64,000 nt of DNA from Patescibacteria group bacterium. GTDB taxonomy: Bacteria; Patescibacteriota; Patescibacteriia; Patescibacteriales; JBAZCA01. This document shows, piece by piece, positions 1-64,000 of the stretch; the first letter of the stretch is position 1, and each line of letters begins with the position of its first letter. The DNA lies in assembly GCA_041661505.1 (NCBI GenBank), contig JBAZUF010000001.1, positions 241,576-305,575 on the forward strand, in the 5' to 3' direction. Both the position numbers and the translations under genes were made by a program. Under the pieces are notes generated by a model. The model saw nothing but the letters and a program-made list of their open reading frames with translations, ran no database searches and was not told where the DNA came from.

Positions 1-1921
1 ACCCGTAAGCCATGACTTTGACAGCCGCCGCGTCTTTGGCGTCATTCATATCCGCCACGCGCTTATATATTTTTACAAACTGATCTTTGGCTTTCTTTTC
101 GGCCGCGTCGCTTGTTACGCTTGGGAACCGGCCGTTGGCAATTTTAATCGCTTCGGTTAATTCGGCTTCGGTTTCCGGCAATTTGTCAAAAGCGGCTTTG
201 TAAGAATATATAACGGCCGCCCGCTCCCCTTCTCCTAATTTCTGGGTGTTAGCATCAACGCCGTAAGTGATAAAATTATTAATAGCCGTTTCCATTTTTT
301 CCGTTATTTTTTTGAATTCTTTAACTAATCTATCTAGATATTTTATTTTCGCCGCCTGTTCTTTTACCGTATCCCTTAAAAGCTTTAGTTCGGACAATAT
401 TTCATTAACCTTGTCGTTTTGCAGTAAATTGGCCTTGTCTTTAATTTTATTTATCTGCGCGTCATAATTATCTTTCGCTAATTCAGACCCATCGCCGCTT
501 GATTCGTCTTCGCTATAGCCGGTACAGGCCCCGTTTTCGCAGGACGCGCATTTTACCACTTTAAACTTATCATTTACTCCACTGCAGTAGGCTTCGGCTA
601 TGTAACAGCCTGCTCCTGAACATTTATCGGCCGAGGAATAATATTTATTGCCTGACTGGACGTAAAAATTATTGCCATCTTGAGTAGCCGCGACGACAAC
701 GCATTTGTCGTTGAATTTAAGGATATCGTTATATTTGACTGTTGAAACGTACCCCGCCTGGCCGTAAATTTTACCGCCGTCAGAATCCTTGCAGTAGCTC
801 TCTTTTTTGCATCCTTCGGGTCCGCAACAGGCGCCGAGCCAGCAGCCATGCTCGCATTTAATGTTCTCCTGGTGGACATATCCGTCCGAACCGCAAGTAA
901 TTTCATTTAATTCATTGCCGCCCAAACAATAATCATCAAAGCTTTCCGTCAGGTTTAACGCTTTGCCCCAGTAAGCTACTCCCTTGCCGGTCCCTTTTAC
1001 ATTTACATCTTTACCGTTATCCGAGTCTGTACATTTTTTGCTTTCGCTATTATCAGTGATCACAATCGTGCTTTGTATACTATTGTTGTTCTCGTTTGAT
1101 TCTTCCAGCTCATTTTTATTATCGGCGGTAAATTGCATATATAGATTGCCGCCGGTAGAAAAATTGCCTACCCAGGAAAAAGTAATTGATTCATTGGTTT
1201 TCAGCGGATTGGCGGCCGTCGGTAAGTTCCGGCTGGCCTGATAAGAATTTATGTCAGGTGTCACTTTATTAAACTTAAAATTCTGGCCGGCTAAATTAAG
1301 TTCAAAATCAGTAAGTCCTTTAGCATCAGTCAAATCAGCGCCAAGGTTTTTAATAGTTACGGACATTGTCCCATCCACTCCGGTTTCCATTTCCGGAGCG
1401 CTGAATTTGAGGCTGGTAATGGCAAGATCTGGAGCGGTTGCGCTTTCACTTCCTATAACAATAGTCTTTGTCAGGGAGTTATTGGCGTCATTTGACTCTT
1501 CTAGCTCATTGGCGTTATCGACCGTATATGTTAATATCTTGTTTCCCGCGATGGAAAATTTTCCTACCCAGGAAAAAGTAATTGATTCATTGGTTTTCAG
1601 CGGATTGGCGACGGTAGGCAGGGCTCGGCTGGTTTGGAAATCAGTAATACTTGGAGTAGCGCTGTTAAATACGAATCCCTGAAGCGACAGGTTGAAATAA
1701 GTATTTGTTAAACCCTTCGAATCGGTTAAATCGCCTCCTAAATTTTTAACAGTTACCCAAATAGTGCCATCTTCGCCTGCTAGCCCGCCGGGTGAGGTAA
1801 ATTTAATATCTGTAGCCGCTAGATCGGGTTTAGCAACTTCTGCCTTAAGTTTTATAGCAACTCCAAAAATAGACAAGCACAAAATAGCTGACAAAATAAA
1901 ATACTGAATTTTTTTATACAT
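1..1921 (-). CDS. Secreted surface protein, C-terminus runs off the window start. It has a signal peptide, two tandem CARDB-like domains, a Cys-rich module and a coiled-coil/conserved tail.
   Basis: Hand translation of the minus strand from the ATG at 1921..1919 (MYKKIQYFILSAILCLSIFG...) stays open to position 1. It is absent from the ORF track because no stop lies in the window. Two domains each end in ELEESN-xxNN, which is CARDB-like. The tail reads ...LGEGERAAVIYSYKAAF... Confidence 0.75.
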   Translation of the reverse strand, partial: MYKKIQYFILSAILCLSIFGVAIKLKAEVAKPDLAATDIKFTSPGGLAGEDGTIWVTVKNLGGDLTDSKGLTNTYFNLSLQGFVFNSATPSITDFQTSRALPTVANPLKTNESITFSWVGKFSIAGNKILTYTVDNANELEESNDANNSLTKTIVIGSESATAPDLAITSLKFSAPEMETGVDGTMSVTIKNLGADLTDAKGLTDFELNLAGQNFKFNKVTPDINSYQASRNLPTAANPLKTNESITFSWVGNFSTGGNLYMQFTADNKNELEESNENNNSIQSTIVITDNSESKKCTDSDNGKDVNVKGTGKGVAYWGKALNLTESFDDYCLGGNELNEITCGSDGYVHQENIKCEHGCWLGACCGPEGCKKESYCKDSDGGKIYGQAGYVSTVKYNDILKFNDKCVVVAATQDGNNFYVQSGNKYYSSADKCSGAGCYIAEAYCSGVNDKFKVVKCASCENGACTGYSEDESSGDGSELAKDNYDAQINKIKDKANLLQNDKVNEILSELKLLRDTVKEQAAKIKYLDRLVKEFKKITEKMETAINNFITYGVDANTQKLGEGERAAVIYSYKAAFDKLPETEAELTEAIKIANGRFPSVTSDAAEKKAKDQFVKIYKRVADMNDAKDAAAVKVMAYG

Positions 1922-2006
1922 ATTTCTTGCTCATATTATAGTTAACTCATTATTTACTATACCACATCCATTAAGATAATAAAAGCAAATTTATTTAACT
2001 TTTCCC

Positions 2007-2038
2007 AAAAACAAAAGCAGAGCCAACAAATGCTCTGC
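2007..2038 (-). terminator. Rho-independent terminator after fusA
   Basis: Stem GCAGAGC(2017-2023)/GCTCTGC(2032-2038) is followed on the minus strand by a T-run (plus-strand A-run 2007-2016). Confidence 0.6.
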
Positions 2039-2062
2039 TTCAAACAATGTTTTATTTTAAGC

Positions 2063-4141
2063 TTATTTCTTCCTCTTCTCAATAATTTCCAGCGCGACAT
2101 TATTCGGGACTTCAGCGTAATGCAGGAGTTCCATTGAGTAGCTCGCCCGGCCTTGGGTCATTGACCGTAATTGCGTCGCGTAACCGAACATCTGGGCTAA
2201 AGGCACTTTGGCGGTAATTTCTTTTACCTGTCCGCGGTCGCCCATCTCCTCAATCTGTCCGCGCTTGGAATTTAAGTCGCCGATAACGTCGCCCATAAAC
2301 TGCTCCGGAGTAACGACTACCACTTTCATAATCGGCTCTAAAATAATCGGAGTAGCCCGCCGGGCCGCTTCCTGGAACGCCATTGATCCGGCGATTTTAA
2401 AAGCCGCTTCGTTGGAATCGACGTCATGGTAAGAACCATCATAAACGGCGACTTTAACGTCAACCATCGGATAGCCGGCAAGTATTCCTTTATCCAAAGC
2501 TTCTTTTACGCCTTTATTAATCGGGGTAATAAATTCTCTAGGGATAGATCCGCCTTTTACTTCGTCCAAAAATTCATAACCCTTTCCGGCTTCATTCGGT
2601 TCAACTCTTAACCAGCAGTGGCCGTATTGTCCGCGGCCGCCTGATTGCTTAATATATTTTCCTTCGGCTTCCGCCGACTTTTTTACGGTTTCGCGGTAAG
2701 CTACCTGCGGATTGCCGACGTTAGCTTCAACGTTGAATTCCCGCTTCATCCGGTCGATAATAATATCCAGGTGCAATTCTCCCATGCCGGAAATTAGAGT
2801 CTGGTTTATTTCTTCGTCGGATTTTACCCGGAAGGTCGGGTCCTCTTCGGCCAATTTTGCCAAAGCCACGCCCATTTTTTCTTGGTCGGCCTTGGTTTTC
2901 GGTTCGACGGCGATAGAAATAACCGGTTCGGGGAAAGTAATTGATTCCAAAACTACCGGGCGGTTTTCATCGCATAAAGTGTTCCCGGTAGTCGTGTCTT
3001 TCAGGCCGATAACCGCGGCGATTTCTCCGGAATAAACTTCGCCGACTTCTTCGCGGTGGTTAGCGTGCATCCGAACAATCCGGCCGATTCTTTCTTTATT
3101 GCCTTTGGAGGCGTTTAAAACGTAGGAGCCGGATTTTAATACTCCGCCGTACACCCGGATAAAAGTCAATTTTCCGACAAAAGGATCAGTCGCGACTTTA
3201 AAAGCCAAAGCGGCGAATTTTTCTTCATCCGAATATTTTACCGCGATTTTCTTTTCCGGATCTTTAGGATCAAAGCCTTCAATCGGAGGCAAATCGGTCG
3301 GCGCCGGGAGATAATCTACTACGGCGTCTAACATAAATTGGACGCCTTTATTTTTCAAAGCGCTTCCGCAGAATACCGGAACAATTTTTCCGGCGATTAC
3401 GGCTTTACGGAGTTCTCTTTTTAAATCGGGAATCGCGATATCTTCTCCGGCTAAATATTTAGTCATCAAGGCTTCGTTATTCTCCACAATCGCCTCAATT
3501 AATTTAGCCCGGTATTCTTCGGCTTTTTCTTTCATGTCTTCCGGGATTTCCGTATCTTCCCATTTGGTTCCCAAATCATCCAAATAGATGCGGGCTTTTC
3601 TTTCAAACAATTCAACAATGCCCTTAAAATCCGATTCCTGGCCGATTGGCAGTTGGACCGGAAAAGCGCTCTTAGTTAAGCGGTCATGAATTGAAGCGAC
3701 GTCTTTATAAAAATCCGCGCCCATGCGGTCGAGTTTATTGATAAAACAAATCCGCGGAACATTGTATTTGTCCGCCTGATGCCAGACAGTTTCCGACTGC
3801 GGTTCTACTCCGGCCACGCCGTCAAAAATTACTACGCCGCCATCTAAAACCCGGAGCGAGCGCTCCACTTCAGCCGTAAAATCCACGTGTCCGGGAGTAT
3901 CAATGATATTAATCCGGCAATCTTTCCAAAAGCAGGTAGTGGCCGCCGAAGTAATCGTAATTCCCCGTTCCTGCTCCTGCTCCATCCAGTCCATTTCAGC
4001 CGCGCCTTCGTGCACTTCGCCGATTTTATGTTTTTTACCGGTATAAAAAAGCACCCGTTCGGTTACGGTTGTCTTTCCGGCGTCGATATGGGCGATAATC
4101 CCGATATTTCTTGTTTTTTCAATCGAATATTCTCGTGGCAT
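2063..4141 (-). CDS. fusA: Translation elongation factor G
   Basis: 692 aa with G-domain motifs [17 protein letters not shown] and NKLD, and full-length EF-G colinearity. Confidence 0.97.
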
Positions 4142-4174
4142 ATTGTGTATTTCTTTCCACTGATAATTATCAGT

Positions 4175-4861
4175 CTATTTAATAAATTTAAAAGTATCAA
4201 GTATTGCATTATAAACTTTAAAATCATTATCATCCAAATAATCTCCCCTAATTTCATATCTCCCTGTATCGGTATCAATGCAGGCAGTAATCCAATCTTT
4301 ATACCTTATAATGTAAGCCTCATTGTCGTCAATAACTTTGTTTTCACTTATAATATCCTTTTTAGCTTGATTGAACTCTTCTCTGGAGAAAAATTTTCTG
4401 CCAACCTCCGGCGGTTCATTTATAAGTTTATTAATACACCAATCTTCAATACTTGTATTGTCCTTTTTCTGATACCACAATTCATCAAAGCAGGGGTTAT
4501 TTATCCCGCAAACCTTTTCTGAATATTCACCAGGTATTATTACAATTTCCTTAAATGTCCCTTTTTCTTGAGGTCGAATTTCTATTCCACCTTTACCCTC
4601 TATAAGCTCCCAGTTTTGAGGATATTTAAAAGTAAAAGGTTTTATTAATTTATAAGTGTCCCGACTGTCATACTTCTTATCAAGAATTAATTTATCTTGA
4701 TTTCCGTTTTCTGGTTCTTTTATTATCTCTTTCAGGCTAGTGGCAGGCTCACTATTAAGCTTTGATTTATTATTATTATTATAAACAATACCAGAAAATA
4801 TTACCGAAACTACCGCTAATGTCCCGGCTATGATTAATAAAATTTTTATAGCCCTGGTCAT
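4175..4861 (-). CDS. Hypothetical membrane-anchored protein, start overlaps the hepT stop (ATGA)
   Basis: 228 aa with an N-terminal TM helix (ILLIIAGTLAVVSVIFSGIV) and an Asn/Lys-rich linker. The 4-nt ATGA overlap with the upstream gene implies translational coupling. Confidence 0.65.
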   Translation of the reverse strand: MTRAIKILLIIAGTLAVVSVIFSGIVYNNNNKSKLNSEPATSLKEIIKEPENGNQDKLILDKKYDSRDTYKLIKPFTFKYPQNWELIEGKGGIEIRPQEKGTFKEIVIIPGEYSEKVCGINNPCFDELWYQKKDNTSIEDWCINKLINEPPEVGRKFFSREEFNQAKKDIISENKVIDDNEAYIIRYKDWITACIDTDTGRYEIRGDYLDDNDFKVYNAILDTFKFIK

Positions 4862-5208
4862 AAATTCTCAAAATCTTTTAGCATTTTCTTCATTAACTCA
4901 ATCAACTCCGGTATATCTTCTTTAATTGTTTTCCAGACAGTTTTCAAGCTTACCTGAAAATACTCGTGGGAAATCATATTGCGCATTCCAATAATTTCTA
5001 CCCATGGAATATCCTCGTACTTATCTTTTATTTCCATGGGAATATTTTTAGAGGCTTCGCCGATTATTTCAAAACACCGCTCCACCGCGTCAACTGTTTT
5101 TTGATCCACTTCGAATTCTTCATAACTCTTGCTCTCCCCGTATTCCAATATCCTTTCCGCTGATTCTATAATGTCATTAATGTAGGGGCTTATTTTTCTT
5201 TTGCCCAT
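4858..5208 (-). CDS. hepT: HEPN-domain (DUF86) toxin, HepT-like
   Basis: 116 aa with the Rx4H HEPN motif in GMRNMISHEY. It is paired with an MNT gene immediately upstream. Confidence 0.85.
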   Translation of the reverse strand: MGKRKISPYINDIIESAERILEYGESKSYEEFEVDQKTVDAVERCFEIIGEASKNIPMEIKDKYEDIPWVEIIGMRNMISHEYFQVSLKTVWKTIKEDIPELIELMKKMLKDFENL

Positions 5209-5219
5209 ATTATTGCTTC

Positions 5220-5510
5220 TTAGATATATAAAGTTTCCTTTAATATATCATCTTTGATAAGCCTTTTTAATCCCGACTTTTGAACTAGATCCACCTCCAT
5301 TTTTAACTTCTCTTCCAAAAACAATTTTAACTCAACATATTTAAATAAGCTTATCGGTTCTCTAAACTCCACCAAAACATCCACATCACTTCCTTCTTTC
5401 TGCTCTCCGGTCGCGTAAGAACCAAAAATTCCCAGCTCGCTTACGTGGTATTTTTCTCTTAAGCCGGGTAAAAGCTCCTTTAAAATTTTCTTTATATCTT
5501 CCAAGGCCAT
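5220..5510 (-). CDS. mntA: Minimal nucleotidyltransferase antitoxin, MntA-like
   Basis: Motif GSYATGEQKEGSDVDVLV (GS-x9-DxD). I prefer the start at MALEDIK (5510), which has AAAGG about 8 nt upstream. The track ORF starts at 5543. Confidence 0.85.
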   Translation of the reverse strand: MALEDIKKILKELLPGLREKYHVSELGIFGSYATGEQKEGSDVDVLVEFREPISLFKYVELKLFLEEKLKMEVDLVQKSGLKRLIKDDILKETLYI

Positions 5511-5581
5511 ATATTTGCCTTTTATTCGCGTTTTTTTGAACATTCGTTATGATTCGGAAAGTTCGGGCGGCATTCGCGAAT

Positions 5582-6049
5582 TTACCTCGCGAAGTGGGCA
5601 AAGGCTTTATTGGCTTCAGCCATGCGGTGAACGTCTTCCCGTTTTTTGACGGCCGCGCCTTCGTTATTCATGGCGGCGATCAGTTCATCGGCCAGCTTCT
5701 CGGCCATCTTTCCGCCCTTTTTGTTATCAGCCGCGTCAATAATCCAGCGGCAGCCCAAAGCGAACCGGCGTTTTCCCCGAACCTGAAACGGAACCTGGTA
5801 GTTCGCTCCGCCGACTCTTTTTCCGCGGACTTCTAAAAGCGGCGAAACAGTTTTCAACGCGCGGTTAAAGACGTGGCGCGGATCCTGCTTGGTTTTTTCC
5901 TTAATAATATCAAAAGCGCCATAGACGACCTTTTCGGCTATGGATTTTTTGCCTTCAATCATTAAGTAGTTAATGAACTTAGCGACGTCAACGTCATTAA
6001 ATTTTATATCGCCTTCAATTTTTCTTTTTGGTGCTGGTTTTCCTCTCAT
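5582..6049 (-). CDS. rpsG: 30S ribosomal protein S7
   Basis: 155 aa with a typical uS7 sequence (…RGKRVGGANYQVP…AFAHFR). Confidence 0.97.
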   Translation of the reverse strand: MRGKPAPKRKIEGDIKFNDVDVAKFINYLMIEGKKSIAEKVVYGAFDIIKEKTKQDPRHVFNRALKTVSPLLEVRGKRVGGANYQVPFQVRGKRRFALGCRWIIDAADNKKGGKMAEKLADELIAAMNNEGAAVKKREDVHRMAEANKAFAHFAR

Positions 6050-6130
6050 AGTAAATTATTTTTCTTGGCCATGGTCTCTTGCTTTTTCCAATTCATCCAT
6101 GTCCATGATTATATCAATTCAAATTATAAA

Positions 6131-6547
6131 TTACTTCTCCCTTTTGGCGCCGTAGCATGAGCGGCTTTGTTTTCTTCCTGACACGCCTTGGGCGTCGTAA
6201 ACGCCGCGGACGATTTTATAGCGCACGCCTGGAAGATCTTTGGTTTTCCCGCCTTTGATTAAAACAATGGAGTGCTCTTGCAGGTTATGGCCGATGCCCG
6301 GAATATAGGCGGTAACTTCCATGCCGTTTGAAAGCCGGACTCTCGCGATTTTTCTTAAAGCCGAGTTCGGTTTTTTCGGCGTGGTAGTCGTAACTTTAAC
6401 GCAGACTCCGCGCTTAAAAGCCGAGCCTTTAGGCAAATCGGTTCGGCGCTTATGCAGGGTATCCAAAGTCGACTGCAGGGCCGGCGATTTGCTTTTGGTC
6501 TTAATTTGTTTTCGTCCATGACGGACTAATTGGTTTATTGTTGGCAT
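6131..6547 (-). CDS. rpsL: 30S ribosomal protein S12
   Basis: 138 aa, MPTINQLVR…[10 protein letters not shown]…[13 protein letters not shown]-type sequence. Confidence 0.97.
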
Positions 6548-6642
6548 AATTGAGATAAAAATTGGAGGCCATTAAAAAATATGTTCGCTTGAATACTAAA
6601 ACAAAGCCCCGGAGGAGCTGTCACGTGTATGAATAATTTAAC

Positions 6643-6690
6643 AAAATAAAAAAAATAAGTCAAGGCGAGCTAGGGGCAAGCCTTGACTTA
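6643..6690 (-). terminator. Rho-independent terminator closing the PrkA-like/bEBP operon
   Basis: An 11-bp stem TAAGTCAAGGC(6656-6666)/GCCTTGACTTA(6680-6690) is followed on the minus strand by a long T-run (plus-strand A-run 6643-6655). Confidence 0.75.
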
Positions 6691-6742
6691 TGAACAGAGA
6701 AAAATAGGTTACAGATTAAGGAAAGAGGCTAATTGCGTCGGG

Positions 6743-7807
6743 TCACGAAGAAACATGCTGGCCCTGTAGCGGTATTCCGAGGCTTTTCATTTTCATGGAA
6801 AGCGTGGTCCGGTTCATGCCCAGCATTTCCGCGGCCTTTTTCTTATTGCCATCAGTTGCGGACAACGCTTCCAAAATATACTGAATTTCCACCTCCTTTA
6901 AAACTGACGGCAAGTCGATTATTTCACCCTTCGCCAAAAAATTCGTATCATGCCCGACCGAATAGGCCTTTCTTTTCTTCTGGGCGATTGAATTCCCGAA
7001 GACATCAACGTCCAACGTCTCTCTCGAGGGATAGTTCACCAGAGCGTTAAGCACGGCTTTGCGGATGTCCCTGGCGTTGCCCGGCCATTCGCGCTCCAAG
7101 AGGTATTTTTCGGCTCTTCTGGTAATCTCCGGAGCAGAATCTAATTGAAGTTCGCTCGAAGCTTCAAGCAGAAACTTCCGGGCCAGAGGAAGAATGTCTT
7201 CAGGGCGTTCGCTGAGCGGAGGGATGTGAATCTGATACGGAAATCGGCAAAGCAGATCTCCGCGAAACTTTCCCTGATCAACCATTTCCTGTAAATCGCG
7301 GTTGGTGGCCGCGATTACTCTCGTGTTTATCCGCCGGGTCTTGTTGCTGCCTACTGGCTGGATTTCCCGTTCTTCGAGAACCCGAAGCAGTTTTGCCTGG
7401 ACGTTTGGGGAAATTTCTCCGATTTCGTCCAAAAGCAGGGTTCCGTCGGTCGCGGCTTCAAACATTCCCACCCGTCTGTCTTTTGCACCGGTAAAAGCCC
7501 CCTTCTCATGGCCAAACAATTCGGATTCCACCAAAGTTTCGGAAAACCCCGAGGATAAGACTTTAATGAAAGACCCATTTACCCTCGCGCTGAACCGAGC
7601 CAGTAGCCCCGCGACTAGTTCCTTGCCGGTACCACTTTCTCCGGTGATGAGTACCGGGAAGCTTGTCGGAGCAATCATCTCCGCTCTTTCAAGAACCCTT
7701 TTCATCGCCGGACTCTCGGCGATTATTTCACCTGCCGCGTCCGAGAGGCTATAGCCCGATCGGATGGGCACGACTTTCCTTGACTCCTCCATATTCCCCT
7801 CCTTCAA
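6743..7807 (-). CDS. Sigma54-dependent enhancer-binding AAA+ protein without a sensor domain (PspF/HrpS-like), with a C-terminal Fis-type HTH
   Basis: 354 aa with Walker A GESGTGKE, an intact GAFTGA loop, Walker B LLLDEIGE, RVIAATNRDL and FRGDLLCRF…PPLSERPEDI, plus the HTH KKKAAEMLGMNRTTLSMKMK. Only about 35 aa precede the AAA+ core. Confidence 0.9.
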   Translation of the reverse strand: MKEGNMEESRKVVPIRSGYSLSDAAGEIIAESPAMKRVLERAEMIAPTSFPVLITGESGTGKELVAGLLARFSARVNGSFIKVLSSGFSETLVESELFGHEKGAFTGAKDRRVGMFEAATDGTLLLDEIGEISPNVQAKLLRVLEEREIQPVGSNKTRRINTRVIAATNRDLQEMVDQGKFRGDLLCRFPYQIHIPPLSERPEDILPLARKFLLEASSELQLDSAPEITRRAEKYLLEREWPGNARDIRKAVLNALVNYPSRETLDVDVFGNSIAQKKRKAYSVGHDTNFLAKGEIIDLPSVLKEVEIQYILEALSATDGNKKKAAEMLGMNRTTLSMKMKSLGIPLQGQHVSS

Positions 7808-7814
7808 AATGGCT

Positions 7815-10106
7815 TTATGAAAATTGCGTGGCCAGGTTTTTGTCTATCGCGTAAACGCAGATTTCCCTGGCTCCTTCTTCGCTATAGCCGTATTTTGCAA
7901 CGAGATTTTGTATTAGGCGGGAGACATCTTCCTGAATGCGCTTATCGAATGAACGGAAGCTGTCCTCTCCAAATTCCTTAATTGCGCTTCGAAAGTTCTT
8001 ATTCGCGAAGGGCGCGAGAACGTTTTCTTTCAGGCGACGCTTATAGCTTTCGATCAAGTAACAGTAAAGCGCCGTTTCCCTTATCGGTTTCTCGTCAATT
8101 AACATTTCTCGGGCTAGAGCTTCGGTAGCGTAGCGCTTCTGGGTTTCTTTTCGAAACTCCAGGATTCTTCCCCGGCCGGCGGTTTTTCCCAGAATTACCC
8201 GTTCCACATCCCCATACATACCATCGCTTATTTCCAGATCCTCTTTGGTAAAGTAGCATTTTGCCTTTGTTCCGAGCTCAAAATTCACCGCGGTTAAATA
8301 GTTGAGGATCTTTCTTGAAATATGTTCTTCGTTGGAGCTGCCAAACGCCTCCTTTATCTCCTGAAGGGTTAAGTAGTTGTACATGGAAATGAGTAAACCG
8401 AGAAAATTTTCCGGTATAGGACTGTTTTGCCTGCCCGGAAATTTCTTTTCAAAAAAATCGCGCACCATGCCGATGGTTACAAGCCTGCCAGTTCCGGAGC
8501 GTATAGCCAGATGGGCCGAGTAAAACTCTCCAAACAGCCCGATTGAATCTCTTCCGGTAATGCCCGATCCGCCTTCTCTAAGCGATTCTGACTCGGAAAG
8601 AAACTTTCTTCTAACCTTTGGAGAGAATTTCTTTCTATCCTCGTCTGTGAGCCACTTGGGAATCTTTCCCGCGTAAAGTTCCATCTTTAGAAGCAGGAAA
8701 TCCCAGTCGCAAATGTGAGCGTATCTTGTGCGGCTCGAAATCCAATCAAAAATTACCTTGGATCCCTTTAATCGGCTTGAGATAATCACTTTAGCAAAAG
8801 CTTCGAGCACGCCGGGAAGGAATATCTTTCTGATTTCCTCTCCAAAAACTTTCTCCCAAACCTTCACCTCCACTTCGTAGTCCCTGATATACGGGACTCT
8901 AATGTAGGTTATCCGGTCGGAAAAAGACGGCGCGTCGGCGATGTTTTCACGGTCTTCGGGATTCGTGACAGCCAAATAAAGGGAATTTATACGCTCTTCC
9001 AATTGCTCCTCAATTCTGTGCGAACCGTCGCTAATGAGGCCATGCAGATTTGCCATCCGCTCCTTGTTACAACCCTTGATGTCCATTAGAGCGTATATGC
9101 CACCGTTAGTATTGGCATGCCTCGAGTGAAGGTATTTCACCCGGCTACTGTCCCCCAAAAGAGCGTTAAGCTTTTTTTGGAGAAGATCGTTTGACATCAC
9201 TTGGACTTTTGGTATCTGGTCTCCGGGATTGAAAACGCCTATGCCTATCCCCATCCTCCGGTCGAAATTGCACTTCTTTGCGAATAGCATCTGAAAAACT
9301 TCGGACGGAGAGCCTAATATATCCAGAAGGGCGTAATAAAGAGATTGGCAGATAGTACACGGACTGTCCTTGAACACCCATTCATACTGCCGTTGCTCGA
9401 AGAGTTTTTTCTTAAATCCCTCATGTTCTATCAGTTCATCGAGGAATTCGGCCCGATGCTCTTTGGGTATCAAGAGGATCGGGCTATCGTGGTTAGGACA
9501 CGGGACTTCGAGATATTCGTCGACTGGATGACATCCTTTTTTGTTCTCGTCACTAAACTCATAAGAATTGGGGATAAGAGCTTTGAGCTGGGAAACCAAG
9601 TAGCTGTCGGAGCCGGTTCTGGTAATAGCTCTTTCCGCCATTTCTCTTTTGATCCGCCAAACCGTCTCATAAGTCGCCCCGGCTTCGGTTTTCGTGTATG
9701 CTTCAAACATCGCGAGCAAGCGATTCAGAAGCGTGCTCTTGCCTCCGCCGTACGGACCCTCGAAAATAAAAATCTGATTTTGCATCCGGCCTTTTCTGAA
9801 ACCGGCAACATGCCGGGCGAGCTCATTAACAAAAAGATTGTCCGCGAAAAAAGGCGGGGTCGTCCCATTCTCGAACAGCCGGCTGGAATCGTAGATAATA
9901 AACCTTGAAGATTCGGGATCGTCCGAATGCGGGTTTGTTCCCTCTCCCAGATAGTAAAAAAACATATCATAAAACAACTGGAAGATGTTGCGCAGTATAA
10001 GATCAGGAGACGCCGCCACCTTGTTGGCCAATCTGACGAATGAAAGCGGCGGGACGCAGTTTCTTTCCGTTATCTTTTGGAAAAGCCCGTCTAGCTTGTC
10101 GTTCAT
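7815..10106 (-). CDS. Divergent PrkA/YeaG-family P-loop (AAA-type) putative serine protein kinase
   Basis: 763 aa with Walker A GPYGGGKSTL followed by EAYTKTEAGATY. Blocks are colinear with B. subtilis PrkA as I recall it (CPNHDSPILLIP, GIGVFNPGD, VPYIRDY). The stop lies 7 nt before the bEBP start. Confidence 0.8.
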   Translation of the reverse strand: MNDKLDGLFQKITERNCVPPLSFVRLANKVAASPDLILRNIFQLFYDMFFYYLGEGTNPHSDDPESSRFIIYDSSRLFENGTTPPFFADNLFVNELARHVAGFRKGRMQNQIFIFEGPYGGGKSTLLNRLLAMFEAYTKTEAGATYETVWRIKREMAERAITRTGSDSYLVSQLKALIPNSYEFSDENKKGCHPVDEYLEVPCPNHDSPILLIPKEHRAEFLDELIEHEGFKKKLFEQRQYEWVFKDSPCTICQSLYYALLDILGSPSEVFQMLFAKKCNFDRRMGIGIGVFNPGDQIPKVQVMSNDLLQKKLNALLGDSSRVKYLHSRHANTNGGIYALMDIKGCNKERMANLHGLISDGSHRIEEQLEERINSLYLAVTNPEDRENIADAPSFSDRITYIRVPYIRDYEVEVKVWEKVFGEEIRKIFLPGVLEAFAKVIISSRLKGSKVIFDWISSRTRYAHICDWDFLLLKMELYAGKIPKWLTDEDRKKFSPKVRRKFLSESESLREGGSGITGRDSIGLFGEFYSAHLAIRSGTGRLVTIGMVRDFFEKKFPGRQNSPIPENFLGLLISMYNYLTLQEIKEAFGSSNEEHISRKILNYLTAVNFELGTKAKCYFTKEDLEISDGMYGDVERVILGKTAGRGRILEFRKETQKRYATEALAREMLIDEKPIRETALYCYLIESYKRRLKENVLAPFANKNFRSAIKEFGEDSFRSFDKRIQEDVSRLIQNLVAKYGYSEEGAREICVYAIDKNLATQFS

Positions 10107-10220
10107 TTCATCCTCCCTCTGTCTGATGAAAAATATGTTCAGCCTTTTAGTTTCGCCTATTTTCCTATATCCATTGTCAAAGAGCTTCCGCTCCTTTTTA
10201 AATAAATTGTCTCCTTGTAT

Positions 10221-10249
10221 ATAAAACCCCGGCGGTTTTATGGCCGGGG
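10221..10249 (-). terminator. Hairpin terminator upstream of the PrkA-like gene
   Basis: Stem CCCCGGC(10227-10233)/GCCGGGG(10243-10249) is followed on the minus strand by TTTTAT. Confidence 0.55.
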
Positions 10250-10454
10250 CTTATATTTAATCTTTTTCGTCTAGCTTTGGTTAAATATTAGCTCTATCCC
10301 GGCCTGTAATCATAAAGCCTACAATACAAATCATTTCGCCCATGGTTGTGGCGTTCAAGTTGCGCGGGTTCGGCCAGGATAAGCTGTTGTTTAGCATGTT
10401 TTTTATTTCTATTTATAAAACAAATTTACCACGAATATTTTATTTTTACAAGAG

Positions 10455-10483
10455 CAAAAAAATAACGCCTTTATACAGGCGTT
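10455..10483 (-). terminator. Rho-independent terminator after the M50 protease gene
   Basis: Stem AACGCCT(10464-10470)/AGGCGTT(10477-10483) is followed by a minus-strand T-run (plus A-run 10455-10463). Confidence 0.7.
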
Positions 10484-10536
10484 TAGCATTACAATGAAGT
10501 TTCTTAAATTAAAAATTGCCCGGCAAAGCTTCATGT

Positions 10537-11172
10537 TTAAACTCCCGTAATCAGCCGAAAAAGAAAATTAATAATCGGGACAATGATTGAGAATCCGAAG
10601 AGAACGAAAGCCAGAACCAAAAACATTCCAACCGATTCCAGCTGGGCAAAAAACTTTTGGGCGGCGTAAGGTAAAAACGGCATTATAATCCGCGAACCGT
10701 CTAAGGGCGGTATCGGGATGGCGTTAAAAACCGCTAAAAGGAGATTAATATAAACGACTATCTGGACAAACTGCAGGGCCGCTTGATTTATCATTCCCCC
10801 GCCAGCGCCGAAGAACCGGATAAAGAGCCCGAAGACCAAAGCTAAAAATAAATTTGATAAAGGTCCGGCTAAGGCTACTTTGGCCGCGCCGTATTTCCGG
10901 TCGCGCAGGTTATAGGGGTTAAATGGCACCGGTTTGGCATAGCCGAAAATAAAGCCGCCCGAAGTCGCGAAATAAATTAAGGCCGGCATCAAAACCGAAC
11001 CCCATAAATCAATGTGGGCCAAGGGGTTTAGGGTAAGCCGCCCGGCGCGCTTAGCCGTGTCGTCGCCCAGCTGGTCAGCCGCCCAGCCGTGCATATATTC
11101 GTGGATAATGGCTGACATAAGAAGAACAACCAGTTGGAAAATCATAATATTCATACCAGATAATATTACCAC
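10537..11172 (-). CDS. Site-2 protease family (peptidase M50) membrane metalloprotease
   Basis: 211 aa, polytopic, with HExxH in IHEYMHGWAA and a downstream NxxPxxPLDG motif (NAIPIPPLDG). Confidence 0.85.
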   Translation of the reverse strand: MVILSGMNIMIFQLVVLLMSAIIHEYMHGWAADQLGDDTAKRAGRLTLNPLAHIDLWGSVLMPALIYFATSGGFIFGYAKPVPFNPYNLRDRKYGAAKVALAGPLSNLFLALVFGLFIRFFGAGGGMINQAALQFVQIVVYINLLLAVFNAIPIPPLDGSRIIMPFLPYAAQKFFAQLESVGMFLVLAFVLFGFSIIVPIINFLFRLITGV

Positions 11173-11276
11173 GCCTTGCCATTATAATCAAAAACTGTTA
11201 AGCTCTTATTAAGTAAAAATTATTTATCAATTTTTTGGCGCAAACTTCCCCTTTTTGCGCTTTCAATTTTAAAACT

Positions 11277-11462
11277 ATGGCCAAGACCTGCGATCTATGC
11301 GGACGAGGAACCACCCGCGATGCCAGCCGCTCCCACTCGAATATAAGAACCCTGAAAAGGCAATACATCAATCTACAGGCTAGAAAAATCGACGGCAAAA
11401 ATCTCAAAGTCTGCACTTCCTGCTTGAAGACAAGAAAAAAAGTTAAAAAGACAGCTAAATAA
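11277..11462 (+). CDS. rpmB: 50S ribosomal protein L28
   Basis: MAKTCDLCGRGTTRDASRSHSNIRTLKRQYINLQ… is typical bL28. I chose the internal ATG at 11277 over the track start at 11235. Confidence 0.9.
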   Translation: MAKTCDLCGRGTTRDASRSHSNIRTLKRQYINLQARKIDGKNLKVCTSCLKTRKKVKKTAK

Positions 11463-11474
11463 AGCTGTTTTTTT
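11451..11474 (+). terminator. Rho-independent terminator of rpmB, overlapping its stop codon
   Basis: Stem ACAGCT(11451-11456)/AGCTGT(11463-11468) followed by T7. Confidence 0.75.
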
Positions 11475-11612
11475 GTTTCCATCTCTATTTACGATACAAA
11501 AACTCATAAAGCAAAAATAATTAAAATCTGATCCAAATAAAAATCCAGCTCTAATGCTGGACAAATCCTTGAAACTCTAAAGCTATTCCGGAAAATTTCC
11601 GGAATTTTTCGT

Positions 11613-12746
11613 TTAGCGTATCGACCGATAGCCGCCCGGAACGCCTTTTTTTGAAAGCACAATCTGCCAAACTTGCATCTTCCTGACCCGAAAAGCGACT
11701 TGCGAAGAGTAAAGCCAGTAAGTCCACATCCGGTAAAAACGCTCGCCGTATTTTTCTTTTAAATTTTCCCAGCCTTGATTGAAATTTTCCAGCCAGGCAA
11801 TAACGGTTTTATCGTAATCGGTCCCGAAGTTATGCCAATCCTCCATAACAAAAAGCCCTTCGATTGCTTCGCCGATTTGCTTAATCGAAGGGAGCATGGA
11901 ATTGGGGAAAATATATTTTTCCGTCCACGCGTCCGTTACTTTAGCCGAAAAGTTGCGGCCAATAGTATGCAATAGAAATAATCCGCTGTCTTTTAAATGC
12001 CGCGCCACAACTTCGAAATAGGCGCGGTAATTTTTATAGCCAACGTGCTCAAACATGCCTAAGGAAACGATATGGTCGAACTCGCCGGTGATATTGCGGT
12101 AATCAGTTAAAAGAATTTCAATCGGCAAACCGGCGCACAATTTTTTAGCGAGTTCAGCCTGCTCTTTGGAAACCGTAACGCCAACGGCCGATACGCCGTA
12201 TTTTTCCGCGGCGTATTTAACAAAACTTCCCCAGCCGCAGCCGATATCTAGAATCCTTTGGCCGGATTTTAACCCAATTTTTTTACAGACCAGGTCTAGT
12301 TTAGCCTCTTGGGCCTCGTCCAAGTTTTTAGCTTCGCCAGCTGGCGAATTCCAATAGCCGCAAGTATAGGTCAAGCGCTTGTCGAGCATAACTTGGTATA
12401 AGTCATTCCCGATGTCGTAGTGGCGCTCGCCGATAATATGGGTTTTGGATTTTTTCTGGCGGTTAAAAATTATTTGCGGTAAAAGCCGTAAAAGCGTTTT
12501 CCAGTTGCCTCTAATCTGCTTTTCAATGCCAGCGGAAAGCAGGCGGTAAAAAAATTCGTCGAGTTTAGGAGCGTCCCACCAGCCGTCCATATAGCTTTCG
12601 CCCAAACCCAAAGACCCTTCGCTTAAAACGCGGGCAAAAAATTCTTCGTTTTTAACCTTGAGATCAAAAGGCCGGCTGCCGTTTAACTCTATGCCGGCCG
12701 AGGAAAGGATTGTTTCCGCCAAAGCTCGCGGTTCATTTCCCTTCAT
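11613..12746 (-). CDS. cfa: Cyclopropane-fatty-acyl-phospholipid synthase family SAM methyltransferase
   Basis: 377 aa with the SAM motif ILDIGCGWG and a typical CFA synthase N- and C-terminal context (HYDIGNDLY…). Confidence 0.88.
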   Translation of the reverse strand: MKGNEPRALAETILSSAGIELNGSRPFDLKVKNEEFFARVLSEGSLGLGESYMDGWWDAPKLDEFFYRLLSAGIEKQIRGNWKTLLRLLPQIIFNRQKKSKTHIIGERHYDIGNDLYQVMLDKRLTYTCGYWNSPAGEAKNLDEAQEAKLDLVCKKIGLKSGQRILDIGCGWGSFVKYAAEKYGVSAVGVTVSKEQAELAKKLCAGLPIEILLTDYRNITGEFDHIVSLGMFEHVGYKNYRAYFEVVARHLKDSGLFLLHTIGRNFSAKVTDAWTEKYIFPNSMLPSIKQIGEAIEGLFVMEDWHNFGTDYDKTVIAWLENFNQGWENLKEKYGERFYRMWTYWLYSSQVAFRVRKMQVWQIVLSKKGVPGGYRSIR

Positions 12747-12887
12747 ATGAATTCATTGTTTTAAATGAAAGACTCCTGTATTGCTCAACTATAGTTTAAA
12801 ACAATTATTTTTCGTTCGCAACCCCTGGCTTGACACTCCCAGCCTCACTTCATCCGGCCCCGGCTTTTATTCCGGGCCAGTCCGTAA

Positions 12888-13460
12888 TTACATCCTTCTT
12901 AATTCCCTCCGGCCTTCCCGGTAATCCGGAATGGTTTTAGCTACGAGGTTCCAGAAGCGGGCCGAATGGTTCATTTCTTTTAAATGGCAAAGTTCGTGGA
13001 CGATCAGGTAGTCGGCCAGGTGCTCCGGCAAATCGCAGATTTTGTAATTAAAATTCAAATTGCCCTGGCGCGAACAGCTTCCCCACCGCTTTTTTTGGAT
13101 TTTTATTGAGACGCGGCTGAATTTAAAATTGTAAAATTTATTGAAGCAATTAATTTTTTCTTTCACCAGGCTAAGGGCGGTTTGTTTTGCTTTTAAAAAT
13201 TCTTCCCGGTTAGAGCTCTCAAGCATCCCGGGCGTGTCATGTTCGATCCGGTCTAAGACTCGCGCGATCCAGGGAGTTTTCCGCTCGATAAAAGATTCGA
13301 TTTGGTCCATCCGGCCGCCCCGGGGAATGACGCCGATTATTTTCCGGTCGCGCCGGACGATAATATAAAACCGGCGGGCCGTCGGAGATTTTTTTATAAT
13401 ACAAGGCACTTCCCGGCCCGAAAAGTTTAAAACTTTGGTTAGGGTTTTTTGAGGTTTCAT
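12888..13460 (-). CDS. YgjP-like (DUF45) M48-family zinc metallopeptidase
   Basis: 190 aa with YLIVHELCHLKEMNHSARFW (HExxH…H) and the RWGSC motif typical of DUF45. Confidence 0.85.
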   Translation of the reverse strand: MKPQKTLTKVLNFSGREVPCIIKKSPTARRFYIIVRRDRKIIGVIPRGGRMDQIESFIERKTPWIARVLDRIEHDTPGMLESSNREEFLKAKQTALSLVKEKINCFNKFYNFKFSRVSIKIQKKRWGSCSRQGNLNFNYKICDLPEHLADYLIVHELCHLKEMNHSARFWNLVAKTIPDYREGRRELRRM

Positions 13461-13517
13461 GGGGATTATGGCAAATTTTAATATTAGAGGAGAATAAGCT
13501 AAGAAGCTAATACCTTA

Positions 13518-13546
13518 ATTCTAGTCTCCTAATATTAAGATGGCAA
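13518..13546 (-). promoter_or_regulatory. Sigma70-like promoter for the DUF45 peptidase gene
   Basis: On the minus strand: TTGCCA (13546-13541), 17-nt spacer, TAGAAT (13523-13518). Confidence 0.4.
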
Positions 13547-13716
13547 GCTGAAGCGCTAAATCCAGAAAAAGAAGGCAGGTTGTAGAAATAAAAAAGAGAC
13601 CCATTACTGAATTTCTGCTACCGCCGGGTCTCAAAGCGGTAGCAGGTTGATAATTGTGTTGGCTTTTTGAGAGGCCAGAGCTACCGATTTTACTCCCAAA
13701 GAGTAAATTACCCAAA

Positions 13717-15012
13717 TTACCTTTCCCAGCGGGTATATTCAAGTTCGGCCAGCTCTACGGCCTTTTCCAAAGAGCCAAAGTGTTTTTTGTAGGTTGCGGG
13801 GGAAGAACACTTCCCTGTTTTAAAAGCTTTAATAATTTTTTTTGGGGACAAACACTCCTCTCCTAAGCCTCTTAATCTATCAAGCAGCTGTATGTCGGTT
13901 ATTATCCTCCTTCCGGTATATTTCAAACCTGCGGCCTCAACAGCTTTTGCGAGAGTGCCAAAACGTGCCCAGAAGGTCGTCGTCGACAAGCAATCGCCGC
14001 GGCTGGCAGCTTCTTGAATTTCCTTACTCGACAAAGCCTCACCGTCTTTAGACAATCCTCGCAACAAGTCAAGCAGATAATTGTCTGAATACGGTATTTT
14101 TCCACGTCTGATCTTATTAAGTTCCAGCCCAGCTTCTTTCTGTGCTTTAGTTAAGGATTCAAAAAGGCGGAAGTAAGTACGCGTGCAGGGAATATCCTTT
14201 CCTTGAATGTGCGCATTATCAATATCGCAGTAGGTAGGAGTCCTCCCCAGTTCACTTGCTAGTTTTTGAAGTTTTTCTTTGGCTCCTTCGACGGTGATTC
14301 TTGGGACGGTGATTCTTGGACTGGAAACTCCTGCGATTTCTTTCGCTATGGACAACGAGCCAAAACATCTATAAAACGCACGAAGACTGGCGCCCTTTCC
14401 TTCTTTAGACATTTGCACTAGATCGTGAGTATCAGGCGCTCGACCCAAATCTTCCTTCATCTTTTTAAGTTGGCTGATAAGCTCCTCGGGAGAGTAGATT
14501 ATCAAATGGATAGGAGTCAATCCCGCAGCCTTTTGGGCGGCCGTCAACGATCCGAAAGCCAAAATCACTGTTGGTAAGCTAACACAGCCCCATTTTAAGT
14601 GGGCTCTATTGATATCCGAGCTGGAAGGAGTCCTCCAGAGCCGAAGAAAAAGAAAAATTAATTCCGCGATTATGGTTTCGCGGGAATAAATCTTTTCCTG
14701 CTCGTTCCTTCCGCTTTTTCCCTTCCTCGGCTTAGGTGATTTTAGAAGTTCCCGGCGAGCCTGGTCTGCGACTAGCGCCCGTTCAGAGTCAACAATTGCT
14801 TGGGGCTCTCCTTTCTGTCTTTCATCCGTCAAACATTTCTTAATAGCCGCTTTCACTCTTTTTTCTAATTTGGCCCTGGGACAAAATCCTGAAACTGGTC
14901 GGCCATTTGGAAGAGTGAAAGGCAGGGTGTAAAAAGCATAAGCGCGGTCAATTTCATACTTAACCAGCACAGCCAATCCATCCACATCATAAGAGATTTC
15001 TTTTATTTTCAT
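13717..15012 (-). CDS. Protein with a short unknown N-domain followed by five homing-endonuclease-associated repeats (HEAR-like), with no nuclease domain recognised
   Basis: 431 aa with five units of about 57 aa following the pattern Y/T-S-x-E-x-L-x3-L…GR-x-P…F-x3-FGSL-x2-A-x3-AGL. Examples are FYRCFGSLSIAKEIAGV and YKKHFGSLEKAVELAEL. Confidence 0.75.
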   Translation of the reverse strand: MKIKEISYDVDGLAVLVKYEIDRAYAFYTLPFTLPNGRPVSGFCPRAKLEKRVKAAIKKCLTDERQKGEPQAIVDSERALVADQARRELLKSPKPRKGKSGRNEQEKIYSRETIIAELIFLFLRLWRTPSSSDINRAHLKWGCVSLPTVILAFGSLTAAQKAAGLTPIHLIIYSPEELISQLKKMKEDLGRAPDTHDLVQMSKEGKGASLRAFYRCFGSLSIAKEIAGVSSPRITVPRITVEGAKEKLQKLASELGRTPTYCDIDNAHIQGKDIPCTRTYFRLFESLTKAQKEAGLELNKIRRGKIPYSDNYLLDLLRGLSKDGEALSSKEIQEAASRGDCLSTTTFWARFGTLAKAVEAAGLKYTGRRIITDIQLLDRLRGLGEECLSPKKIIKAFKTGKCSSPATYKKHFGSLEKAVELAELEYTRWER

Positions 15013-15173
15013 ATTCCCCTCGATTTGAATGCAAAAAATTTAGAAATCTTAAGCGGGAAAAATTCCCATCTTTTATTTAAAGAACAATATTAATACTACT
15101 GCTATTAGCTAAGCTAAATGGCGAAAAAGTAGTTTCTACTTTTAACATATCTTTATTAATAAGTCAAAAATAA

Positions 15174-15202
15174 TTGACAACTACTACATATTAATGTATA
15201 AA
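15174..15202 (+). promoter_or_regulatory. Sigma70-like promoter for typA
   Basis: TTGACA (15174-15179), 17-nt spacer, TATAAA (15197-15202). Confidence 0.55.
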
Positions 15203-15304
15203 TGACTTACCTGCCACTGGGCAGATTTTTATTTTATATGCAAATAAGAAACATTGCCATTATCCGCCTTCGCTTACGCTACGGCGGACAAGTCGCCAAT
15301 ACAT

Positions 15305-17125
15305 ATGGAAATTAGGAACATCGCTATAATAGCCCACGTTGACCACGGGAAAACCACCCTTACCGACGCGCTGATGCAGCAAACCGGCATGGCGCAAAAA
15401 GGAGTCTCGATGGATTCAAACGCCCTGGAACTGGAGCGCGGCATTACAATTTACTCGAAAAATACTTCGGTCTACTTTAAGGACACGAAAATTAATATCG
15501 TTGATACGCCCGGCCACGCCGATTTCGGTTCTGAAGTCGAGCGGGTTTTGCGTTCCATTGATTCGGTTTTACTCGTCGTTGACGCCCAGGAAGGCCCGAT
15601 GCCCCAGACTAAATTTGTTTTAAAAAAGTCTCTCGAGCTCGGATTAAAGCCGATCGTGGTAATTAATAAAATTGACAAACCGGCCGCCCGGCCCGAAGAG
15701 GTCGAAGAAATGGTTTATGAATTGTTTTTGGATTTGGGGGCGAGTGACGCACAGCTGGATTTTACCACCATCTACGCTATTGCCCGGGAAGGAATCGCCA
15801 AGGCAAAGCTTGAAGACGATTCAAAAAATTTGACCCCGCTTTTGGACGCGATTTTAAAGCTGGTTCCGGTCGCTTCAAGCGAAAAAGCCGATTCCCAGCC
15901 GCTTCGCATGCAGCCTTTTAATTTAGCTTATGATAATTTTTTGGGGCGCCTGGCTATCGGAAGAATTTACGAAGGCATAGTTAAAAGCGGGCAGAGCGTC
16001 CTAATAAGGCACGCCGGCAAAGACAACCGCACCGGAAAAATTACCAAGCTTTTTACTTTTGAGGGCCTAGAACGAAAAGAAGTCGGCGAAGCCAAAGCCG
16101 GAGACATTGTTATGATCGCGGGGCTCACGGACATCTTTATCGGCGAAACAATTTGCGAAAACGATGCCCAGGAAATCTTACCGGCGATTAACATTGACGC
16201 TCCGACTATCTCCTTAAATTTCATGGTCAACAATTCTACTTTCGCGGGCCAAGACGGAAAATATGTTACCAACCGGCAGATTAAAGAGCGCCTGGAAAAA
16301 GAACTGGAAGTTAACGTCGGACTAAAAATCGATTTTTCCCGCGCCGATTACTACAAAGTTTTCGGCCGCGGCGAAATGCATATCGCTATCTTACTCGAAA
16401 ACATGCGCCGGGAAGGTTATGAGCTCCAAATTTCCCAGCCCCACGTAATTATCAAAGAAAAGGACGGCGTTAAGCTTGAGCCGTATGAAGAGGTAACAAT
16501 TAACGTCCCGAACGACATGTCCGGCGCGGTGATTGAAAAGCTTTCCAAGCGGCGCGGCAACATGATGGAAATGAAGCCAGAGCACGGCAATACGCGGATT
16601 ATTTTTGAAATCCCGACCCGGGGGCTTTTGGGCTACCGAAACGAATTCGTCATCGATACCCGCGGCGAAGGGATAATGTACACCCGGGTAATCGGCTTTA
16701 AACCGCACGCCGGTGAAATTAAAAAGCACGAATCCGGCTCCATGATTTCCATGGCCACCGGCAAAGCTTTAGGGTTTTCTTTATTTAACCTCCAAGAGCG
16801 CGGCGCGTTATATATCGGCGCCAATACCGAAGTTTACGAAGGCATGGTAATCGGGAACGTTTCCAAGGGCACTGACTTAAGGGTCAACCCGACCAAAGGA
16901 AAACAGCTTACCAATATGCGCGCTTCGGGTTCGGACGAAGCTATTCGGTTAACCACGCCGATTGAGATGACCTTGGAAAAAGGCATGGGCATAATGAAAA
17001 GCGACGAGTACTTGGAAATTACTCCGAAAAATATCCGCATGAGAAAAAAATACTTAACCGAAAACGAGAAAATCAAAGCCGAAAAAGAAAAGAAAGCCCG
17101 AGAAAAGTCGAAAAACAATACTTAA
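15305..17125 (+). CDS. typA: Translational GTPase TypA/BipA
   Basis: [27 protein letters not shown] and NKID, with full-length BipA colinearity. I prefer the ATG at 15305 over the track's TTG start at 15254. Confidence 0.95.
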
Positions 17126-17142
17126 TATTGGACTTAATAAAT

Positions 17143-17167
17143 TACCCCGCCGAAAGCGGGCGGGGTA
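17143..17167. terminator. GC-rich hairpin between convergent typA and the Cys-rich protein gene
   Basis: 9-bp stem TACCCCGCC(17143-17151)/GGCGGGGTA(17159-17167). The flanks are A/T-rich but there is no clean U-tract on the plus strand. Confidence 0.5.
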
Positions 17168-17289
17168 AAAAATTAATTAAGGACTAAAGGATAGAGAAGT
17201 TGAATTGGATTAAATAAAGATTGATCTCGGCGCCAAAGCGGTTGAACTGGCGAAATTTAAGACCAGGTTGGAAGAAAAAAAAGCAAACT

Positions 17290-18267
17290 TTAGCGATCGA
17301 GGATTGTTTCAAGGCTGACGCTTACTTTATCTAGAAAATAAGTGCGCTGGAATTCAGACGTTGCCCCAAATCCAAAAGCCATCCATACCTTGCCGGAAGC
17401 ATCGGAGGTCAATTGTGCCGAATAGGAATATTTTTTCCACTGGCCCGCGACCTCATCAGTCCTTCCGATTATACTAAAATCCTTTTCTTTTAAGGGATTT
17501 TTTAATCCGGCATAAGCTAGCACTGGCCACTGGTTAGAGTCGGAATCATTTTCACTCCAAAGATAAAAGCTGATCTCGCAGTTAATTCTTGAGTTTGGAG
17601 CTACTTCAAAAGGGCGCTCAACCCAAATTGTGCCATCGTCATGGTTCCCGTCAAGGTAGCCAGCCAGAGAATAAACCCCGTCATACGCCTTTTGCTTAGA
17701 ACGTTTTATGCTCCAATTAAAAATACAACGAGAAGCATCCGTCTCGCAATCTATTTGGTGTTTTGGAACCCACCCGCCAAAGCCGCTTTCGAAGCTTTCC
17801 GAATAATCTTTATTACAGTCTTTCGGGCAAGTATTGTCCCTCTTCTCCACTGAATCGCAATATTTATCTCCGCATTTTCCCCCGCAGTAGCAAGTTCCAG
17901 CTTTTCTATCTATTAAATCACACTTCGGCTTGTCGCCTCCTACGACCATGGGACAGATGAGTCCACTGCAGTCTTTTTCGGTTTTGCATGTAATATTCCT
18001 CTTTTTCGAAGCGTCGGCATCTCTTCCTCCGGTTTCTAAATCAGTTGCCGGCGGCCTGGAATTGGAAACTTTCGCGTAAGAGCTCATGAAAGCTTCTGAA
18101 TCGCTATTTGCCATAAAGGCGAACGCCCCGAAAATACCCGCGAACAAAGCGATAATAAATACGCCTTTCCAGGTTTTGATTTCCATCTTTTGGAGCTGCG
18201 AATAACTTTTTGAGGCCAATTTATCAACCGGCCTCTTCCCGGCTGCATTGTTTGCCATAGTTTTCAC
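17290..18267 (-). CDS. Membrane-anchored or secreted Cys-rich protein with a C-terminal beta-sandwich-like domain
   Basis: 325 aa with a TM/signal anchor (GVFIIALFAGIFGAFAFMA), a cluster of about 14 Cys (CKTEKDCSGLICP…CYCGGKCGDKYCD…CPKDC) and then about 160 aa with no recognisable motif. Confidence 0.65.
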   Translation of the reverse strand: MKTMANNAAGKRPVDKLASKSYSQLQKMEIKTWKGVFIIALFAGIFGAFAFMANSDSEAFMSSYAKVSNSRPPATDLETGGRDADASKKRNITCKTEKDCSGLICPMVVGGDKPKCDLIDRKAGTCYCGGKCGDKYCDSVEKRDNTCPKDCNKDYSESFESGFGGWVPKHQIDCETDASRCIFNWSIKRSKQKAYDGVYSLAGYLDGNHDDGTIWVERPFEVAPNSRINCEISFYLWSENDSDSNQWPVLAYAGLKNPLKEKDFSIIGRTDEVAGQWKKYSYSAQLTSDASGKVWMAFGFGATSEFQRTYFLDKVSVSLETILDR

Positions 18268-18273
18268 TAATTA

Positions 18274-18729
18274 TTATTTAATTAATTTAATTATGTCGGC
18301 CAAGGTTACAATCCCGACTAATAAACTCTCTTCATTCACAACCGGAACCGTAAAAAGCTTTTTTCTCCTGAATAGCTTATACAAATCCTTAATCGGCCGG
18401 TTTTCTTCTATAGTAATGACTTTTTTAGTCATGATATCACCGGCAGTCATCCCCAGCAGGGCTTGATGAATTTTTTTATCTTTATCTTTCGTTGCCGCAT
18501 TTAAAATCTTTGTTTTCCGCAAGATATCGATATAGGACGGCAAATAAATATCCACTTCATCCTTGGTAAAAAAATCCGTTTCCGTAATTATCCCTAGTAT
18601 GCGCCCCTTTTCATCAACAACCGGAATCCCGTGTATTTTATATTTCATTAAAAGACAAGACACTTCCTTAATCCCCGCCTCCGGGCTGGCTGAAATGACT
18701 TTTTTTGTCATAATATCCTTTATCCGCAT
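18274..18729 (-). CDS. CBS-domain pair protein
   Basis: 151 aa with two CBS repeats (IMTKKVISASPE…HGIPVVDEKGRILGIITETD and IMTKKVITIEE…VPVVNEESLLVGIVTLADI). Confidence 0.85.
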   Translation of the reverse strand: MRIKDIMTKKVISASPEAGIKEVSCLLMKYKIHGIPVVDEKGRILGIITETDFFTKDEVDIYLPSYIDILRKTKILNAATKDKDKKIHQALLGMTAGDIMTKKVITIEENRPIKDLYKLFRRKKLFTVPVVNEESLLVGIVTLADIIKLIK

Positions 18730-18845
18730 AATTTTTTCTGGCCGTTCCTCATAGTTAGCGCCGCGAGGATCAGGCGCATTGTTCAGTTTATTAATTATAT
18801 AATAGCATATTGCGGAAGAGCCTGCAATATTATATCAGGCAAGGC

Positions 18846-18874
18846 TTGACGCGAGCTGCCGGGAATTCTACAAT
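18846..18874 (+). promoter_or_regulatory. Sigma70-like promoter of the leader/GNAT transcription unit
   Basis: TTGACG (18846-18851), 17-nt spacer, TACAAT (18869-18874). Confidence 0.55.
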
Positions 18875-18895
18875 ATAAGCACGAACAATATTTAT

Positions 18896-19039
18896 ATGGA
18901 AACTAAAAGCCAAACAATCTTAATTCTCAACCGCCGCCGCACCTCAAATATTCACTTGAGGTTGTTTGACCGCGCTCAAAATCAATAACTAATAAATAAT
19001 TTGAACTCTTCCACGCAACCTCAAGCGAGGTTGTTTTTT
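18896..19039 (+). promoter_or_regulatory. Candidate transcription attenuator: 30-codon leader ORF with CGC-CGC-CGC plus alternative hairpins A:B, B:C and C:D followed by a U-tract
   Basis: The leader is METKSQTILILNRRRTSNIHLRLFDRAQNQ (18896..18988). Segments are A 18941-18947 ACCTCAA, B 18956-18964 TTGAGGTTG, C 19016-19024 CAACCTCAA and D 19027-19033 GAGGTTG, followed by T6 at 19034-19039. Confidence 0.5.
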
Positions 19040-19071
19040 GTTCTTTCCATTAACTCAAGGAGGAGAGAGTC

Positions 19072-19572
19072 ATGCGCATCGTTCATAAAACGCCTCTTGG
19101 CCCGGTCGAAATCTGCAAAGCCCGCACAGAGGATGCATTCCAGATCAGCGAACTGACCCGGCAGTCAAACCTTATCCACCGGACGCCGGAAGAAATTGAA
19201 AGCCGGATAGCCGATTTTCTGACGGCTAAAATCAGCGGGACCGTATTAGCCTGCGTCGGCGCGAAGCATTATGATTTGGACGCGGAAATAATCGCCCTCC
19301 GGACGGCCCCGAATTTTGAGAACTTGGGGCTCGGGAAAATTGTCCTGGGCGTGATTCGCGCGGAATTGGTAAAGCAGAAAAAAAGAAAAATATTCGCGCT
19401 CACGACCGAAATCGTCGCGCAAAAACTTTTTTTTCCGCTGGGCTTTATTAAGGTCGGGATCCAGCTTTTCGGGCCTAAAATTTTAAACGATTGCCTGAAG
19501 TGCCCGAAGAATATCATCGGACCGGAAGGCAATCACCTTTGTAACGAAATTGCTGTTCTCTACCAGGGCTAA
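19072..19572 (+). CDS. GNAT acetyltransferase, short ArgA-like (COG1246-type) N-acetyltransferase
   Basis: 166 aa with strong SD AAGGAGG at 19057-19063. The GNAT core is EIIALRTAPNFENLGLGKIVL, and the C-terminal DCLKCPKN…CNEIAV Cys motif resembles short N-acetylglutamate-synthase-like proteins. Confidence 0.8.
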   Translation: MRIVHKTPLGPVEICKARTEDAFQISELTRQSNLIHRTPEEIESRIADFLTAKISGTVLACVGAKHYDLDAEIIALRTAPNFENLGLGKIVLGVIRAELVKQKKRKIFALTTEIVAQKLFFPLGFIKVGIQLFGPKILNDCLKCPKNIIGPEGNHLCNEIAVLYQG

Positions 19573-19609
19573 AAGAGAGAAAACATCTTCCGGTCTTAAA
19601 AGACGAGGG

Positions 19610-19647
19610 AAAAACAAAAGGGCGGACTAAAAATCCGCCCTTCTTTT
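19610..19647. terminator. Bidirectional terminator between GNAT (+) and the LigD-PE gene (-)
   Basis: Stem GGGCGGA(19620-19626)/TCCGCCC(19634-19640), flanked by an A-run upstream and TTCTTTT downstream. Confidence 0.7.
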
Positions 19648-19662
19648 ATACATAAAGAAAAA

Positions 19663-20199
19663 TTATTTTTTCATCTTTACGAGTAACCATTGCTCTCCTC
19701 CTCTTTCTTTTCTAAACCGGGTCAGGGCAAAAGCGCCTTTTAATTTTTTCCCGTTCAGATTAATAGCCAGGTGGCCTTTTTTTAGTGCGTCTTCCATTGG
19801 CGCGTCCAAGAGATTTTTATAGGTTCCTTTATCCCAGATTTCTACCGTACCGGCGCCATATTCGCCTTTGGGAATCACGCCTTTAAAATTCATGTAATCA
19901 AGCGGATGGTCTTCCACTTTTATCGCGAGTCGTTTCACCGCCGGATCAAGCGACGGCTCCTTTGGCACGGCCCAGGAAACTAAAACGCCGGCCACTTCCA
20001 GCCTAAAATCATAATGCAAATGCGAGGCTTCATGCTTTTGGACGACAAACCGGCTTTTTCCAGAGTCAGTTCCAGTCTTTGCCATGCCAAGCTTCCCGCC
20101 TTTAGTCTTGCCTGCCGGTCCAGGCTTAAGCTTGCCCTTTGGTTCCGGCGTTTTTTTAAAATCCCTTTTCTTTAAATATTTTTCCAGCCCGAGAGGCAT
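19663..20199 (-). CDS. Stand-alone DNA ligase D 3'-phosphoesterase (LigD PE/LigD_N) domain protein
   Basis: 178 aa, FVVQKHEASHLHYDFRLE…WAVPKEPS…VEDHPLDY…GEYGAGTVEIWDKGTY. Confidence 0.85.
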   Translation of the reverse strand: MPLGLEKYLKKRDFKKTPEPKGKLKPGPAGKTKGGKLGMAKTGTDSGKSRFVVQKHEASHLHYDFRLEVAGVLVSWAVPKEPSLDPAVKRLAIKVEDHPLDYMNFKGVIPKGEYGAGTVEIWDKGTYKNLLDAPMEDALKKGHLAINLNGKKLKGAFALTRFRKERGGEQWLLVKMKK

Positions 20200-20209
20200 A
20201 GGGATATAA

Positions 20210-20869
20210 TTACTTAATTATTTTCCCGCTAAAACTTTTCGCCAGATCAATAAAATATTCTTGCCAGTCTTCATTTTTCAGCTTTAAAATCATGCGCGGA
20301 TAATCCTTCACTTTTTTTGCCAGAAGGAATTGGCTGCCCAGCTGTAAATAGTCAACGTGCCAATCGAATTTTATTTTGGCTTTTTTTACCAAGTCGTCGA
20401 TTTTCCAGCCGGTCTTTTTCATAATAAGATATAAATCAATAAAATCCCTCGAACGGGGATTTTGGTAAATCGTAAAAAGCTTGTTAACCGCGATATCCTT
20501 CAGGCTGTCAATAAATAATTTATTAATTTTGGCCTTCTTCTCAATTCTCGGAAACGGAAAATAGGTGAATTCGGTTTTAATAACCTCATTTTTTATATAA
20601 AGAAAGATGAGGTTGCGGTTGAAGCTCTGTTCATAATCAACTTTTTTTATCCCTAACCGCTTTTTATTTTTCGCAAAAAACACGCTGATTGCCTGAAGGC
20701 CGAATTCTTTCTCGGAAAAAAAATCCAGGTCTTCGGATAAGCGGTGTTTTAAATAATATTCAGCTAACGCCGTCCCGCCGGTTAAATAAAAACGTCGGCA
20801 AATCTCGTTATCATTGCCGATTGCCTCAAGAATCTTAAGTTGATTCGCGCTTAAGATTGTTTCGGCCAT
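20210..20869 (-). CDS. Nucleotidyltransferase AbiEii/AbiGii-family toxin (DUF1814)
   Basis: 219 aa, YLTGGTALAEYYLKHRLSEDLDFF, the typical AbiEii N-terminal NTase motif. Confidence 0.82.
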   Translation of the reverse strand: MAETILSANQLKILEAIGNDNEICRRFYLTGGTALAEYYLKHRLSEDLDFFSEKEFGLQAISVFFAKNKKRLGIKKVDYEQSFNRNLIFLYIKNEVIKTEFTYFPFPRIEKKAKINKLFIDSLKDIAVNKLFTIYQNPRSRDFIDLYLIMKKTGWKIDDLVKKAKIKFDWHVDYLQLGSQFLLAKKVKDYPRMILKLKNEDWQEYFIDLAKSFSGKIIK

Positions 20870-21054
20870 AAAAGCATTTTTAAATATTCCTTCTTATTAA
20901 TATCCAAATTAAGAGCTTTCCAGTATTTTTTCAGCTCTTCGCGCTTTATTTTTTTTCCGCCCAAACCAAAATTAACCATCTGCTCTAACCGCCAGATGGC
21001 ATACCCGGTTTTGTCTTTCTTTAATTCGGTTGTATCGACCGACCAATTTCTCAT
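20851..21054 (-). CDS. Small protein overlapping the AbiEii gene by 19 nt; putative cognate antitoxin
   Basis: 67 aa. The call rests on position (overlap with the toxin start) and size only. No motif was recognised with certainty. Confidence 0.45.
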   Translation of the reverse strand: MRNWSVDTTELKKDKTGYAIWRLEQMVNFGLGGKKIKREELKKYWKALNLDINKKEYLKMLLWPKQS

Positions 21055-21134
21055 ATTACATTGATATACCTAAATTATAGCTTATTTTAAAGAAAAAATC
21101 AACCTTTTGCGTTTGTTTCAAAATCATATTTTCT

Positions 21135-22232
21135 CTAATTTTTAGCGCTTTTTAGCATTCCGCAGGCCGCCCAGATTTCCCGGCCGAATTCTTTTCGGAT
21201 AGTTACCTGGATTCTTGCCTTTTCCAGCAGTGCCTTAAACTTTTCCACCTTTTCCTTAGGGCTTGGCTCAAAATCCAGAGTCTTATTGTATAGAATTAAA
21301 TTGACGTAATACAATTTCCGCCCTTTCAAAAGTTCGGCTAACTCCCGCGCGTTTTCCTCGTTGTCATTCACACCCTTAAGCATGACGTACTCGACCATTA
21401 CTTTCCGGTTAGTTTTTTCAATATATTCATCAATCGCCTCAATCACCCTTTTAATCGAAAACCTTTTATTGATCGGGCAAAGATTCGAACGCAATTTGTC
21501 GTTCGGTGCATGCAGGGAAAAAGCCAAATTAACCTGCAAATTTTCTTTAGCCAGTTTTCTTATCCCTTCCGGGATGCCGATAGTGGAAATAGAAATATGC
21601 CGGGCGCCTAAGCCAAAGCCGTTTTTATCGTTTAGTATCTTTATTGCTGAAATGACATTATCATAATTCAACATCGGCTCGCCCATGCCCATAAAAACTA
21701 TATTGGTTACTTTTGCTTCTTCTCTTTCCTGATTTTTTCTATCCTTACCATGCATCGCGCCTTCACTTCCCTCTTCACTGTCTTGTCCATCCCTGCCTTT
21801 ATCTAAATTTTTCAGCCACCGGGCGAAAAAAATTATTTGCTCAACTATCTCGTGGGCTTCAAGGTTGCGCTTAAATCCGGATTGGCCGGTCGCGCAAAAA
21901 GCGCAACCCAAAGGACAGCCGACCTGCGAGGAAACGCAAACCGTATTGCGTTTATCAGCATGGCGGATTAAAACGCTTTCTACTTGCCTCCCGTCTTCTA
22001 GTTTCAAGCCGGCCTTAAAACAATTCTCCTCTTTATTCTTCGCGATTCTTTCCGGTTTTAAACTGTCCCAAGGAATTTCTTTTTCCAGTTTTTCACGCAA
22101 GTCTTTGGGTAGTACGGTCACGGCCTCCCACGAATCAGCCAGCGCGCCAAAATAAGCCCCGTAAATCTGCTTTTCCCTAAAAGCCGGCAATTTATTTTCT
22201 TTTAAGTATTTATGCAGTTCGTTAAAATTCAT
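21135..22232 (-). CDS. rlmN: 23S rRNA/tRNA A2503-C2 methyltransferase RlmN (radical SAM)
   Basis: 365 aa with radical-SAM CPLGCAFCATG and GMGEP. It contains an acidic low-complexity insertion (GRDGQDSEEGSEGAMHGKDRKNQEREEAK). Confidence 0.9.
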   Translation of the reverse strand: MNFNELHKYLKENKLPAFREKQIYGAYFGALADSWEAVTVLPKDLREKLEKEIPWDSLKPERIAKNKEENCFKAGLKLEDGRQVESVLIRHADKRNTVCVSSQVGCPLGCAFCATGQSGFKRNLEAHEIVEQIIFFARWLKNLDKGRDGQDSEEGSEGAMHGKDRKNQEREEAKVTNIVFMGMGEPMLNYDNVISAIKILNDKNGFGLGARHISISTIGIPEGIRKLAKENLQVNLAFSLHAPNDKLRSNLCPINKRFSIKRVIEAIDEYIEKTNRKVMVEYVMLKGVNDNEENARELAELLKGRKLYYVNLILYNKTLDFEPSPKEKVEKFKALLEKARIQVTIRKEFGREIWAACGMLKSAKN

Positions 22233-22286
22233 ATTTATTATATTATAGCGAGCTCACTACTCTTCCGCAGTAGAAATTGGAAATAT

Positions 22287-23369
22287 TTACTCGCCTATAT
22301 CGCTCTTTTTTCCATTCCGATTAAAGATTACCACTATAACAAGCATTAGTAAAAATAAAATCCCGAGCGCCAAGACTTTTCCTTGGCTTTGTAAAAATAG
22401 CGCCGAAAGCCCAAAGGCGGCCGAAAGAAAATAATAAATTAAAACGGTTTTTCTTTGCCCCAGGCCCGAATCAAAAAGCCGGTAGTGGAGATGGAGCCGG
22501 TCGGAAAATCGGAAAGGATTTTTTCCGGCTTTAATTCTCCGGATAATCGCCCAGGCGACGTCCAGTATTGGGATGCCAAGGATTAAAAGGGCGATCGCGA
22601 TTTTTCCGCCGGAGATTATTGCGAGGACGCCGAGGGCATATCCTAAAAAGAGCGACCCGCCTTCGCCTAAAAAAATCTTAGCCGGATGCCAGTTTAAGAT
22701 TAAAAAACCTAAACAGGCGGCCGACAATATAAGCGCCGCCAGTCCGACGTCAGGCTGGTAGTACTTAGTCGTCATGGTAAAAAGGAAAATTATAAAAGCG
22801 CCGATAGCCGTTACGCCGGTAACCAGGCCGTCTAAACCGTCTAAAATTTTTGTCGTATACATCATGCCCATAAGCCAAAGGAGTACAAAGGTGTCGGAAA
22901 TAAAAACAAAATAATGCATTTTTCCGCTCCAGGCCAGAAGCGGTATTTTCCATTGGTCGAGGTATAGGAGGCCGCCTAAAGGATTGGTAATTTTTTCAAT
23001 CCCGACTCCGCCGGCGATTACCGCGAGCGCGGCGAGTACGGGAAAAATAATTTGCTTACCCGGGCTCAAATTGTATTTATCATCCAAAAATCCGCCGAGC
23101 ATCAGTATGCAAGCGCCAATAAAAAATCCGATCCAATGGTGCGCCGCTAAATTTCCGGCTAACAATTTATTCTGCACTAAAAAAAGCCCGATAAAAAAAG
23201 CGAAAAAAATCGCCGTCCCGCCTAAAAGCGGAACCGCGACTTGGTGGACTTTTCTTCCGGTTGCCGGCAGATCAACAACGCCCAGCCTCAATGCCAGGCG
23301 CTTTACCAAAAGGGCGCCGGCGGCGGACAGTAAAAAAGCGGCGGCGAATATTTCAAAATAAAATTGCAT
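22287..23369 (-). CDS. Glycosyltransferase family 4 polyprenyl-phosphate sugar-1-phosphate transferase (MraY/WecA family)
   Basis: 360 aa, polytopic, with motifs GGFLDDKYNLSP, ILDGLDGL and LGEGGS. Confidence 0.85.
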   Translation of the reverse strand: MQFYFEIFAAAFLLSAAGALLVKRLALRLGVVDLPATGRKVHQVAVPLLGGTAIFFAFFIGLFLVQNKLLAGNLAAHHWIGFFIGACILMLGGFLDDKYNLSPGKQIIFPVLAALAVIAGGVGIEKITNPLGGLLYLDQWKIPLLAWSGKMHYFVFISDTFVLLWLMGMMYTTKILDGLDGLVTGVTAIGAFIIFLFTMTTKYYQPDVGLAALILSAACLGFLILNWHPAKIFLGEGGSLFLGYALGVLAIISGGKIAIALLILGIPILDVAWAIIRRIKAGKNPFRFSDRLHLHYRLFDSGLGQRKTVLIYYFLSAAFGLSALFLQSQGKVLALGILFLLMLVIVVIFNRNGKKSDIGE

Positions 23370-23383
23370 CCGATATTTTCTAA

Positions 23384-26137
23384 TTACAAAGCTTTCCCTT
23401 TAACTATATCAATTTCCGCCTGTTCGTTAATCACTACTGTATCGCGCCGCTTCAGCTCGCCGGAAAGAATATTATTGGCGATGATGTTTTCGATTTTATC
23501 CTGTAAAAGGCGGCGAAGCGGCCGGGCGCCGAATTTCGGGTCAAACCCTTCGCGGGCCAAAATCTTAATTCCCTCCTCCTTCGCCTCCAAGCCAATTCCC
23601 TTAGCCAAAAGGGTCTTGGACAAAGTCTTAACCATTAGCCGGGTTATGTCAATGACGTTTTCCTGATCCAAGGGTTCAAAGACGATTATCCCGTCAAAAC
23701 GGTTTATCAGCTCCGGACGCAGTATTTTGTTTAAATGCTCATTGATTAATGTTTCTTTTATCTGGCCAAAGTCGGCATTTTTTTTGTCCTTTAAGGCTTC
23801 CTGAATATAAAGGGCGCCGGCGTTCGAGGTGGCGATAATAATTGAATTGGTAAAGTCGACCGTCCTTCCCTGGCCGTCAGTCAGCCGGCCGTCGTCCATA
23901 ACCTGCAAGAACAGGTTCAGAATATCTTTGTAGGCTTTTTCGAATTCATCCAGGAGAATCAAGGAGAACGGCGCCTTGCGCACCGCTTCGGTCAAATGTC
24001 CCGGCGAACCCTCTCCGCCGATTAGATTATTGACGCTTTCCGGGATTTGATATTCGGACATATCCAGCCGAATCATACATTTTTCATCGCCGAAATATAC
24101 TCGGGCAATTGATTTGGCCAATTCAGTCTTTCCCACCCCGGTCGGCCCCAAAAATAAAAAGCTCGCAATCGGGCGCTTGCCTTCGGTCATCTGCGCCCGC
24201 GCCCGCCGGAGGCTCGCCGAAACAACGTTAACCGCTTCTTTCTGGTTAATCATATACTTATGGATCTCCTCCTCCAAGTTGAGCAGTTTTTCACTTTCCT
24301 CACCGGCCGCCTGGGCTACCGGAATGTGGGTAATTTCGCTTACGACTTCGGCGATATCGCTTTTGGTTATAAATCTTTTTTCTTTTTCTTTTTTCGCCGC
24401 CCGCGCGGAAACCGTTTCCATTACTTTAACCGCTTTGGCCGGCAGGAAGCTGTCATGGATATATTTGACCGTTAAAGCAATTACCTGCTCTAAAGCCGAG
24501 TAGGAAAAAAATACTCCGTAGCGGCCTTCAAGAAAATTAATTTTACTTGATAATATCCGAACCGCCTGATCGCCCGCCGGTTCATTAACTTCAACCTTGC
24601 CCATCGCGCTTCCCAAAGCCCTGCCTTCCAAATATTTGGTATAATTTTCGCTGGTAACCGTTGCGATGCAAATCACGTATTTCCGGTCAATAGCATTGGC
24701 TAAAACTTCGGACAATTCAAGGCTCTCTTCTCCGCCGGCGGAAATTCCCGTTATGGTTTGGATGTCATGCATGGCGAGGATTATATTTCCCGAGCGGTTA
24801 GCCTCATCAATCAGCTCTTGCAGCCGTTCTTCAGCCTGGGCGGCAGTCGCTCCGGAAATTAGGCGCGAAGTGTCGATTTCGATCAGCCTTTTGTCGCGGA
24901 AAATTTTCGGCACTTCCTCTTCGGCCATCAGCTGGGCAATTCCCTGGATAATGGCTTTCTTGCCGGTTCCCGGCGGACCGACTAAAAGGATTCCGGCTTG
25001 GCCCGAATCGACAATGCTAAAAGCCTGGCTGATTTCTTTTTCCCGGGCAACGCAAAATTCCAGCTTTCCCCATTTAGCCGCGACCGTAAGGTCATACCCG
25101 AAATTATCCAAAAGCGGAGTAGCTACGGCCGTATAAGCCCGATTCATGTTGGTCGACGGCTTAAAGCGCGACTGGCTCCTGTATTTACTGTATTTCTCCG
25201 CCATCTCGTCATTAATTCGAAACCAATTGACGACGTTCTGGATTTTCTGCCCGTCAATTTCCATTTCATAAAGCAAGTCCTCAATTAACCGGTCCGAACC
25301 CACGATCGGTAAAATAAAATTTATCGGCTCGACCGCCGGCTGTCCTAAGTCGCGGGCGCCCGCGTAGGCTAAAATCATGGCTTTTTTAAAATCATTATCT
25401 TCCTGAATATTGAGATGCGCGAGGCCGCCTCCTTTTTGCACCAAAGAAAGCTGGCTCTCGATTTTTCCCTTGATCGCCGGCACGTTGGCATTCAGGCGGA
25501 AAAAAAGCCCGAGTATTTTTTCATCTTTTAACAATGACAAAAAAAGATGCCGGACGCCTACGGTTTCATGGCCGTAAGAGGCGGCTAAAAAATAGGCGTC
25601 TTCAACCGCCTTAATGGCCGGCAGGCCGAAAGATTCCGCGATATTGACTTTGGACAACCGGGCATCTTTTTTCTTGCCGAAAATATTTTTTGGCTTCTTT
25701 TCATCATCTTTCAAAATTCTCACCGCTTTCAATTTCCTTTCTTTTTCGCTGGTGCGGTAAATTAAAAACATATCGAAGACAACCGAAATCCAGAACCACA
25801 AAATAAGCGCGTTCTTTTTTTGCCAAATGAAATAATCGGCAACGTCAACGTTTCCTTCCCGGTAATTTAGATAAGCCCAAAAGCCCAAAGAAATAATTCC
25901 GGCCAATCCGGCAAGATAGGCAATAATATTTACGGCCAAGTTTATTTTCCTTTCAATCCTCGACAACCGGATACTGGTAATTCCGAGCCTCTTTCCCCAA
26001 AATAAAATGCTCGGTCCGGAAGCCAAGCCAACGCCCACTCCCTTGCAGTGGAAGCAGGGTAAAAAATTAACCTGTCCCGAACCGCCGCATTCGGCGCAGA
26101 CGGAAAAAATCGGCTCATTTTTTTTTGGTTCTTCCAT
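23384..26137 (-). CDS. Membrane-anchored double-AAA+ Clp/Hsp100 ATPase (ClpC/ClpB-like) with an N-terminal zinc ribbon
   Basis: 917 aa. It has N-terminal CxxCxGxG/CxxCxGxG (CAECGGSGQVNFLPCFHCKGVG) and about 3 predicted TM helices. Clp_N-like repeats follow, with Walker A motifs GPPGTGKK and GPTGVGKTELAK. Confidence 0.88.
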   Translation of the reverse strand: MEEPKKNEPIFSVCAECGGSGQVNFLPCFHCKGVGVGLASGPSILFWGKRLGITSIRLSRIERKINLAVNIIAYLAGLAGIISLGFWAYLNYREGNVDVADYFIWQKKNALILWFWISVVFDMFLIYRTSEKERKLKAVRILKDDEKKPKNIFGKKKDARLSKVNIAESFGLPAIKAVEDAYFLAASYGHETVGVRHLFLSLLKDEKILGLFFRLNANVPAIKGKIESQLSLVQKGGGLAHLNIQEDNDFKKAMILAYAGARDLGQPAVEPINFILPIVGSDRLIEDLLYEMEIDGQKIQNVVNWFRINDEMAEKYSKYRSQSRFKPSTNMNRAYTAVATPLLDNFGYDLTVAAKWGKLEFCVAREKEISQAFSIVDSGQAGILLVGPPGTGKKAIIQGIAQLMAEEEVPKIFRDKRLIEIDTSRLISGATAAQAEERLQELIDEANRSGNIILAMHDIQTITGISAGGEESLELSEVLANAIDRKYVICIATVTSENYTKYLEGRALGSAMGKVEVNEPAGDQAVRILSSKINFLEGRYGVFFSYSALEQVIALTVKYIHDSFLPAKAVKVMETVSARAAKKEKEKRFITKSDIAEVVSEITHIPVAQAAGEESEKLLNLEEEIHKYMINQKEAVNVVSASLRRARAQMTEGKRPIASFLFLGPTGVGKTELAKSIARVYFGDEKCMIRLDMSEYQIPESVNNLIGGEGSPGHLTEAVRKAPFSLILLDEFEKAYKDILNLFLQVMDDGRLTDGQGRTVDFTNSIIIATSNAGALYIQEALKDKKNADFGQIKETLINEHLNKILRPELINRFDGIIVFEPLDQENVIDITRLMVKTLSKTLLAKGIGLEAKEEGIKILAREGFDPKFGARPLRRLLQDKIENIIANNILSGELKRRDTVVINEQAEIDIVKGKAL

Positions 26138-26197
26138 TTAAGATTACTTAGTCCCGCCATTCCTTCCGATAAAACAAGGCTGGGGCCGGGGCGAACT

Positions 26198-26650
26198 TTA
26201 GCTTAACTGGTAAAAAATTTGCCCGATTACGATTATCGGCAAAGCCAGCCAAACAAGGAATAAAATAAACGCGATAATTATCCAAATAACCAAGGCGATT
26301 CCGCGGACGGCAATTTGCGCCAGGCGGACGAAAAAGCTAATTAATAATCCGTCCCAGCCCCCGACGCCGTACATGGGCCGGAATAAATTTTTTACCCAGA
26401 CAAAAAAGGCCAGTGATTTTTCTTCGTTAACAACCATGCTAAAAAGCCCCTTTGCCGCCCGGATCGTCCCAAGGGAATACCACCAGATCGGAAAGTAAAG
26501 TACGCCGTAAACCAAGCCAAAAACCAGGTGGAAAAAATAATAAATAAAGTTGTCCTTGACGAGTTCTTTAAACATAAAAATACGAAGTTTGCTTCCCGTA
26601 TATTTTACCATTTTGCCCGAGTGCGGGCAAATCCTTGAGTTTGACATCAC
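26198..26650 (-). CDS. Hypothetical polytopic membrane protein
   Basis: 150 aa with 3-4 hydrophobic helices and no recognisable motif. Confidence 0.55.
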   Translation of the reverse strand: MMSNSRICPHSGKMVKYTGSKLRIFMFKELVKDNFIYYFFHLVFGLVYGVLYFPIWWYSLGTIRAAKGLFSMVVNEEKSLAFFVWVKNLFRPMYGVGGWDGLLISFFVRLAQIAVRGIALVIWIIIAFILFLVWLALPIIVIGQIFYQLS

Positions 26651-26783
26651 CGGTCTTTTATTCTAATATTTAATTATTAAAACATCCCGAGCTCTTCGGG
26701 ATTTGTTTAAATAAGCGAAAGTCTTATCACAACTCGCGAGCCCATTATTTTGCGCCCATCGCTTGATCTAAAAACAACATCAT

Positions 26784-26857
26784 TCGGGGATCGTCCAACG
26801 GCAAGACAGCGGCCTTTGAAGCCGTTTATCCTGGTTCGAATCCAGGTCCCCGAGCCA
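26784..26857 (+). tRNA. tRNA-Gln (anticodon UUG), CCA encoded
   Basis: Folded by hand: 7-bp acceptor TCGGGGA/TCCCCGA, anticodon stem GCGGC/GCCGT, loop CTTTGAA, T-arm CCTGG-TTCGAAT-CCAGG, then G-CCA. Confidence 0.9.
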
Positions 26858-26951
26858 GTCGGAATAACGCCAATATCGGGCGTTATTTTTTATCCGGAAA
26901 TTCAGGACTATAGTATTTTGCATATGCAGGTAAAAATGATAAAATTAACTT

Positions 26952-27179
26952 ATGAAGAAGCAAAAAAAAGAAATCATAATATATCAATCTCCGAAAGGAG
27001 CGATAGAGCTTCGCGGTGATTTTAATAAGGAGACAATCTGGGCGACGCAGGCGCAAATTGCCAGTCTTTTCGGTATTAATCGTTCAACGACAACGAAGCA
27101 TCTTAATAATGTTCTAAAAACTAATGAAGTTGATGAAAAAAGCAATGTGCAAAAAATGCACATTGCAATTAAGTGTTAA
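26952..27179 (+). pseudogene. Truncated RhuM-family (virulence-associated/Fic-like neighbour) N-terminal fragment
   Basis: 75 aa, IIIYQSPKGAIELRGDFNKETIWATQAQIASLFGINRSTTTKHLNNVLKTNEVDE. This matches only the N-terminal part of RhuM proteins, which are about 330 aa. Confidence 0.6.
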
Positions 27180-27554
27180 TATCAACTTGTTCCTTAATGA
27201 AACAAATTAATTTCAGTTGTTGCATTTCTTGCAACAACTAATAAAAAGAAGCGACAAAATTGTTTCCTTTTGACTTATCTTAAATTGTCAGGCTTATTAT
27301 CGCATAATATAATAAAGTCCAGGAGCCTTCAGAATATGCAAGCCAAAGGAAACGCGCCTCGCAAATGCGGGGCGTATTTTTGTTGAGAAAAATTAGCGTT
27401 TAACTTGAAGGAAGTTTAAGTTATGAAAGTTTTTCGGCCGGCCAGGCAATAAATTATGAAATAATACGTCATTTAATAAAGGCTGCGCAATTGAGTTTAA
27501 TAGATAAAAGTATTATTAAAATAAAAAAGGACTATTTGTCTTTAACGTAAAAAT

Positions 27555-28115
27555 ATGCCAAAAAAAACCCTTTTAAAAGAGCAGCGCGAAGAACTGCTGG
27601 AGAGTTTAAAAACCCGTTTTGAAAAAAATATGAACCGCCATAAAGGCCTTGAATGGGCAAAGGTAAGAGCAAGGCTGGAAGCTAATACGGAAAAACTGCG
27701 CTCGCTTTATGAGATGGAAAGAACCGGCGGCGAACCGGATGTTGCCGGCTACGATAAGAAGACGGGCGAATATATTTTTTATGATTGTTCCGCGGAAACT
27801 CCCAAAGGCCGCCGGAATATATGCTACGACCAAGAAGCGCTGGAATTAAGAAAGGAGCACAAACCAAAAGACAGCGCGGCTCATATGGCCGCGGCCATGG
27901 GCATTGAACTTTTAACGGAAGAAGAATACAGGGATTTGCAGAAACTTGGGAATTTTGACGCGAAAACGTCAAGCTGGGTGAAAACGCCTTCCGGGATCAG
28001 GAATTTAGGCGGCGCCCTTTTTTGCGATCGCCGCTACGGCGCTGTTTTTACCTATCACAACGGCGCGGAATCTTACTACGCCGTTAGAGGGTTCCGCGGT
28101 TCGCTAAGGGTCTAA
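27555..28115 (+). CDS. DUF4256 family protein
   Basis: 186 aa, MERTGGEPDV…CSAETPKGRRNICYD…MGIELLTEEEYR…KTSSWVKTP…YHNGAESYY, recalled as the DUF4256 pattern. Confidence 0.75.
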   Translation: MPKKTLLKEQREELLESLKTRFEKNMNRHKGLEWAKVRARLEANTEKLRSLYEMERTGGEPDVAGYDKKTGEYIFYDCSAETPKGRRNICYDQEALELRKEHKPKDSAAHMAAAMGIELLTEEEYRDLQKLGNFDAKTSSWVKTPSGIRNLGGALFCDRRYGAVFTYHNGAESYYAVRGFRGSLRV

Positions 28116-28198
28116 GCGTATTTCGCGCCCGTCGGTTAATCCGTCTGAATGGGCGGGTTTGAATCTCTATCGCCATATACCTTGACAGCCATAGTAAT

Positions 28199-28552
28199 AT
28201 GATGTATGGTGTAGTTATGAATAAAAAAATATCAGCGGACTTGCTTCGCGGACACACGGACACTATCATTCTCGGACTGCTTCTGGGTGGCGATAAATAC
28301 GGCTACGAAATTATCAAGCTCGTATTCGAACGCTCGGATCAGCAATACGAACTAAAAGAAGCGACTATGTATTCCAGCCTAAAACGGCTGGAAAATGATG
28401 AGCATATTGCTTCTTACTGGGGGGATGAAACCCAGGGCGGCAGGAGAAGGTACTACCGTATTACCAAAAGCGGCCGCGAATTATATAAAAATAATAAGCA
28501 AAGCTGGAATTTCGCGAAACAAATTCTGGATCAGTTAATTATTAATCAATAA
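28199..28552 (+). CDS. PadR-family transcriptional regulator
   Basis: 117 aa, LLRGHTDTIILGLLLGGDKYGYEIIKLV…EATMYSSLKRLENDEHI…RRRYYRITKSGRE. Confidence 0.9.
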   Translation: MMYGVVMNKKISADLLRGHTDTIILGLLLGGDKYGYEIIKLVFERSDQQYELKEATMYSSLKRLENDEHIASYWGDETQGGRRRYYRITKSGRELYKNNKQSWNFAKQILDQLIINQ

Positions 28553-28555
28553 ATT

Positions 28556-29428
28556 ATGAATGAGAAATTAACAAACTATTTGAACGGCGTTTTCGCGCCT
28601 TATGACGGGGTAAAAAGCGTGGCCGAACTAAAGGCCGACCTGCTCTCCGATTTACAGGAGCGCTACCGTGAATTCGTAGCCGGGGGCAAGGACGATGAAA
28701 CGGCTTTCGAGATGACCATAGACAGCATCGGCGACATTGAGCAAACAGTACAGGATGTCGCAAACCTCTCCCTCTCCCTGGAGCGCCAGGTATTAACCAA
28801 CTTTAGCGCGAGCAACCTAGCCAAGAGCGACTTCGCCGGCGTTACCGCGCATAATGGAAAATTTAAAGCCAGCGCGTTGCGCGGTTCCGACTTTTCGGGA
28901 GCGGACCTTACCGGCAGTTCGTTTAAAGCCAGCGACGTGCGCGAAGCCAATTTTGACGGCGCCAATCTCACAGACTGCGACTTTTCTACTCTTAACCTTA
29001 CGGACGCGAGCTTCAATAAAACTATTCTTGTGCGCACCAAATTCAGTACGTCAGACCTTACCCGGGCAAAATTCACCGATGTAAAACTGATTGACGCGAA
29101 GCTGACGATGACCGATCTCCGGAAGACAGTCTTTTTAAACTGCACTTTTAACGGCGTGGACTTCAAACACTGCGACCTGCGGGGGATGCGCCTGGACGGC
29201 CTTGTCTTTATCGGCGTCAAATTTGACGGAGCAAGCTTGAATGAAGCTACGTTTAAGGGCGCGACATTGAGAAATGTATCTTTCCGGCCGGCGTTTTCCT
29301 TAACCAATAAAAACTATCGTGCCATGAAGACTATCAACTTTGACGGCGCGATGATGGATAAATTAACTTATGCCGCGCTTAAAGGCTTAGGAGTTGATTT
29401 TGATTTATCAAAGGTTATTATTATTTGA
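28556..29428 (+). CDS. Pentapeptide-repeat protein with a PadR-associated N-terminal helical domain
   Basis: 290 aa with about 30 tandem A(D/N)LxX pentapeptides (…GADLTGSSFKASDVREANFDGANLTDCDFS…). It starts 1 nt after the PadR stop. Confidence 0.85.
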   Translation: MNEKLTNYLNGVFAPYDGVKSVAELKADLLSDLQERYREFVAGGKDDETAFEMTIDSIGDIEQTVQDVANLSLSLERQVLTNFSASNLAKSDFAGVTAHNGKFKASALRGSDFSGADLTGSSFKASDVREANFDGANLTDCDFSTLNLTDASFNKTILVRTKFSTSDLTRAKFTDVKLIDAKLTMTDLRKTVFLNCTFNGVDFKHCDLRGMRLDGLVFIGVKFDGASLNEATFKGATLRNVSFRPAFSLTNKNYRAMKTINFDGAMMDKLTYAALKGLGVDFDLSKVIII

Positions 29429-29541
29429 AGGATGAATATGTAAAAAATCGAACCCTTTTTTAATTTATGGCGTTTGTGAATTCGGGGATTACCCCGGCGG
29501 ATATTCGGAAACTCTCCGCGCAAGCTAACAAAAATCAGAGA

Positions 29542-29565
29542 ATGAGCTGAAAGGCTCATTTTTTT
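29542..29565 (+). terminator. Rho-independent terminator after the pentapeptide gene
   Basis: Stem ATGAGC(29542-29547)/GCTCAT(29554-29559) followed by a T-run. Confidence 0.75.
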
Positions 29566-29567
29566 AT

Positions 29568-29614
29568 TTGACCCGAAAATTGGTTAGTGCTATCATATCA
29601 TTATAAATTGATAT
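29568..29614 (+). promoter_or_regulatory. Promoter plus inverted-repeat operator upstream of arsR-like gene
   Basis: TTGACC (29568-29573), 17-nt spacer, TATCAT (29591-29596). The inverted repeat ATATCA(29595-29600)-N8-TGATAT(29609-29614) overlaps the -10. Confidence 0.55.
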
Positions 29615-29621
29615 TATTTTT

Positions 29622-29936
29622 ATGAAACCGCTTTGTTGTTCAAACAAGGAATTGACTAAAGAGTTCGCCAATTTGGCGAAATTTTTGCGTCTTATCGGAG
29701 AAGAAAACCGGCTAAAAATCATTTGCATTCTAAAAGACGGAGAGCGTTGCGTCTGTGAAATTGAAGAGTATCTGGATTTGCCCCAAAACCTCGTTTCCGC
29801 CCACTTAAAGGCTTTAAAAAATTTAAAGCTTGTGGAGAGCCGCCAAGAGTGGAAAAGAATATACTACTCAATAGATAAAAAGACATTTAAAAAATATAAT
29901 TCATTATTAACCAATTTTTTAAAAAACTATATTTGA
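29622..29936 (+). CDS. ArsR/SmtB-family metalloregulator
   Basis: 104 aa, LRLIGEENRLKIICILKDGERCVCEIEEYLDLPQNLVSAHLKALKNLKLV (wHTH with a CVC metal/As site). Confidence 0.9.
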   Translation: MKPLCCSNKELTKEFANLAKFLRLIGEENRLKIICILKDGERCVCEIEEYLDLPQNLVSAHLKALKNLKLVESRQEWKRIYYSIDKKTFKKYNSLLTNFLKNYI

Positions 29937-29943
29937 CGAAATT

Positions 29944-30249
29944 ATGAGTAACAAAATCGAGAGTGTCCAAGTTTTTGGCTCGGGTTGTCCGACCTGCAAA
30001 AAGCTGTTTGAACAGACTAAGCAGGCTGTTGCGGGTTTAAATTTGGGCATAGAAGTTGAATATTCGGACGATATTCAAAAGATAATGTCTTTGGGCGTGA
30101 TGTCCAGCCCGGTGTTGGTAATAAATAATAAGGTTATTTTAGCCGGGCAATTGCCCGGGTTAGAAAAAATAAAAGAAATAATAGCCGCCGAACATAAATC
30201 CGCCCCGAAAGAAGAAGGCGGCCATTGTTCTTGCGGAGGCAAGTGTTAA
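29944..30249 (+). CDS. Small thioredoxin-fold redox-active disulfide protein (TM0996/MTH895-like)
   Basis: 101 aa with VQVFGSGCPTCKKL…GVMSSPVLVINNKV and a C-terminal Cys cluster CSCGGKC. Confidence 0.85.
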   Translation: MSNKIESVQVFGSGCPTCKKLFEQTKQAVAGLNLGIEVEYSDDIQKIMSLGVMSSPVLVINNKVILAGQLPGLEKIKEIIAAEHKSAPKEEGGHCSCGGKC

Positions 30250-30252
30250 TTT

Positions 30253-31281
30253 ATGAACATATTTTATCCCGTACAGTTATTCGCCGAATGGGTTTCTTTT
30301 GAAGTTTTTAATCTTTTGCCAGGCACTTTAGCCGGAGAAGCGGTTAATTTTTTTATCTTTGACACGATTAAAGTATTTCTACTGTTAGCGGTTATTATTT
30401 ATATTGTATCACTTGTTCGCACCTATCTGCCCCCGGAAAAAATCCGGAATATTTTATCGCGTAAGAATAAATATTTAGGCCATGTATTGGCCAGCCTATT
30501 CGGTATTATTACGCCGTTTTGTTCTTGTAGCGCCGTGCCGTTATTTTTGGGTTTTGTTGAAGCGGGTGTGCCGCTCGGCGTGACATTCTCCTTTCTTGTT
30601 TCTTCTCCTATGATCAATGAAGTCGCCTTAGTTCTGCTCTTAGGAATGTTTGGCTGGAAAATTGCTTCTCTTTATGTTTTAAGCGGTCTTTTGATCGCCA
30701 TTTTTTCCGGGGTAGCCATCGGCTTTTTTAATGTTGAGCATCTTTTGGCGGATTTTATCAATAAAAACCGGGCCAGTCAGAACACCATGCCATTAATGCA
30801 AATGACATTTAAAGACCGGCGGGAATATGCCTGGAATTACGTTAAAGATATAATTAAAAAAGTCTGGCCCTATATTATTGTCGGAATTGGCCTCGGAGCC
30901 TGGATCCACGGCTATGTGCCGACTGATTTTCTCGCTAAATACGCCGGAGCCGACAAATGGTATGCCGTGCCTTTCGCGACTTTAATCGGCATTCCGCTAT
31001 ATTCCAATGCAGCTGGCATAATTCCTTTGGTTAGCGCTTTGACTGAAAAAGGCGTAAGCATGGGAACTACTCTGGCTTTTATGATGGCGGTTACGGCCCT
31101 TTCCCTTCCCGAATTCATGATTTTAAAAAAGGTGATGAAGACCAGGCTGATTATTATTTTCGCCAGCGTCGTAGGAATCGGGATTATTTTTACCGGCTAT
31201 ATGTTTAATTTTGTCTTAAATAATGATTCAACTCTTAACAAAAACTTGGCCCATAAAATTCCGGTTCAGGCTAACAAATAA
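30253..31281 (+). CDS. Permease of the ArsP/YraQ (PF03773-like) family
   Basis: 342 aa, polytopic, with the signature PFCSCSAVP. Confidence 0.82.
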   Translation: MNIFYPVQLFAEWVSFEVFNLLPGTLAGEAVNFFIFDTIKVFLLLAVIIYIVSLVRTYLPPEKIRNILSRKNKYLGHVLASLFGIITPFCSCSAVPLFLGFVEAGVPLGVTFSFLVSSPMINEVALVLLLGMFGWKIASLYVLSGLLIAIFSGVAIGFFNVEHLLADFINKNRASQNTMPLMQMTFKDRREYAWNYVKDIIKKVWPYIIVGIGLGAWIHGYVPTDFLAKYAGADKWYAVPFATLIGIPLYSNAAGIIPLVSALTEKGVSMGTTLAFMMAVTALSLPEFMILKKVMKTRLIIIFASVVGIGIIFTGYMFNFVLNNDSTLNKNLAHKIPVQANK

Positions 31282-31297
31282 TTCTTCTAAGAAACCC

Positions 31298-31795
31298 ATG
31301 CTTATGAAAAAGAAAATTCTTTTGTTTTCGTTAATTATTATTGCTCCTTTGCTCTTAGCGGGATGCGAAGGCGAAAATAAAACATATTACTTTGATAAAG
31401 ACGGAAACATGACCACTGAAAAATCAGCGGAAACTGAAGTTGTTCCTGCGAGAGAAATTCCGGCCGATAAAGTCCAGGTATTTCTTTTCCATGCGGCCCA
31501 GCGCTGCGCTACTTGCATTGCCATAGGCAAACTGGCCGGAGAAACAGTAAACGAAAGATTCCGGGACGAGCTTAAAGCGGGAAAAATTGAGTTTAAGGAA
31601 ATAAATATCGACCTGCCCGAGAATAAGGAATTGGCGTTAAAATTCCAGGCCAGCGGGTCGGCGCTTTTTTTAAATTCTAACTACAACGGAGAGGATCATA
31701 TCGTCCAAAACACTAAAGTCTGGCAACTGACCGGCAATCCGACAGCATTCAAGGACTACCTTGAAGGACGGATTAATGCTTTACTCGGAAAATAA
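31298..31795 (+). CDS. Lipoprotein with thioredoxin-like CxxC (ArsF-like family)
   Basis: Lipobox LLLAGC, then VQVFLFHAAQRCATCIAIG…QASGSALFLN. I chose the start at MLMKKK (31298) over the track start 31223, which overlaps the permease. Confidence 0.7.
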   Translation: MLMKKKILLFSLIIIAPLLLAGCEGENKTYYFDKDGNMTTEKSAETEVVPAREIPADKVQVFLFHAAQRCATCIAIGKLAGETVNERFRDELKAGKIEFKEINIDLPENKELALKFQASGSALFLNSNYNGEDHIVQNTKVWQLTGNPTAFKDYLEGRINALLGK

Positions 31796-31798
31796 TCT

Positions 31799-32515
31799 AT
31801 GGATTTTATCAGTGCCCTAATAGACAATTACAATATCCCCCTGCTTACCGCATTTTTACTAGGCATTTTGACCTCTATCAGCCCATGCCCCTTGGCGACC
31901 AATATTACGGCAATCGCCTACATTTCCAAAGAAATTAAGACAATAAAAAACACTTTATTGAATGGCTTATTTTACACATTTGGACGAGGCGTAAGCTACA
32001 CTCTGCTGGCGACTCTCATTTACTTTGGCATCTCTTCTTTTTCAATTTCAAGTATTTTTCAAGGCTGGGGTGATAAAATTCTTGGAGTCGCGCTCATCAT
32101 AATCAGCCTCATAATGTTTGGGGTGATAAAAATAAACATAGGATTAAAAAACAAAAAGTTTGACGAAATAAAAGAATGGCTTTCTAAAAAAGGCTACATT
32201 GGCTCCATGCTCCTCGGGATGTTGTTTGCCCTAGTATTTTGTCCTTATAGCGGAGTATTGTTTTTCAGTGTTCTTATCCCCTTGGTCTTAAGTTCAGCCG
32301 AGAGTCTGCTATTGCCTCCTATTTTTGCCCTCGGAACAGGTTTGCCGGTTATTGTCTTTTCCCTGTTTTTAGCTTTTAGCGTTAATAAAATCGGAAAAAT
32401 GTTTAACGCGCTGCAAAAAATCGAAAAAGTAATGCGCTACGCCATTGCTTCAATTTTTATGCTGGCCGGAATCTATTATCTGCAATATTTGATCACATAC
32501 CTAGCAAACTTATAA
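31799..32515 (+). CDS. CcdA/DsbD-like thiol-disulfide membrane transporter family protein (ArsG-like)
   Basis: 238 aa with 6 TM helices and SISPCPLATNITAIAYI, a CcdA-type Cys-Pro motif. Confidence 0.72.
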   Translation: MDFISALIDNYNIPLLTAFLLGILTSISPCPLATNITAIAYISKEIKTIKNTLLNGLFYTFGRGVSYTLLATLIYFGISSFSISSIFQGWGDKILGVALIIISLIMFGVIKINIGLKNKKFDEIKEWLSKKGYIGSMLLGMLFALVFCPYSGVLFFSVLIPLVLSSAESLLLPPIFALGTGLPVIVFSLFLAFSVNKIGKMFNALQKIEKVMRYAIASIFMLAGIYYLQYLITYLANL

Positions 32516-32634
32516 GCAACGGGGTTGAATTTGAATGCCGCGGAGAAATAGACCGGGTAAGTCTCCATGTCAGGTGCTTATTGTTATTTTAGCCTTAAAG
32601 ACTTATGATATAGGTATATAAATAATTTATATTT

Positions 32635-33105
32635 ATGGAAACCAGCCCAAAAAAATTCGTAATCAAAGAAAAATATTCCTGGGAAGAGTTCGAGCGCGAC
32701 GTTAAAATTCTCGCCGATAAAGTTAAGATGGATTATCTTCCTGACGCAGTCGTCGCAATCGCCGAAGGCGGCTGGGTGCCGGGCAGGATTATTAAAAAAT
32801 ATATTAAAGCCGATTATTTCTCTATCGGCTGCCGGCACCATGACGAAAATTACGGCGAAATGGAAGAGGTGCAGGTTTACCAGGAAATAGATAAAAAAAA
32901 TATTTTCGGGAAAAAAATCCTGGTAATCGATGAAATTTGCGATTCGGGAAAAACCCTGAAGAAAGTCTCTGAAATATTAAAAGCTATGGGTCCGCAAGAA
33001 GTCCGCTCGGCGGTTATTCACGTAAGGCATTCTTCGGCCTTCGCGCCCGACTATTTTCTCGAAAAAAAATCAAACGATAATTATATCGTTTATCCCTGGG
33101 AATAA
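32635..33105 (+). CDS. Purine phosphoribosyltransferase (Hpt/Xpt-like)
   Basis: 156 aa with the PRPP-binding loop KILVIDEICDSGKTL. Confidence 0.85.
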   Translation: METSPKKFVIKEKYSWEEFERDVKILADKVKMDYLPDAVVAIAEGGWVPGRIIKKYIKADYFSIGCRHHDENYGEMEEVQVYQEIDKKNIFGKKILVIDEICDSGKTLKKVSEILKAMGPQEVRSAVIHVRHSSAFAPDYFLEKKSNDNYIVYPWE

Positions 33106-33145
33106 TAAATTGGCGAGGGTTGAATTTCAAATAGCCTCTTGGGGG

Positions 33146-33946
33146 CTATTTTTTATTAAGAAGCAATTCAAATTGTTTTTCACTGCTTTTGCACTGGCAG
33201 TCCGAAGAAAAAACGTGGCGATCGGCGACAGCTAAAATTAATTCATAAAGAGGCTTTTTAACTTTTTCCATGGCCGCGCCTATTTCTTCAATATTTAAAA
33301 GCTCATTACTGGCGCCGGCGGCGAAATTGGTAGCAATGCAGATTGAGGCGTAGCAAATTCCGGCTTCGCGCGCCAATGCCGCTTCGGGAAATCCGGTCAT
33401 GCCTACTAAATCCGCGCCGATAGACCTGAAAAATTTTATTTCGGCGGGCGTTTCAAACCTTGGCCCTTCGGTAACGATGAGCGTTCCCTTTTCATGAAAC
33501 GGCATATTTTTTTCTTTAGCCGCCTTTATTAACTCTTGCCTAATTATTTCGCAATACGGATTAGTCAGGTCAATGTGTACGACGCCTTTTTCGCCGTCAA
33601 AAAAAGTTCCGCTCCGGGATTTCGTAAAATCAATAAATTGGTCGATAAACACTAAACTTCCTGGCTTCATTTTGGTGTTAATCGCACCAACCGTATTGGT
33701 CGCCAGAATCGCTCTTACCCCGATTTTTTTCAGGGCAAAAATATTGGCCCGGTAATTAATTAAATGGGGCGGCAAATTACGCCCTTCCCCGTGGCGGTTT
33801 AAAAAAGCCAACTCAATCCCTTTGTATTCTCCGGTCTTAATTTTTACCTGTCCGTAAGGAGTTTTAACGCTGCGATCAGTAAAATTTATGCCCTCCAGGC
33901 CGTAAAACCCGGTTCCCCCGATAATCGCCAGTTTGATTTTATTCAT
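33146..33946 (-). CDS. mtnP: S-methyl-5'-thioadenosine phosphorylase / purine nucleoside phosphorylase family
   Basis: 266 aa, IIGGTGFY…FLNRHGEGRNLPPHLINYRANIFALK…ATNTVG…VGMTGFPEA. Confidence 0.85.
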   Translation of the reverse strand: MNKIKLAIIGGTGFYGLEGINFTDRSVKTPYGQVKIKTGEYKGIELAFLNRHGEGRNLPPHLINYRANIFALKKIGVRAILATNTVGAINTKMKPGSLVFIDQFIDFTKSRSGTFFDGEKGVVHIDLTNPYCEIIRQELIKAAKEKNMPFHEKGTLIVTEGPRFETPAEIKFFRSIGADLVGMTGFPEAALAREAGICYASICIATNFAAGASNELLNIEEIGAAMEKVKKPLYELILAVADRHVFSSDCQCKSSEKQFELLLNKK

Positions 33947-34052
33947 AAAGCACTGCTTAAATCTTTCTTATTTTATCTGATATAATTGATTTTGTACAGT
34001 TGAAAAAACAGACGGCAAAAATCTCGTCTATCTATTAGGAATTACTCGGTAT

Positions 34053-34871
34053 TTATCGTCCGGTATGGTTTCGGAAAAGATAAGCCGTGATCGGCGCGGA
34101 AACAGCAATAATGCCGGCGCTCCAGACGATTGAAATCCAGGCGTGGCTGCCGACCGGCAGGCCGTTCATTAAGGCGCGCACCGCCTCAATTACGTGCGTA
34201 ACCGGCTGATTTTCCGCGAAAACTCTTAAAAAACTCGGCATAGTTTGCGTGGGTACAAAAGCGGCGGAGGCGAAAGTGAGGGGGAAGACGACGAAAAAGC
34301 CAAGCCATTGCACGCTTTCAACTGATTTAGCGATGAGTCCCAAAATGGCGGCGATAAAGGACATGCTCAAAGTAAATAAGAGCAGCAGCCCGGCAATCTC
34401 GAGCCATTCGCCAAGGCCGGCGGTCGGACGAAAACCAACCAGAAAGCCGACAGCGATCATAACCAGAGATTGAATTAGATTCCGCGCGATATCTGCAACG
34501 ATATGCCCGAGGATCGTGGCCAGGCCGAAAATCGGCAGGGATTTTAACCGATCAATGATGCCGCGCTGGAGATCGGCCGCGACGCTTAAAGAGGTGGTTA
34601 AGGAGCCGAAGGCCACGCTCTGGATTAAAATGCCGGCGACCAGAAAATTTACGTAGTTAATCGGGCCGGTGTTGATTGCCCCGCCGAAAACATAGCGGAA
34701 AAGAAGCATAAACATTATCGGCTGGATGGTCAGGCCCATTATTTGGTCGCGGTTTTTTAAAATATGCATCAAACTGCGTTTAATTAAAACCCAGCTATCA
34801 AGCAAAATAAAATATAGCTTGGAGCGCTTCTGCGGCTTGTATCGTCCTAATGGGTAAATTTTATCTTCCAT
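34053..34871 (-). CDS. ABC-2 type exporter permease (DrrB-like)
   Basis: 272 aa with 6 TM helices. It overlaps the upstream ATPase gene by 11 nt. Confidence 0.85.
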   Translation of the reverse strand: MEDKIYPLGRYKPQKRSKLYFILLDSWVLIKRSLMHILKNRDQIMGLTIQPIMFMLLFRYVFGGAINTGPINYVNFLVAGILIQSVAFGSLTTSLSVAADLQRGIIDRLKSLPIFGLATILGHIVADIARNLIQSLVMIAVGFLVGFRPTAGLGEWLEIAGLLLLFTLSMSFIAAILGLIAKSVESVQWLGFFVVFPLTFASAAFVPTQTMPSFLRVFAENQPVTHVIEAVRALMNGLPVGSHAWISIVWSAGIIAVSAPITAYLFRNHTGR

Positions 34872-35832
34872 TTTTTTGGCTGTTAGCTTTATTATTTTCT
34901 TCAGCGGCCATGCGGCCGGTTAGATGCAGAAAAACATCATCCATAGTCGGCTTGTCTAAGGACATAGAACTTATTTCGGCGCCGCTTTGGGTAATGTAAT
35001 TTAAAACTCTCTGTATCTCCGGCACGCTTCCATCCGTTGCCAAACTTATGCTAAGTTCCTCCGAATTGGTTTGAATGCCTTCACCCTTAATCGTTTGCGC
35101 GATTTTTTCAAAATCGTTTTTTTTACCGATGGTCAATTTTAGCCGCTCTCTGCCGACAAGATTTTTTAACTCTTCCGGCGCGCCTTCGGCGATAATTTTG
35201 CCTTCGTCCAAAACCGCGACCTTATCAGCTAAAAGATCCGCCTCCTCAAGGTATTGCGTCGTCAAAAGAATCGTGGCTTCGGAATCAACTAATTTTTTTA
35301 TTATCTCCCACATCGCCATCCGGCTTCTTGGATCCAGCCCGGTAGTCGGCTCATCAAGAAAAATTACGGGCGGCGCGGCTATAAGGCTTAAAGCCAAATC
35401 CAGGCGCCGGCGCATGCCTCCTGAATAAGTTTTTACCGCCCGGTTTTGCGCGTCAACTAAGTCAAATTGCTCAAGCAGTTCAACGGCTCGTTTTTTTGCG
35501 CCATTATAGTTTAGATGATAAAGCCGTCCCATCATCTCTAGATTTTCCAGGCCGTTAAGATATTCATCAACAGCGGCGTATTGGCCGGTTAAGCCGATGC
35601 TCTTGCGTACTTTTTGGGGATGCGACGCGACATCAAAGCCGTTTACCGCCGCCTTGCCGGCATAGTCCGGAAGAAGAGTGCTTAGTATGCGGATGATAGT
35701 GGTTTTACCGGCCCCATTCGGACCCAGTAAGGCCAAGATAGTTCCTCTTTCAACCGCTAAATCCACGCCTTTTAAAACCTCAATGCCTTTGAAAGATTTC
35801 CTTAAATTTTCTGCGTAAATGGCCTGATTCAT
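34861..35832 (-). CDS. ABC transporter ATP-binding protein (DrrA-like)
   Basis: 323 aa with Walker A GPNGAGKTT, signature YSGGMRRRL and Walker B VIFLDEPTTGLD. Confidence 0.92.
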   Translation of the reverse strand: MNQAIYAENLRKSFKGIEVLKGVDLAVERGTILALLGPNGAGKTTIIRILSTLLPDYAGKAAVNGFDVASHPQKVRKSIGLTGQYAAVDEYLNGLENLEMMGRLYHLNYNGAKKRAVELLEQFDLVDAQNRAVKTYSGGMRRRLDLALSLIAAPPVIFLDEPTTGLDPRSRMAMWEIIKKLVDSEATILLTTQYLEEADLLADKVAVLDEGKIIAEGAPEELKNLVGRERLKLTIGKKNDFEKIAQTIKGEGIQTNSEELSISLATDGSVPEIQRVLNYITQSGAEISSMSLDKPTMDDVFLHLTGRMAAEENNKANSQKNGR

Positions 35833-36053
35833 ACAATTTTTTTCTAGCAGTTATAAAAATAAAATTTATCGCCGTCTTTCGGCCGCTAATATAATCCGCG
35901 AGTTAATGCCCGGTCCGGATTCGCCGGTAATTTAAATACGACGTTTAAAGCCCGCCATATATTACCGAAGACCTGCGGCTTTTTAATGTCCTCCAAAACA
36001 AAAAAGCGCCCTGATAATTTTCAAAGCGCTTAACTTATTTTATCCGGTGATTA

Positions 36054-36965
36054 TTAAACTTTTGAGTATTTGCTTACCGCGATTGTGCTGGCGATCGAAT
36101 TAATTGCCGCGAGGCCCAAAAATTCCAACCCGAAGATCTTGAAGAAATTTTGGACAAAGAAGGAAATTATATTGATATTATAGCCGATAAAAAATGTTTC
36201 CAGATACGGCTGTAAAAGCCCCAGAAAGGGCAAAAAAATCGCTATTACCACCAGTATTCCGACTAATGTATAGATAATGCTCGAAACCATATACGGCATT
36301 TTGATGAAAATATTGGACGCGCCGACCAGCCGCATAATCCCGATTTCCCTCCGGTGGATATAGATGGCTACGCGGATGGAATTATAGACTAAGAGGGCCG
36401 TAATCAGGATAAAAATAACGCTTATAAATATTCCTACTTCGCTTACTTTATTAGTTATGGAATTGATTTTGCTTAAGATGGCCTTGTTGTCGTTAAAGTC
36501 CCTCGATTCGATGGCCGTTGAATCGATTTCATTTATTTTTCTAATCAGGCCGTCAAACTGTCCGGCGTTTTTAGCCTGGATTACCAGGGTCGGGGTTAGG
36601 GGATTAGCATCCAGCTCCTTTAAGGCTTCCAGTATCGCCGGATCGTTTTTATGCTTTTCATTAAATTTTTTCAAGGCTTCGGCTTTAGATATGTAGCGGA
36701 CCTCTTTTACTTCATCCAAATTACTCACTTTGGATTTAACCGCGAGGATTTCTTCTTCTTTTGAGTCGGGCTTTAAATAAAGGCTAATGTCAATTTTATC
36801 TTTAACCGAATCAATAGCCGCGTCGCCGATTATTTTTATAGTCAAAAGCATGTTTACGGAAAAAAGCGCCAAAATTAAAATCGTAATCGTAACCAAAGAC
36901 AGCCAGATGTTCCGGTAAATATCTTGGAGGCTGAATTTAATTATCCTTATAAAAGATAAAAACAT
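36054..36965 (-). CDS. ftsX: Cell-division ABC permease-like protein FtsX
   Basis: 303 aa with N-terminal TM, a large extracytoplasmic loop and 3 C-terminal TM helices containing REIGIMRLVGA. It lies adjacent to ftsE. Confidence 0.85.
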   Translation of the reverse strand: MFLSFIRIIKFSLQDIYRNIWLSLVTITILILALFSVNMLLTIKIIGDAAIDSVKDKIDISLYLKPDSKEEEILAVKSKVSNLDEVKEVRYISKAEALKKFNEKHKNDPAILEALKELDANPLTPTLVIQAKNAGQFDGLIRKINEIDSTAIESRDFNDNKAILSKINSITNKVSEVGIFISVIFILITALLVYNSIRVAIYIHRREIGIMRLVGASNIFIKMPYMVSSIIYTLVGILVVIAIFLPFLGLLQPYLETFFIGYNINIISFFVQNFFKIFGLEFLGLAAINSIASTIAVSKYSKV

Positions 36966-36995
36966 GTCTTTATTCCCTTTTGGGAAAAATTTAAT

Positions 36996-37676
36996 TTACA
37001 ATATATATTTTCCGCATTCCTGGTCGCTTATAAGACAGCCGCAGTCCAAAGTAATAACCCGGCGCTTTAAGCGGTTAACTACTTCGCGGTTATGGGTAAC
37101 TAAAGCGACAGTCGTTCCAAATTTATTTATTTTCAACAAGAGATCAATTATCTCCTTGGTATTAATCGAATCCAAATTGCCGGTCGGCTCGTCCGCTAAT
37201 AGTATTTTAGGCCGATGGACTAAGGCCCGGGCGATAGCGGTCCTTTGCTGTTCGCCGCCCGACACCTCGTTCGGATAGCGGTTCATCTTATCTTCCAAGC
37301 CGACAATTTTCATTACGTGCGGGACGATATTTTTTATTTTTCTTGGCGGCTGGCCGCAAACCTGCAGGGCGAACTCAACGTTTTCACCCAGAGTTTTTTT
37401 ATTTAAAAGCTTGTAGTCCTGGAAGATCACTCCGATCTGGCGCCTTAAAAACGGGATGTCGGCCGACTTAATGCGGGTAACATCCCAGCCGCCGATTACC
37501 ACCTTGCCTGATGATATCCTTTCCTCCCCTATCAACGCTTTAATGATTGTCGTTTTTCCGGTTCCGGACTGGCCGACAATTGAGACAAATTCGCCGGGCT
37601 TAATATGCAAAGTCACCTGGTTTAAGGCTTTAATATCCGGCTGGTATATTTTTGAAACGTTTAAAAGTTTAATCAT
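36996..37676 (-). CDS. ftsE: Cell-division ATP-binding protein FtsE
   Basis: 226 aa with GQSGTGKTT, LSGGEQQR-like VSGGEQQRTAIARAL and ILLADEPTGNLD. Confidence 0.9.
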   Translation of the reverse strand: MIKLLNVSKIYQPDIKALNQVTLHIKPGEFVSIVGQSGTGKTTIIKALIGEERISSGKVVIGGWDVTRIKSADIPFLRRQIGVIFQDYKLLNKKTLGENVEFALQVCGQPPRKIKNIVPHVMKIVGLEDKMNRYPNEVSGGEQQRTAIARALVHRPKILLADEPTGNLDSINTKEIIDLLLKINKFGTTVALVTHNREVVNRLKRRVITLDCGCLISDQECGKYIL

Positions 37677-37737
37677 GCGAAAGTTATAAAAGCGAACCCC
37701 AGGGTTTAAGCTCGCGGGGTCTTGAAGAAATAAGTAT

Positions 37738-38244
37738 TTACCACCAGGTAGCTCTTATGTCCGGACCAACTTCGTAAAGGGTGACGTATGAGCCTCCGTC
37801 GCTTGATTCGGCCGCGGTATTTACTTCCATGTTGGCAATCAGCCCGAAGCCGGCGCCTCCTTCACTGTCATAAGCGTAGCAATAAGGATTGGTGTTTAAC
37901 GGATCTGCCGGAAGCTTAATATAAGGCGCTAAAGCCGTAACAAGCGTAGTCCAGTTCGGTGTAACAACGCACGAGGCCGGGCTGGTGCAGGCCGCACTGC
38001 AAGCCCTGTTAATAGTAGGAAAGCTAGCGTTTGCGTCAAAATACATGTTTAAGGCGGTGCGGATTTGCTTTAATTCAGCCATTCTTCTCGCGTCGCGCGC
38101 TTTCATCCTTGAACTTTTCAAGGACACGATCGCGAAAGTTGATAAAAATCCGATGATGGAAATTACAACCAAGAGCTCGATTAAAGTGAAGCCGCGTACG
38201 ATTTTACCGGCTGCCAGCACCTTTTTTAGTAGTTCGCTTGTCAT
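37738..38244 (-). CDS. Type IV pilin-like protein (class III signal peptide)
   Basis: 168 aa with prepilin motif RG|FTLIELLVVISIIG and a following hydrophobic helix. Confidence 0.85.
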   Translation of the reverse strand: MTSELLKKVLAAGKIVRGFTLIELLVVISIIGFLSTFAIVSLKSSRMKARDARRMAELKQIRTALNMYFDANASFPTINRACSAACTSPASCVVTPNWTTLVTALAPYIKLPADPLNTNPYCYAYDSEGGAGFGLIANMEVNTAAESSDGGSYVTLYEVGPDIRATWW

Positions 38245-38268
38245 ATATTTAGTAGTTGATTATTTGGC

Positions 38269-38472
38269 TTAAGGCTCAATTATTTCGGGATTGGCCGCTC
38301 CTTCGGAATTTGCCCCGCACAGGATATTGGCGTCCCTTAATTCGGTAAAACTGTGGTAAAACGTAACTATTAAAATAATCTGCATTACGATCATAACCGT
38401 CCCGACGATTATCTCGAAATTATTATAGGTTACCAGTAATTTTTTAAAACTCTTCTTTTTCCTTTTAAACAT
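38269..38472 (-). CDS. Small hypothetical membrane protein
   Basis: 67 aa with a basic N-terminus and one TM helix (IIVGTVMIVMQIILIVTF). There is no other support. Confidence 0.4.
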   Translation of the reverse strand: MFKRKKKSFKKLLVTYNNFEIIVGTVMIVMQIILIVTFYHSFTELRDANILCGANSEGAANPEIIEP

Positions 38473-38549
38473 AATAGTTTAAATTATCCGCATCCTTCTA
38501 TCGGAAGTGCGGAATGCGAGGCGCAAGCCTGCATTTTAATTTGTTATTA

Positions 38550-40187
38550 TTACTCCGATAGCGCCAGTTTATCCGGGGCGGAATTTTTTTCCAGAGCGAT
38601 CAGGCTATATTGAATTAACTCTTCGGTTTTTTTAAAACTCTCATCCCGGCTTTTAGCGCCTAAGGTTACGATGATCAAATTTTCGCCGTTAGCCGCTTTG
38701 ACCCGGGACATAAGGCAATACAAGGCTTCGTTCAAGTATCCGGTCTTTGATCCGGTGAACTCGTATTTTCCCTGCCGGACGAGAGTATTGGTGTTGTTTA
38801 TTGAATGGCTTATTTCCTTACCGTCTTTTTTATAAGTCTTGAATTTATAGACTTTGGAGACGCTCGCCTCTCTTATAATCGGCTCCCTTAAAACCTCTTT
38901 AGTTATTATAGCATAATCTTTGGCTGAACTCACGTTCTTCGGCGACAATCCGGTCGGCTCGATAAAAAAAGTGGATTCTGCCCCATAAAATTCAGCTAAA
39001 TCGTTCATTCTTTTAATAAATCCATCCCGCGTCAAACCGCTCACCCGAACTAAAGTTTCTACCGTATTATTGGTGGACCCGGTCAGGCTGGAATAAATCA
39101 AGTCTTTTACCGTCAAAGTTTCCCCTTCCTCAAGCTTAAGCTTTCCCGATTCCCATGGTTTGCAATAAAGGTAATTATACTCTTCGTCCTTCATGCTGTA
39201 CGCGGCAATTTCCGTTGTTGTCGGATGGGCTTCCAGAAAAACTTTTACGGCAATTATTTTCGTCAGGCTGGCCAAAGGAAGAGTGGTTGTCGCGTTTACG
39301 GCCTCAAGGATTTTTCCGGTATTCTCATTCATAACGATTGAAGCGCGAAAATTCAAGTCCGGCGCGAATCTGGCCCCTTTTTCATACTCCGCCAGCTTGA
39401 GCTTCAGGCTTCCGGTTATAACTAGCGGTTCAACATACACTGTAGCAGTGCCGTCCGAAAGGCTGGCGATTTTTTTAAATGCCTCTTTAGTTAAATCAAC
39501 GACCCGATCCGGATGCGTTTTTCGGTCCGGACCGTAATCATTCACCGTAACGTCGACATACTTATCCGTCTTGGCGCCCGACACATGGACGCGTAATTTT
39601 GAACCAATAGGAAAATCGGGCGAAGCGGCGAACATTCCTTTTTTGTAGCTGTACCAGCTAGCCTTTCCTTTAGTTAAAATATTGGGGTTGGAAAAAACAG
39701 CGATGCGGGCGAAAGGCAGATGGATAAGCGAACGGACGAATTTTTGATCCGGAAAGTCCCAAGTTGGCAAAGCCCGCCAGGCCGCGGCCCCCTTGTCATA
39801 AAAAAATACTTGCTTTAGCCCCGAGTCGTCTTTATTGTAGGAAAACTGGATGTAAAAAGGCTTATGGTTGTCATAAGCGCTTTTATTATTGAATTCAAAC
39901 TGCATTACCGGGCTGATTTTCTCCAATTCCCAGGGATAAGAAAATTTTTCATCCAGCTCCTGGATTTCCACTCCCGTATCGCCGGATAATATCCCCGGCA
40001 CCAAAGATAATTTTAACCGGCCGTCCGGATCGCTCACCGTATAGCCTTTCTCAATGGTTTTAAGATCCAAATTGATTTTAAAAATTCCGCCCGCCCCCTT
40101 GGCCGCCTCTCCGGAAAAATTTCCCAAAACCCCCGCTAGTAGAAAAACGGCTGTTAAAAGCGCGTTAAAGATTGTTTTTTTATTCAT
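38550..40187 (-). CDS. Secreted fusion protein: RlpA-like DPBB domain plus D-alanyl-D-alanine carboxypeptidase (S11)
   Basis: 545 aa with a signal peptide. The RlpA-like part is ASWYSYKKG…GSKLRVHV…VTVNDYGPD. The PBP part has the SxxK motif LASLTKI and later SGS/KTG (GSKTGY). Confidence 0.8.
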   Translation of the reverse strand: MNKKTIFNALLTAVFLLAGVLGNFSGEAAKGAGGIFKINLDLKTIEKGYTVSDPDGRLKLSLVPGILSGDTGVEIQELDEKFSYPWELEKISPVMQFEFNNKSAYDNHKPFYIQFSYNKDDSGLKQVFFYDKGAAAWRALPTWDFPDQKFVRSLIHLPFARIAVFSNPNILTKGKASWYSYKKGMFAASPDFPIGSKLRVHVSGAKTDKYVDVTVNDYGPDRKTHPDRVVDLTKEAFKKIASLSDGTATVYVEPLVITGSLKLKLAEYEKGARFAPDLNFRASIVMNENTGKILEAVNATTTLPLASLTKIIAVKVFLEAHPTTTEIAAYSMKDEEYNYLYCKPWESGKLKLEEGETLTVKDLIYSSLTGSTNNTVETLVRVSGLTRDGFIKRMNDLAEFYGAESTFFIEPTGLSPKNVSSAKDYAIITKEVLREPIIREASVSKVYKFKTYKKDGKEISHSINNTNTLVRQGKYEFTGSKTGYLNEALYCLMSRVKAANGENLIIVTLGAKSRDESFKKTEELIQYSLIALEKNSAPDKLALSE

Positions 40188-40212
40188 TGTTTTGTTTTAA
40201 TGGCTATCCGCT

Positions 40213-40242
40213 TTGACATAGCGGGTTTTTTTATCCTATAAT
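40213..40242 (+). promoter_or_regulatory. Near-consensus sigma70 promoter for the tRNA-Gly/tRNA-Thr pair
   Basis: TTGACA (40213-40218), 18-nt spacer, TATAAT (40237-40242). Confidence 0.55.
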
Positions 40243-40284
40243 CTGTAGTATTGAATCAAGCGCCATTAAATCATGCGAATTCCC

Positions 40285-40355
40285 GCGAGCGTAGTATAAT
40301 GGCAGTACGCGACCTTCCCAAGGTTGAGGCGTGGGTCCGATTCCCATCGCTCGCT
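40285..40355 (+). tRNA. tRNA-Gly (anticodon CCC)
   Basis: Folded by hand: acceptor GCGAGCG/CGCTCGC, anticodon stem CGACC/GGTTG with loop TTCCCAA, T-arm GTGGG-TCCGATT-CCCAT. CCA is not encoded. Confidence 0.88.
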
Positions 40356-40367
40356 CTAGTAATTATC

Positions 40368-40440
40368 GCCGACTTAGCTCAGCTGGTAGAGCAACGGTAT
40401 CGTAAACCGTGGGTCGTCGGTTCGAATCCGACAGTCGGCT
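40368..40440 (+). tRNA. tRNA-Thr (anticodon CGU)
   Basis: Folded by hand: acceptor GCCGACT/AGTCGGC, D-arm GCTC-AGCTGGTA-GAGC, anticodon stem ACGGT/ACCGT with loop ATCGTAA, T-arm GTCGG-TTCGAAT-CCGAC. Confidence 0.92.
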
Positions 40441-40460
40441 CAATCAGATTCTCGTAAAAT

Positions 40461-40904
40461 TCAAAGGCTGTTTTTTCTCGCGAAAAAATATTTTAGCCAC
40501 CGGCCCGGATTGCTTTCGGATTTTTCATCTTGGTTATTATTCAGCCCCGGCATATTAAATACCGTTTGCAGTTCGCTTGGCTCTTCCGCTATCCCGGTCT
40601 GTTCTTTTATTCCGACTACCTCTTCGCCGCTTTTTTTTAAGCCCAATTTTATCCGCGCCTCTGATTCGGCAAACTGGTCAGATTCAAGATAATTAACGAG
40701 CTTTTTCAACCCGCTGTTTTTTTTCTCAATCCTCCCTATTTCTTCCTGCATTTTTCCCACCTCTTTATCGATTTTATGCCTTTGAGAAATATTTTTAGCC
40801 AAGGGGAAGCTCAACAGGATTAAAATACCCAGTCCGGCGATAGTCAAAAAAATTTGGGAAGTGAAAATGCGGCGCAGTATTGGATTATTTCTGTTTCTCG
40901 CCAT
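40461..40904 (-). CDS. Septum formation initiator (FtsB/DivIC-like) protein
   Basis: 147 aa with an N-terminal TM helix followed by a coiled coil (…MQEEIGRIEKKNSGLKKLVNYLESDQFAESEARIKLGL). Confidence 0.7.
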   Translation of the reverse strand: MARNRNNPILRRIFTSQIFLTIAGLGILILLSFPLAKNISQRHKIDKEVGKMQEEIGRIEKKNSGLKKLVNYLESDQFAESEARIKLGLKKSGEEVVGIKEQTGIAEEPSELQTVFNMPGLNNNQDEKSESNPGRWLKYFFARKNSL

Positions 40905-43621
40905 TATATTTTAATTACTTTTCTGTTAAAATAATATTTTACTATTTCAATCAGCGCGATGCTTATTAGGCCGCTTAAAATTATTACCGGCCAGACCGAC
41001 CATTCAAGGCTTACGGTAGAGAGGAAGGACTGAAAAGGCTTAAAATAAATGGCTGAAAGAAGAAGCCCCAGGCTTAAAAAAACCGAAGCGACCAGGTACC
41101 GGTTGCTGAACGGATTCATCCTCCAAATCGGGGTTTCCAGGCTTCTTAAGCTGAAGATATAAAACAACGAATCAACTCCCACGGCGGCAAAAATTACCGT
41201 CCGGACGTAATCTATATTATAATACGCATTGAACAAATAGTAAAAGATGGCTAAAACCAGCAAATCGCGGATTATCCCGACGGCAAAAATAATAACTTTC
41301 ATCCGCCGGTCCAAAATCGGCTTATCCGGCCGCCTTGGAGCCCTTTCCATAATTTCTCCTTCGCCTTTTTCAAAAGACAAGGAAAAATTGGGCAAGCTGT
41401 CGTTAAAAATATTTATCCACAAAATCTGGGCCGGCAATATCGGAAGCGGAAACCCGGCCAAGAGCGCGCCGACAATTAATATCATCTCGCTAAAGCTGTC
41501 GGATAGAAGATAGACTATTACTTTCTGTATGTTGGTAAATATTATCCGCCCCTGTTTTATCGCTTCTACTATAATCGAAAAATTATCATTTAAAAGCACA
41601 ATATCGGCCACCTCTTTTACGACGTCGGTCCCGGAACCTAAAGCGATGCCGATATTGGCGGCTTTAATCGCCGGAGCGTCATTAACGCCGTCTCCGGCCA
41701 TGGCGACTATTTCCCCCCTTTCCTTTAGAGCCTTGATTATCCGAAGCTTGTGATCGGGATTAACCCGGGCGTAAAGATTAATATTTCCGGCCTTTTCCTT
41801 TAAAGCGTCATCATCCAATAGATCAAGGTCGCGGCCTTCCAAGACCGCATTCTCTCCGATGTCTATTCCCGCCTCTTTGGCAATCTTTATGGCTGTCAGT
41901 TTGTAATCGCCGGTTATTATCACCGGGCGGATGCCGGCTTTTTTGCAGATATCAATAGTTTCTCTGGCCTCGCTTCTCAAGGGATCTTTTAAGACGACCA
42001 AGCCGACAAAAATCAGGTTATCACAAAGGCGGCTTATTTCATCGGCATCCTCCCCGTCCCCGACGTTTTTATAGGCCAGCGCGATAATCCTTAAGCCTTC
42101 GGAAGACAATTTTTTAAATTCAAAAAAAATGTCCTCGCGGTCTTTTTTTCCGATAGCGCTTATCTTTCCGCCCTTTATAAAAAATTTGGAATAGCCCAGG
42201 ATTATTTCGGGCGCGCCTTTAGTAAACAGGACTCTTCCGGTTTTAATAAATTTATCCTTTCTTTTTACTAAATTAAGCGACGCCATGAACTTTCTTTCCG
42301 GCGTGAAGGGAAGCTCTTTAATCCGCTTATAATCCTCTTTCTCCTTGAAATAGTTAAAGCCGGCCTGAAGCGGCGCCGCGAGAATCGCTTCATCGGTCGG
42401 CGATCCGATAATTTTTAAAGCGTTTACTTCCTTGGCTATACCGCCGCCCGCCTCCCCTTCGCAGAAAGCCTCGTTGGCATGAAGGCCGATGCGCAGGGCG
42501 TGAAAAACCAGTTCCGGATCTTCGTGCTTCCATTTCCCTTTGACTAGTTCGGCTTTCTGGTCGGGAAAAATTATATTTACTATCCGCATCTTCCCTTCGG
42601 TCAAAGTTCCGGTTTTGTCGGCGCAGATTACCGTTACCGAGCCGAGGGTTTCCGTGGCCGCCAGCCGCCGGACTAATGATTTTCTTTTTAAGAGCGCCTG
42701 CATGCCGATGGTCAAAATAACAGTTATGGCAATCGGCAAACCTTCCGGGATAGACGATACGGCAATGGCAATGGCGGTTAAGAATATTTGAAAAAGATCA
42801 TAATGGGAAAGGATTCCGATAAAAAAAATAATTCCCGAAAGTAAAAGGATGATTATTCCCAGCTGGTTGGAAAAGTGGAGGAGTTTAGTCTGGAGCGGGG
42901 TTTTTTCTTCGGGCACGCTCCGGGTAAGGCTGGCGATTTTTCCAATTTCAGTATCCTCCCCCGTGGCTATTACTATCCCCATGCCGCTGCCTTTAGTAAT
43001 AACCGTCCCCATATAAGCCATAGAACTCCGGCCGCCCAATTCTTTTCCGACCTCAACAATCTCCGTTTCCTTTGGCGCCGGAATTGCCTCGCCGGTGAGA
43101 ATCGCCTCATTAATTTCAAGGTCATCGCCCTCAAGTATTCGGCAGTCAGCCGGAACGGACCGCCCGGCTAAAAGGTATATGATATCGCCGGGCACCAAAT
43201 CTTTTGACAGAACTTTTTTATTCTTTCCTGCCCTTATTACCAGGGCGCTTGCGACTATCAGGTCATTAAGCTTTTCCAATGACCGGTTAATTTTATTTTC
43301 CTGGATAAACCCGATGACTGCGTTTGTGATTAGGGCGGTAAAAATTACTCCGGCGTCGGCAAAATGCCGGACCAAAAGGGAAATCGCGCCGGCAATGATT
43401 AAAATATAAATTAACGGGCTCTTGAACTGCTCTAAAAAAATTATCAGCCCGCCTCTTTTTTTCTTTCTGGGAAGGACATTCTCCCCGAAAATACCCTGGC
43501 GATAGAGGGCCTCCTTTTCTTCCAGCCCGTTAGGATTTGAGTCAAGAAGAGACAAAACCTTTTTTAATTCGAGGTTGTGCCACAAAATGCCGTTCTTAAT
43601 AAGCTCCTTTAGATTCTTCAT
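40904..43621 (-). CDS. P-type cation-transporting ATPase (P2, Ca2+/Mg2+-type)
   Basis: 905 aa with TGE (LTGEA), phosphorylation site CADKTGTLT, MAGDGVNDAPA(I)K and 10 TM helices. Confidence 0.92.
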   Translation of the reverse strand: MKNLKELIKNGILWHNLELKKVLSLLDSNPNGLEEKEALYRQGIFGENVLPRKKKRGGLIIFLEQFKSPLIYILIIAGAISLLVRHFADAGVIFTALITNAVIGFIQENKINRSLEKLNDLIVASALVIRAGKNKKVLSKDLVPGDIIYLLAGRSVPADCRILEGDDLEINEAILTGEAIPAPKETEIVEVGKELGGRSSMAYMGTVITKGSGMGIVIATGEDTEIGKIASLTRSVPEEKTPLQTKLLHFSNQLGIIILLLSGIIFFIGILSHYDLFQIFLTAIAIAVSSIPEGLPIAITVILTIGMQALLKRKSLVRRLAATETLGSVTVICADKTGTLTEGKMRIVNIIFPDQKAELVKGKWKHEDPELVFHALRIGLHANEAFCEGEAGGGIAKEVNALKIIGSPTDEAILAAPLQAGFNYFKEKEDYKRIKELPFTPERKFMASLNLVKRKDKFIKTGRVLFTKGAPEIILGYSKFFIKGGKISAIGKKDREDIFFEFKKLSSEGLRIIALAYKNVGDGEDADEISRLCDNLIFVGLVVLKDPLRSEARETIDICKKAGIRPVIITGDYKLTAIKIAKEAGIDIGENAVLEGRDLDLLDDDALKEKAGNINLYARVNPDHKLRIIKALKERGEIVAMAGDGVNDAPAIKAANIGIALGSGTDVVKEVADIVLLNDNFSIIVEAIKQGRIIFTNIQKVIVYLLSDSFSEMILIVGALLAGFPLPILPAQILWINIFNDSLPNFSLSFEKGEGEIMERAPRRPDKPILDRRMKVIIFAVGIIRDLLVLAIFYYLFNAYYNIDYVRTVIFAAVGVDSLFYIFSLRSLETPIWRMNPFSNRYLVASVFLSLGLLLSAIYFKPFQSFLSTVSLEWSVWPVIILSGLISIALIEIVKYYFNRKVIKI

Positions 43622-43655
43622 AATAAGAGGACAGTCCGCGATTAAAAGCGATAAA

Positions 43656-44789
43656 TTAGCTGTTGATGGCTTTAGCGATAACTTTTACCACTTTCTTTTC
43701 GGTGATCAAGGGCAAAATTTTATTCTTGTGCGGTTTTAATGAATAAGCCAGGGCCTGGGCGGCCTTCAGTTTCATTTGAACCGTAACTCTTTTTTTTCTT
43801 CCGTCAAAAAGGCCGCGGAATATGCCCGGAAAAACCAAAGCATTATTTACCTGGTTGGGAAAATCCGAACGTCCGGTTCCGACAATCGAAGCTCCGGCGG
43901 CTAAGGCGTCTTGGGGCAGAATTTCAGGGTTAGGGTTGGCCATGGCGAATATTATCGGGCCCGGGCGCATGGTCTTAACCATTTTTTGGTCGACCAGGTT
44001 AGCTTTGGAAACGCCGATAAAAATATCTGCCCCGCGCATGGCTTCTTCCAGCCGGCCGGCAACCTTTTTTTTGTTGGTCAATTTGGCAATTGCCTGTTTG
44101 TATTTATTCATGTCCGCGCGGCCTTCATATATGGTTCCCACGCTGTCGACTAAAATAATATCTTTAACTCCGGCGTGTAAAATCAGCCTGGTTATCGCAA
44201 TCCCGGCGGCGCCGGCGCCGTTTACGACCGCTTTCAAATTACTCATCACCTTTCCGGTTACCCGGCAGGCATTTAAAAGGGCGGCCAAAACAACAATGGC
44301 GGTCCCGTCCTGGTCGTCATGGAATACCGGTATGGATAACTCTTTTTCCAAGCGTTCGACAACTTCAAAGCATCTGGGCGCGGAAATGTCTTCTAAGTTA
44401 ATTCCGCCGAAGCTGGGTTCAATATCCTTGCAGAATTTAATTATCTCCTCGGTTTCGCAAGTCGAGATGCATAAAGGCACGGCGTCAACGTCGGCGAAAG
44501 ATTTAAAAATCGCCGCCTTGCCTTCCATAACCGGCATCCCGGCCTCGGGCCCGATGTTTCCCAAGCCTAAAATCGCCGTTCCGTCGGTTACTATGGCAAC
44601 GGTGTTAGCCCGGTTGGTTAATTCCCATGACCGTTCTCTATTTTCCCTTATAGCCAGGCACACCTGGGCCACTCCGGGAGTATAGGCCAAAGCCAGGTCA
44701 TGTCTATTTTTTAAAGGCACCTTAACTTTAGTCTCGATTTTCCCCCTGTACTTTTTATGAAGCTTTAAAGATTCGGCTTTTAAATCCAT
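43656..44789 (-). CDS. NAD(P)-dependent malic enzyme (short form)
   Basis: 377 aa, YTPGVA…DGTAILGLGNIGP…FGGINLEDI…FHDDQDGTAIV…VNGAGAAG. Confidence 0.92.
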   Translation of the reverse strand: MDLKAESLKLHKKYRGKIETKVKVPLKNRHDLALAYTPGVAQVCLAIRENRERSWELTNRANTVAIVTDGTAILGLGNIGPEAGMPVMEGKAAIFKSFADVDAVPLCISTCETEEIIKFCKDIEPSFGGINLEDISAPRCFEVVERLEKELSIPVFHDDQDGTAIVVLAALLNACRVTGKVMSNLKAVVNGAGAAGIAITRLILHAGVKDIILVDSVGTIYEGRADMNKYKQAIAKLTNKKKVAGRLEEAMRGADIFIGVSKANLVDQKMVKTMRPGPIIFAMANPNPEILPQDALAAGASIVGTGRSDFPNQVNNALVFPGIFRGLFDGRKKRVTVQMKLKAAQALAYSLKPHKNKILPLITEKKVVKVIAKAINS

Positions 44790-44845
44790 AATTTTTTGCC
44801 CTTAATTTTTTAAATATTATGATCTAATTTTAATTTTAGCACCGC

Positions 44846-44889
44846 TTGACAAAGAAAAACTCTTCATCTAATATACCCCCTAGGGGTAT
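44846..44889 (+). promoter_or_regulatory. Consensus-like promoter with an overlapping GC-core palindromic operator (CsoR-type)
   Basis: TTGACA (44846-44851), 17-nt spacer, TAATAT (44869-44874). The palindrome ATACCCCCTAGGGGTAT (44873-44889) starts inside the -10. Confidence 0.6.
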
Positions 44890-44982
44890 TAGGAGTCAAA
44901 CTAAAAACATCCTCTTTTACTTGGATATTTTTTTACAGTTTTTTCCCCATTAATTTCTTCTTAATAATATCATTTTATACTT

Positions 44983-45249
44983 ATGAAAGAAATGCCCGGA
45001 AAAATTAGCCGTGAAGAGCAGTCCAGAAAAGTCCTTGACCGGATATCGCGCCTGGAAGGACAAATAAGGGGGATTCGCCGGATGGTCGGGGAAAAAAAGG
45101 AGTGTATTGATATTATAACCCAAATATCGGCCATTCGCGAGGCCGCGGCTATGCTTGGAATTGAGCTTTTAAAGGATGACTTCATTTGCCATAAAATTGA
45201 CGCTAACAACAGCGAAAGGTATTTAAAAACTTTATTTAAAATAAATTAA
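44983..45249 (+). CDS. CsoR/RcnR/FrmR-family (DUF156) metal- or thiol-sensing repressor
   Basis: 88 aa, LDRISRLEGQIRGIRRMVGEKKECIDIITQISAIREA… is the typical family core. Candidate sensing residues are C41, C69 and H70. Confidence 0.85.
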   Translation: MKEMPGKISREEQSRKVLDRISRLEGQIRGIRRMVGEKKECIDIITQISAIREAAAMLGIELLKDDFICHKIDANNSERYLKTLFKIN

Positions 45250-45253
45250 AAAT

Positions 45254-45586
45254 ATGCCCACCCCGATAACCCTTACTAATAAAAACTTTGAAGAAGAGGT
45301 GATAAAATCCGATTTGCCGGTATTAGTGGACTTTTGGGCGCCCTGGTGCGGCCCCTGCCGGATGATGGCGTCGGTTTTGGATGAACTGGCCGCCCGCCTG
45401 GACGGCAAGCTTAAAGTGGCTAAATTAAATGTTGAGGAGCCGGATCACCAGGCCTTGGCTATGGAATACATGATCCAAAGCATCCCCAACCTCAAGCTTT
45501 TTCGAAGCGGAAAAGTTGCCAAAGATTTTATCGGCTTTAGGCCGATAGAAGTCTTGGAGCCTGAAGTTGAAGAGGCGGTAAAATAA
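45254..45586 (+). CDS. trxA: Thioredoxin
   Basis: 110 aa with active site WAPWCGPC. Confidence 0.94.
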   Translation: MPTPITLTNKNFEEEVIKSDLPVLVDFWAPWCGPCRMMASVLDELAARLDGKLKVAKLNVEEPDHQALAMEYMIQSIPNLKLFRSGKVAKDFIGFRPIEVLEPEVEEAVK

Positions 45587-45626
45587 ATTGGACAGGGAAA
45601 GAATTATTGGCTAAACTAAATACATT

Positions 45627-46571
45627 ATGTACGATATTGCAATAATCGGCGCCGGTCCAGCCGGACTGTCCGCCTCGGTTTATGCTTCCCGCTACGGTTT
45701 AAAAAACGTAGTTTTTGGCTTTCCTGGCGGACTGACTTCGGAGACGCATGAAATCGGCAATTGGCTGGGAACAAAGCTCTTAAACGGCCAGGAATTTGCT
45801 AAAAATTCAGAAGAGCATGCCAAAAGCCTGGGAGCCCAAATTGTCCCGACTTTAGTAAAAACCATCGAACGGAAAGACGGCCATTTTAATATTGAAACCC
45901 AAAAAGCGGAAAAATTCGAGGCTAAAACTATGCTTTTAGCCATGGGAACGGCCCATCGGCGGCTGGAAATCGAAGGGGAAAAAAAATTCCACGGCCGGGG
46001 CGTTTCCTACTGCGCCACCTGCGACGGATTCTTCTTCCGGGGGAAAACCGTAGCTGTAATCGGCGGCGGCGACGCGGCGGCTGAAGGCGCGGTCTTTTTA
46101 GCCGATCTGGCGTCGCAAGTTTACCTAATCCACCGCCGCGACGAACTGCGGGCCGAGGATTACTGGGGCAATCTGGTAAAAAACAATGCGAAAATTAAAA
46201 TCATTTATTCAACCAATGTCCTGGAAATTACCGGCGGCGATAAAGTGGAGAGCATCCGGCTGGACAAACCTTATGACGGATCGAATGAACTGAAAGTTGA
46301 CGGCGTTTTTATCGAGATTGGCGCCGCTCCCAATATTGAACTTCTGAAATTATGCAAAGTTGATTTGGATGAAGGCGGATATGTAATCATCGATACTTCG
46401 GGAAAAACCTCGATCAAAGGGATTTGGGCGGCCGGGGATTTAACTACCGGTTCGGACAAATTCCGGCAAATTGTAACCGCCGCTTCGGAAGGCGCCATTG
46501 CCGCGCACAGCATCAAGCAATTTTTGAAGGGCAATAATAACAACACCCAATATTTAGAGAAGGCCGCCTAA
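45627..46571 (+). CDS. trxB: Thioredoxin-disulfide reductase
   Basis: 314 aa with GAGPAG, redox-active CATCDG, and GGGDAA/GD motifs. Confidence 0.93.
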   Translation: MYDIAIIGAGPAGLSASVYASRYGLKNVVFGFPGGLTSETHEIGNWLGTKLLNGQEFAKNSEEHAKSLGAQIVPTLVKTIERKDGHFNIETQKAEKFEAKTMLLAMGTAHRRLEIEGEKKFHGRGVSYCATCDGFFFRGKTVAVIGGGDAAAEGAVFLADLASQVYLIHRRDELRAEDYWGNLVKNNAKIKIIYSTNVLEITGGDKVESIRLDKPYDGSNELKVDGVFIEIGAAPNIELLKLCKVDLDEGGYVIIDTSGKTSIKGIWAAGDLTTGSDKFRQIVTAASEGAIAAHSIKQFLKGNNNNTQYLEKAA

Positions 46572-46639
46572 AGCGGACTTCATTTATTTAATGCCTCGAG
46601 CATTTGAGCGGGTTAGCTCATAGGCAGGGGCCTAAAATT

Positions 46640-47962
46640 ATGGCCAAGGATAAAATCCTGGAAAGAGCCAAAAAGGAGGGAGTAGAATTTATTAATCTCC
46701 AGTTTACGGACATTTTGGGAATCGTTAAAGCGGTAACTATTCCCGCGACCAAGCTTGAGGAGGCTATCGACAACAATGTCTGGTTTGACGGGTCGTCAAT
46801 CCAGGGATTTATGAGAATCTTCGAATCGGACATGTTTTTAAAGCTGGACCTCCCCACTTTTGCCATCCTCCCCTGGCAAAAAAATACGGCGCGGATTATC
46901 TGCGATGTTTATTTGCCGGACGGCTCTCCCTTTCCCGGTGATCCCCGGCAGGCTTTAAAAAAACAATTGGCCATCGCCGCCGAAATGGGATTTACTTACA
47001 ATGTCGGACCGGAATTGGAATTTTTCATTTTCAAGAAAGATAACGGGACGATTACCGCCCTGCCGCATGATACGGCCGGCTATTTTGATTTATCCACCGA
47101 TTTAGCCCAAGAAATCAGGCAGGAAATGACTTTAACTTTGCAAGCGTTAAATATTGACGTTGAGGCCCTGCATCATGAGGTCGCTATCGGCCAGCATGAA
47201 ATTGATTTTAAGTACGCTGACGCCTTAACTACTGCCGACCGGGCGGTTACTTTCCGCTACGCTTTAAAAGCCATCGCCCAAAAGCACGGGCTGCATGTTT
47301 CATTTATGCCCAAGCCTATTCAGGGCATAAACGGTTCCGGCATGCATGTCCACCAAAGTTTTTTTGATTTAAAAGGAGAAAAAAATTTATTTTTTGATGC
47401 CGGCAATAAGTACCATCTATCCGAGATCGCGCTGAATTTTATCGCCGGCCAGCTTTATCACGCCCGCGGCTTTTCGGCGATTACTAATCCCCTAGTCAAT
47501 TCGTACAAGCGCCTGATTCCGGGATACGAAGCGCCGGTTTATGTTGCTTGGGGCCAGACTAACCGGTCGGCGCTAATAAGGATTCCGCGCTATACTCCGG
47601 GAAGAGAAAAGGCGGTCCGGTGCGAACTCCGATGCCCGGACCCGTCGACTAATCCATATTTGGCGTTTACCGTAATGCTCGCCGCCGGATTGGACGGAAT
47701 AAAAAACAAAAAAAATCCGCCCGAACCGATTGAAGAAAATATTTTTAAATTTTCCGATGAGGACGCCAAGAAAAAAGGCGTCGGCAATATGCCGGAAAAT
47801 CTGCGCTACGCAATCAAGGCCCTGCAGGAAAATGAAGTAGTAAAAACCGCTTTGGGAGAGCACATCTATAACCAATACATTACCGCGAAAAGATGCGAAT
47901 GGGACGGCTACAAAACTTACGTTTCCAAATGGGAGCATGACCAGTATTTGGAAATTTACTAA
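46640..47962 (+). CDS. glnA: Glutamine synthetase type I
   Basis: About 440 aa from MAKDKILE…, with FDGSSI, PELEFF, NGSGMHVHQS and NRSALIR motifs. I prefer the internal ATG at 46640 over 46604. Confidence 0.93.
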   Translation: MAKDKILERAKKEGVEFINLQFTDILGIVKAVTIPATKLEEAIDNNVWFDGSSIQGFMRIFESDMFLKLDLPTFAILPWQKNTARIICDVYLPDGSPFPGDPRQALKKQLAIAAEMGFTYNVGPELEFFIFKKDNGTITALPHDTAGYFDLSTDLAQEIRQEMTLTLQALNIDVEALHHEVAIGQHEIDFKYADALTTADRAVTFRYALKAIAQKHGLHVSFMPKPIQGINGSGMHVHQSFFDLKGEKNLFFDAGNKYHLSEIALNFIAGQLYHARGFSAITNPLVNSYKRLIPGYEAPVYVAWGQTNRSALIRIPRYTPGREKAVRCELRCPDPSTNPYLAFTVMLAAGLDGIKNKKNPPEPIEENIFKFSDEDAKKKGVGNMPENLRYAIKALQENEVVKTALGEHIYNQYITAKRCEWDGYKTYVSKWEHDQYLEIY

Positions 47963-48025
47963 GCTATGCTCCGGCTAAGCCGGCAGATTAATTTGCATTG
48001 TCAAGCAACAAGCCCGTAAACAAAA

Positions 48026-48053
48026 ACCGTCCCGCAGAATAGGGACGGTTTTT
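48026..48053. terminator. Bidirectional rho-independent terminator (glnA on + / membrane protein gene on -)
   Basis: 8-bp stem ACCGTCCC(48026-48033)/GGGACGGT(48042-48049), flanked by an A-run and a T-run. Confidence 0.75.
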
Positions 48054-48065
48054 AAATACGAAGAT

Positions 48066-48515
48066 TTAGGTCTTTAAATACCGATTTTTCAATTCATGTG
48101 AAATTATGGTCGGGATATAGAAAGTGACATCGGCGGCGAACTTTCCCGCTAAAATTCCTAACCCGTAATTCCCTATCCAAACGGGAAAAATATAAAGGCA
48201 AAACGGCCGGATAAACAGGCTGTCTAAAACTTCCGCCGGGCCGAATTCAATTATCATATCCTTCACGTTTCTTAAAAATCCGCGAAAGCCATATTTTAAT
48301 TTTAGTTCCCGGTCTTTTTTTTCGGTCTCAAAAACATCGCGCAACAGGATAAATAGATAAAAGCCGATATTCTCGCCAATTACTCCCGCGTAAGCGGAAA
48401 AAGTCCGGTCGCCGGTAATAAGATAAGAAAGGCCGGAGCACGAAAAAGCTCCGATCGCCGCCAATAGCTCGGCCGCCCAGTATCTTTTAAACCATTCCCT
48501 GGCTTTGTTTTTCAT
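48066..48515 (-). CDS. Hypothetical membrane protein
   Basis: 149 aa with 4 hydrophobic segments and no recognised motif. Confidence 0.55.
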   Translation of the reverse strand: MKNKAREWFKRYWAAELLAAIGAFSCSGLSYLITGDRTFSAYAGVIGENIGFYLFILLRDVFETEKKDRELKLKYGFRGFLRNVKDMIIEFGPAEVLDSLFIRPFCLYIFPVWIGNYGLGILAGKFAADVTFYIPTIISHELKNRYLKT

Positions 48516-48551
48516 TTTCGTCTTTTATTTTGCTGTTTGCATTTTTTATTA

Positions 48552-49439
48552 TTACCATGACCCGCTTGATCCGCCCCCGCCCGAGCTTCCGCCGCCGAAT
48601 CCGCCGAATCCCCCTCCCCAGCCGCCCCTGCCGCCGAATCCGCCGCCGGCCCACCACGGGATGCGGCTTCCTAATTTTTTACTTTTGCTAAAAGAGGAGG
48701 AAACCGCGTAGTCAAAAAGCAGCCCCAGGGCGGAAAGAATCCCGATAGAAATTAAGCCAAAAAATAAAAATCCTTTAAAGACGGTAATTACAATTCCGAT
48801 AACTGCGCCGATTATTCCTCCAAGCCACCAGGATTTGCTCCTGGCCAAGATGCTGGCCAGCCAGCTAAAAACGATGAAAATGAGGAATATTAAAAATTCA
48901 ATTGTATCGCCGTTAATTTTACTAAAAATTGATTTTTTTTCAGCCGAAGCTGAAGGAATTACCCCGCCTTTAGCGGCGGCGATTATTTTATCAACTGCGC
49001 CATCGAAGCCCATAAAATATTTTTCACTTCTGAAGGCCGGCTTCATTATATCGTTAATAATCCAGCTTGTTTGCGCGTCGGTCAAATTTCCTTCCAGTCC
49101 ATAACCGACCTCAATTCTCATTTTCCGATCATTAATAGCTGCCAATACCAATACTCCGTTATCTTTTCCTTTTTCACCGATTCCCCATTCACTAAATAGC
49201 TCTGACGCGTAATTTTCGATCGAGTCGCCATCCAGGCTTTTTATAGTTACGACGGCGATTTCGTTTCCGGTTTCTTTTTTGAAGCTATCGAGCTTGGTTT
49301 CAAGCGCTCCTTTATCGCCTAAAACTCCGGCAAAATCATTAACCAAGCCACTCGGCTTTCCGGGGCTGGAATAGGCTAGAACCGGCAGGGCTAGAACCAA
49401 AAATATTACGAGGCTAATTAATAACCTTGGGCATTTCAT
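48552..49439 (-). CDS. TPM-domain (YgcG-like) protein with C-terminal TM helices and a Gly-rich tail
   Basis: 295 aa with a signal peptide, V(N)DFAGVL…EIAVVTI…GYGLEG, and the tail GGGFGGRGGWGGGFGGFGGGSSGGGGSSGSW. Confidence 0.85.
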   Translation of the reverse strand: MKCPRLLISLVIFLVLALPVLAYSSPGKPSGLVNDFAGVLGDKGALETKLDSFKKETGNEIAVVTIKSLDGDSIENYASELFSEWGIGEKGKDNGVLVLAAINDRKMRIEVGYGLEGNLTDAQTSWIINDIMKPAFRSEKYFMGFDGAVDKIIAAAKGGVIPSASAEKKSIFSKINGDTIEFLIFLIFIVFSWLASILARSKSWWLGGIIGAVIGIVITVFKGFLFFGLISIGILSALGLLFDYAVSSSFSKSKKLGSRIPWWAGGGFGGRGGWGGGFGGFGGGSSGGGGSSGSW

Positions 49440-49442
49440 GCC

Positions 49443-50009
49443 TTATTGGTTAGTATTTAAGTCGACTTTAGGAGCGTTTTCCGCTCCGGTCTGGGCTTCA
49501 AAATAATTCCGCTCCTCAAATCCGAACATGCCGGCAATCCATTTTGAAGGCACTCTCTTAATCATTAAGTTATAGTCTTTCGCCGTATCATTATACCTTT
49601 TCCTTTCCACGCTGATCCGATTTTCCGTTCCTTCCAGCTGGGCCATCAAAGTTTGGACATTCTCGGCTGATTTCAGCTGGGGATAATTCTCCATAACGAC
49701 CAATAACCGGGCCAAAGCTCCTTCTACCTGGGTTGCCGCCCCGGCTTTTTGGTTGTCATCACCGGCTCCGGCGTAGCGGGTCCGGGCGTCGGCCAAGTCG
49801 GAAAAAACCTTTTGTTCCTGCGCCATAACGCCTTTAACCGATTCAACTAAATTGGGAATCAAATCATAGCGCCTTTGGTATTGGCTTTCGACTTGGGCCC
49901 ATTGGTTGTCCGCCGATTCGTTTAAAGAAATCAGCCGGTTATAAGAGGACCAGGCATAAATTCCTGCGATCGCGGCAATAATGACTATTGCCAATAATGC
50001 TTTTTTCAT
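49443..50009 (-). CDS. lemA: LemA family protein
   Basis: 188 aa with an N-terminal TM helix, YNRLI…W(A)QVESQYQRRYDLIPNLV…ENYPQLKS…EGTENRI…R..YN. Confidence 0.9.
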   Translation of the reverse strand: MKKALLAIVIIAAIAGIYAWSSYNRLISLNESADNQWAQVESQYQRRYDLIPNLVESVKGVMAQEQKVFSDLADARTRYAGAGDDNQKAGAATQVEGALARLLVVMENYPQLKSAENVQTLMAQLEGTENRISVERKRYNDTAKDYNLMIKRVPSKWIAGMFGFEERNYFEAQTGAENAPKVDLNTNQ

Positions 50010-50048
50010 AGAGGTATTTTAATAATAAAATTCGATTAAACCTTATTT

Positions 50049-50864
50049 TTACAAATTCTTTTTGTAAAATTCCTTAAAAAGTCGGCTGATTAATTTAGTC
50101 CTGGAAAAATCGGTTTCCATAACCAATTCGTCAATAATCTTTATCGGCATAACATTGAACAAAGTGCTGGTCAGAAATACTTCATCGTAATCTTTTAAAT
50201 TTTCCGGTTTTATGCCCTCATGCCTGATTTCAAAATCATTTTTCGCCGCTTCTAAAACAATTTTTTTTGTAATCCCTTCTAAAACTTTTTCCGCCGGCGG
50301 GACAAAAAGAGCCTTCCCTTTTATCGCGAAAAAATTGCTCCGGGTCCCTTCCCGGATAAATCCTTCGTTGTCGATAAGCAATGCCTCAATAGCTCCGTTT
50401 TTCCTCGCTTCCCGATAAGCTAAAAAGCTTAAAAGCAAATCTTTGGTCTTTGACTGGGGAATCCGCCTTTCACCAGGGTAAGTAATTGCTTTCGCGCCTT
50501 GTTTATAGAGCTTATCCGGATAAAAAGTTAAGCCTGTAACCTGAAAAATGAACAATTTTTCTTCGCCTTTTTCATCCGGGTCTCCAATTAAAACGATTCG
50601 GAGTAAGGAATCTTTAATGCTGTTGGCCTTCACCAGCTCATTTAGCCAAACTACCACATCTTCCCGCTTAAAAAGGTGCTTCAATCCGATCAGTTCGGCT
50701 GATTCAAAAAGCCGGTCAACATGATAATCGGGAAAAAATACTTTTCCCTGGATGACTTTTATCGATGAATAGACGGCAAAATCAAAAAAATACCCCTTGT
50801 CGGCAATAGGGATTTTTGCTTCTTTTTCATCGATCAGTTTTCCGTTAAAAATTACTTTTGCCAT
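50049..50864 (-). CDS. Class IV aminotransferase (branched-chain / D-amino-acid aminotransferase family)
   Basis: 271 aa, …EGTRSNFFAIKGKALFVPP…LEGITKK… and a fold-type IV pattern. Confidence 0.82.
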   Translation of the reverse strand: MAKVIFNGKLIDEKEAKIPIADKGYFFDFAVYSSIKVIQGKVFFPDYHVDRLFESAELIGLKHLFKREDVVVWLNELVKANSIKDSLLRIVLIGDPDEKGEEKLFIFQVTGLTFYPDKLYKQGAKAITYPGERRIPQSKTKDLLLSFLAYREARKNGAIEALLIDNEGFIREGTRSNFFAIKGKALFVPPAEKVLEGITKKIVLEAAKNDFEIRHEGIKPENLKDYDEVFLTSTLFNVMPIKIIDELVMETDFSRTKLISRLFKEFYKKNL

Positions 50865-50903
50865 ATCATTCTTTGAACAGCCGGCTAAAGTTCCAAAATA
50901 AAA

Positions 50904-51239
50904 TTAATGATTCGATCTGGCCGCCCAGTTAAAAGGATAAAAGTATTTTCGCCAGAGATCGTCGGTTGAACTCCATTGGTTATCACCCATAAAATAATCG
51001 CAAAGCATCTCCCTTACCCGCGCCAGCTCTTTTAAGCGCCCGCGGGTTTTATTTTTTTTGTCTGCCAAAGTTAAATCAATTAATTCCAGCGCCCGAAAAA
51101 AAGCTTTCTCGCTGTAATCCTTATTTTTCTCGCGCCAAATAATCGTCCGCTCCACTTCCGAGCCGATATTGGCCATCTGTTCAAATATGCTAAATTTAAA
51201 CCATCGGCCTTCAGCGGCTTGTTTGTGAGTATAGTTCAT
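50904..51239 (-). CDS. Hypothetical protein, 4-nt start/stop overlap with the upstream DUF5674 gene
   Basis: 111 aa, helical, with no motif recognised. Coding is supported by the ATGA overlap and ORF length. Confidence 0.55.
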   Translation of the reverse strand: MNYTHKQAAEGRWFKFSIFEQMANIGSEVERTIIWREKNKDYSEKAFFRALELIDLTLADKKNKTRGRLKELARVREMLCDYFMGDNQWSSTDDLWRKYFYPFNWAARSNH

Positions 51240-51574
51240 CTTTCAATTAAATTATTGACGATAATAATTATTTTTTTTCTTATTTCCTCGCTTTCCACTC
51301 CCCGGCTCCGGTTTTCTTGCCCTGGCCGCAAGTTTATCATGGAATCGAATTCCACGAAGGCCTCTCCGGTTTCTTCCGGATAAATATTTATGCCCCATAA
51401 ATATTTCTGGCCCGAACCCTGCTCCAGCATCAAGGCTTCAAGATCGGCGTGAAACTCAGCGTCAACGGCCATAATCCCTTTTTCCACGTCAACCACGGCT
51501 TTAACAAAGTCGCCAAGCCTTTTTGACTTTTCTTTTAAGTCATTAATTGAAATTTTGTCTTTGATAATTTCCAT
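51236..51574 (-). CDS. DUF5674-like protein
   Basis: 113 aa from MEIIKDKISINDL…VKAVVDVEKGIMAVDAEFHADLE…LWGINIYP…EFDSMINLRP. The track ORF (to 51712) runs through the tRNA-Ser gene, so I trimmed it to the ATG at 51574. Confidence 0.7.
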   Translation of the reverse strand: MEIIKDKISINDLKEKSKRLGDFVKAVVDVEKGIMAVDAEFHADLEALMLEQGSGQKYLWGINIYPEETGEAFVEFDSMINLRPGQENRSRGVESEEIRKKIIIIVNNLIER

Positions 51575-51575
51575 C

Positions 51576-51665
51576 TGGCGGAGAGAGAGGGATTCGAACC
51601 CTCGAGAGCTTTTACACCCTACGCGCTTTCCAAGCGCGCGCCATCGGCCACTAGGCGACCTCTCC
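51576..51665 (-). tRNA. tRNA-Ser (anticodon GGA), long variable arm, CCA encoded
   Basis: Folded by hand on the minus strand: acceptor GGAGAGG/TCTCTCC, anticodon stem CGCGC/GCGCG with loop TTGGAAA, long extra arm, T-arm GAGGG-TTCGAAT-CCCTC, then G-CCA. Confidence 0.92.
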
Positions 51666-51728
51666 AATTTATTAATTTCCGGGACTAATGCACGCCAGCG
51701 CGCATTCCGCAACAGGCATCAAAACAGA

Positions 51729-52460
51729 CTAACTGTTTTGCAATAACTTATCAATAATCGTTTTTACTCCTGCATTCTGTTTTCCGTCATTGCCGGTATA
51801 GTCTTCAAAAGGATAGGCGCCCGGATAAATATAATTATTGATGAAAAAAGTCGGGGTGCCCTCGGCGCCGGCCGCTCTTCCCTCGGCCGATTGGCTCTCT
51901 ACTTTTTCTTTATATTTATCACTATCCAAGCAGGTATTAAATTGTTCTTCAGCCAAGCCTAAACCTTTTGCGTCTTTTTTAAATTGGTCAGCGGATAAAT
52001 TTTTGTCTTTCGCGTCTTGAAATAACATATCATGCATTTCCCAAAATTTTCCCTGTTCAGCGGCGCATTCGGAAGCCATAGCAGCGGATAAAGCGGAAGA
52101 ATGCATGGCGAGCGGCCGGTGGCGGAAAGCGATTACTACTTTTCCCTGATAATTTTCCATGACCTTTTTCACGGTATCAGCAAGCCTTCCGCAAAAGGGG
52201 CATTCAAAGTCGCTATAGATTACCATTTTTACCGGATTATTCAAATCACCCCAAAGATGGTCTTTGTCGGAAATCTCCGAAAGCTTGCCTTCCTGATTTT
52301 CGGCTTCAGCAGGCAGGATGTTGTTTTCCTTTATCGAATTCTCCAAATTATTTTCCGCGCTATTCTTTTTTTCCGGCAGTAGCAATACGGAAACAACCGT
52401 CAAAACTGACAGGGCGCAAACTATGCTTAAAATTCCCAGAGGTGATTTTAATTTGAACAT
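51729..52460 (-). CDS. DsbA-family thiol:disulfide oxidoreductase (secreted or anchored)
   Basis: 243 aa with a signal anchor, active site FECPFC and thioredoxin-fold context (GTPTFFIN). Confidence 0.85.
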   Translation of the reverse strand: MFKLKSPLGILSIVCALSVLTVVSVLLLPEKKNSAENNLENSIKENNILPAEAENQEGKLSEISDKDHLWGDLNNPVKMVIYSDFECPFCGRLADTVKKVMENYQGKVVIAFRHRPLAMHSSALSAAMASECAAEQGKFWEMHDMLFQDAKDKNLSADQFKKDAKGLGLAEEQFNTCLDSDKYKEKVESQSAEGRAAGAEGTPTFFINNYIYPGAYPFEDYTGNDGKQNAGVKTIIDKLLQNS

Positions 52461-52490
52461 ATAATATTTTAGAGTAATTAAATTTTCTAT

Positions 52491-53966
52491 CTAAATGCCG
52501 GGCTTCGCTTTATGCCACTGGGTGGCTTTTTCGTATTGGTGGCCGATCCGGAGGATTGTCGCTTCGTCGAGGCGCTTGCCGATTAATTGCATCCCGACCG
52601 GCATCGGAATTTTCCCGTCGTCCGGAACGGCAAACCCGCAAGGAACGGATATGGCAGGCAAGCCGGCTAAAGACGGGCCGGCCATAAAAATATCTTCCAA
52701 ATACATTTTTAACGGATCATCCACCTGCTGACCGACTTTGAAAGCCGGGTGCGGCGCGGTCGGGGTTAAGAGGCAGTCCACATCTTCCAAGGCCGCGTAC
52801 ATCTCTTCCCGAATTTTAGTTCTTACTTTTTGGGCTTGCAGGTAGTAAGCATCATAATAACCGGCCGACAATGCGTAAGTACCGAGCATGATTCTCCGCT
52901 TAGCTTCCGGCCCAAATCCCTTGCCCCGGCTTTTCGAATAAATTTCAAATAAATTTTTAGCGCCGTTTTGCTCTGAAAATCCGTAACGGATTCCATCAAA
53001 GCGCGCCAGATTAGAACTGACTTCCGAAGGGGTGATAATATAATAAACCGGGATAGCATACTTCGTGTGGGGCAAGCTGACTTTCTTAAATTTTACTCCG
53101 AGCTTTTTCAAAGCTTCTATCGCCTCATTCACCGCCTCAACTACGCCAGTATGCACCCCTTCAATAAAATATTCATCCGGCAAGCCGACAGTCATTCCTT
53201 TTATTGATTTATCCAGGCCCTTGGCATAGTCTGGGACTTTGGACGGAACAGTGGTAGCATCATTTTTATCTTCGCCGGCTATTGTCCTTAATACGATTGC
53301 GGTATCTTCCACGGTTTTTCCGAGTACTCCGGGAACGTCAGTCGAGCTGGTCATGGCTATCAGACCAAACCTGGAAGCCCGGCCATAGGTTGGTTTTAGC
53401 CCTACAATGCCGCAAAATGAAGCCGGATACCTGGTTGACCCTCCGGTATCGGTGCCTAAAGCAAAAGCGCACATATCGGCCGCCACTCCGGCGCCAGATC
53501 CGCCCGAAGATCCGCCCGGCACCCGTTCCAAGTCCCACGGGTTATGAGTTGCCCCATAAGCCGAGTTATCGGTTGACGCGCCGTGGGCGAACTCATCCAG
53601 GTTAGTCTTCCCGAGAATTACCGCGCCAGCGTCCTTCAGTCTTTTAATTACTGTCGCGTCATAAGGGGCGATATAATTATCTAAAATTTTTGAGGCGGCC
53701 GTTGTCCGGATGCCCGCGGTCATGATGTTGTCTTTAACAAGCATTGGAACGCCTAACAATTCGCCTTTCTCGCCTTTAGCGCGGCGTTTATCAGCTTCAC
53801 GAGCCGCCTCCATAGCCTCTTCATCGCACACCGTTAAACAGGCTTTGACTTTGGTATCAATGCCTTTGATTCGCGCTATGCAATCGGCAGCCAGCTCTTC
53901 GGAACTGATTTCGCCCTTGTCCAGTTTTTCGCCAGCTTGTTTTATTGTTAGTTCATTTAAATTCAT
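52491..53966 (-). CDS. gatA: Glutamyl/aspartyl-tRNA amidotransferase subunit A
   Basis: 491 aa with the amidase signature GGSSGGSGAGVAA and typical GatA colinearity. Confidence 0.93.
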   Translation of the reverse strand: MNLNELTIKQAGEKLDKGEISSEELAADCIARIKGIDTKVKACLTVCDEEAMEAAREADKRRAKGEKGELLGVPMLVKDNIMTAGIRTTAASKILDNYIAPYDATVIKRLKDAGAVILGKTNLDEFAHGASTDNSAYGATHNPWDLERVPGGSSGGSGAGVAADMCAFALGTDTGGSTRYPASFCGIVGLKPTYGRASRFGLIAMTSSTDVPGVLGKTVEDTAIVLRTIAGEDKNDATTVPSKVPDYAKGLDKSIKGMTVGLPDEYFIEGVHTGVVEAVNEAIEALKKLGVKFKKVSLPHTKYAIPVYYIITPSEVSSNLARFDGIRYGFSEQNGAKNLFEIYSKSRGKGFGPEAKRRIMLGTYALSAGYYDAYYLQAQKVRTKIREEMYAALEDVDCLLTPTAPHPAFKVGQQVDDPLKMYLEDIFMAGPSLAGLPAISVPCGFAVPDDGKIPMPVGMQLIGKRLDEATILRIGHQYEKATQWHKAKPGI

Positions 53967-54011
53967 ATTTCATCTTGACCATGCTTCATGTTTTCACGGC
54001 TTGCGTTATTA

Positions 54012-54305
54012 TTATCCAAAAACTTTTTTAACTTTAACAAACCGGCCTTCGCAGTCCGGAGAATCTTTTAGGGCCGCCTCTACCTCGGCTTTGTCCCACT
54101 CTTCGATTTTATCTTCTCTCAACATATTTTCCAATCCGGTAACTTGCGCCGTCGGCTCCACTCCGGTTGTATCGACTTCTTTCAGCATATCAATATACCC
54201 CAAAATCCCTTCGAGCTGTCCGCCGTATTTTTTCAATTCTTCCTCCGTTAAATCCAGCCGCGCCAATTTAGCAATATGCTCAATTTCTTTTTTAGTTAAT
54301 TCCAT
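54012..54305 (-). CDS. gatC: Glutamyl/aspartyl-tRNA amidotransferase subunit C
   Basis: 97 aa, IEHIAKLARLDLTEEELKKY…QLEGILGYIDMLKEVDT. Confidence 0.9.
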   Translation of the reverse strand: MELTKKEIEHIAKLARLDLTEEELKKYGGQLEGILGYIDMLKEVDTTGVEPTAQVTGLENMLREDKIEEWDKAEVEAALKDSPDCEGRFVKVKKVFG

Positions 54306-54329
54306 ACCCTTAACTTATTAGTATTATAT

Positions 54330-56129
54330 TTATACCTCGCTGCCTTTTAAAATTTTTATAAACTCGCTTAATTCCTTATTAGGTTCGCTTCTATAAGTAA
54401 CCAATTTATTTGCTTCAGCCTGGCCGGATTTCAGGTTTTCATAAATTAAGAGAATTTCCCGGGCTTGTTCTTTATATAACTCATAAAACTCTTGGTAATT
54501 TTTTATTTCCATCTTACCATCTTTAATTCCGATAACTCCTTTTGCCAAATGATCGTTTAAAGAATATACCGCGGCCCTAAAATATGGATTTTTTTCGGTT
54601 TCCCCTTTTAAATATTGAAGCGAGGTAGCCAATATTCCGTTGGCCCATTGCCGAGCCGTCCCCTCCAAACCCCCTTTTTTAATAATTTCCGGAATCAGCG
54701 CGCGGTATAAAATTTCCGCTTTTATTTCTTCGGCTGGGTCTAAAGTCTCTTCTTTTAAATGTTTTGCTTTAGCGTGCGGATGAATGCCGTGGGATAATTC
54801 ATGAAAGACAGTATTGGTTCGGGATATTTCTTCCATCAACAGTCTTTTCTCGGTATCGGACAAGCCGCTAAAACTATCGCCGGTGTTTATATATCTTTCT
54901 ATAAATTCCGGGAAATCCTTGTCATAAATTTCAATCTGGTCATTTAGAAAAACTACAATCGGCGACTCATGGCCCGCGTAGTTAAAAGTAAGGTTGACTC
55001 CATAATTGCCGATTGATATTAAATTTTTTATTTTAGCTTTTCTAAGCTGTCTTTTATCTTTTTCCGCTCCAATTTGGCCTAAGGATCCGGCCATTGCGTC
55101 TCTTGCCTTTGAATAAGATTCCTCCCGTTCTTTTAAATCAGCCGTAGCGATAGATATTTTTAATTCCGGATCAAAATATGGTTCTTTGTTGTACCCGCCC
55201 CGAAGAGAAGTTATTATTATCGGAAAACCTGATTCTAGCAGGCGCTCATAGCTTCTGTCCAGGCTTTCATCCATTTTAAGGGCTTTTTTGGGATCAGTTT
55301 CTAAAAAATAATCGCTTAGCTCGACTAAATATTGCCGGAAAATTTCCGCCCCGGACTTGTCTTTCCAGGCTTCATAATCCTCGGCTATCGAATTAAAACC
55401 CTGGCTGATACTTAGGGTTTCTTTCGGAAATAACTCGGCGATGGTGTGGAGCTTATGATCAACCGGAGAATAAAGTCCGGTTCCCGTGGCCCGGGCCGGC
55501 GGTTTGGGTGATAATTGAGCATAAGCTCTAAAACGGATATAGAGCGGATTAGCGCTCTGCGAAACCGTCAAAACTTTTGCCGCTAATTTTCTTTCCGCGT
55601 CATCCAAGCCGATTTTTTTTAAATCCTCGCCGCTCGCCTTTTCTAAAATATTTTTATAAGCCGTTGTTTCCATCCGCCTGGAAATTTGAGCTAAGACCAT
55701 CAAAAGGATTTCTCCTCTTTGTCCGGATAGCTCTTCTTCAATTCTCCCCTCAAACCAATTATTGGTTATGGCGTCTAATAATTCCTTGTCCGTTAATGGA
55801 GCTAGCCGGGGAATTTCTTCTTTTAGCCGGGGAATTTTCAATTCAATATAACATCTAATCGCTTCTCTTATATTGGCTGACATTTCCAGCGCTGATTCAA
55901 AAGGTTTGACCTTTTTATGCAATTCTTTCCAGTTAGTCTTCTCTCCGCCGGGCTCCTCCTCGGTTTTTAGTAGCGTAAAAAGAGCCTCATTAATTCCTTT
56001 TAATCCTCTATGCGGCAACAGCCATTCAGCCTTTTTATTGCCAACGGCAAGATCATCTTCAATTTCTTCCGGCTTTTCCGCACTTTTATTTATAATTCGA
56101 TTGGTTAAGGAAGACTCTATCGACGCCAT
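54330..56129 (-). CDS. Large orphan protein with a single HExxH motif (putative zinc metallopeptidase)
   Basis: 599 aa with VFHELSHGIHPH at roughly aa 445 and EEIKAEILY downstream. Nothing else was recognised. Confidence 0.6.
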   Translation of the reverse strand: MASIESSLTNRIINKSAEKPEEIEDDLAVGNKKAEWLLPHRGLKGINEALFTLLKTEEEPGGEKTNWKELHKKVKPFESALEMSANIREAIRCYIELKIPRLKEEIPRLAPLTDKELLDAITNNWFEGRIEEELSGQRGEILLMVLAQISRRMETTAYKNILEKASGEDLKKIGLDDAERKLAAKVLTVSQSANPLYIRFRAYAQLSPKPPARATGTGLYSPVDHKLHTIAELFPKETLSISQGFNSIAEDYEAWKDKSGAEIFRQYLVELSDYFLETDPKKALKMDESLDRSYERLLESGFPIIITSLRGGYNKEPYFDPELKISIATADLKEREESYSKARDAMAGSLGQIGAEKDKRQLRKAKIKNLISIGNYGVNLTFNYAGHESPIVVFLNDQIEIYDKDFPEFIERYINTGDSFSGLSDTEKRLLMEEISRTNTVFHELSHGIHPHAKAKHLKEETLDPAEEIKAEILYRALIPEIIKKGGLEGTARQWANGILATSLQYLKGETEKNPYFRAAVYSLNDHLAKGVIGIKDGKMEIKNYQEFYELYKEQAREILLIYENLKSGQAEANKLVTYRSEPNKELSEFIKILKGSEV

Positions 56130-56165
56130 CTTATTAAATTTTCATTAACTTAAAAATCATATAGT

Positions 56166-56347
56166 AAATTTTTATTTTTTTCAAAAGAGTGAATGCGAGA
56201 AAATTATGTTTAAAATTTTTAATAAAATTCTGTTATAAGATTTTTCTGTTAGAGCGAAGCGGAGCCGAGCGAGTTAAAAATCTTGTTAAGAATTTTATTA
56301 AAAATTCAATAATTTTCTCAATGAACGGTTTGAAAAAATAAAAATTT
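56166..56347. repeat. 182-nt AT-rich imperfect palindrome (about 80-nt arms, GC-rich 30-nt centre)
   Basis: Hand-aligned complementary blocks: 56166-56186/56329-56347 (1-nt bulge), 56197-56207/56309-56319 (11 bp), 56214-56231/56289-56306 (18 bp perfect) and 56237-56245/56276-56284 (9 bp). Confidence 0.65.
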
Positions 56348-58430
56348 AACTTAGTAACTTTAAAAACTCTTTTTCATCAACTACTTTCACTCCCAACTTC
56401 CTCGCCTTATCATACTTGCTCCCCGGCTCACTGCCAGCCACAAGATAATCCGTATTTTTCGAAACCGACGAGGAAACTTCCCCGCCTAATTCTCGTATTC
56501 TAGCTTTTGCCTCGTCCCTTGTCAAACCTTCTAATGAACCGGTCAGGACAAAAATTTTGCCGGCTAGTTTTTGCTTTTTCGCCTCAATTCTTGGAGGCGC
56601 AACCTGGACGCCGTTTCTTTCCAGACTACGGAGCAGTTCCGCGTTATGCTTGTCATGGAACCATGCGTAGAGGCTCTCGGCTACTTTCGGCCCGATATCC
56701 TTTACTTTTTGCCAGTCTAAAGCGCCCATTGCTTCTGCCAGCTTTAAAAAATCAGAGATTTTTTTACTGTTAAGGCTAATTTTTTTGGCCACCTCGTTAG
56801 CCATTTCTTCGCCGACATGCCGGATGCCAAGCCCGAAAATAAATCGGGCTAGATTAATCTCGCGCCGTTCGTTAATCGCTTTAATTAAATTCTCCGCTGA
56901 TTTTTCCGCAAACCGCTCTAAGCCTTCTAGGTCTGCAGCCTTTAAAGTATATATATCGCTAATATCTTTCACCAATCCCTCTTTAGCTAATTGTTCAATA
57001 ATTTTCGGCCCGAGGCCGTCAATATCTACCGCTCCGCGCGACGCCCAGTGGAACATGGACCGCAAATGGGCGGCGTAGCAATTTTTGTTTTTGCATCTAT
57101 AGGCGACTTCGCCCGGAACTTTTTCCACTCCGCCCTCGCACATCGGGCATTTTTTCGGTACCTGGATTTCTTTTTCTTTTCCGGTCCGCAGGCGCTTTAG
57201 CACTTCCACTACCTTAGGAATAACGTCTCCGGCCCGCTCAATTATTACGGTATCGCCAACTTTTAAACCCAGACGACTTATTTCGTCCATATTATGCAAA
57301 GTCGCCCGGGTGATTGTTACGCCGCCGACTGACACCGGGTCCATAACCGCGGTTGGCGTCAAAACCCCGGTCCGGCCGACTTTCCAAATCACTTCGCGCA
57401 CATTGGTCGTCGCCTGCTCCGCGGCAAACTTATAGGCCATCATATAGCGCGGCCCCTTGCCGACGGTTCCAAGCTTGGGCCACGATGAAAGGTCGTTCAC
57501 TTTAACTACCACGCCGTCGCACTCGAAGGGCAGGCTATCGCGATGGGCTTCCCAATTGTCATGGAATTCAAAAACCTCTTTTAAGTTTTTACACAATTTA
57601 TTTTTACTAAAAACTTTTAAACCGATCGCCCGGGCGATTCCGCCTTCTTCCGCGTATTCACCAAGTTCCCAATTATTAATCACCGCGTAAACGTAAAAAT
57701 CCAGCTTTCTTCCCGCCGCGATTTTCGGGTCCAATTGCCGGATGGATCCGGCGGCGGCGTTCCTCGGATTGGCAAGTAGCGGCCTTCCTTCTTTTTTTAA
57801 TTTTTTATTCAATTCCGCCAATACCTTCTTAGTCATTATCACCTCTCCCCTGACTTCAATCCGGCCTTTTTGGATCGCTGACAAAACATCTTTATCTGCT
57901 CCCGTATTTTTTAATTCATCCAAAGCCGGAATCCGAAGCTCTAAAGGAATGCTCTCCACGGTCTTTATATTGCCGGTAACATCTTCCCCGATAATTCCGT
58001 CCCCGCGGGTGGCGCCTAAAATTAATTTTCCTTTTTCATAAACCAAAGCCGTGGCTAACCCGTCCATTTTCAGTTCGCAAAAATATTCGATTTTCACGCT
58101 TTCAGGATGCGAAGCTGACAGAATTTTCCTTATTCTTTCTTCCCAGGCAAGCATGTCCTCGCGGCTAAAAGCGTCAAATAAAGACATCATCGGCGAGCTA
58201 TGCCGGACTTTCCTAAACTTATCCAAAGGCTTTCCCCCTACCCGTTGCGTCGGCGAATCCGGCGTGATTAATTCCGGATTTTCTTCTTCCAGTTTCTGTA
58301 GTTCGTTTTTCAGGCTGTCTAAAGCCGCGTCCGAAATTTCAATCCGGTCATGGACATGGTAAAGATAGCGGTGGCGCTCAATTTCTTTCCGCAATTTTTC
58401 GATTCTTTCTTTTGTTTTTTTATTATCCAT
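56346..58430 (-). CDS. ligA: NAD-dependent DNA ligase
   Basis: 694 aa with adenylation motif (C)ELKMDG, a Zn finger CPMCEGG…C…C, HhH repeats and a C-terminal BRCT. Confidence 0.95.
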   Translation of the reverse strand: MDNKKTKERIEKLRKEIERHRYLYHVHDRIEISDAALDSLKNELQKLEEENPELITPDSPTQRVGGKPLDKFRKVRHSSPMMSLFDAFSREDMLAWEERIRKILSASHPESVKIEYFCELKMDGLATALVYEKGKLILGATRGDGIIGEDVTGNIKTVESIPLELRIPALDELKNTGADKDVLSAIQKGRIEVRGEVIMTKKVLAELNKKLKKEGRPLLANPRNAAAGSIRQLDPKIAAGRKLDFYVYAVINNWELGEYAEEGGIARAIGLKVFSKNKLCKNLKEVFEFHDNWEAHRDSLPFECDGVVVKVNDLSSWPKLGTVGKGPRYMMAYKFAAEQATTNVREVIWKVGRTGVLTPTAVMDPVSVGGVTITRATLHNMDEISRLGLKVGDTVIIERAGDVIPKVVEVLKRLRTGKEKEIQVPKKCPMCEGGVEKVPGEVAYRCKNKNCYAAHLRSMFHWASRGAVDIDGLGPKIIEQLAKEGLVKDISDIYTLKAADLEGLERFAEKSAENLIKAINERREINLARFIFGLGIRHVGEEMANEVAKKISLNSKKISDFLKLAEAMGALDWQKVKDIGPKVAESLYAWFHDKHNAELLRSLERNGVQVAPPRIEAKKQKLAGKIFVLTGSLEGLTRDEAKARIRELGGEVSSSVSKNTDYLVAGSEPGSKYDKARKLGVKVVDEKEFLKLLS

Positions 58431-58492
58431 AATCGAAATAATAGTCCGCTCCGAACGGCCGAATGAATGAGAATATATAATTTTGATATATT

Positions 58493-58942
58493 TTATTCTT
58501 TAGGAATAGTTATTTCAATCATCCGCTTTGATCCGCTGTATTCGCCTGTCGAGTGGATGATATATTCCGGCGTGGTGGCAATGCTTCTAACTTCGAAAGT
58601 GGCGCCGGTTGAGAGCAGAACTAGGCTTTGAGCCGCTTGGCAGCAGATAGTTTGGTCCTCAAAACAGTCGGCCGAAAAATTAATATAATCATTCGCCTGG
58701 CAACCAGATCCATCGGCCCTCAAAAATTGAAAATTATTTTTTCTTATTTCCCACAATATTTTTTCGGTACCGGTCTCGGAAGCGAAAAAAGCGCTGGTCG
58801 AGCCTTTCTGGGTCCTGTGAAGGATTATTCCTTGGGCAACCAGGGCGGCCGCCCCCAAACAAGCGGTTAAAACCGCGGTTAAAATCATCAAGGTTACCAA
58901 TATTATGTTCCCTTTGTTATTTTTTTTCAACCGTTTTAGCAT
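58493..58942 (-). CDS. PilX-N-like pilus-associated protein
   Basis: 149 aa with the N-terminal anchor KGNIILVTLMILTAVLTACLGAAALVA. It is the last gene of the pseudopilin cluster. Confidence 0.5.
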   Translation of the reverse strand: MLKRLKKNNKGNIILVTLMILTAVLTACLGAAALVAQGIILHRTQKGSTSAFFASETGTEKILWEIRKNNFQFLRADGSGCQANDYINFSADCFEDQTICCQAAQSLVLLSTGATFEVRSIATTPEYIIHSTGEYSGSKRMIEITIPKE

Positions 58943-58946
58943 ACGC

Positions 58947-59474
58947 TTAATCGGAATAATATCTTGAAGATATGGTAGTTTGCATTTTCATTTCCTGCCT
59001 TTGCATATTCTGCCCTAAAACATAGCCGGAGATTAAAACTGTGGCGGACGGCTGGACGGCGGCCCCCTGGCGGACAATGAATTTCAGGGAAGTAATATTC
59101 ATGCTTGAAGGAGTAATTGGAAGATTGTCCGTTCCGCGGCTAACGTAGAGCTGGCCGCCAGACAGGTAGTATTGGACGCATTTATTATCTTTATTTTTTA
59201 GATAAAGTTCGCTCTTCGCCGCGTTAGTATTATATATGTTTCCTGCGCCGACTAAAGAACATTCGCTTGTATTAATCTGGGCGTTCCTAATTTCTTTACT
59301 GGCCATCTCCAGGCTGTACCTTAAGGCCTCTTCGATATTTTGGGCGGCTAGGGTGCTGCGCTGGCCAATAATGACCGACTGAAAAGTACCGCCGGCGATA
59401 ACGACAATGGCGGCGAACAATCCGATCGCCACGATCATCTCGACCATGGCATACCCTCTTTTATTTCCAATCAT
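58947..59474 (-). CDS. Pseudopilin / minor pilin-like protein
   Basis: Prepilin-like N-terminus KRG|YAMVEMIVAIGLFAAIVVIAGG. The start is uncertain (Met at 59474, 59495, 59501 or 59543). Confidence 0.65.
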   Translation of the reverse strand: MIGNKRGYAMVEMIVAIGLFAAIVVIAGGTFQSVIIGQRSTLAAQNIEEALRYSLEMASKEIRNAQINTSECSLVGAGNIYNTNAAKSELYLKNKDNKCVQYYLSGGQLYVSRGTDNLPITPSSMNITSLKFIVRQGAAVQPSATVLISGYVLGQNMQRQEMKMQTTISSRYYSD

Positions 59475-59997
59475 AAAGCTGGTTTTGAACGGCATATTCA
59501 TAGTTACTATTTCCTTTAGAATAGCGCACCTGGCATCGGACATTTAAATAGCCGCCAGTTTTAGTTATGGTAAGGAGCCGGGAAAAAGGAGAATTAGCGC
59601 CGTTGCAGGTTAATCCCCCGGACCAATTGCCATGACAAAAATATCCGGCCGTATTATATTTCAGCCGGGCGGCCGGGTCGCTTATCCCGCCGGTAACAGC
59701 TGTCATATTTTCCGGATCTATGGCGTAAGTTCCAGCCGCGATATTGGCGTCAAAAGCCAAGCCGTTTTTAAAATTATAATCCCTTTTATTTCTGACCAAT
59801 TCTAAACCTTCCTGGGCGAGCATTGAAGCGATTAGGTTATTTTTATTTATATAGTTGGCCTTTAGGTTCAGCTCAACTAAAGAAAGAATGCCGACAAGGC
59901 CCATGGTAATAATAAAAATGGCGATGACTACTTCTAAAATAGAAAAACCGGACGCGATTTTTAAGTATTTTCCGATTTTTAGCTTTTTTCTCGTCAT
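59461..59997 (-). CDS. Pseudopilin / minor pilin-like protein
   Basis: ASG|FSILEVVIAIFIITMGLVGIL. I chose the start at MTRKK (59997), downstream of the preceding gene's stop. Confidence 0.7.
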   Translation of the reverse strand: MTRKKLKIGKYLKIASGFSILEVVIAIFIITMGLVGILSLVELNLKANYINKNNLIASMLAQEGLELVRNKRDYNFKNGLAFDANIAAGTYAIDPENMTAVTGGISDPAARLKYNTAGYFCHGNWSGGLTCNGANSPFSRLLTITKTGGYLNVRCQVRYSKGNSNYEYAVQNQLYDWK

Positions 59998-60019
59998 ATT
60001 TTTTCCGGCCGGAGATAAA

Positions 60020-60550
60020 TTATTCCACCTCAATCAAGCCCAGCTTATTAAAGTGGACTATCAGAGTATTTGAAGTTTTTTTGTTCCGCAGGGTAATTGT
60101 CGCCTCGCTCGCGCTCCCGTTTATCAGGATATCCGGATCCGGAGGGATAAAAACTACCGTGGCCGTATTGCCGCTTGAGATCTGGCTGATTTCAATATTG
60201 GCGGGCAGCGGGATTGTTAAATAATTTTCCCCGGCGCTCCAGCCGGGAGTGCAGGGCTTAGGCGAACAAGTATCGGCGAAAAGGCTATAGGCGTTGCCGG
60301 GCTTGTTAAAATATACGCCCCAATCGGAGCTATTTAAAAAGCGCTTGCCGTTTAAAGAATAGCTTTGGGCTAAACGGATGTCGCTCGCCATTTTTTGAGC
60401 GGCATTTTTTAATTCAAGGTTGCCGCCGCCCGACCGGTAATTGGCCAAAAAAATCGCGGTTAGCAAAGCGATGATAAAAACGCTTACCAGCATTTCTACG
60501 ATGGTAAAGCCTTTATTGTTTATCCGTAGAAACATTTTTTTATTATTCAA
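60020..60550 (-). CDS. Pseudopilin (GspH/FimT-like)
   Basis: 176 aa, NKG|FTIVEMLVSVFIIALLTAI, then AAQKMASDIRLAQ, which is typical of GspH/FimT-type minor pilins. Confidence 0.75.
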   Translation of the reverse strand: MNNKKMFLRINNKGFTIVEMLVSVFIIALLTAIFLANYRSGGGNLELKNAAQKMASDIRLAQSYSLNGKRFLNSSDWGVYFNKPGNAYSLFADTCSPKPCTPGWSAGENYLTIPLPANIEISQISSGNTATVVFIPPDPDILINGSASEATITLRNKKTSNTLIVHFNKLGLIEVE

Positions 60551-61976
60551 TCTTTTTTTCTATCCATTTAGTCGGTACTTTCGGACAGGGCTGAATTTTT
60601 TCCGAAGCTTGCGACCAGTCGCCGTCAACATTGCCGGAATTGCAATGGGCTCTTATGATATAGCGGAAATAGTTACTTACTTCGTTCGTAGCGAAACTTG
60701 AGTCAGTGCACCTTGGCGCCGATGGCTCATGACAGCCGCCGGAGGCAATTTGAGTAAAATGAGCGGAGTCTGAATCCGGGCAGTTGCTGCATAATGGATC
60801 TCCAACTCCACACTTGCACCGGGCAACGTCGTAATGACTGATAGTGCAAGCCGTTTCCGGGGCCGTCCAGCCCAATTTTATTAAATTCGGGCAGGAAGAA
60901 GAGGCGGTAATAAGCGAGCTGTCCATCTGGCAAACTGTGCTCGTTGTTCCGGTTGCTGGTGAACTGGTGGCATAAATCTGGCCGCTGTAGGCCACCACCC
61001 GGTAAGCATAACTAGTTCCGGCGTCTAATCCGGTGTGGGGGAATGAGCGGACGTCAGGGAAAAGGCCGTCTGAATCGCTTACCAGGGTTGTATCCTTAAA
61101 GACATTAAATCCTTCCGCGATTCCTGAATCAAGACTCCAGTTAACTATTAAGCAAGAACAGGAATCGCAAACACCCTCTCCATATTGGTCAACTGAAGTG
61201 ATGCTTACTGCTAAAAATGTCGGCCATTTGACTTTATAATCCGAGGCGGCGCAGGAAGATGTATCGGCGCAATTAAAGCTTAGCCAGCCCAAACCGATTC
61301 CCGGCACTGCGTTGCCGTTCCAGGCAAAATTGCTAAACTCTCCCGTGGCTGAATTAAAAGAAACCCCATAGCTTGATCCCGAGTCGCTTGAATATTTTCT
61401 TAACTTCAGCCAGCCATCATCGCCCAAAGAAAGAATATAGGCCCAGCCGTTTAATTGGCCGGTCGCCGAATCGAAACTGGCGATTTTTCCGCCGCCGGTA
61501 TTATACGGCGCGCCGGGCGGGTTGATAAAATTACAGGTGCCCGAGAGACAGTCGCTCGCCCCGGTGCAGGGACGGGTTTTATCAGTACTGCAGACTTTTA
61601 TTCTTTCAAAAGCGGCCCAGCCTAGATTATTACTCCAGGCAAAACCGGAAACGTCGCCGTTTCCCGCGATATTAACGCCGTAGCTCGGTATGTTCGTGCC
61701 AATCGCCTGGCATCCGGCTGGCCGATTATCAGCCGATTCAATCGTCCCATTGCCGTCAGTATCACAATTTCTCGAATTAAAACTTACCCAGCCGAAATTC
61801 TCCGACCAGGCAAAACCGGTTATATTTTCGCTCGTTCCGGCCTGGGCAATTTTCGCGTGAGACTGGGATAGGTAATATAAAATCGCATCGCCCACGTCTA
61901 TCCGTGACCCGCGGAAGAAAAATACGGCCGCCAAAGCAATTAGTAAAATTGAAAGTTTTTTTACTGTTCGGGCCAT
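60543..61976 (-). CDS. Large secreted pilus-cluster protein with four FAWSxNxGW-type repeats and an FN3-like C-terminal region
   Basis: 477 aa with a signal anchor. The repeats are GFAWSENFGWVSFN, GFAWSNNLGWAAFE, NGWAYILSLGDDGWLKL and NFAWNGNAVPGIGLGWLSFN. The C-terminal half is Cys-rich. Confidence 0.65.
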   Translation of the reverse strand: MARTVKKLSILLIALAAVFFFRGSRIDVGDAILYYLSQSHAKIAQAGTSENITGFAWSENFGWVSFNSRNCDTDGNGTIESADNRPAGCQAIGTNIPSYGVNIAGNGDVSGFAWSNNLGWAAFERIKVCSTDKTRPCTGASDCLSGTCNFINPPGAPYNTGGGKIASFDSATGQLNGWAYILSLGDDGWLKLRKYSSDSGSSYGVSFNSATGEFSNFAWNGNAVPGIGLGWLSFNCADTSSCAASDYKVKWPTFLAVSITSVDQYGEGVCDSCSCLIVNWSLDSGIAEGFNVFKDTTLVSDSDGLFPDVRSFPHTGLDAGTSYAYRVVAYSGQIYATSSPATGTTSTVCQMDSSLITASSSCPNLIKLGWTAPETACTISHYDVARCKCGVGDPLCSNCPDSDSAHFTQIASGGCHEPSAPRCTDSSFATNEVSNYFRYIIRAHCNSGNVDGDWSQASEKIQPCPKVPTKWIEKKIE

Positions 61977-61977
61977 A

Positions 61978-62787
61978 TTAATAAAAAAGTTTGAGATACC
62001 AATTTAGCATTTCACTCCCCCAAAATAAAGTTATTACCGAAGCGAACGAAAGAAAAACTCCCAAGGGGACTTCCGAGCCCCATTTTTTCCGGCCGGTCAG
62101 AATAAGTCCCAGCCCGGCGATTGATCCGATAAAATAGGCAAGCAGTATGGCCGCCAGGACGTTGGGCCAGCCTAAAGCCAAACCCATCAATAGTCCCAGC
62201 CGGATATCGCCTCCCCCAATCCATTTGCCCCGGGAAACCAAAAACTGGGCCAGAAAGAAGCTCCCTCCAATTATACCAGATAATAGAAGGTTCAGCCAGG
62301 AAACCCCAAGCGTTAAATTTAGTAAAAAAAGGATAAAACAGGCCGGAAGAGTAATAATATCCAGAATCAGATACCACCGCAGGTCATAGATGAAAATTAT
62401 TATCATGACCGCGATAAAAAACCAATCCCGCAGAATCTCTAAAATAAATCTCGCATCGAAAGCCGAAAAAAAATCCAGCGCGCGATACCCTTCTCCCAGT
62501 CCGGCAAAGTCTCTTTGATAATTCAAATAAAAAGCCAAGGCAAAAAGAATTCCGGTTAATAGCTCGACTAAGGGGTACTGGAATGAAATCTTCTTTTTGC
62601 AATGCCGGCATTTTCCGCCTAATGCCAGAAAGCTTAGAACCGGAATATTGTCGTACCAGGCGATTTGCTTTTTGCACTTGGGGCAATAGGAGCGGTTTAA
62701 GAGCCCTTCGCCAGTATGCATCCGCCAAACCAGGCAGTTTAAAAACGAACCGATGATAAGGCCGAAAAAAAAAGCGAAAAATAACAT
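61978..62787 (-). CDS. pilD: Prepilin peptidase (A24 family)
   Basis: 269 aa with an N-terminal Zn-binding CPKC…CRHC, catalytic Asp contexts (IIFIYDLRWY…GGGDIRLG) and 8 TM helices. Confidence 0.9.
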   Translation of the reverse strand: MLFFAFFFGLIIGSFLNCLVWRMHTGEGLLNRSYCPKCKKQIAWYDNIPVLSFLALGGKCRHCKKKISFQYPLVELLTGILFALAFYLNYQRDFAGLGEGYRALDFFSAFDARFILEILRDWFFIAVMIIIFIYDLRWYLILDIITLPACFILFLLNLTLGVSWLNLLLSGIIGGSFFLAQFLVSRGKWIGGGDIRLGLLMGLALGWPNVLAAILLAYFIGSIAGLGLILTGRKKWGSEVPLGVFLSFASVITLFWGSEMLNWYLKLFY

Positions 62788-62790
62788 AAT

Positions 62791-64000
62791 TTATTGGCTT
62801 ATTTTATTTAATGGCTCCCAATTCAGGCCGGGATAAAGGGCTCTTAAGTGCTTAAGGGACTTAATATATTCATCGTTTTCTCCTTCCAGGCGAAGCATCT
62901 CCGATCGCCGGGCAAGAAACTCGTAGTTAAAAGGGGCCAAGCGAATGGCTTTTTTATAAATTTTCTCCGCCGAATTAAAATCCCTGTTTATTATTTTAAT
63001 ATCGATTATCTTTTCATAGACAAGCGACATTTCATCGACAATATCCTGGCGATGCTCATTATTTAATTGCGGGTGGTTCGTGTCAGGATACCGGATCAGA
63101 GCTTCGTAATATTTGTTTAAGGCCTCGCTATATCTTTTTTGGCTGAAATAAATGTTCCCCCAATCATAATAAGGGCGGGCAAATCCCGGCGCCTTTTGTA
63201 ATATTTCGTAAAAAACTTTATCCGCCTCTTTCCATTCTTCAGCCGACCCGCCTTTCAATTTCCCGATTTCTCCAAGGAGAACGCCGAATCTGACCTTCCC
63301 TTCAAAATATAAATTATCATATCCTCTGCCCAAAAGGCTCTCCTTAAACCTTTCGAGGAGAATAATTTCCTTTTCTTTATCGTTAATCTGGCTTACAGCC
63401 GGAATGAGAAAAATAGTCATGTTTGACGGATAGAAAGACTCACCGGGGTTTGCGTCAATGGCCTTATAATAATACCCTAAAGCCCTGGAAGCGTCTCCGG
63501 TCTTCGTATTGACCATGGCCATGCGGAAATAACAATCGGCCAGCCGATTCTTAATATTTAGTCCGTAAACCATATAACCCAGAAACAAAAGGAGGGTGGC
63601 GGCCAGTATAAAGCCGATGCTTTTCCTTATAAAAAATTCTTTTTCAAAAATTCGGGAATTTTCCTCCGGCGAAAAATTATTTCCCGTCATTTTAAAAATA
63701 ATCGCCAGGTAAAGGAAAAAATATACGGCGGTTGTGATAACGGCAAAGCCAAAAAGGATCGAGACGCAATAAGAAAAAATTGCCGAAAATAGGACCGCCA
63801 ATATTCTTTTTTTTCTTATCGGGAGCGCGCTTTTACTAAAATTAGAGGCAAGATATAGAAGATAGCCGAATAAGCTAAACCAGACAAAAAAGCCCGCGAC
63901 TCCGCTCACAATCAGTATGTCAAGGATTTCAGAGTGGGCCCGATCAGGATAAACATTAATCTTTTCATAAACCGCGTAGTCCGGTTCGTAGTATTTGTGA
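62791..64000 (-). CDS. O-antigen ligase/polymerase-like membrane protein with C-terminal TPR repeats (N-terminus beyond the window end)
   Basis: The frame stays open upstream of the track's GTG start to position 64000 (…YPDRAHSEILDILIVSGVAGFFVW, a Wzy_C-like motif). The C-terminal half has TPR-like repeats (ALGYYYKAIDANP, ALNKYYEALIRYP). Confidence 0.7.
   Translation of the reverse strand, partial: HKYYEPDYAVYEKINVYPDRAHSEILDILIVSGVAGFFVWFSLFGYLLYLASNFSKSALPIRKKRILAVLFSAIFSYCVSILFGFAVITTAVYFFLYLAIIFKMTGNNFSPEENSRIFEKEFFIRKSIGFILAATLLLFLGYMVYGLNIKNRLADCYFRMAMVNTKTGDASRALGYYYKAIDANPGESFYPSNMTIFLIPAVSQINDKEKEIILLERFKESLLGRGYDNLYFEGKVRFGVLLGEIGKLKGGSAEEWKEADKVFYEILQKAPGFARPYYDWGNIYFSQKRYSEALNKYYEALIRYPDTNHPQLNNEHRQDIVDEMSLVYEKIIDIKIINRDFNSAEKIYKKAIRLAPFNYEFLARRSEMLRLEGENDEYIKSLKHLRALYPGLNWEPLNKISQ

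Follow-up and report, generated by a model that had tools for sequence, protein, structure and literature searches.

The window, by which we refer to the entire stretch of 64,000 nucleotides of DNA from an uncultured member of the Patescibacteria that was analysed, contains a gene for the ribosome-associated GTPase TypA (typA), whose first nine codons are encountered twice in direct succession, separated by a short spacer. The features of this locus are as follows:

13717-15012, reverse strand: gene of a 431-residue HNH_repeat protein (PF18780), the divergent neighbour of typA, in which Pfam detects HNH_repeat only
15174-15203, forward strand: putative typA promoter TTGACA-N17-TATAAAT, read from the sequence, in an arrangement that recurs in relatives
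15211-15237, forward strand: leader hairpin 1 (CTGCC-ACTG-GGCAG, 15211-15224) and a U-rich tract (15225-15237), directly 5' of the upstream ATG
15238-15264, forward strand: upstream copy of typA codons 1-9 (MQIRNIAII), most likely the ancestral, displaced start
15238-15315, forward strand: 25-codon upstream open reading frame (uORF), out of frame with typA, whose TAG (15313-15315) overlaps typA codons 3-4
15254-15256, forward strand: in-frame TTG inside the upstream copy, taken as typA start by one pipeline, resulting in a product of 623 residues
15263-15288, forward strand: hairpin 2 (UCCGCC...GGCGGA), which starts at the junction between upstream copy and spacer and carries no U-run
15265-15304, forward strand: 40-nt spacer of 57.5% GC, unique in the window
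15305-15331, forward strand: functional start copy (MEIRNIAII), with the atypical synonymous codons ATT, AGG, GCT, ATA and ATA
15305-17125, forward strand: typA/bipA, encoding a translational GTPase of 606 residues (Pfam GTP_EFTU, GTP_EFTU_D2, EFG_C and BipA_C)

NCBI calls the 606-residue protein from 15305, and this product is 100% identical to P0001, annotated as 'translational GTPase TypA [Patescibacteria group bacterium]'. The locus constitutes an annotation trap, as TypA comprises either 623 or 606 residues depending on the pipeline. The protein cluster of the longer product has only two members, and its 17-residue N-terminal extension was carried by none of the homologues in which it was sought.

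Several of these elements had been pointed out in a preliminary description of the same DNA, namely a TTGACA-N17-TATAAA promoter at 15174, a 5'-proximal hairpin with a U-run, a CCGCC…GGCGG hairpin between the two copies and a 25-codon frame that is out of register with typA and ends beyond its ATG, and all were recovered in our analysis. The arrangement TTGAC(A/T)-N17-TATAAAT also precedes typA in six relatives (L004, L011, L014, L015, L016 and L020); it was missed by a simple scanner, since the latter accepts only -10 hexamers whose sixth base is T. Folding predicts -8.2 kcal/mol (z = -2.7) for hairpin 1 with its U-run, which was flagged as terminator-like, and -12.1 kcal/mol (z = -2.9) for hairpin 2. 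An alternative hairpin that pairs GGCGG (15283-15287) with UCGCC (15293-15297) is predicted at -6.7 kcal/mol and is mutually exclusive with hairpin 2. Hairpin 2 is of the type CCGC[CT]T..[AG]GCGG, of which the window holds nine compared to about one expected, and the fold of the leader as a whole is unremarkable (z = -0.56).

Resemblance between the two typA starts

The upstream copy ATGCAAATAAGAAACATTGCCATTATC and the functional start ATGGAAATTAGGAACATCGCTATAATA are identical at 20 of 27 nucleotides and are offset by 67 nt, with the gene body resuming directly after the second copy. When aligned ATG to ATG, the match reaches two nucleotides further in the 5' direction, where 'AT' is found ahead of both start codons. 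The copies differ at positions 4, 9, 12, 18, 21, 24 and 27; six of these differences are synonymous changes in third codon positions and the remaining one converts Gln to Glu in the functional start, leaving eight of nine encoded residues identical. The coordinates and counts of this mirrored stretch were thus reproduced as they had been given before, and the similarity, whose significance the preliminary description had made dependent on proper match statistics, withstands such scrutiny. A match of at least 20 of 27 nucleotides within the 150 nt upstream is observed at a rate of 5.5e-4 of sampled positions, and typA alone reaches this value among 638 candidate start codons, defined as the start codons of all ORFs in the window of at least 100 codons (counted from stop to stop). 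Moreover, the binomial probability that third positions receive six or more of the seven differences is about 0.007 (hand calculation). A chance resemblance within AT-rich intergenic DNA, for which the shortness of the repeat (27 nt) might speak, is made negligibly probable by this rarity, by the register of the two start codons with their shared residues and by the bias towards third positions; the resemblance of the two typA starts is real and chance is excluded as its cause. The identical sequence is also present in an independent ENA assembly and, up to position 15292, in two Logan assemblies, and an assembly artefact is therefore excluded.

Comparison with related typA loci

The polarity of the two copies was assessed by comparison with 38 related typA loci, about 30 of which are distinct and among which L015 is the closest relative. 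In most relatives, a hairpin and a U-run are located 0-15 nt ahead of the typA ATG, and the position that this ATG occupies, after promoter, hairpin and U-run, is in the window taken by the upstream copy. The upstream copy is identical at 25 of 27 nucleotides to the typA starts of five relatives (L001, L011, L012, L014 and L029), and its mean identity to the starts of relatives amounts to 23.0 of 27 nucleotides, compared to 21.0 for the functional start. This distinction is more pronounced at third positions, where mean identity to 30 relatives is 0.65 for the upstream copy and 0.29 for the functional start. With respect to L015, third positions match at six of eight sites in the upstream copy and at two of eight in the functional start, while the value is 0.72 for codons 10-60, so that the divergence of the added tract is unlike that of its flanks; the probability of two or fewer matches given a rate of 0.72 is about 0.008 (hand calculation), in a small sample of only eight sites. 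The functional start has AGG as its fourth and ATA as its eighth codon, and each of these states is absent from all of 30 relatives. Neither codon is rare in the genome (AGG accounts for 16% of Arg and ATA for 22% of Ile), and the functional start is therefore not foreign-looking in its composition; codon usage was discarded as an uninformative indicator of foreign origin.

Since the upstream copy holds both the position of the start in relatives and the codon choices of the closest among them, it most likely represents the ancestral start, to which spacer and functional start would have been added as a module. The preliminary description had assumed the opposite polarity, with the upstream copy as imported decoy, which is at odds with the location and codons of this copy and with the atypical character of the functional start and its spacer. 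The test that it had suggested, whether deletion of the 67-nt offset restores a continuous start, has a positive outcome in silico, where joining the upstream copy to position 15332 results in a natural TypA N-terminus as found in L012 and P0202. A point against this assignment is that the 'canonical position' of the upstream copy refers to architecture and not to sequence homology, as hairpin 1 is unlike the leader model described below.

No second copy or equivalent uORF was detected among the approximately 30 distinct related loci, except for a different and independent case in L028. In this metagenome contig, a canonical leader and ATGGAAATAAGAAC precede an insert of 52 nt with a hairpin of -11.3 kcal/mol at its beginning; a new in-frame ATG comes next, with which the stop codon of the uORF overlaps as ATGA. 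L028 is an independent analogue of the rearrangement in the window. A smaller event is found in L046, where the 9-nt sequence AATTTTATG is repeated in tandem at the typA start. Among the collections searched, no closer relative was encountered, whether carrying the insertion or not, and the body of typA gave no clear sign of mosaicism or recombination.

The spacer between the two copies is unusual for its location. Its GC content of 57.5% exceeds that of the region from -40 to -1 in all 37 relatives (range 7-53%) and that of the 40 nt preceding the upstream copy in the window (32.5%). A search of the window and of 46 fetched loci returned chance 10-12-mers only, and neither this search nor one for homologues bearing the N-terminal extension revealed a donor sequence. 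In gapped comparisons with the UTRs of relatives, the best value (p = 0.04 for L002) is not significant after about 37 tests, and the initial impression that TCGCTTACGC is common to the spacer, L001 and L002 was dropped on the same grounds. Nor did a comparison with codons 10-30 of typA, in the window as well as in 37 relatives, provide significant evidence that the resemblance of the upstream copy continues into the spacer.

In the course of this comparison, a conserved typA leader element of Patescibacteria surfaced that is absent from Rfam. A search of Rfam with positions 15000-15450 resulted in chance-level matches only, and the leaders of 12 relatives yielded no Rfam family. We have built a covariance model of this element (R1), which contains a AATTTAAAGC box, a CCGCTTT..GCGG hairpin and UUUUAAUUUU before the ATG. 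Relatives score 31-78 bits with this model and the window 12 bits, with the hairpin unaligned; R1 recognizes neither of the two hairpins of the window, which shares with its relatives only the general architecture of hairpin, U-run and ATG. This leader element may hold wider interest than the scar itself.

Origin of the additional module

The scar in the window is real and specific to its lineage, and it is not a conserved regulatory device. As to its origin, we see an even chance that the two tandem typA 5' modules go back to an illegitimate recombination event whose partner was the 5' end of a diverged typA. In such a scenario, module 1 (15174-15264), with promoter, hairpin 1, U-run, ATG and nine codons, would constitute the ancestral initiation region severed after codon 9. 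Module 2 (15265-15331), consisting of the GC-rich spacer led by hairpin 2 and of an ATG with nine recoded codons, would be a 67-nt addition, most likely derived from a diverged typA 5' end, which would now provide the functional start and lead into the gene body at codon 10. The left junction ATTATC/CGCC suggests an illegitimate recombination at the level of microhomology, whereas the right side could have formed by homologous pairing in the highly conserved coding stretch of the G1 motif (GCCCACGTTGACCACGG), which would assign the event to the class of homology-facilitated or short-patch illegitimate recombination. The preliminary description had equally considered a scar of recombination or insertion, and the involvement of a diverged second typA 5' end is the part of its proposal that is best supported, unlike the polarity, the link to homing and the conserved uORF.

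The proposed rearrangement would have consequences for translation. The genome is poor in Shine-Dalgarno sequences (with SD-like 4-mers at 7 of 60 starts compared to a background of 7.6%), and the context of the upstream ATG, uuuuauuuuauAUG, resembles its usual starts. Ribosomes would probably still load at the old AUG because this AU-rich, Shine-Dalgarno-free context was retained. They would presumably translate the uORF through hairpin 2 and terminate at the UAG located 6 nt past the typA AUG, and TypA might result from termination-reinitiation, from direct initiation at an accessible second AUG, or from both. The proximity of the uORF stop to the typA ATG would allow translational coupling. 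In our calculations, opening costs 4.1 kcal/mol at the second AUG and 6.6 kcal/mol at the first. The second AUG is thus predicted to be at least as accessible, which counts against coupling as a requirement, and the idea that accessibility could prove such a dependence was abandoned.

The main rival to a recombination scar, to which we attribute a limited although appreciable likelihood, is a head-to-tail duplication in situ of the 67-bp unit 15198-15264 (from the last part of the -10 box through hairpin 1 and the U-run to codon 9) with subsequent divergence of the second copy, in which selection would have purged the internal -10 box and the terminator-like U-run while synonymous changes built up in the new start. 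The two copies are arranged precisely as in a tandem repeat of 67-nt period after which the gene continues, the differences cluster where a second -10 box and U-run would be harmful, and codon choice in the functional start agrees with the usage of the genome itself. The 40 nt preceding each copy are identical at 16 positions in register (p = 0.014-0.026), with CTTAC at the same offset, which is equally predicted by a plain tandem duplication and in this respect weighs against recombination as preferred origin; with gaps allowed, the similarity of the non-coding halves is not significant (p about 0.24). L046 shows that small duplications do occur at the typA start and, as in the window, its head-to-tail repeat spans the start codon. 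Unlike this repeat, however, the copies in the window show a synonymous divergence as found between distant alleles, and their non-coding halves are 25 GC points apart, which a duplicated spacer would have had to gain in the context of an AT-rich UTR. In addition, the 5' arm of hairpin 2 would have to arise de novo from a -10 box. Finally, L015 does not carry the duplication, yet it is closer to the window in the adjoining codons than the two copies are to each other at synonymous sites (2/8), and a duplication in situ after the split from L015 is disfavored because the functional start is too diverged.

The preliminary description had envisaged a different event, which we regard as improbable. 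The incoming block would comprise the HNH_repeat gene, the promoter and the first copy, acquired in a homing-type or other insertion with co-conversion, and the downstream start with its spacer would be resident. The neighbouring protein indeed bears homing-endonuclease-associated repeats and is orphan-like, its best homologue anywhere being 33% identical and all homologues distant, and it matches PHROG 22655, a family of unknown function. Conversely, searches with Pfam, PHROGs and PDB sequences detected no nuclease domain of the HNH, GIY-YIG, LAGLIDADG or PD-(D/E)XK type, with the latter returning weak repeat-protein noise only; the GC content of the gene equals that of its surroundings and none of the 38 related loci contains a homologue beside typA. 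The proposed link of this gene to homing is not supported. The promoter type, moreover, is common to the closest relatives L015 and L016, homing yields a precise replacement and not a duplication, and it would stay unexplained why the first nine codons, if resident, diverge from L015 far beyond codons 10-60. Two Logan contigs (k = 31) from different runs both stop at 15292, which equals 15262 + 30. This break could be the graph fork expected if another sequence contained the spacer with a different left neighbour at its junction with the upstream copy, which would speak for the recombination scar preferred above, and it is equally possible that it reflects a variant at 15293; if it is an in-branch, it would fit a co-occurring allele without the upstream block and thereby the homing-type event.

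Similarly doubtful is a selected regulatory leader peptide, where translation or stalling at the uORF would tune typA, and hairpin 2 (15263-15288) and its mutually exclusive alternative (15283-15297) could act as a switch. The uORF does possess a native initiation context, it ends 6 nt past the typA AUG at a stop codon created by the change from ATA to ATT at typA codon 3, alternative hairpins are predicted and the stop and start codons overlap in L028. Nevertheless, the uORF is conserved in none of the approximately 30 distinct relatives, contrary to the conserved regulatory element that had been offered as an alternative, its peptide has no homologues among 1.84 billion representative proteins, the fold of the leader as a whole is unremarkable, and a frame that stays open across the spacer and stops nearby would be expected by chance with a probability of about 0.1 (hand estimate). 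The uORF may still influence typA expression in the lineage of the window.

Relation to known systems

SXT/R391 elements integrate at the 5' end of prfC, where they supply a new promoter and 5' coding end. As in the window, a gene encoding a translational GTPase is hit near its 5' end and its function is kept by a replacement start. Unlike in prfC, there is neither an integrase, nor an element body, nor att-type identical cores at the typA locus, and an SXT-like integration was rejected, with the 40 nt that separate the copies leaving no recombinase-bearing element body.

In phage T4 gene 60, a 50-nt coding gap is associated with a mobE cassette (bioRxiv 10.1101/2022.08.31.505936; PMC2988022). 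The window shares with this system that a conserved essential gene harbours a short insert whose 5' edge is occupied by a hairpin, and that sequences related to homing endonucleases are close by. For bypassing of the T4 insert, the take-off and landing codons have to match, a stop codon has to follow take-off and the nascent peptide has to carry a long signal, and the window has none of these; translational bypass was rejected, as the take-off codon would be ATC (15262-15264) compared to ATA before GCC CAC, the next codon is CGC and the peptide has nine residues. Bypassing is also unnecessary in the window because a second AUG is present. We assign a slight probability to the broader view that the 5' end of Patescibacteria typA is a recurrent target of hairpin-led, self-complementing cassettes that bring or create a replacement start and turn the old one into a coupled uORF, with the allele of the window still polymorphic in populations (as the graph fork in two runs might suggest). 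If so, such cassettes might persist or spread by splitting or recoding a conserved nuclease target, as has been proposed for the insert of T4 gene 60.

Bacterial translational coupling proceeds by termination and reinitiation at overlapping stop and start codons (reviewed in PMC5972666). In both loci, the uORF stop and the AUG of the next frame are only a few nucleotides apart (in the window, the stop lies 6 nt beyond the AUG, and in L028 the two overlap as ATGA), which is in line with this arrangement, while, unlike in coupled cistrons, the upstream cistron would be the amputated start of the same gene, and coupling is here a presumed property.

A further resemblance is found in the scars left by homology-facilitated illegitimate recombination (HFIR) in E. 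coli conjugation (PMC3240628) and in the effector/immunity arrays of the Vibrio cholerae T6SS, where displaced gene ends are left behind (PMC5361080). In these cases, and by our proposal also in the window, conserved sequence anchors one end while the other is joined illegitimately, and a resident copy of a conserved gene end stays beside the incoming copy. The window differs from them in that no donor was found, that the patch measures only about 67 nt and that the remnant is the start of a gene, which can be translated as a uORF. The locus thereby illustrates how an essential and highly conserved gene may survive a rearrangement within its first codons, with the displaced typA start retained as a uORF that terminates on the new start.

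Two copies of the typA start

The gene for TypA, a ribosome-associated translational GTPase whose identity is confirmed by the Pfam domains GTP_EFTU, D2, EFG_C and BipA_C, is preceded by a second copy of its first nine codons.

Features at the typA locus
13717-15012, − strand: HNH_repeat (PF18780) protein, 431 aa, orphan-like
15211-15224: hairpin 1, followed by a U-run to 15237
15238-15264: upstream copy, MQIRNIAII
15238-15315: uORF of 25 codons
15263-15288: hairpin 2
15265-15304: spacer of 40 nt
15305-15331: functional start, MEIRNIAII
15305-17125, + strand: typA

In agreement with the preliminary description, the two 27-mers share 20 nucleotides; of their seven differences, six are synonymous and fall on third codon positions, and the remaining one distinguishes Q from E. 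Their match begins 2 nt 5' of each ATG. The upstream ATG, as also claimed, opens a uORF in a frame not shared by typA, whose TAG (15313-15315) lies 6 nt past the typA ATG. The similarity survives alignment statistics: matches of at least 20/27 within 150 nt upstream occur at a frequency of 5.5e-4 of sampled positions, typA is the sole such case among 638 candidate starts in the window (taken from ORFs spanning ≥100 codons between stops), and the third-position pattern has a binomial p of ~0.007 by hand calculation. Chance is thus excluded by the match rate together with the alignment of ATG to ATG and the concentration of differences on third positions. Since the same sequence is found in an ENA contig and, up to 15292, in two Logan contigs, it is not an assembly artefact.

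Annotations of the gene conflict (window 15254-17125): the ENA/Logan call, at 623 aa, begins with a TTG that lies within the upstream copy, and the NCBI call, at 606 aa, begins at 15305; the 17-aa N-terminal extension of the longer call is absent from all homologues found. Owing to its unusual synonymous codons, the functional start contains a perfect palindrome, GCTAT-A-ATAGC, at 15321-15331, which includes TATAAT.

The typA leader of relatives and the probable ancestral start

The upstream region was compared with those of 38 related typA loci, drawn from both genome and metagenome data (TypA identity 68-89%, with one outlier at 47%), to which two loci were added via odd N-termini; the window TypA itself matches a protein of a Patescibacteria MAG at 100% identity. 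In most relatives, TTGAC(A/T)-N17-TATAAAT is followed by ~40 nt containing a AATTTAAAGC box, a gap of 5-9 nt, an invariant CCGCTTT-loop-(A/G)GCGG hairpin and UUUUAAUUUU abutting the ATG, with no Shine-Dalgarno sequence before the typA ATG of relatives carrying this leader.

Conserved typA leader (alignment A1)
L004:2931-3000, L006:2935-3000, L011:2941-3000, L020:2941-3000, L032:2941-3000 and 16 other typA loci

At times, gene callers take this leader for coding sequence and add 'SGFNF' to the N-terminus. Matches to its covariance model are confined to typA upstream regions in the 191 kb of relatives scanned, and include, at 42 bits, a locus outside the training set (L046), and a search of Rfam 15 with the leaders of 12 relatives matched no family. 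The leader is a candidate for an uncatalogued cis-regulatory element, in which AAAGC of the box might base-pair with the GCTTT in the 5' hairpin arm as a possible antiterminator/terminator pair. One locus (L045) has another stem within the same architecture. In one clade (L023, L024, L026, L027), ~100 nt of inserted AT-rich sequence lie between the canonical hairpin and the ATG, so that ~104-111 nt separate U-run and ATG, and AGG right before the ATG is a possible Shine-Dalgarno-like element.

The window leader does not match the canonical model (12 bits), and the duplicated-start leader is in no Rfam family. It keeps the same architecture of promoter, small hairpin beginning 8 nt past the -10 box (hairpin 1, flagged with its U-run as terminator-like), U-run and ATG, the latter being that of the upstream copy, which occupies the start position of the relatives. 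This copy is identical at 25/27 positions to the starts of five relatives (L001, L011, L012, L014, L029), and MQIRNIAII is also the N-terminus of L012 and of the homologous protein P0202.

Third-position identity (upstream copy; functional start; codons 10-60)
Mean to 30 distinct relatives: 0.65; 0.29; 0.43
Same as L015, the nearest relative across this stretch of typA: 6/8; 2/8; 0.72

For the functional start, the probability of at most 2/8 given 0.72 is ~0.008, and its AGG (codon 4) and ATA (codon 8) occur in none of the 30 relatives. At 57.5%, the GC content of the spacer exceeds that of the 40 nt leading up to the upstream copy (32.5%) and that of positions -40 to -1 in all relatives (7-53%). 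Upon deletion of 67 nt (15265-15331) in silico, the upstream copy reads on into the rest of typA and yields a natural N-terminus like that of L012 and P0202. Based on architecture, codon identity, spacer GC and this deletion, we regard the upstream copy as the likely ancestral start, with the spacer and nine recoded codons as the putative addition; the preliminary view of the upstream copy as an imported decoy is not borne out.

Origin of the putative addition and other rearranged starts

The 67 nt would stem from a diverged typA 5' end and have been acquired by illegitimate recombination, with a left joint between ATTATC and CGCC and a right crossover in GCCCACGTTGACCACGG, which is very conserved. 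Such an event would explain the excess synonymous divergence confined to nine codons, the GC-rich spacer and the terminator-type hairpin without U-run at its left edge (hairpin 2, -12.1 kcal/mol). CCGC[CT]T..[AG]GCGG hairpins are generic in the genome: in the form CCGC[CT]T-N3-18-[AG]GCGG, 9 were found in the window versus ~1 expected, an enrichment of ~9-fold (22924-22943, 40208-40224, 48964-48979 and others), and they probably constitute the usual terminator stem of the genome. A 67-bp tandem duplication in situ with subsequent divergence remains as alternative: it accounts for the exact repeat geometry, and the non-coding halves are identical at 16/40 positions in register (p = 0.014-0.026), but their gapped alignment is non-significant and accelerated change plus a 25-point GC gain must be assumed. 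Neither codon usage nor a sliding comparison along typA discriminates between recombination and duplication. A homing-type event involving the neighbouring gene is unsupported, since Pfam assigns only HNH_repeat units to its product, with ~120 aa at the N-terminus left unassigned, and neither Pfam nor PHROGs nor PDB sequence searches reveal a nuclease domain; its GC content is ordinary and none of the relatives carries it beside typA. Its matches are limited to the functionally unannotated PHROG 22655 and distant homologues (≤33% identity). What stands of the proposal is a real, lineage-specific scar of duplication type.

Logan assemblies are built from de Bruijn graphs (k=31) simplified by Minia3, and contigs without a link to another contig are not reported (PMC12424806). 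Both contigs (L041 and L042, from the different sequencing runs SRR18595301 and SRR6484324) are identical to the window and end exactly at 15292, which indicates that the assembly graph forks within the 67 nt. This fork reflects either a sequence variant at 15293 or a second sequence sharing 15263 onward and differing at 15262 or before; as 15262 + 30 = 15292, the latter option places a polymorphic breakpoint at most 2 nt from the boundary of copy and spacer. The junction (15262-15293) is thus possibly structurally polymorphic.

A metagenome contig (L028:46-125) presents a second, independent case of a displaced start. Its canonical leader and ATGGAAATAAGAAC precede a 52-nt insert, which opens with the hairpin CTCCGCTTTTAGCGGAG (-11.3 kcal/mol), is flanked by a 10-nt direct repeat GAAATAAGAA and is accompanied by a new in-frame ATG at position 96; from the old start, a uORF of 17 codons runs to a TGA that overlaps this ATG as ATGA. 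In both larger cases, the old reading frame ends on the new start. In L046 (655-690), a 9-nt tandem repeat AATTTTATG creates two in-frame ATGs, and the protein (P0100) reads ...SGFNFMNFMEIRN. Small rearrangements thus recur at the typA start, and together with the uncatalogued leader motif they are more reusable findings than the scar.

Predicted translation of the uORF and known systems

Shine-Dalgarno use is low in the genome (SD-like 4-mers at 7/60 first ATGs of long ORFs across the window; background 7.6%), and its starts are located in AU-rich stretches. As the upstream ATG shares this context (uuuuauuuuauAUG), ribosomes probably initiate there; they would then traverse hairpin 2 and terminate at the UAG, whose distance of 6 nt past the typA AUG is inside the range of bacterial termination-reinitiation (review PMC5972666). 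This stop owes its existence to the change of typA codon 3 from ATA to ATT. By computation, the second AUG is no less accessible than the first, and direct initiation is therefore predicted to be equally possible as uORF-coupled reinitiation. The uORF may affect typA expression as suggested, but with a second AUG this accessible, coupling would not be required.

Bypassing of the T4 gene-60 type (10.1101/2022.08.31.505936) is ruled out by the codons at the locus. The window leader falls outside the canonical typA leader motif described above. SXT integration into prfC has a similar outcome, but the body of such an element is absent here. The locus is akin to the scars of homology-facilitated illegitimate recombination (PMC3240628, PMC5361080).

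What the first reader, a model, noticed from the sequence alone, without database searches (positions are those of the whole stretch)
18846..19071. Classical-looking leader-peptide attenuator with three consecutive Arg codons upstream of an ArgA-like GNAT gene
All of the following is visible directly in the sequence.
- A sigma70-like promoter TTGACG-N17-TACAAT (18846-18874).
- A 30-codon ORF (18896-18988) METKSQTILILNRRRTSNIHLRLFDRAQNQ with CGC-CGC-CGC at 18932-18940, and 5 Arg in 30 aa.
- Four RNA segments. A (18941-18947, ACCTCAA) pairs with B (18956-18962). B (TTGAGGTTG, 18956-18964) is a perfect 9-nt complement of C (CAACCTCAA, 19016-19024). C pairs with D (GAGGTTG, 19027-19033), followed by T6, which is an intrinsic terminator.
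- A strong SD (AAGGAGG) and the GNAT ORF follow.
A ribosome stalled on the Arg codons would cover A, free B to pair with C, and prevent the C:D terminator from forming. That is the trp/his/leu logic. The downstream protein resembles short N-acetylglutamate-synthase-type (COG1246) acetyltransferases. Amino-acid-sensing attenuation in a CPR-like organism with little biosynthesis would be unusual. The weakness is that the leader ORF has no obvious SD.
Basis: partly seen in the sequence, partly recalled or inferred. Interest (0 to 1): 0.68.

Follow-up and report, generated by a model that had tools for sequence, protein, structure and literature searches.

The report
Arginine-sensing leader-peptide transcription attenuator
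A 30-codon mini-gene with three arginine codons, sitting in switchable RNA hairpins ahead of an acetyltransferase gene, is one copy of a previously uncatalogued arginine-starvation switch shared by many ultra-small Patescibacteria (CPR), where it also controls true arginine-synthesis genes.

Summary
Window 18846-19071 has a sigma70-like promoter, an SD-less 30-codon ORF with CGC-CGC-CGC, an intrinsic terminator (C:D) and a competing antiterminator (B:C). B:C is really 13 bp plus a distal helix.

Eight of nine clusters of homologous GNAT genes carry the same leader. A collection scan with a pattern that did not require Arg codons found about 58 distinct leaders, named only in Patescibacteria MAGs. 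Fifty-two have a run of 2-4 Arg codons 12-21 nt before B. These runs use all six Arg codons, 27 codon combinations and three reading frames relative to B. Sixteen chance matches have no run of three.

Other copies sit before argG-argH, argH and amino-acid kinases. In 16 loci a T-box with an Arg specifier lies directly upstream. Rfam 15 has no matching family, and I found no published description.

The mechanism is classical trp/his-type attenuation, keyed to arginine. The GNAT is closest to short N-acetylglutamate synthases, but that assignment is unproven. No other arginine-pathway gene is in the window.

The parts
18846..18874 (+). sigma70-like promoter TTGACG-N17-TACAAT
   Evidence: Read and listed by the scan (10/12). 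23 of 31 T-box-less relatives have TTGACN-16..18-YANNNT within 80 nt upstream of the leader ATG. 0 of 17 T-box-tandem relatives do. The transcription start site was not mapped.
18896..18988 (+). leader-peptide ORF, 30 codons, no SD
   Evidence: Homologous ATG-initiated ORFs exist in 51 of 52 Arg-run leaders. The first Arg of the run is always at codon 10-16.
18911..18923 (+). A0: upstream anti-antiterminator arm CAAACAATCTTAA, 13/13 complementary to B (2 G-U)
   Evidence: Duplex of -13.6 kcal/mol, z = -3.8 against shuffles. It is found as a 2-mismatch reverse match of B. A similar arm is present in about one third of family members.
18932..18940 (+). regulatory Arg codons CGC CGC CGC (codons 13-15)
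   Evidence: The family uses 27 codon combinations, all six Arg codons and three frames relative to B, with 12-21 nt from the run to B.
18941..18947 (+). A: downstream anti-antiterminator arm ACCTCAA, pairs with 18956-62
   Evidence: The MFE hairpin is -8.9 kcal/mol. In this register 68% of cells are paired across 28 leaders.
18956..18968 (+). B: TTGAGGTTGTTTG, 5' arm of the antiterminator, shared partner of A0, A and C
   Evidence: Invariant apart from one Y position in all leaders, including those retrieved through the protein only.
18976..19004 (+). distal helix of the antiterminator (TCAAA 18976-80 with TTTGA 19000-04); also contains the leader stop codon 18986-88
   Evidence: Fold. 85% of cells are paired, with compensatory CG/UA/UG changes at one pair.
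19012..19024 (+). C: 3' arm of the antiterminator (pairs with B) and 5' arm of the terminator
   Evidence: 13-bp B:C helix, 94.8% of cells paired. Its overlap with the terminator stem makes the two structures mutually exclusive.
19015..19039 (+). intrinsic terminator: stem 19015-22 with 19027-34, loop AAGC, T6 at 19034-39
   Evidence: and -11.5 kcal/mol. 89.5% of cells are paired, with GC<->AU compensatory changes at two pairs.
19057..19063 (+). Shine-Dalgarno AAGGAGG of the GNAT gene
   Evidence: It lies 8 nt before the ATG at 19072.
19072..19572 (+). regulated gene: 166-aa GNAT acetyltransferase, short-NAGS-like, with three invariant C-terminal Cys (C141, C144, C157)
   Evidence: PF00583. 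NCBIfam PRK07757, PRK05279, PRK12308 and PRK07922 all hit below cut-off. Profile against PDB: M. tuberculosis ArgA 5YO2/5YGE, 5e-19. Foldseek top hits are NAGS 2R8V, 3D2P and 5YO2.
19616..19644 (.). bidirectional terminator hairpin closing the single-gene operon
   Evidence: found on both strands. The next gene (19663-20199) is on the minus strand.

Best explanation
This is a ribosome-mediated (leader-peptide) transcription attenuator that senses the supply of charged tRNA-Arg. It controls a single-gene operon encoding a short N-acetylglutamate-synthase-like GNAT.

Transcription starts a few nucleotides after the TACAAT box, and a ribosome begins translating the SD-less 30-codon leader.

When Arg-tRNA is plentiful, the ribosome runs through the three CGC codons and over segment B toward the stop codon at 18986. 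B is then covered, or it re-pairs behind the ribosome with A0 or A. Segment C is left free to pair with D, the terminator hairpin plus U-tract forms, and RNA polymerase stops near 19040.

When Arg-tRNA is scarce, the ribosome stalls with a CGC codon in its A site. Its footprint buries A and the 3' part of A0, and it sits physically between A0 and B. B therefore stays single-stranded and pairs with C as soon as C is transcribed, forming a 13-bp helix plus a distal helix. The terminator cannot form, and the GNAT gene is transcribed.

With no translation at all, A0:B or A:B forms and the terminator acts (super-attenuation).

What is shown: the sequence elements, their mutual exclusivity, their conservation and covariation, codon-level conservation of the Arg run, and co-regulation of arg genes in relatives. 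What is inferred: translation of the leader, stalling, the kinetic choice between structures, the 3' end near 19040, and the enzyme activity of the GNAT.
For: 1. Anatomy. All elements are present at the stated coordinates. The free RNA folds as A:B plus terminator.

2. Switch. With a ribosome footprint on the Arg codons, the transcript up to C folds into B:C. With one footprint definition the full leader gives 12 of 13 antiterminator pairs and no terminator. Isolated stabilities are B..C -18.1, terminator -11.5 and A:B -8.9 kcal/mol. Across the family, 48 of 52 leaders predict the terminator with the ribosome at the stop codon, and 38 of 52 predict the antiterminator with the ribosome on the last Arg codon.

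3. Unbiased conservation. 8 of 9 GNAT homologue clusters (44-57% identity) have the leader.

4. Independent test. A collection scan used a pattern specifying only B, part of C and a T-run.
- It returned 58 distinct leaders, and 52 of them have a run of at least 2 Arg codons (44 have at least 3).
- None of the 16 chance-class matches has a run of three, and 3 of the 16 have a pair. These include the 8 genome-collection hits that lie outside Patescibacteria.

5. Selection acts on Arg decoding, not on sequence or peptide. The runs use all six Arg codons, 27 combinations and three frames relative to B. In frames 1 and 2 the peptide ends differently, for example ...RRRAAQTIF* or ...RRRKQDGFFEVVC*. 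Lys never replaces Arg in the run among the peptides listed.

6. Pairing statistics on 28 diverse leaders. B:C is 94.8% paired and the terminator 89.5%, with compensatory GC<->AU changes. Sliding the register drops pairing to 54% or less.

7. Regulon. The same leader precedes these genes:
- argG-argH in L017 (PF00764 + PF20979; TIGR00838 at 303.7, above the 279.5 cut-off);
- argH in L028 (293.5, above 279.5);
- amino-acid kinases in L039 and L078;
- a GNAT-like gene followed by an ArgE/DapE-like deacylase in L016.

8. Tandem T-box. 16 loci have a T-box (RF00230, 97-135 bits against a gathering score of 93) ending just before the leader ATG. The specifier reads CGC in 13 and CGA in 3, all Arg.

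9. Intrinsic terminators are used in this genome: 39 terminator-like sites against 21.3 +/- 5.0 in shuffles.
Against: - No experimental data exist for any member.
- The leader has no Shine-Dalgarno sequence, and in the window the predicted 5' UTR is about 14 nt. This copy is therefore not leaderless, and how it initiates is unknown.
- Thermodynamics alone do not decide the stalled state in the window. With a footprint of A-15..A+12, the full-length MFE is A0:B plus terminator (-25.0) against the antiterminator (-23.9 kcal/mol). The model therefore needs kinetic and steric arguments.
- In about a quarter of family members the simple masking model does not give the expected switch.
- In the window the stop codon lies 18 nt past B, so a terminating ribosome does not itself cover B. 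Termination must rely on A0 or A re-pairing with B.
- The collection scan fixed B by design, so sequence conservation of B is unbiased only in the 8 protein-derived loci.
- No other arginine-pathway gene lies within the 64-kb window.
- The GNAT scores below every NCBIfam NAGS cut-off.
Confidence: 0.85

Rival explanations
1. Nascent-peptide or ligand-dependent arrest. The conserved leader peptide itself would stall the ribosome in response to free arginine (as with the fungal arginine attenuator peptide or TnaC) or to a ribosome-targeting drug (as with the R-L-R motif of Erm/Cat-type leaders). On the drug version the GNAT would be a resistance acetyltransferase.
For: Several leaders contain RLRLF, which includes the Arg-Leu-Arg motif noted for antibiotic-responsive leader peptides (PMC8632094). 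A leader plus attenuator before an acetyltransferase is a common layout for drug-inducible resistance genes; that point rests on my general knowledge. The peptide looks conserved as ...RRRxxxxxLRLF.
Against: LRLF is encoded by RNA segment B. It disappears when the ORF is in another frame, while B and the Arg run persist. The window peptide reads HLRLF, not RLR. Only the Arg run is conserved at the amino-acid level. The tandem partner is a T-box that responds to uncharged tRNA-Arg. The regulated genes include argG and argH, which fit induction by starvation and not induction by arginine or by drugs.
Confidence: 0.04
2. Generic translation-speed sensor. A poly-basic stretch would slow any ribosome through electrostatic drag in the exit tunnel. 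The element would then report general translation capacity or transcription-translation coupling rather than arginine.
For: Runs of basic residues are known to slow elongation; this rests on general knowledge. CGC is not a rare codon here, at 24% of Arg codons.
Against: Lys never substitutes for Arg in the run among the peptides listed (about 50 leaders). Degenerate versions keep Arg, for example RRH, RRASR and RGRSR. The co-occurring T-box has an Arg specifier, and arg genes are downstream.
Confidence: 0.04
3. Chance ORF over an ordinary 5' hairpin and terminator, or the terminator of an unannotated upstream transcript. On this view there would be no amino-acid sensing.
For: For the single window copy alone, z = -2.6 and a 30-codon ORF without SD would be weak evidence.
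Against: The element recurs in more than 50 distinct loci with the ORF, the Arg run, the spacing and the alternative pairings all kept. Chance matches of the same pattern lack all of these.
Confidence: 0.01
4. The RNA is additionally or instead bound by a trans-acting factor (a protein, or tRNA as in a T-box) that recognises the near-invariant B sequence TTGAGGYTGTTTG. The leader ORF would play a secondary role.
For: B is more conserved than base-pairing alone requires, even among loci found only through 44-57%-identical proteins. A 'TTTGAAC' element between the stop codon and C is also conserved.
Against: B has up to three pairing partners (A0, A and C), which by itself freezes its sequence. 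TTTGA pairs with TCAAA as the distal antiterminator helix, with covariation. Codon-level conservation of the Arg run is not explained by a binding-factor model.
Confidence: 0.05

Closest known systems
Classical leader-peptide attenuators of enterobacterial amino-acid operons (trpL, hisL, leuL, thrL, pheL, ilvL/ivbL)
   Same: A short translated leader ORF carries a run of codons for the end-product amino acid. The 1:2, 2:3 and 3:4 hairpins are mutually exclusive, and 3:4 is an intrinsic terminator. A stalled ribosome selects the antiterminator, and biosynthetic genes lie downstream.
   Different: - The sensed amino acid is arginine. One comparative study lists attenuators for His, Thr and Phe operons and T-boxes for Tyr and Arg (PMC1262725).
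- No Rfam 15 family matches.
- The host lineage is Patescibacteria/CPR.
- The leader lacks an SD and is often leaderless.
- The window copy has two anti-antiterminator arms flanking the regulatory codons.
- In some relatives the leader stop codon lies inside segment B.
Bacillus subtilis anti-TRAP (rtpA/yczA) operon: a T-box followed by a leader peptide with Trp codons
   Same: Uncharged tRNA is sensed twice in series on one transcript, first by a T-box and then by ribosome stalling on a run of cognate codons in a leader peptide (PMC4027176, plus my knowledge of Chen & Yanofsky 2003/2004). This parallels the Arg T-box plus RRR leader seen in 16 relatives.
   Different: In the at operon the second checkpoint acts on translation initiation of rtpA. 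Here the second checkpoint is a second transcription terminator/antiterminator. The window copy itself has no T-box.
Arg-codon-sensing upstream ORFs: Salmonella speF orf34 and Staphylococcus aureus rbfL
   Same: Ribosome pausing at consecutive or rare Arg codons in a small upstream ORF reports arginine limitation (PMC6386406; PMC13009471).
   Different: The outputs differ. In speF they are mRNA stability through RNase G, Rho-dependent termination and RBS unmasking. In rbfL the output is RBS occlusion. Neither uses an intrinsic terminator/antiterminator pair, and neither regulates arginine-biosynthesis genes.
Arg-specific T-box riboswitches (RF00230)
   Same: They sense the same physiological signal (uncharged tRNA-Arg) and give the same output (antitermination). 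They co-occur on the same transcripts in relatives.
   Different: A T-box binds tRNA directly and needs no translation. The window element has no Stem I, specifier loop or T-box sequence.
Short (single-domain) N-acetylglutamate synthases: M. tuberculosis Rv2747/ArgA, and the GNAT domain of ArgH(A) fusions (PRK12308)
   Same: The regulated protein is a GNAT of about 165 aa. Its family profile hits Rv2747 (5YO2/5YGE) at 5e-19 and classical NAGS GNAT domains next, ahead of all other GNATs at 4e-10 or weaker. Its model superposes best on NAGS structures.
   Different: It scores below every NCBIfam equivalog cut-off (58 against 154 for PRK07757; 23 against 180 for PRK07922). It carries an extra C-terminal segment with three invariant Cys. 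No argB/C/D/J lies nearby. Activity is untested.

Membership tests
Ribosome-mediated (leader-peptide) transcription attenuators | Short translated ORF in the 5' leader | tested here: met
   ORF at 18896-18988. An ATG-initiated ORF runs through the Arg run in 51 of 52 family members, and the first Arg of the run is at codon 10-16. Translation is inferred from codon-level conservation and was not measured.
Ribosome-mediated (leader-peptide) transcription attenuators | Run of codons for the regulating amino acid | tested here: met
   CGC x3 at 18932-40. 52 of 58 leaders have at least 2 consecutive Arg codons, with synonymous variation. No chance match has a run of three, and 3 of 16 have a pair.
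Ribosome-mediated (leader-peptide) transcription attenuators | Intrinsic terminator before the structural gene, and an antiterminator sharing one arm with it | tested here: met
   The terminator is at 19015-39. The B:C helix is 18956-68 with 19012-24. Cells are 94.8% and 89.5% paired, with compensatory changes.
Ribosome-mediated (leader-peptide) transcription attenuators | Anti-antiterminator (1:2) placed so that a ribosome stalled on the regulatory codons prevents it | tested here: met
   A (18941-47) lies inside the footprint. A0 (18911-23) is partly inside and lies on the other side of the ribosome from B. Masked folding switches the predicted structure, but full-length energies are near-equal. 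In relatives the arm is variable: 68% of cells are paired in the A register.
Ribosome-mediated (leader-peptide) transcription attenuators | Regulated genes make or acquire the sensed amino acid | tested here: inconclusive
   The feature is met for the family (argG-argH in L017, argH in L028). For the window gene there is only a NAGS-like GNAT of unproven function.
Ribosome-mediated (leader-peptide) transcription attenuators | Premature 3' end, and read-through induced by starvation for the amino acid | not testable with these tools
   This needs term-seq, a reporter or in vitro coupled assays.
Any curated Rfam leader or riboswitch family (His/Trp/Thr/Leu/Phe leaders, T-box and others) | Covariance-model match | tested here: not met
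   cmscan of 18650-19200 at E<=10 gives only noise: a CRISPR-DR, miRNAs and an sRNA at 13-19 bits. The whole window at gathering threshold gives only 4 tRNAs.
T-box riboswitch (RF00230) | Stem I with specifier loop, T-box sequence and antiterminator | tested here: not met
   These are absent from the window element. In 16 related loci they are present immediately upstream of the leader, with an Arg specifier.
N-acetylglutamate synthase (ArgA, short S-NAGS type) | GNAT fold with closest similarity to NAGS acetyltransferase domains | tested here: met
   The profile hits 5YO2/5YGE at 5e-19, 2R8V at 5e-18 and 3E0K at 3e-16. Foldseek top hits are 2R8V, 3D2P and 5YO2, with TM 0.69-0.74. The model has pLDDT 82.7.
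N-acetylglutamate synthase (ArgA, short S-NAGS type) | Passes a curated equivalog threshold | tested here: not met
   PRK07757 scores 58.1 against a cut-off of 154, PRK07922 23 against 180, PRK05279 33.4 against 344, and TIGR01890 24.2 against 202.9.
N-acetylglutamate synthase (ArgA, short S-NAGS type) | Acetyl-CoA:glutamate acetyltransferase activity, and the rest of the acetylated ornithine pathway in the genome | not testable with these tools
   No homologue of any other leader-regulated gene lies in the 64-kb window. The rest of the genome is not available here.
Drug-inducible leader peptides (Erm/Cat type) | Conserved arrest peptide motif (for example R-L-R) required in frame | tested here: not met
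   The LRLF/RLR motif is a by-product of RNA segment B and is lost in frame-1 and frame-2 leaders. The window peptide has HLRLF.

The most novel reading that the evidence does not exclude
The RRR leader, alone or behind an Arg T-box, marks an arginine-starvation regulon that spans many Patescibacteria lineages.

Besides argG, argH, amino-acid kinases and short-NAGS-like GNATs, it controls several protein families with no Pfam or NCBIfam match:
- a family of about 184 aa with an 'EAGHYY' motif;
- a 229-aa family;
- a 400-aa family;
- a small ORF of about 94 aa placed before the GNAT gene.

It also controls a protein of 561-567 aa, of which only the C-terminal part matches a family (a HAD-type hydrolase).

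These would be parts of a non-canonical arginine synthesis or salvage route in these reduced genomes.

The T-box-then-leader arrangement would be a two-checkpoint transcriptional AND gate. It would read the same tRNA by two unrelated mechanisms.
Probability: 0.45. Interest if true: 0.75.

Novelty: new member of a known kind. Interest (0 to 1): 0.62.

Why it matters
Leader-peptide attenuation is a textbook mechanism, but it is known mainly from Proteobacteria and a few Gram-positive bacteria, and for Trp, His, Leu, Thr, Phe and Ile/Val. Three points make this case matter.

1. It is a well-supported arginine version, and I found no description of one in Rfam 15 or in the searched literature.

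2. It shows that Patescibacteria/CPR use ribosome-coupled attenuation and T-boxes to monitor tRNA-Arg charging. These organisms are usually described as having almost no amino-acid biosynthesis. At least some lineages therefore make or salvage arginine under regulation.

3. The element is short and recognisable, and it acts as a regulon marker. It assigns an arginine-related role to several CPR protein families of unknown function and to a distinct clade of short GNATs. It also makes those assignments directly testable, for example by complementation of argA mutants or by NAGS assays.

The tandem T-box plus attenuator found in relatives is a rare natural example of one signal being sensed by two mechanisms in series at the transcriptional level.

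Tried and rejected
- Rfam at a permissive E-value on the locus, and at gathering threshold on the whole window, gave no family.
- I looked for further copies in the window with a 2-mismatch search for B and with my own covariance model R1. There is only the one leader, at 105.6 bits. The other B-like matches are its own partners, A0 and C.
- A tblastn search of all leader-regulated proteins from other loci against the window found nothing outside the GNAT gene.
- The collection pattern also returned matches I judged to be chance: 17 loci are in my exclusion list, and 16 of them could be analysed. They lack a leader ORF and extended B:C pairing, none has a run of three Arg codons (3 have a pair), and the 8 from the genome collection lie outside Patescibacteria. 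I used them as an internal negative control, not as members.
- L003, a GNAT of 48% identity, has no leader, so the association is not universal.
I repeated it with the 9 database homologues (A3).
- I considered the peptide-motif (R-L-R, drug-sensing) reading and rejected it on the frame analysis.
- I considered that the rarity of CGC drives stalling. CGC makes up 24% of Arg codons here, so rarity is not the basis.
- Thermodynamic MFE alone gave conflicting answers for the stalled state, depending on a 3-nt change in the footprint definition. I therefore do not claim that the switch is thermodynamically determined.
- Literature searches for Patescibacteria/CPR with leader peptide, attenuation or T-box returned nothing. 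This shows absence from the held library only.
Full report
**1. The observation**

- Promoter: TTGACG 18846-51, 17 nt, TACAAT 18869-74. The scan lists it at 10 of 12.
- Leader ORF: 18896-18988, encoding METKSQTILILNRRRTSNIHLRLFDRAQNQ, with CGC CGC CGC at 18932-40.
- Segments: A is ACCTCAA 18941-47, B is TTGAGGTTG 18956-64, C is CAACCTCAA 19016-24, and D is GAGGTTG 19027-33, followed by T6 at 19034-39.
- Downstream: AAGGAGG 19057-63, then a 166-aa ORF from 19072.

The unconstrained fold of 18880-19045 is exactly A:B plus C:D, at -30.1 kcal/mol and z = -2.6. The terminator scan picks up 19015-34. The downstream protein is a GNAT (PF00583).

Terminator-like sites are about twice as frequent around this locus as in shuffled sequence, 39 against 21.3 +/- 5.0. 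Intrinsic termination is therefore plausibly in use in this genome.

**2.

- B:C is longer than 9 bp. TTGAGGTTGTTTG (18956-68) pairs with CACGCAACCTCAA (19012-24) at 12 of 13 positions.
- A distal helix, TCAAA 18976-80 with TTTGA 19000-04, extends the antiterminator.
- A second arm lies upstream of the Arg codons. CAAACAATCTTAA (18911-23) is complementary to B at all 13 positions, two of them G-U. The duplex is -13.6 kcal/mol, z = -3.8.

B therefore has three alternative partners: A0, A and C. The Arg codons sit between A0 and A.

**3. Comparative evidence, unbiased set**

The GNAT has nine homologue clusters in the large protein collection, at 44-57% identity. I fetched the DNA around each and read the upstream regions.

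Eight of the nine have the same arrangement: a small ATG ORF, three Arg codons, B, C and a terminator. L003 does not have it.

| Locus | Leader peptide |
|---|---|
| L005 | MNIFNQTILSISRRRTSIIRLRLFERAQK |
| L004 | MWIFHKLALSIVRRRTSIFRLRLFDSA |
| L001 | MAKNQIYTIINRRRSTHTIFLRLFVSV |
| L011 | MKYFFITIQIITRRRPSNSLRLFEGA |

The Arg triplets differ synonymously: CGC CGC CGC, CGC CGC AGA, CGT CGC CGA, AGA CGC CGT and CGC CGA CGC.

**4. Comparative evidence, pattern scan as an independent test**

I scanned the metagenome and species-genome collections with TTGAGGYTGTTTG-N35-60-CCTYAA-N8-14-TTTTT. This pattern says nothing about an ORF or Arg codons. After de-duplication there are 58 leaders and 16 matches that I class as chance.

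Findings for the 58 leaders:
- 52 have a run of at least 2 Arg codons, and 44 have at least 3. The run ends 12-21 nt before B.
- The runs use all six Arg codons in 27 combinations.
- 51 of 52 have an ATG-initiated ORF.
- The first Arg of the run is always at codon 10-16.

The chance matches have no ORF and no run of three Arg codons; 3 of the 16 have a pair. At the seven B:C positions the pattern left free they pair only 54% of the time, against 94% for the leaders. In the genome collection, the 8 hits outside Patescibacteria are all of the chance type: Geofilum, Campylobacter, Chitinophagaceae, Aquimarina, Bacteroides, Microcoleus, Moritella and Verrucomicrobia. The MAGs with true leaders are named Moranbacteria, Parcubacteria, Paceibacterota, Saccharibacteria or 'Patescibacteria group', apart from three labelled only 'bacterium'.

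**5. The Arg run is selected as codons and the rest as RNA**

In eight leaders the Arg-containing ORF is in a different frame from the 'LRLF' reading of B.
- Frame 2 ends at the TGA inside tTGAgg. Examples are L045 MAITKIHAIINRRRAAQTIF*, L042 MEQTTQKNLRRRRYPESI* and L074 MNLFQQTTLRRRNSRIT*.
- Frame 1 reads ...FEVVC*. An example is L072 MKFILATTQIVRRRKQDGFFEVVC*.
- L008 stops two codons after the run.

B, C and the terminator are unchanged in these leaders. The only conserved property of the peptide is therefore the Arg run. 'LRLF' is a translation of segment B. This removes the arrest-peptide and small-protein readings.

**6. Structure statistics**

I used a MAFFT alignment of 28 diverse leaders (A1).
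- The 13-bp B:C helix is paired in 94.8% of cells. Variation is one-sided (U-A/U-G/C-G), because B is fixed.
- The distal helix is 85% paired, with CG/UA/UG exchange.
- Sliding the partner by 1-3 columns drops pairing from 92% to 29-54%.
- The terminator is 89.5% paired, with GC<->AU double changes at two pairs (8 sequences each).
- A:B in the window's register is paired in 68% of cells.

A covariance model built from A1 finds exactly one copy in the window (18906-19042, 105.6 bits). It also finds one extra tandem copy in L072.

**7. Does the geometry work?**

Isolated stabilities are A:B -8.9, B..C -18.1 and terminator -11.5 kcal/mol.

| State in the window | Predicted structure |
|---|---|
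| Transcript to the end of C, A site on any of the three CGC codons | B:C forms |
| Ribosome over B or at the stop codon | Terminator forms |
| Full leader, stalled, footprint A-18..A+11 | Antiterminator |
| Full leader, stalled, footprint A-15..A+12 | A0:B plus terminator, -25.0 against -23.9 kcal/mol |

The choice must therefore be kinetic and steric. I infer the following and have not shown it. B:C forms first, because C is made before D. A0:B cannot close around a ribosome that occupies the 31 nt between the two arms.

Across the family, 48 of 52 leaders give the terminator with the ribosome at the stop codon. 38 of 52 give the antiterminator with the ribosome on the last Arg codon.

In most relatives the stop codon lies 21 nt after the start of B, so the terminating ribosome itself masks B. 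In the window it lies 30 nt after, so termination depends on A0 or A re-pairing with B.

**8. The regulon**

The same leader precedes several kinds of genes.
- argG then argH in L017 (PF00764 + PF20979; TIGR00838 at 303.7, above the 279.5 cut-off).
- argH in L028 (293.5, above 279.5).
- Amino-acid kinases in L039 and L078.
- A GNAT-like gene followed by an ArgE/DapE-type deacylase in L016.
- Amino-acid racemase operons in L019 and L023.
- Several families with no Pfam or NCBIfam match.

About half of the copies precede GNATs of 156-183 aa that share the window protein's C-terminal D-C-x2-C...C motif. Several MAG contigs carry two leaders. This is the signature of an arginine regulon.

**9. Tandem T-boxes**

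In 16 loci a T-box leader ends a few nucleotides before the leader ATG. The Rfam RF00230 scores are 97-135 bits, against a gathering score of 93.

Aligned, their specifier loops read GAA-CGC-G-C in 13 and GAA-CGA-G-C in one. That is the same register as GAA-GGC-A-C in B. subtilis glyQS, which I recall from memory. The remaining two read GAAA-CGA-G-C. That is CGA if counted from the stem, or ACG if counted from GAA.

An element that binds uncharged tRNA-Arg is thus coupled in series to the RRR leader. This fixes both the specificity (Arg) and the polarity (starvation turns expression on). The window copy has a promoter in that position and no T-box.

**10. The missing SD**

Of 31 T-box-less leaders, 23 have TTGACN-16..18-YANNNT just upstream. 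In about half of these 23 the -10 box ends only 4-9 nt before the ATG. Transcription would then start at or next to the start codon, giving leaderless or near-leaderless leader mRNAs.

In the window the gap is 21 nt, an A/U-rich 5' UTR of about 14 nt without an SD. The absence of an SD is thus a family trait and not a defect, but the initiation mechanism is unknown.

**11. The regulated gene**

- By sequence, the window GNAT alone hits only 3E0K, the NAGS C-domain, at 1e-4.
- A profile of 16 leader-associated GNATs hits M. tuberculosis ArgA (5YO2/5YGE, 5e-19), N. gonorrhoeae NAGS (2R8V, 5e-18) and 3E0K (3e-16). Other GNATs start at 4e-10.
- All 16 match PRK07757 and PRK12308, and 14 match PRK07922. 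The window protein, the only member with full scores shown, is below every cut-off.
- An AlphaFold model (pLDDT 82.7; the Cys-rich 147-156 segment is below 50) superposes best on NAGS structures. The margin over other GNATs is small.

I rate 'short N-acetylglutamate synthase' as the best single guess, at about 0.45. It is not a demonstrated membership. No other arginine gene is in the window.

**12. Comparison with known systems, and novelty**

Mechanistically this is a trp/his-type attenuator. I found no arginine-keyed example.
- Rfam 15 has none.
- A comparative study lists attenuators for His, Thr and Phe operons and T-boxes for Tyr and Arg (PMC1262725).
- The known Arg-codon uORFs, Salmonella orf34/speF (PMC6386406) and S. 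aureus rbfL (PMC13009471), use other outputs.
- Searches for Patescibacteria/CPR with leader peptide, attenuation or T-box returned nothing.

The T-box-plus-leader tandem has a precedent in the B. subtilis anti-TRAP operon. There, uncharged tRNA-Trp induces both transcription and translation (PMC4027176), but the second step is translational.

I classify the window element as a new member of a known kind. It belongs to a sizeable family that I did not find described.

**13. Verdict**

- Observation: confirmed.
- Interpretation: supported, confidence 0.85 for Arg-sensing ribosome-mediated attenuation.
- Interest: 0.62. The mechanism is unsurprising. The specificity, the host lineage, the regulon it reveals and the tandem architecture in relatives are worth follow-up.

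Noticed in passing
L043:3015-3142, L062, L068:6943-7069, L077:1680-1807, L085:4940-5067: A sister leader has the same B/C/terminator but no Arg run. Its peptide is MKKILTNSLPQPINPKSxLRLFVSV, with three Pro codons, and it is conserved in at least 5 MAGs before an unannotated ORF of 110-116 aa. It may be a proline-keyed version. Its closest relative, L078 (..SSPRRRSPKLS..), precedes a proB-like kinase followed by proS (proline-tRNA ligase, 616 bits against a 558 cut-off).
   Followed up: partly
L001:2556-2783, plus L008, L009, L013, L018, L026, L027, L032, L034, L035, L036, L042, L050, L051, L056, L063: Arg-specifier T-box riboswitches (CGC or CGA) are present in Patescibacteria, each followed within a few nucleotides by the RRR leader ORF. 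This gives two tRNA-Arg checkpoints in series.
   Followed up: yes
L020:1777-1909 and 1946-2074 (identical leaders in L067); L072:7183-7306 and 7345-7468: Two complete RRR leaders lie in tandem before one GNAT gene.
   Followed up: partly
L009:554-838, plus L026, L051 and L056 (ORFs of 89-98 aa): A conserved small ORF of about 94 aa with no family match sits between the leader and the GNAT gene in four loci, for example MKKIRRFVVLQVTF....
   Followed up: no
window 19492-19542 (GNAT residues 141-157): Three Cys (C141, C144, C157) are invariant across all 16 leader-associated GNATs, in a D-C-x2-C...C motif that the top NAGS structure in the profile search (M. tuberculosis Rv2747) does not align to. 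The model is low-confidence there (pLDDT below 50 for residues 147-156). This may be a metal site.
   Followed up: partly
L023, L042, L074 (about 184 aa, 'EAGHYY...GPT.WS'); L080 and L085 (229 aa); L025, L059, L079 (561-567 aa); L058 (400 aa): Several protein families are under RRR-leader control. Four have no Pfam or NCBIfam match at all. The 561-567-aa protein matches only a C-terminal HAD-type hydrolase. All are candidates for arginine-related functions.
   Followed up: partly
L019 and L023, downstream of the leader-regulated gene: An amino-acid racemase (TIGR00035, 170.6 bits against a 93.1 cut-off) lies in the same leader-controlled operons. In L019 there is also a D-Ala-D-Ala-dipeptidase-like gene.
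   Followed up: no
window 18999-19006 and alignment A1 columns 106-114: A conserved 'TTTGAAC' motif lies between the leader stop codon and segment C. Part of it (TTTGA) forms the distal antiterminator helix. The conservation of the remainder is unexplained.
   Followed up: partly
window 19663-20199 (-) and 20210-20869 (-): The immediate downstream neighbours are a stand-alone LigD 3'-phosphoesterase domain protein (PF13298) and an AbiEii-type nucleotidyltransferase toxin (PF08843). A small 67-aa ORF at 20851-21054 overlaps the toxin gene's 5' end.
   Followed up: no
window 17290-18267 (-): A 325-aa Cys-rich protein has no Pfam match. A tandem-CBS-domain protein is transcribed divergently from the leader promoter (18274-18729).
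   Followed up: no
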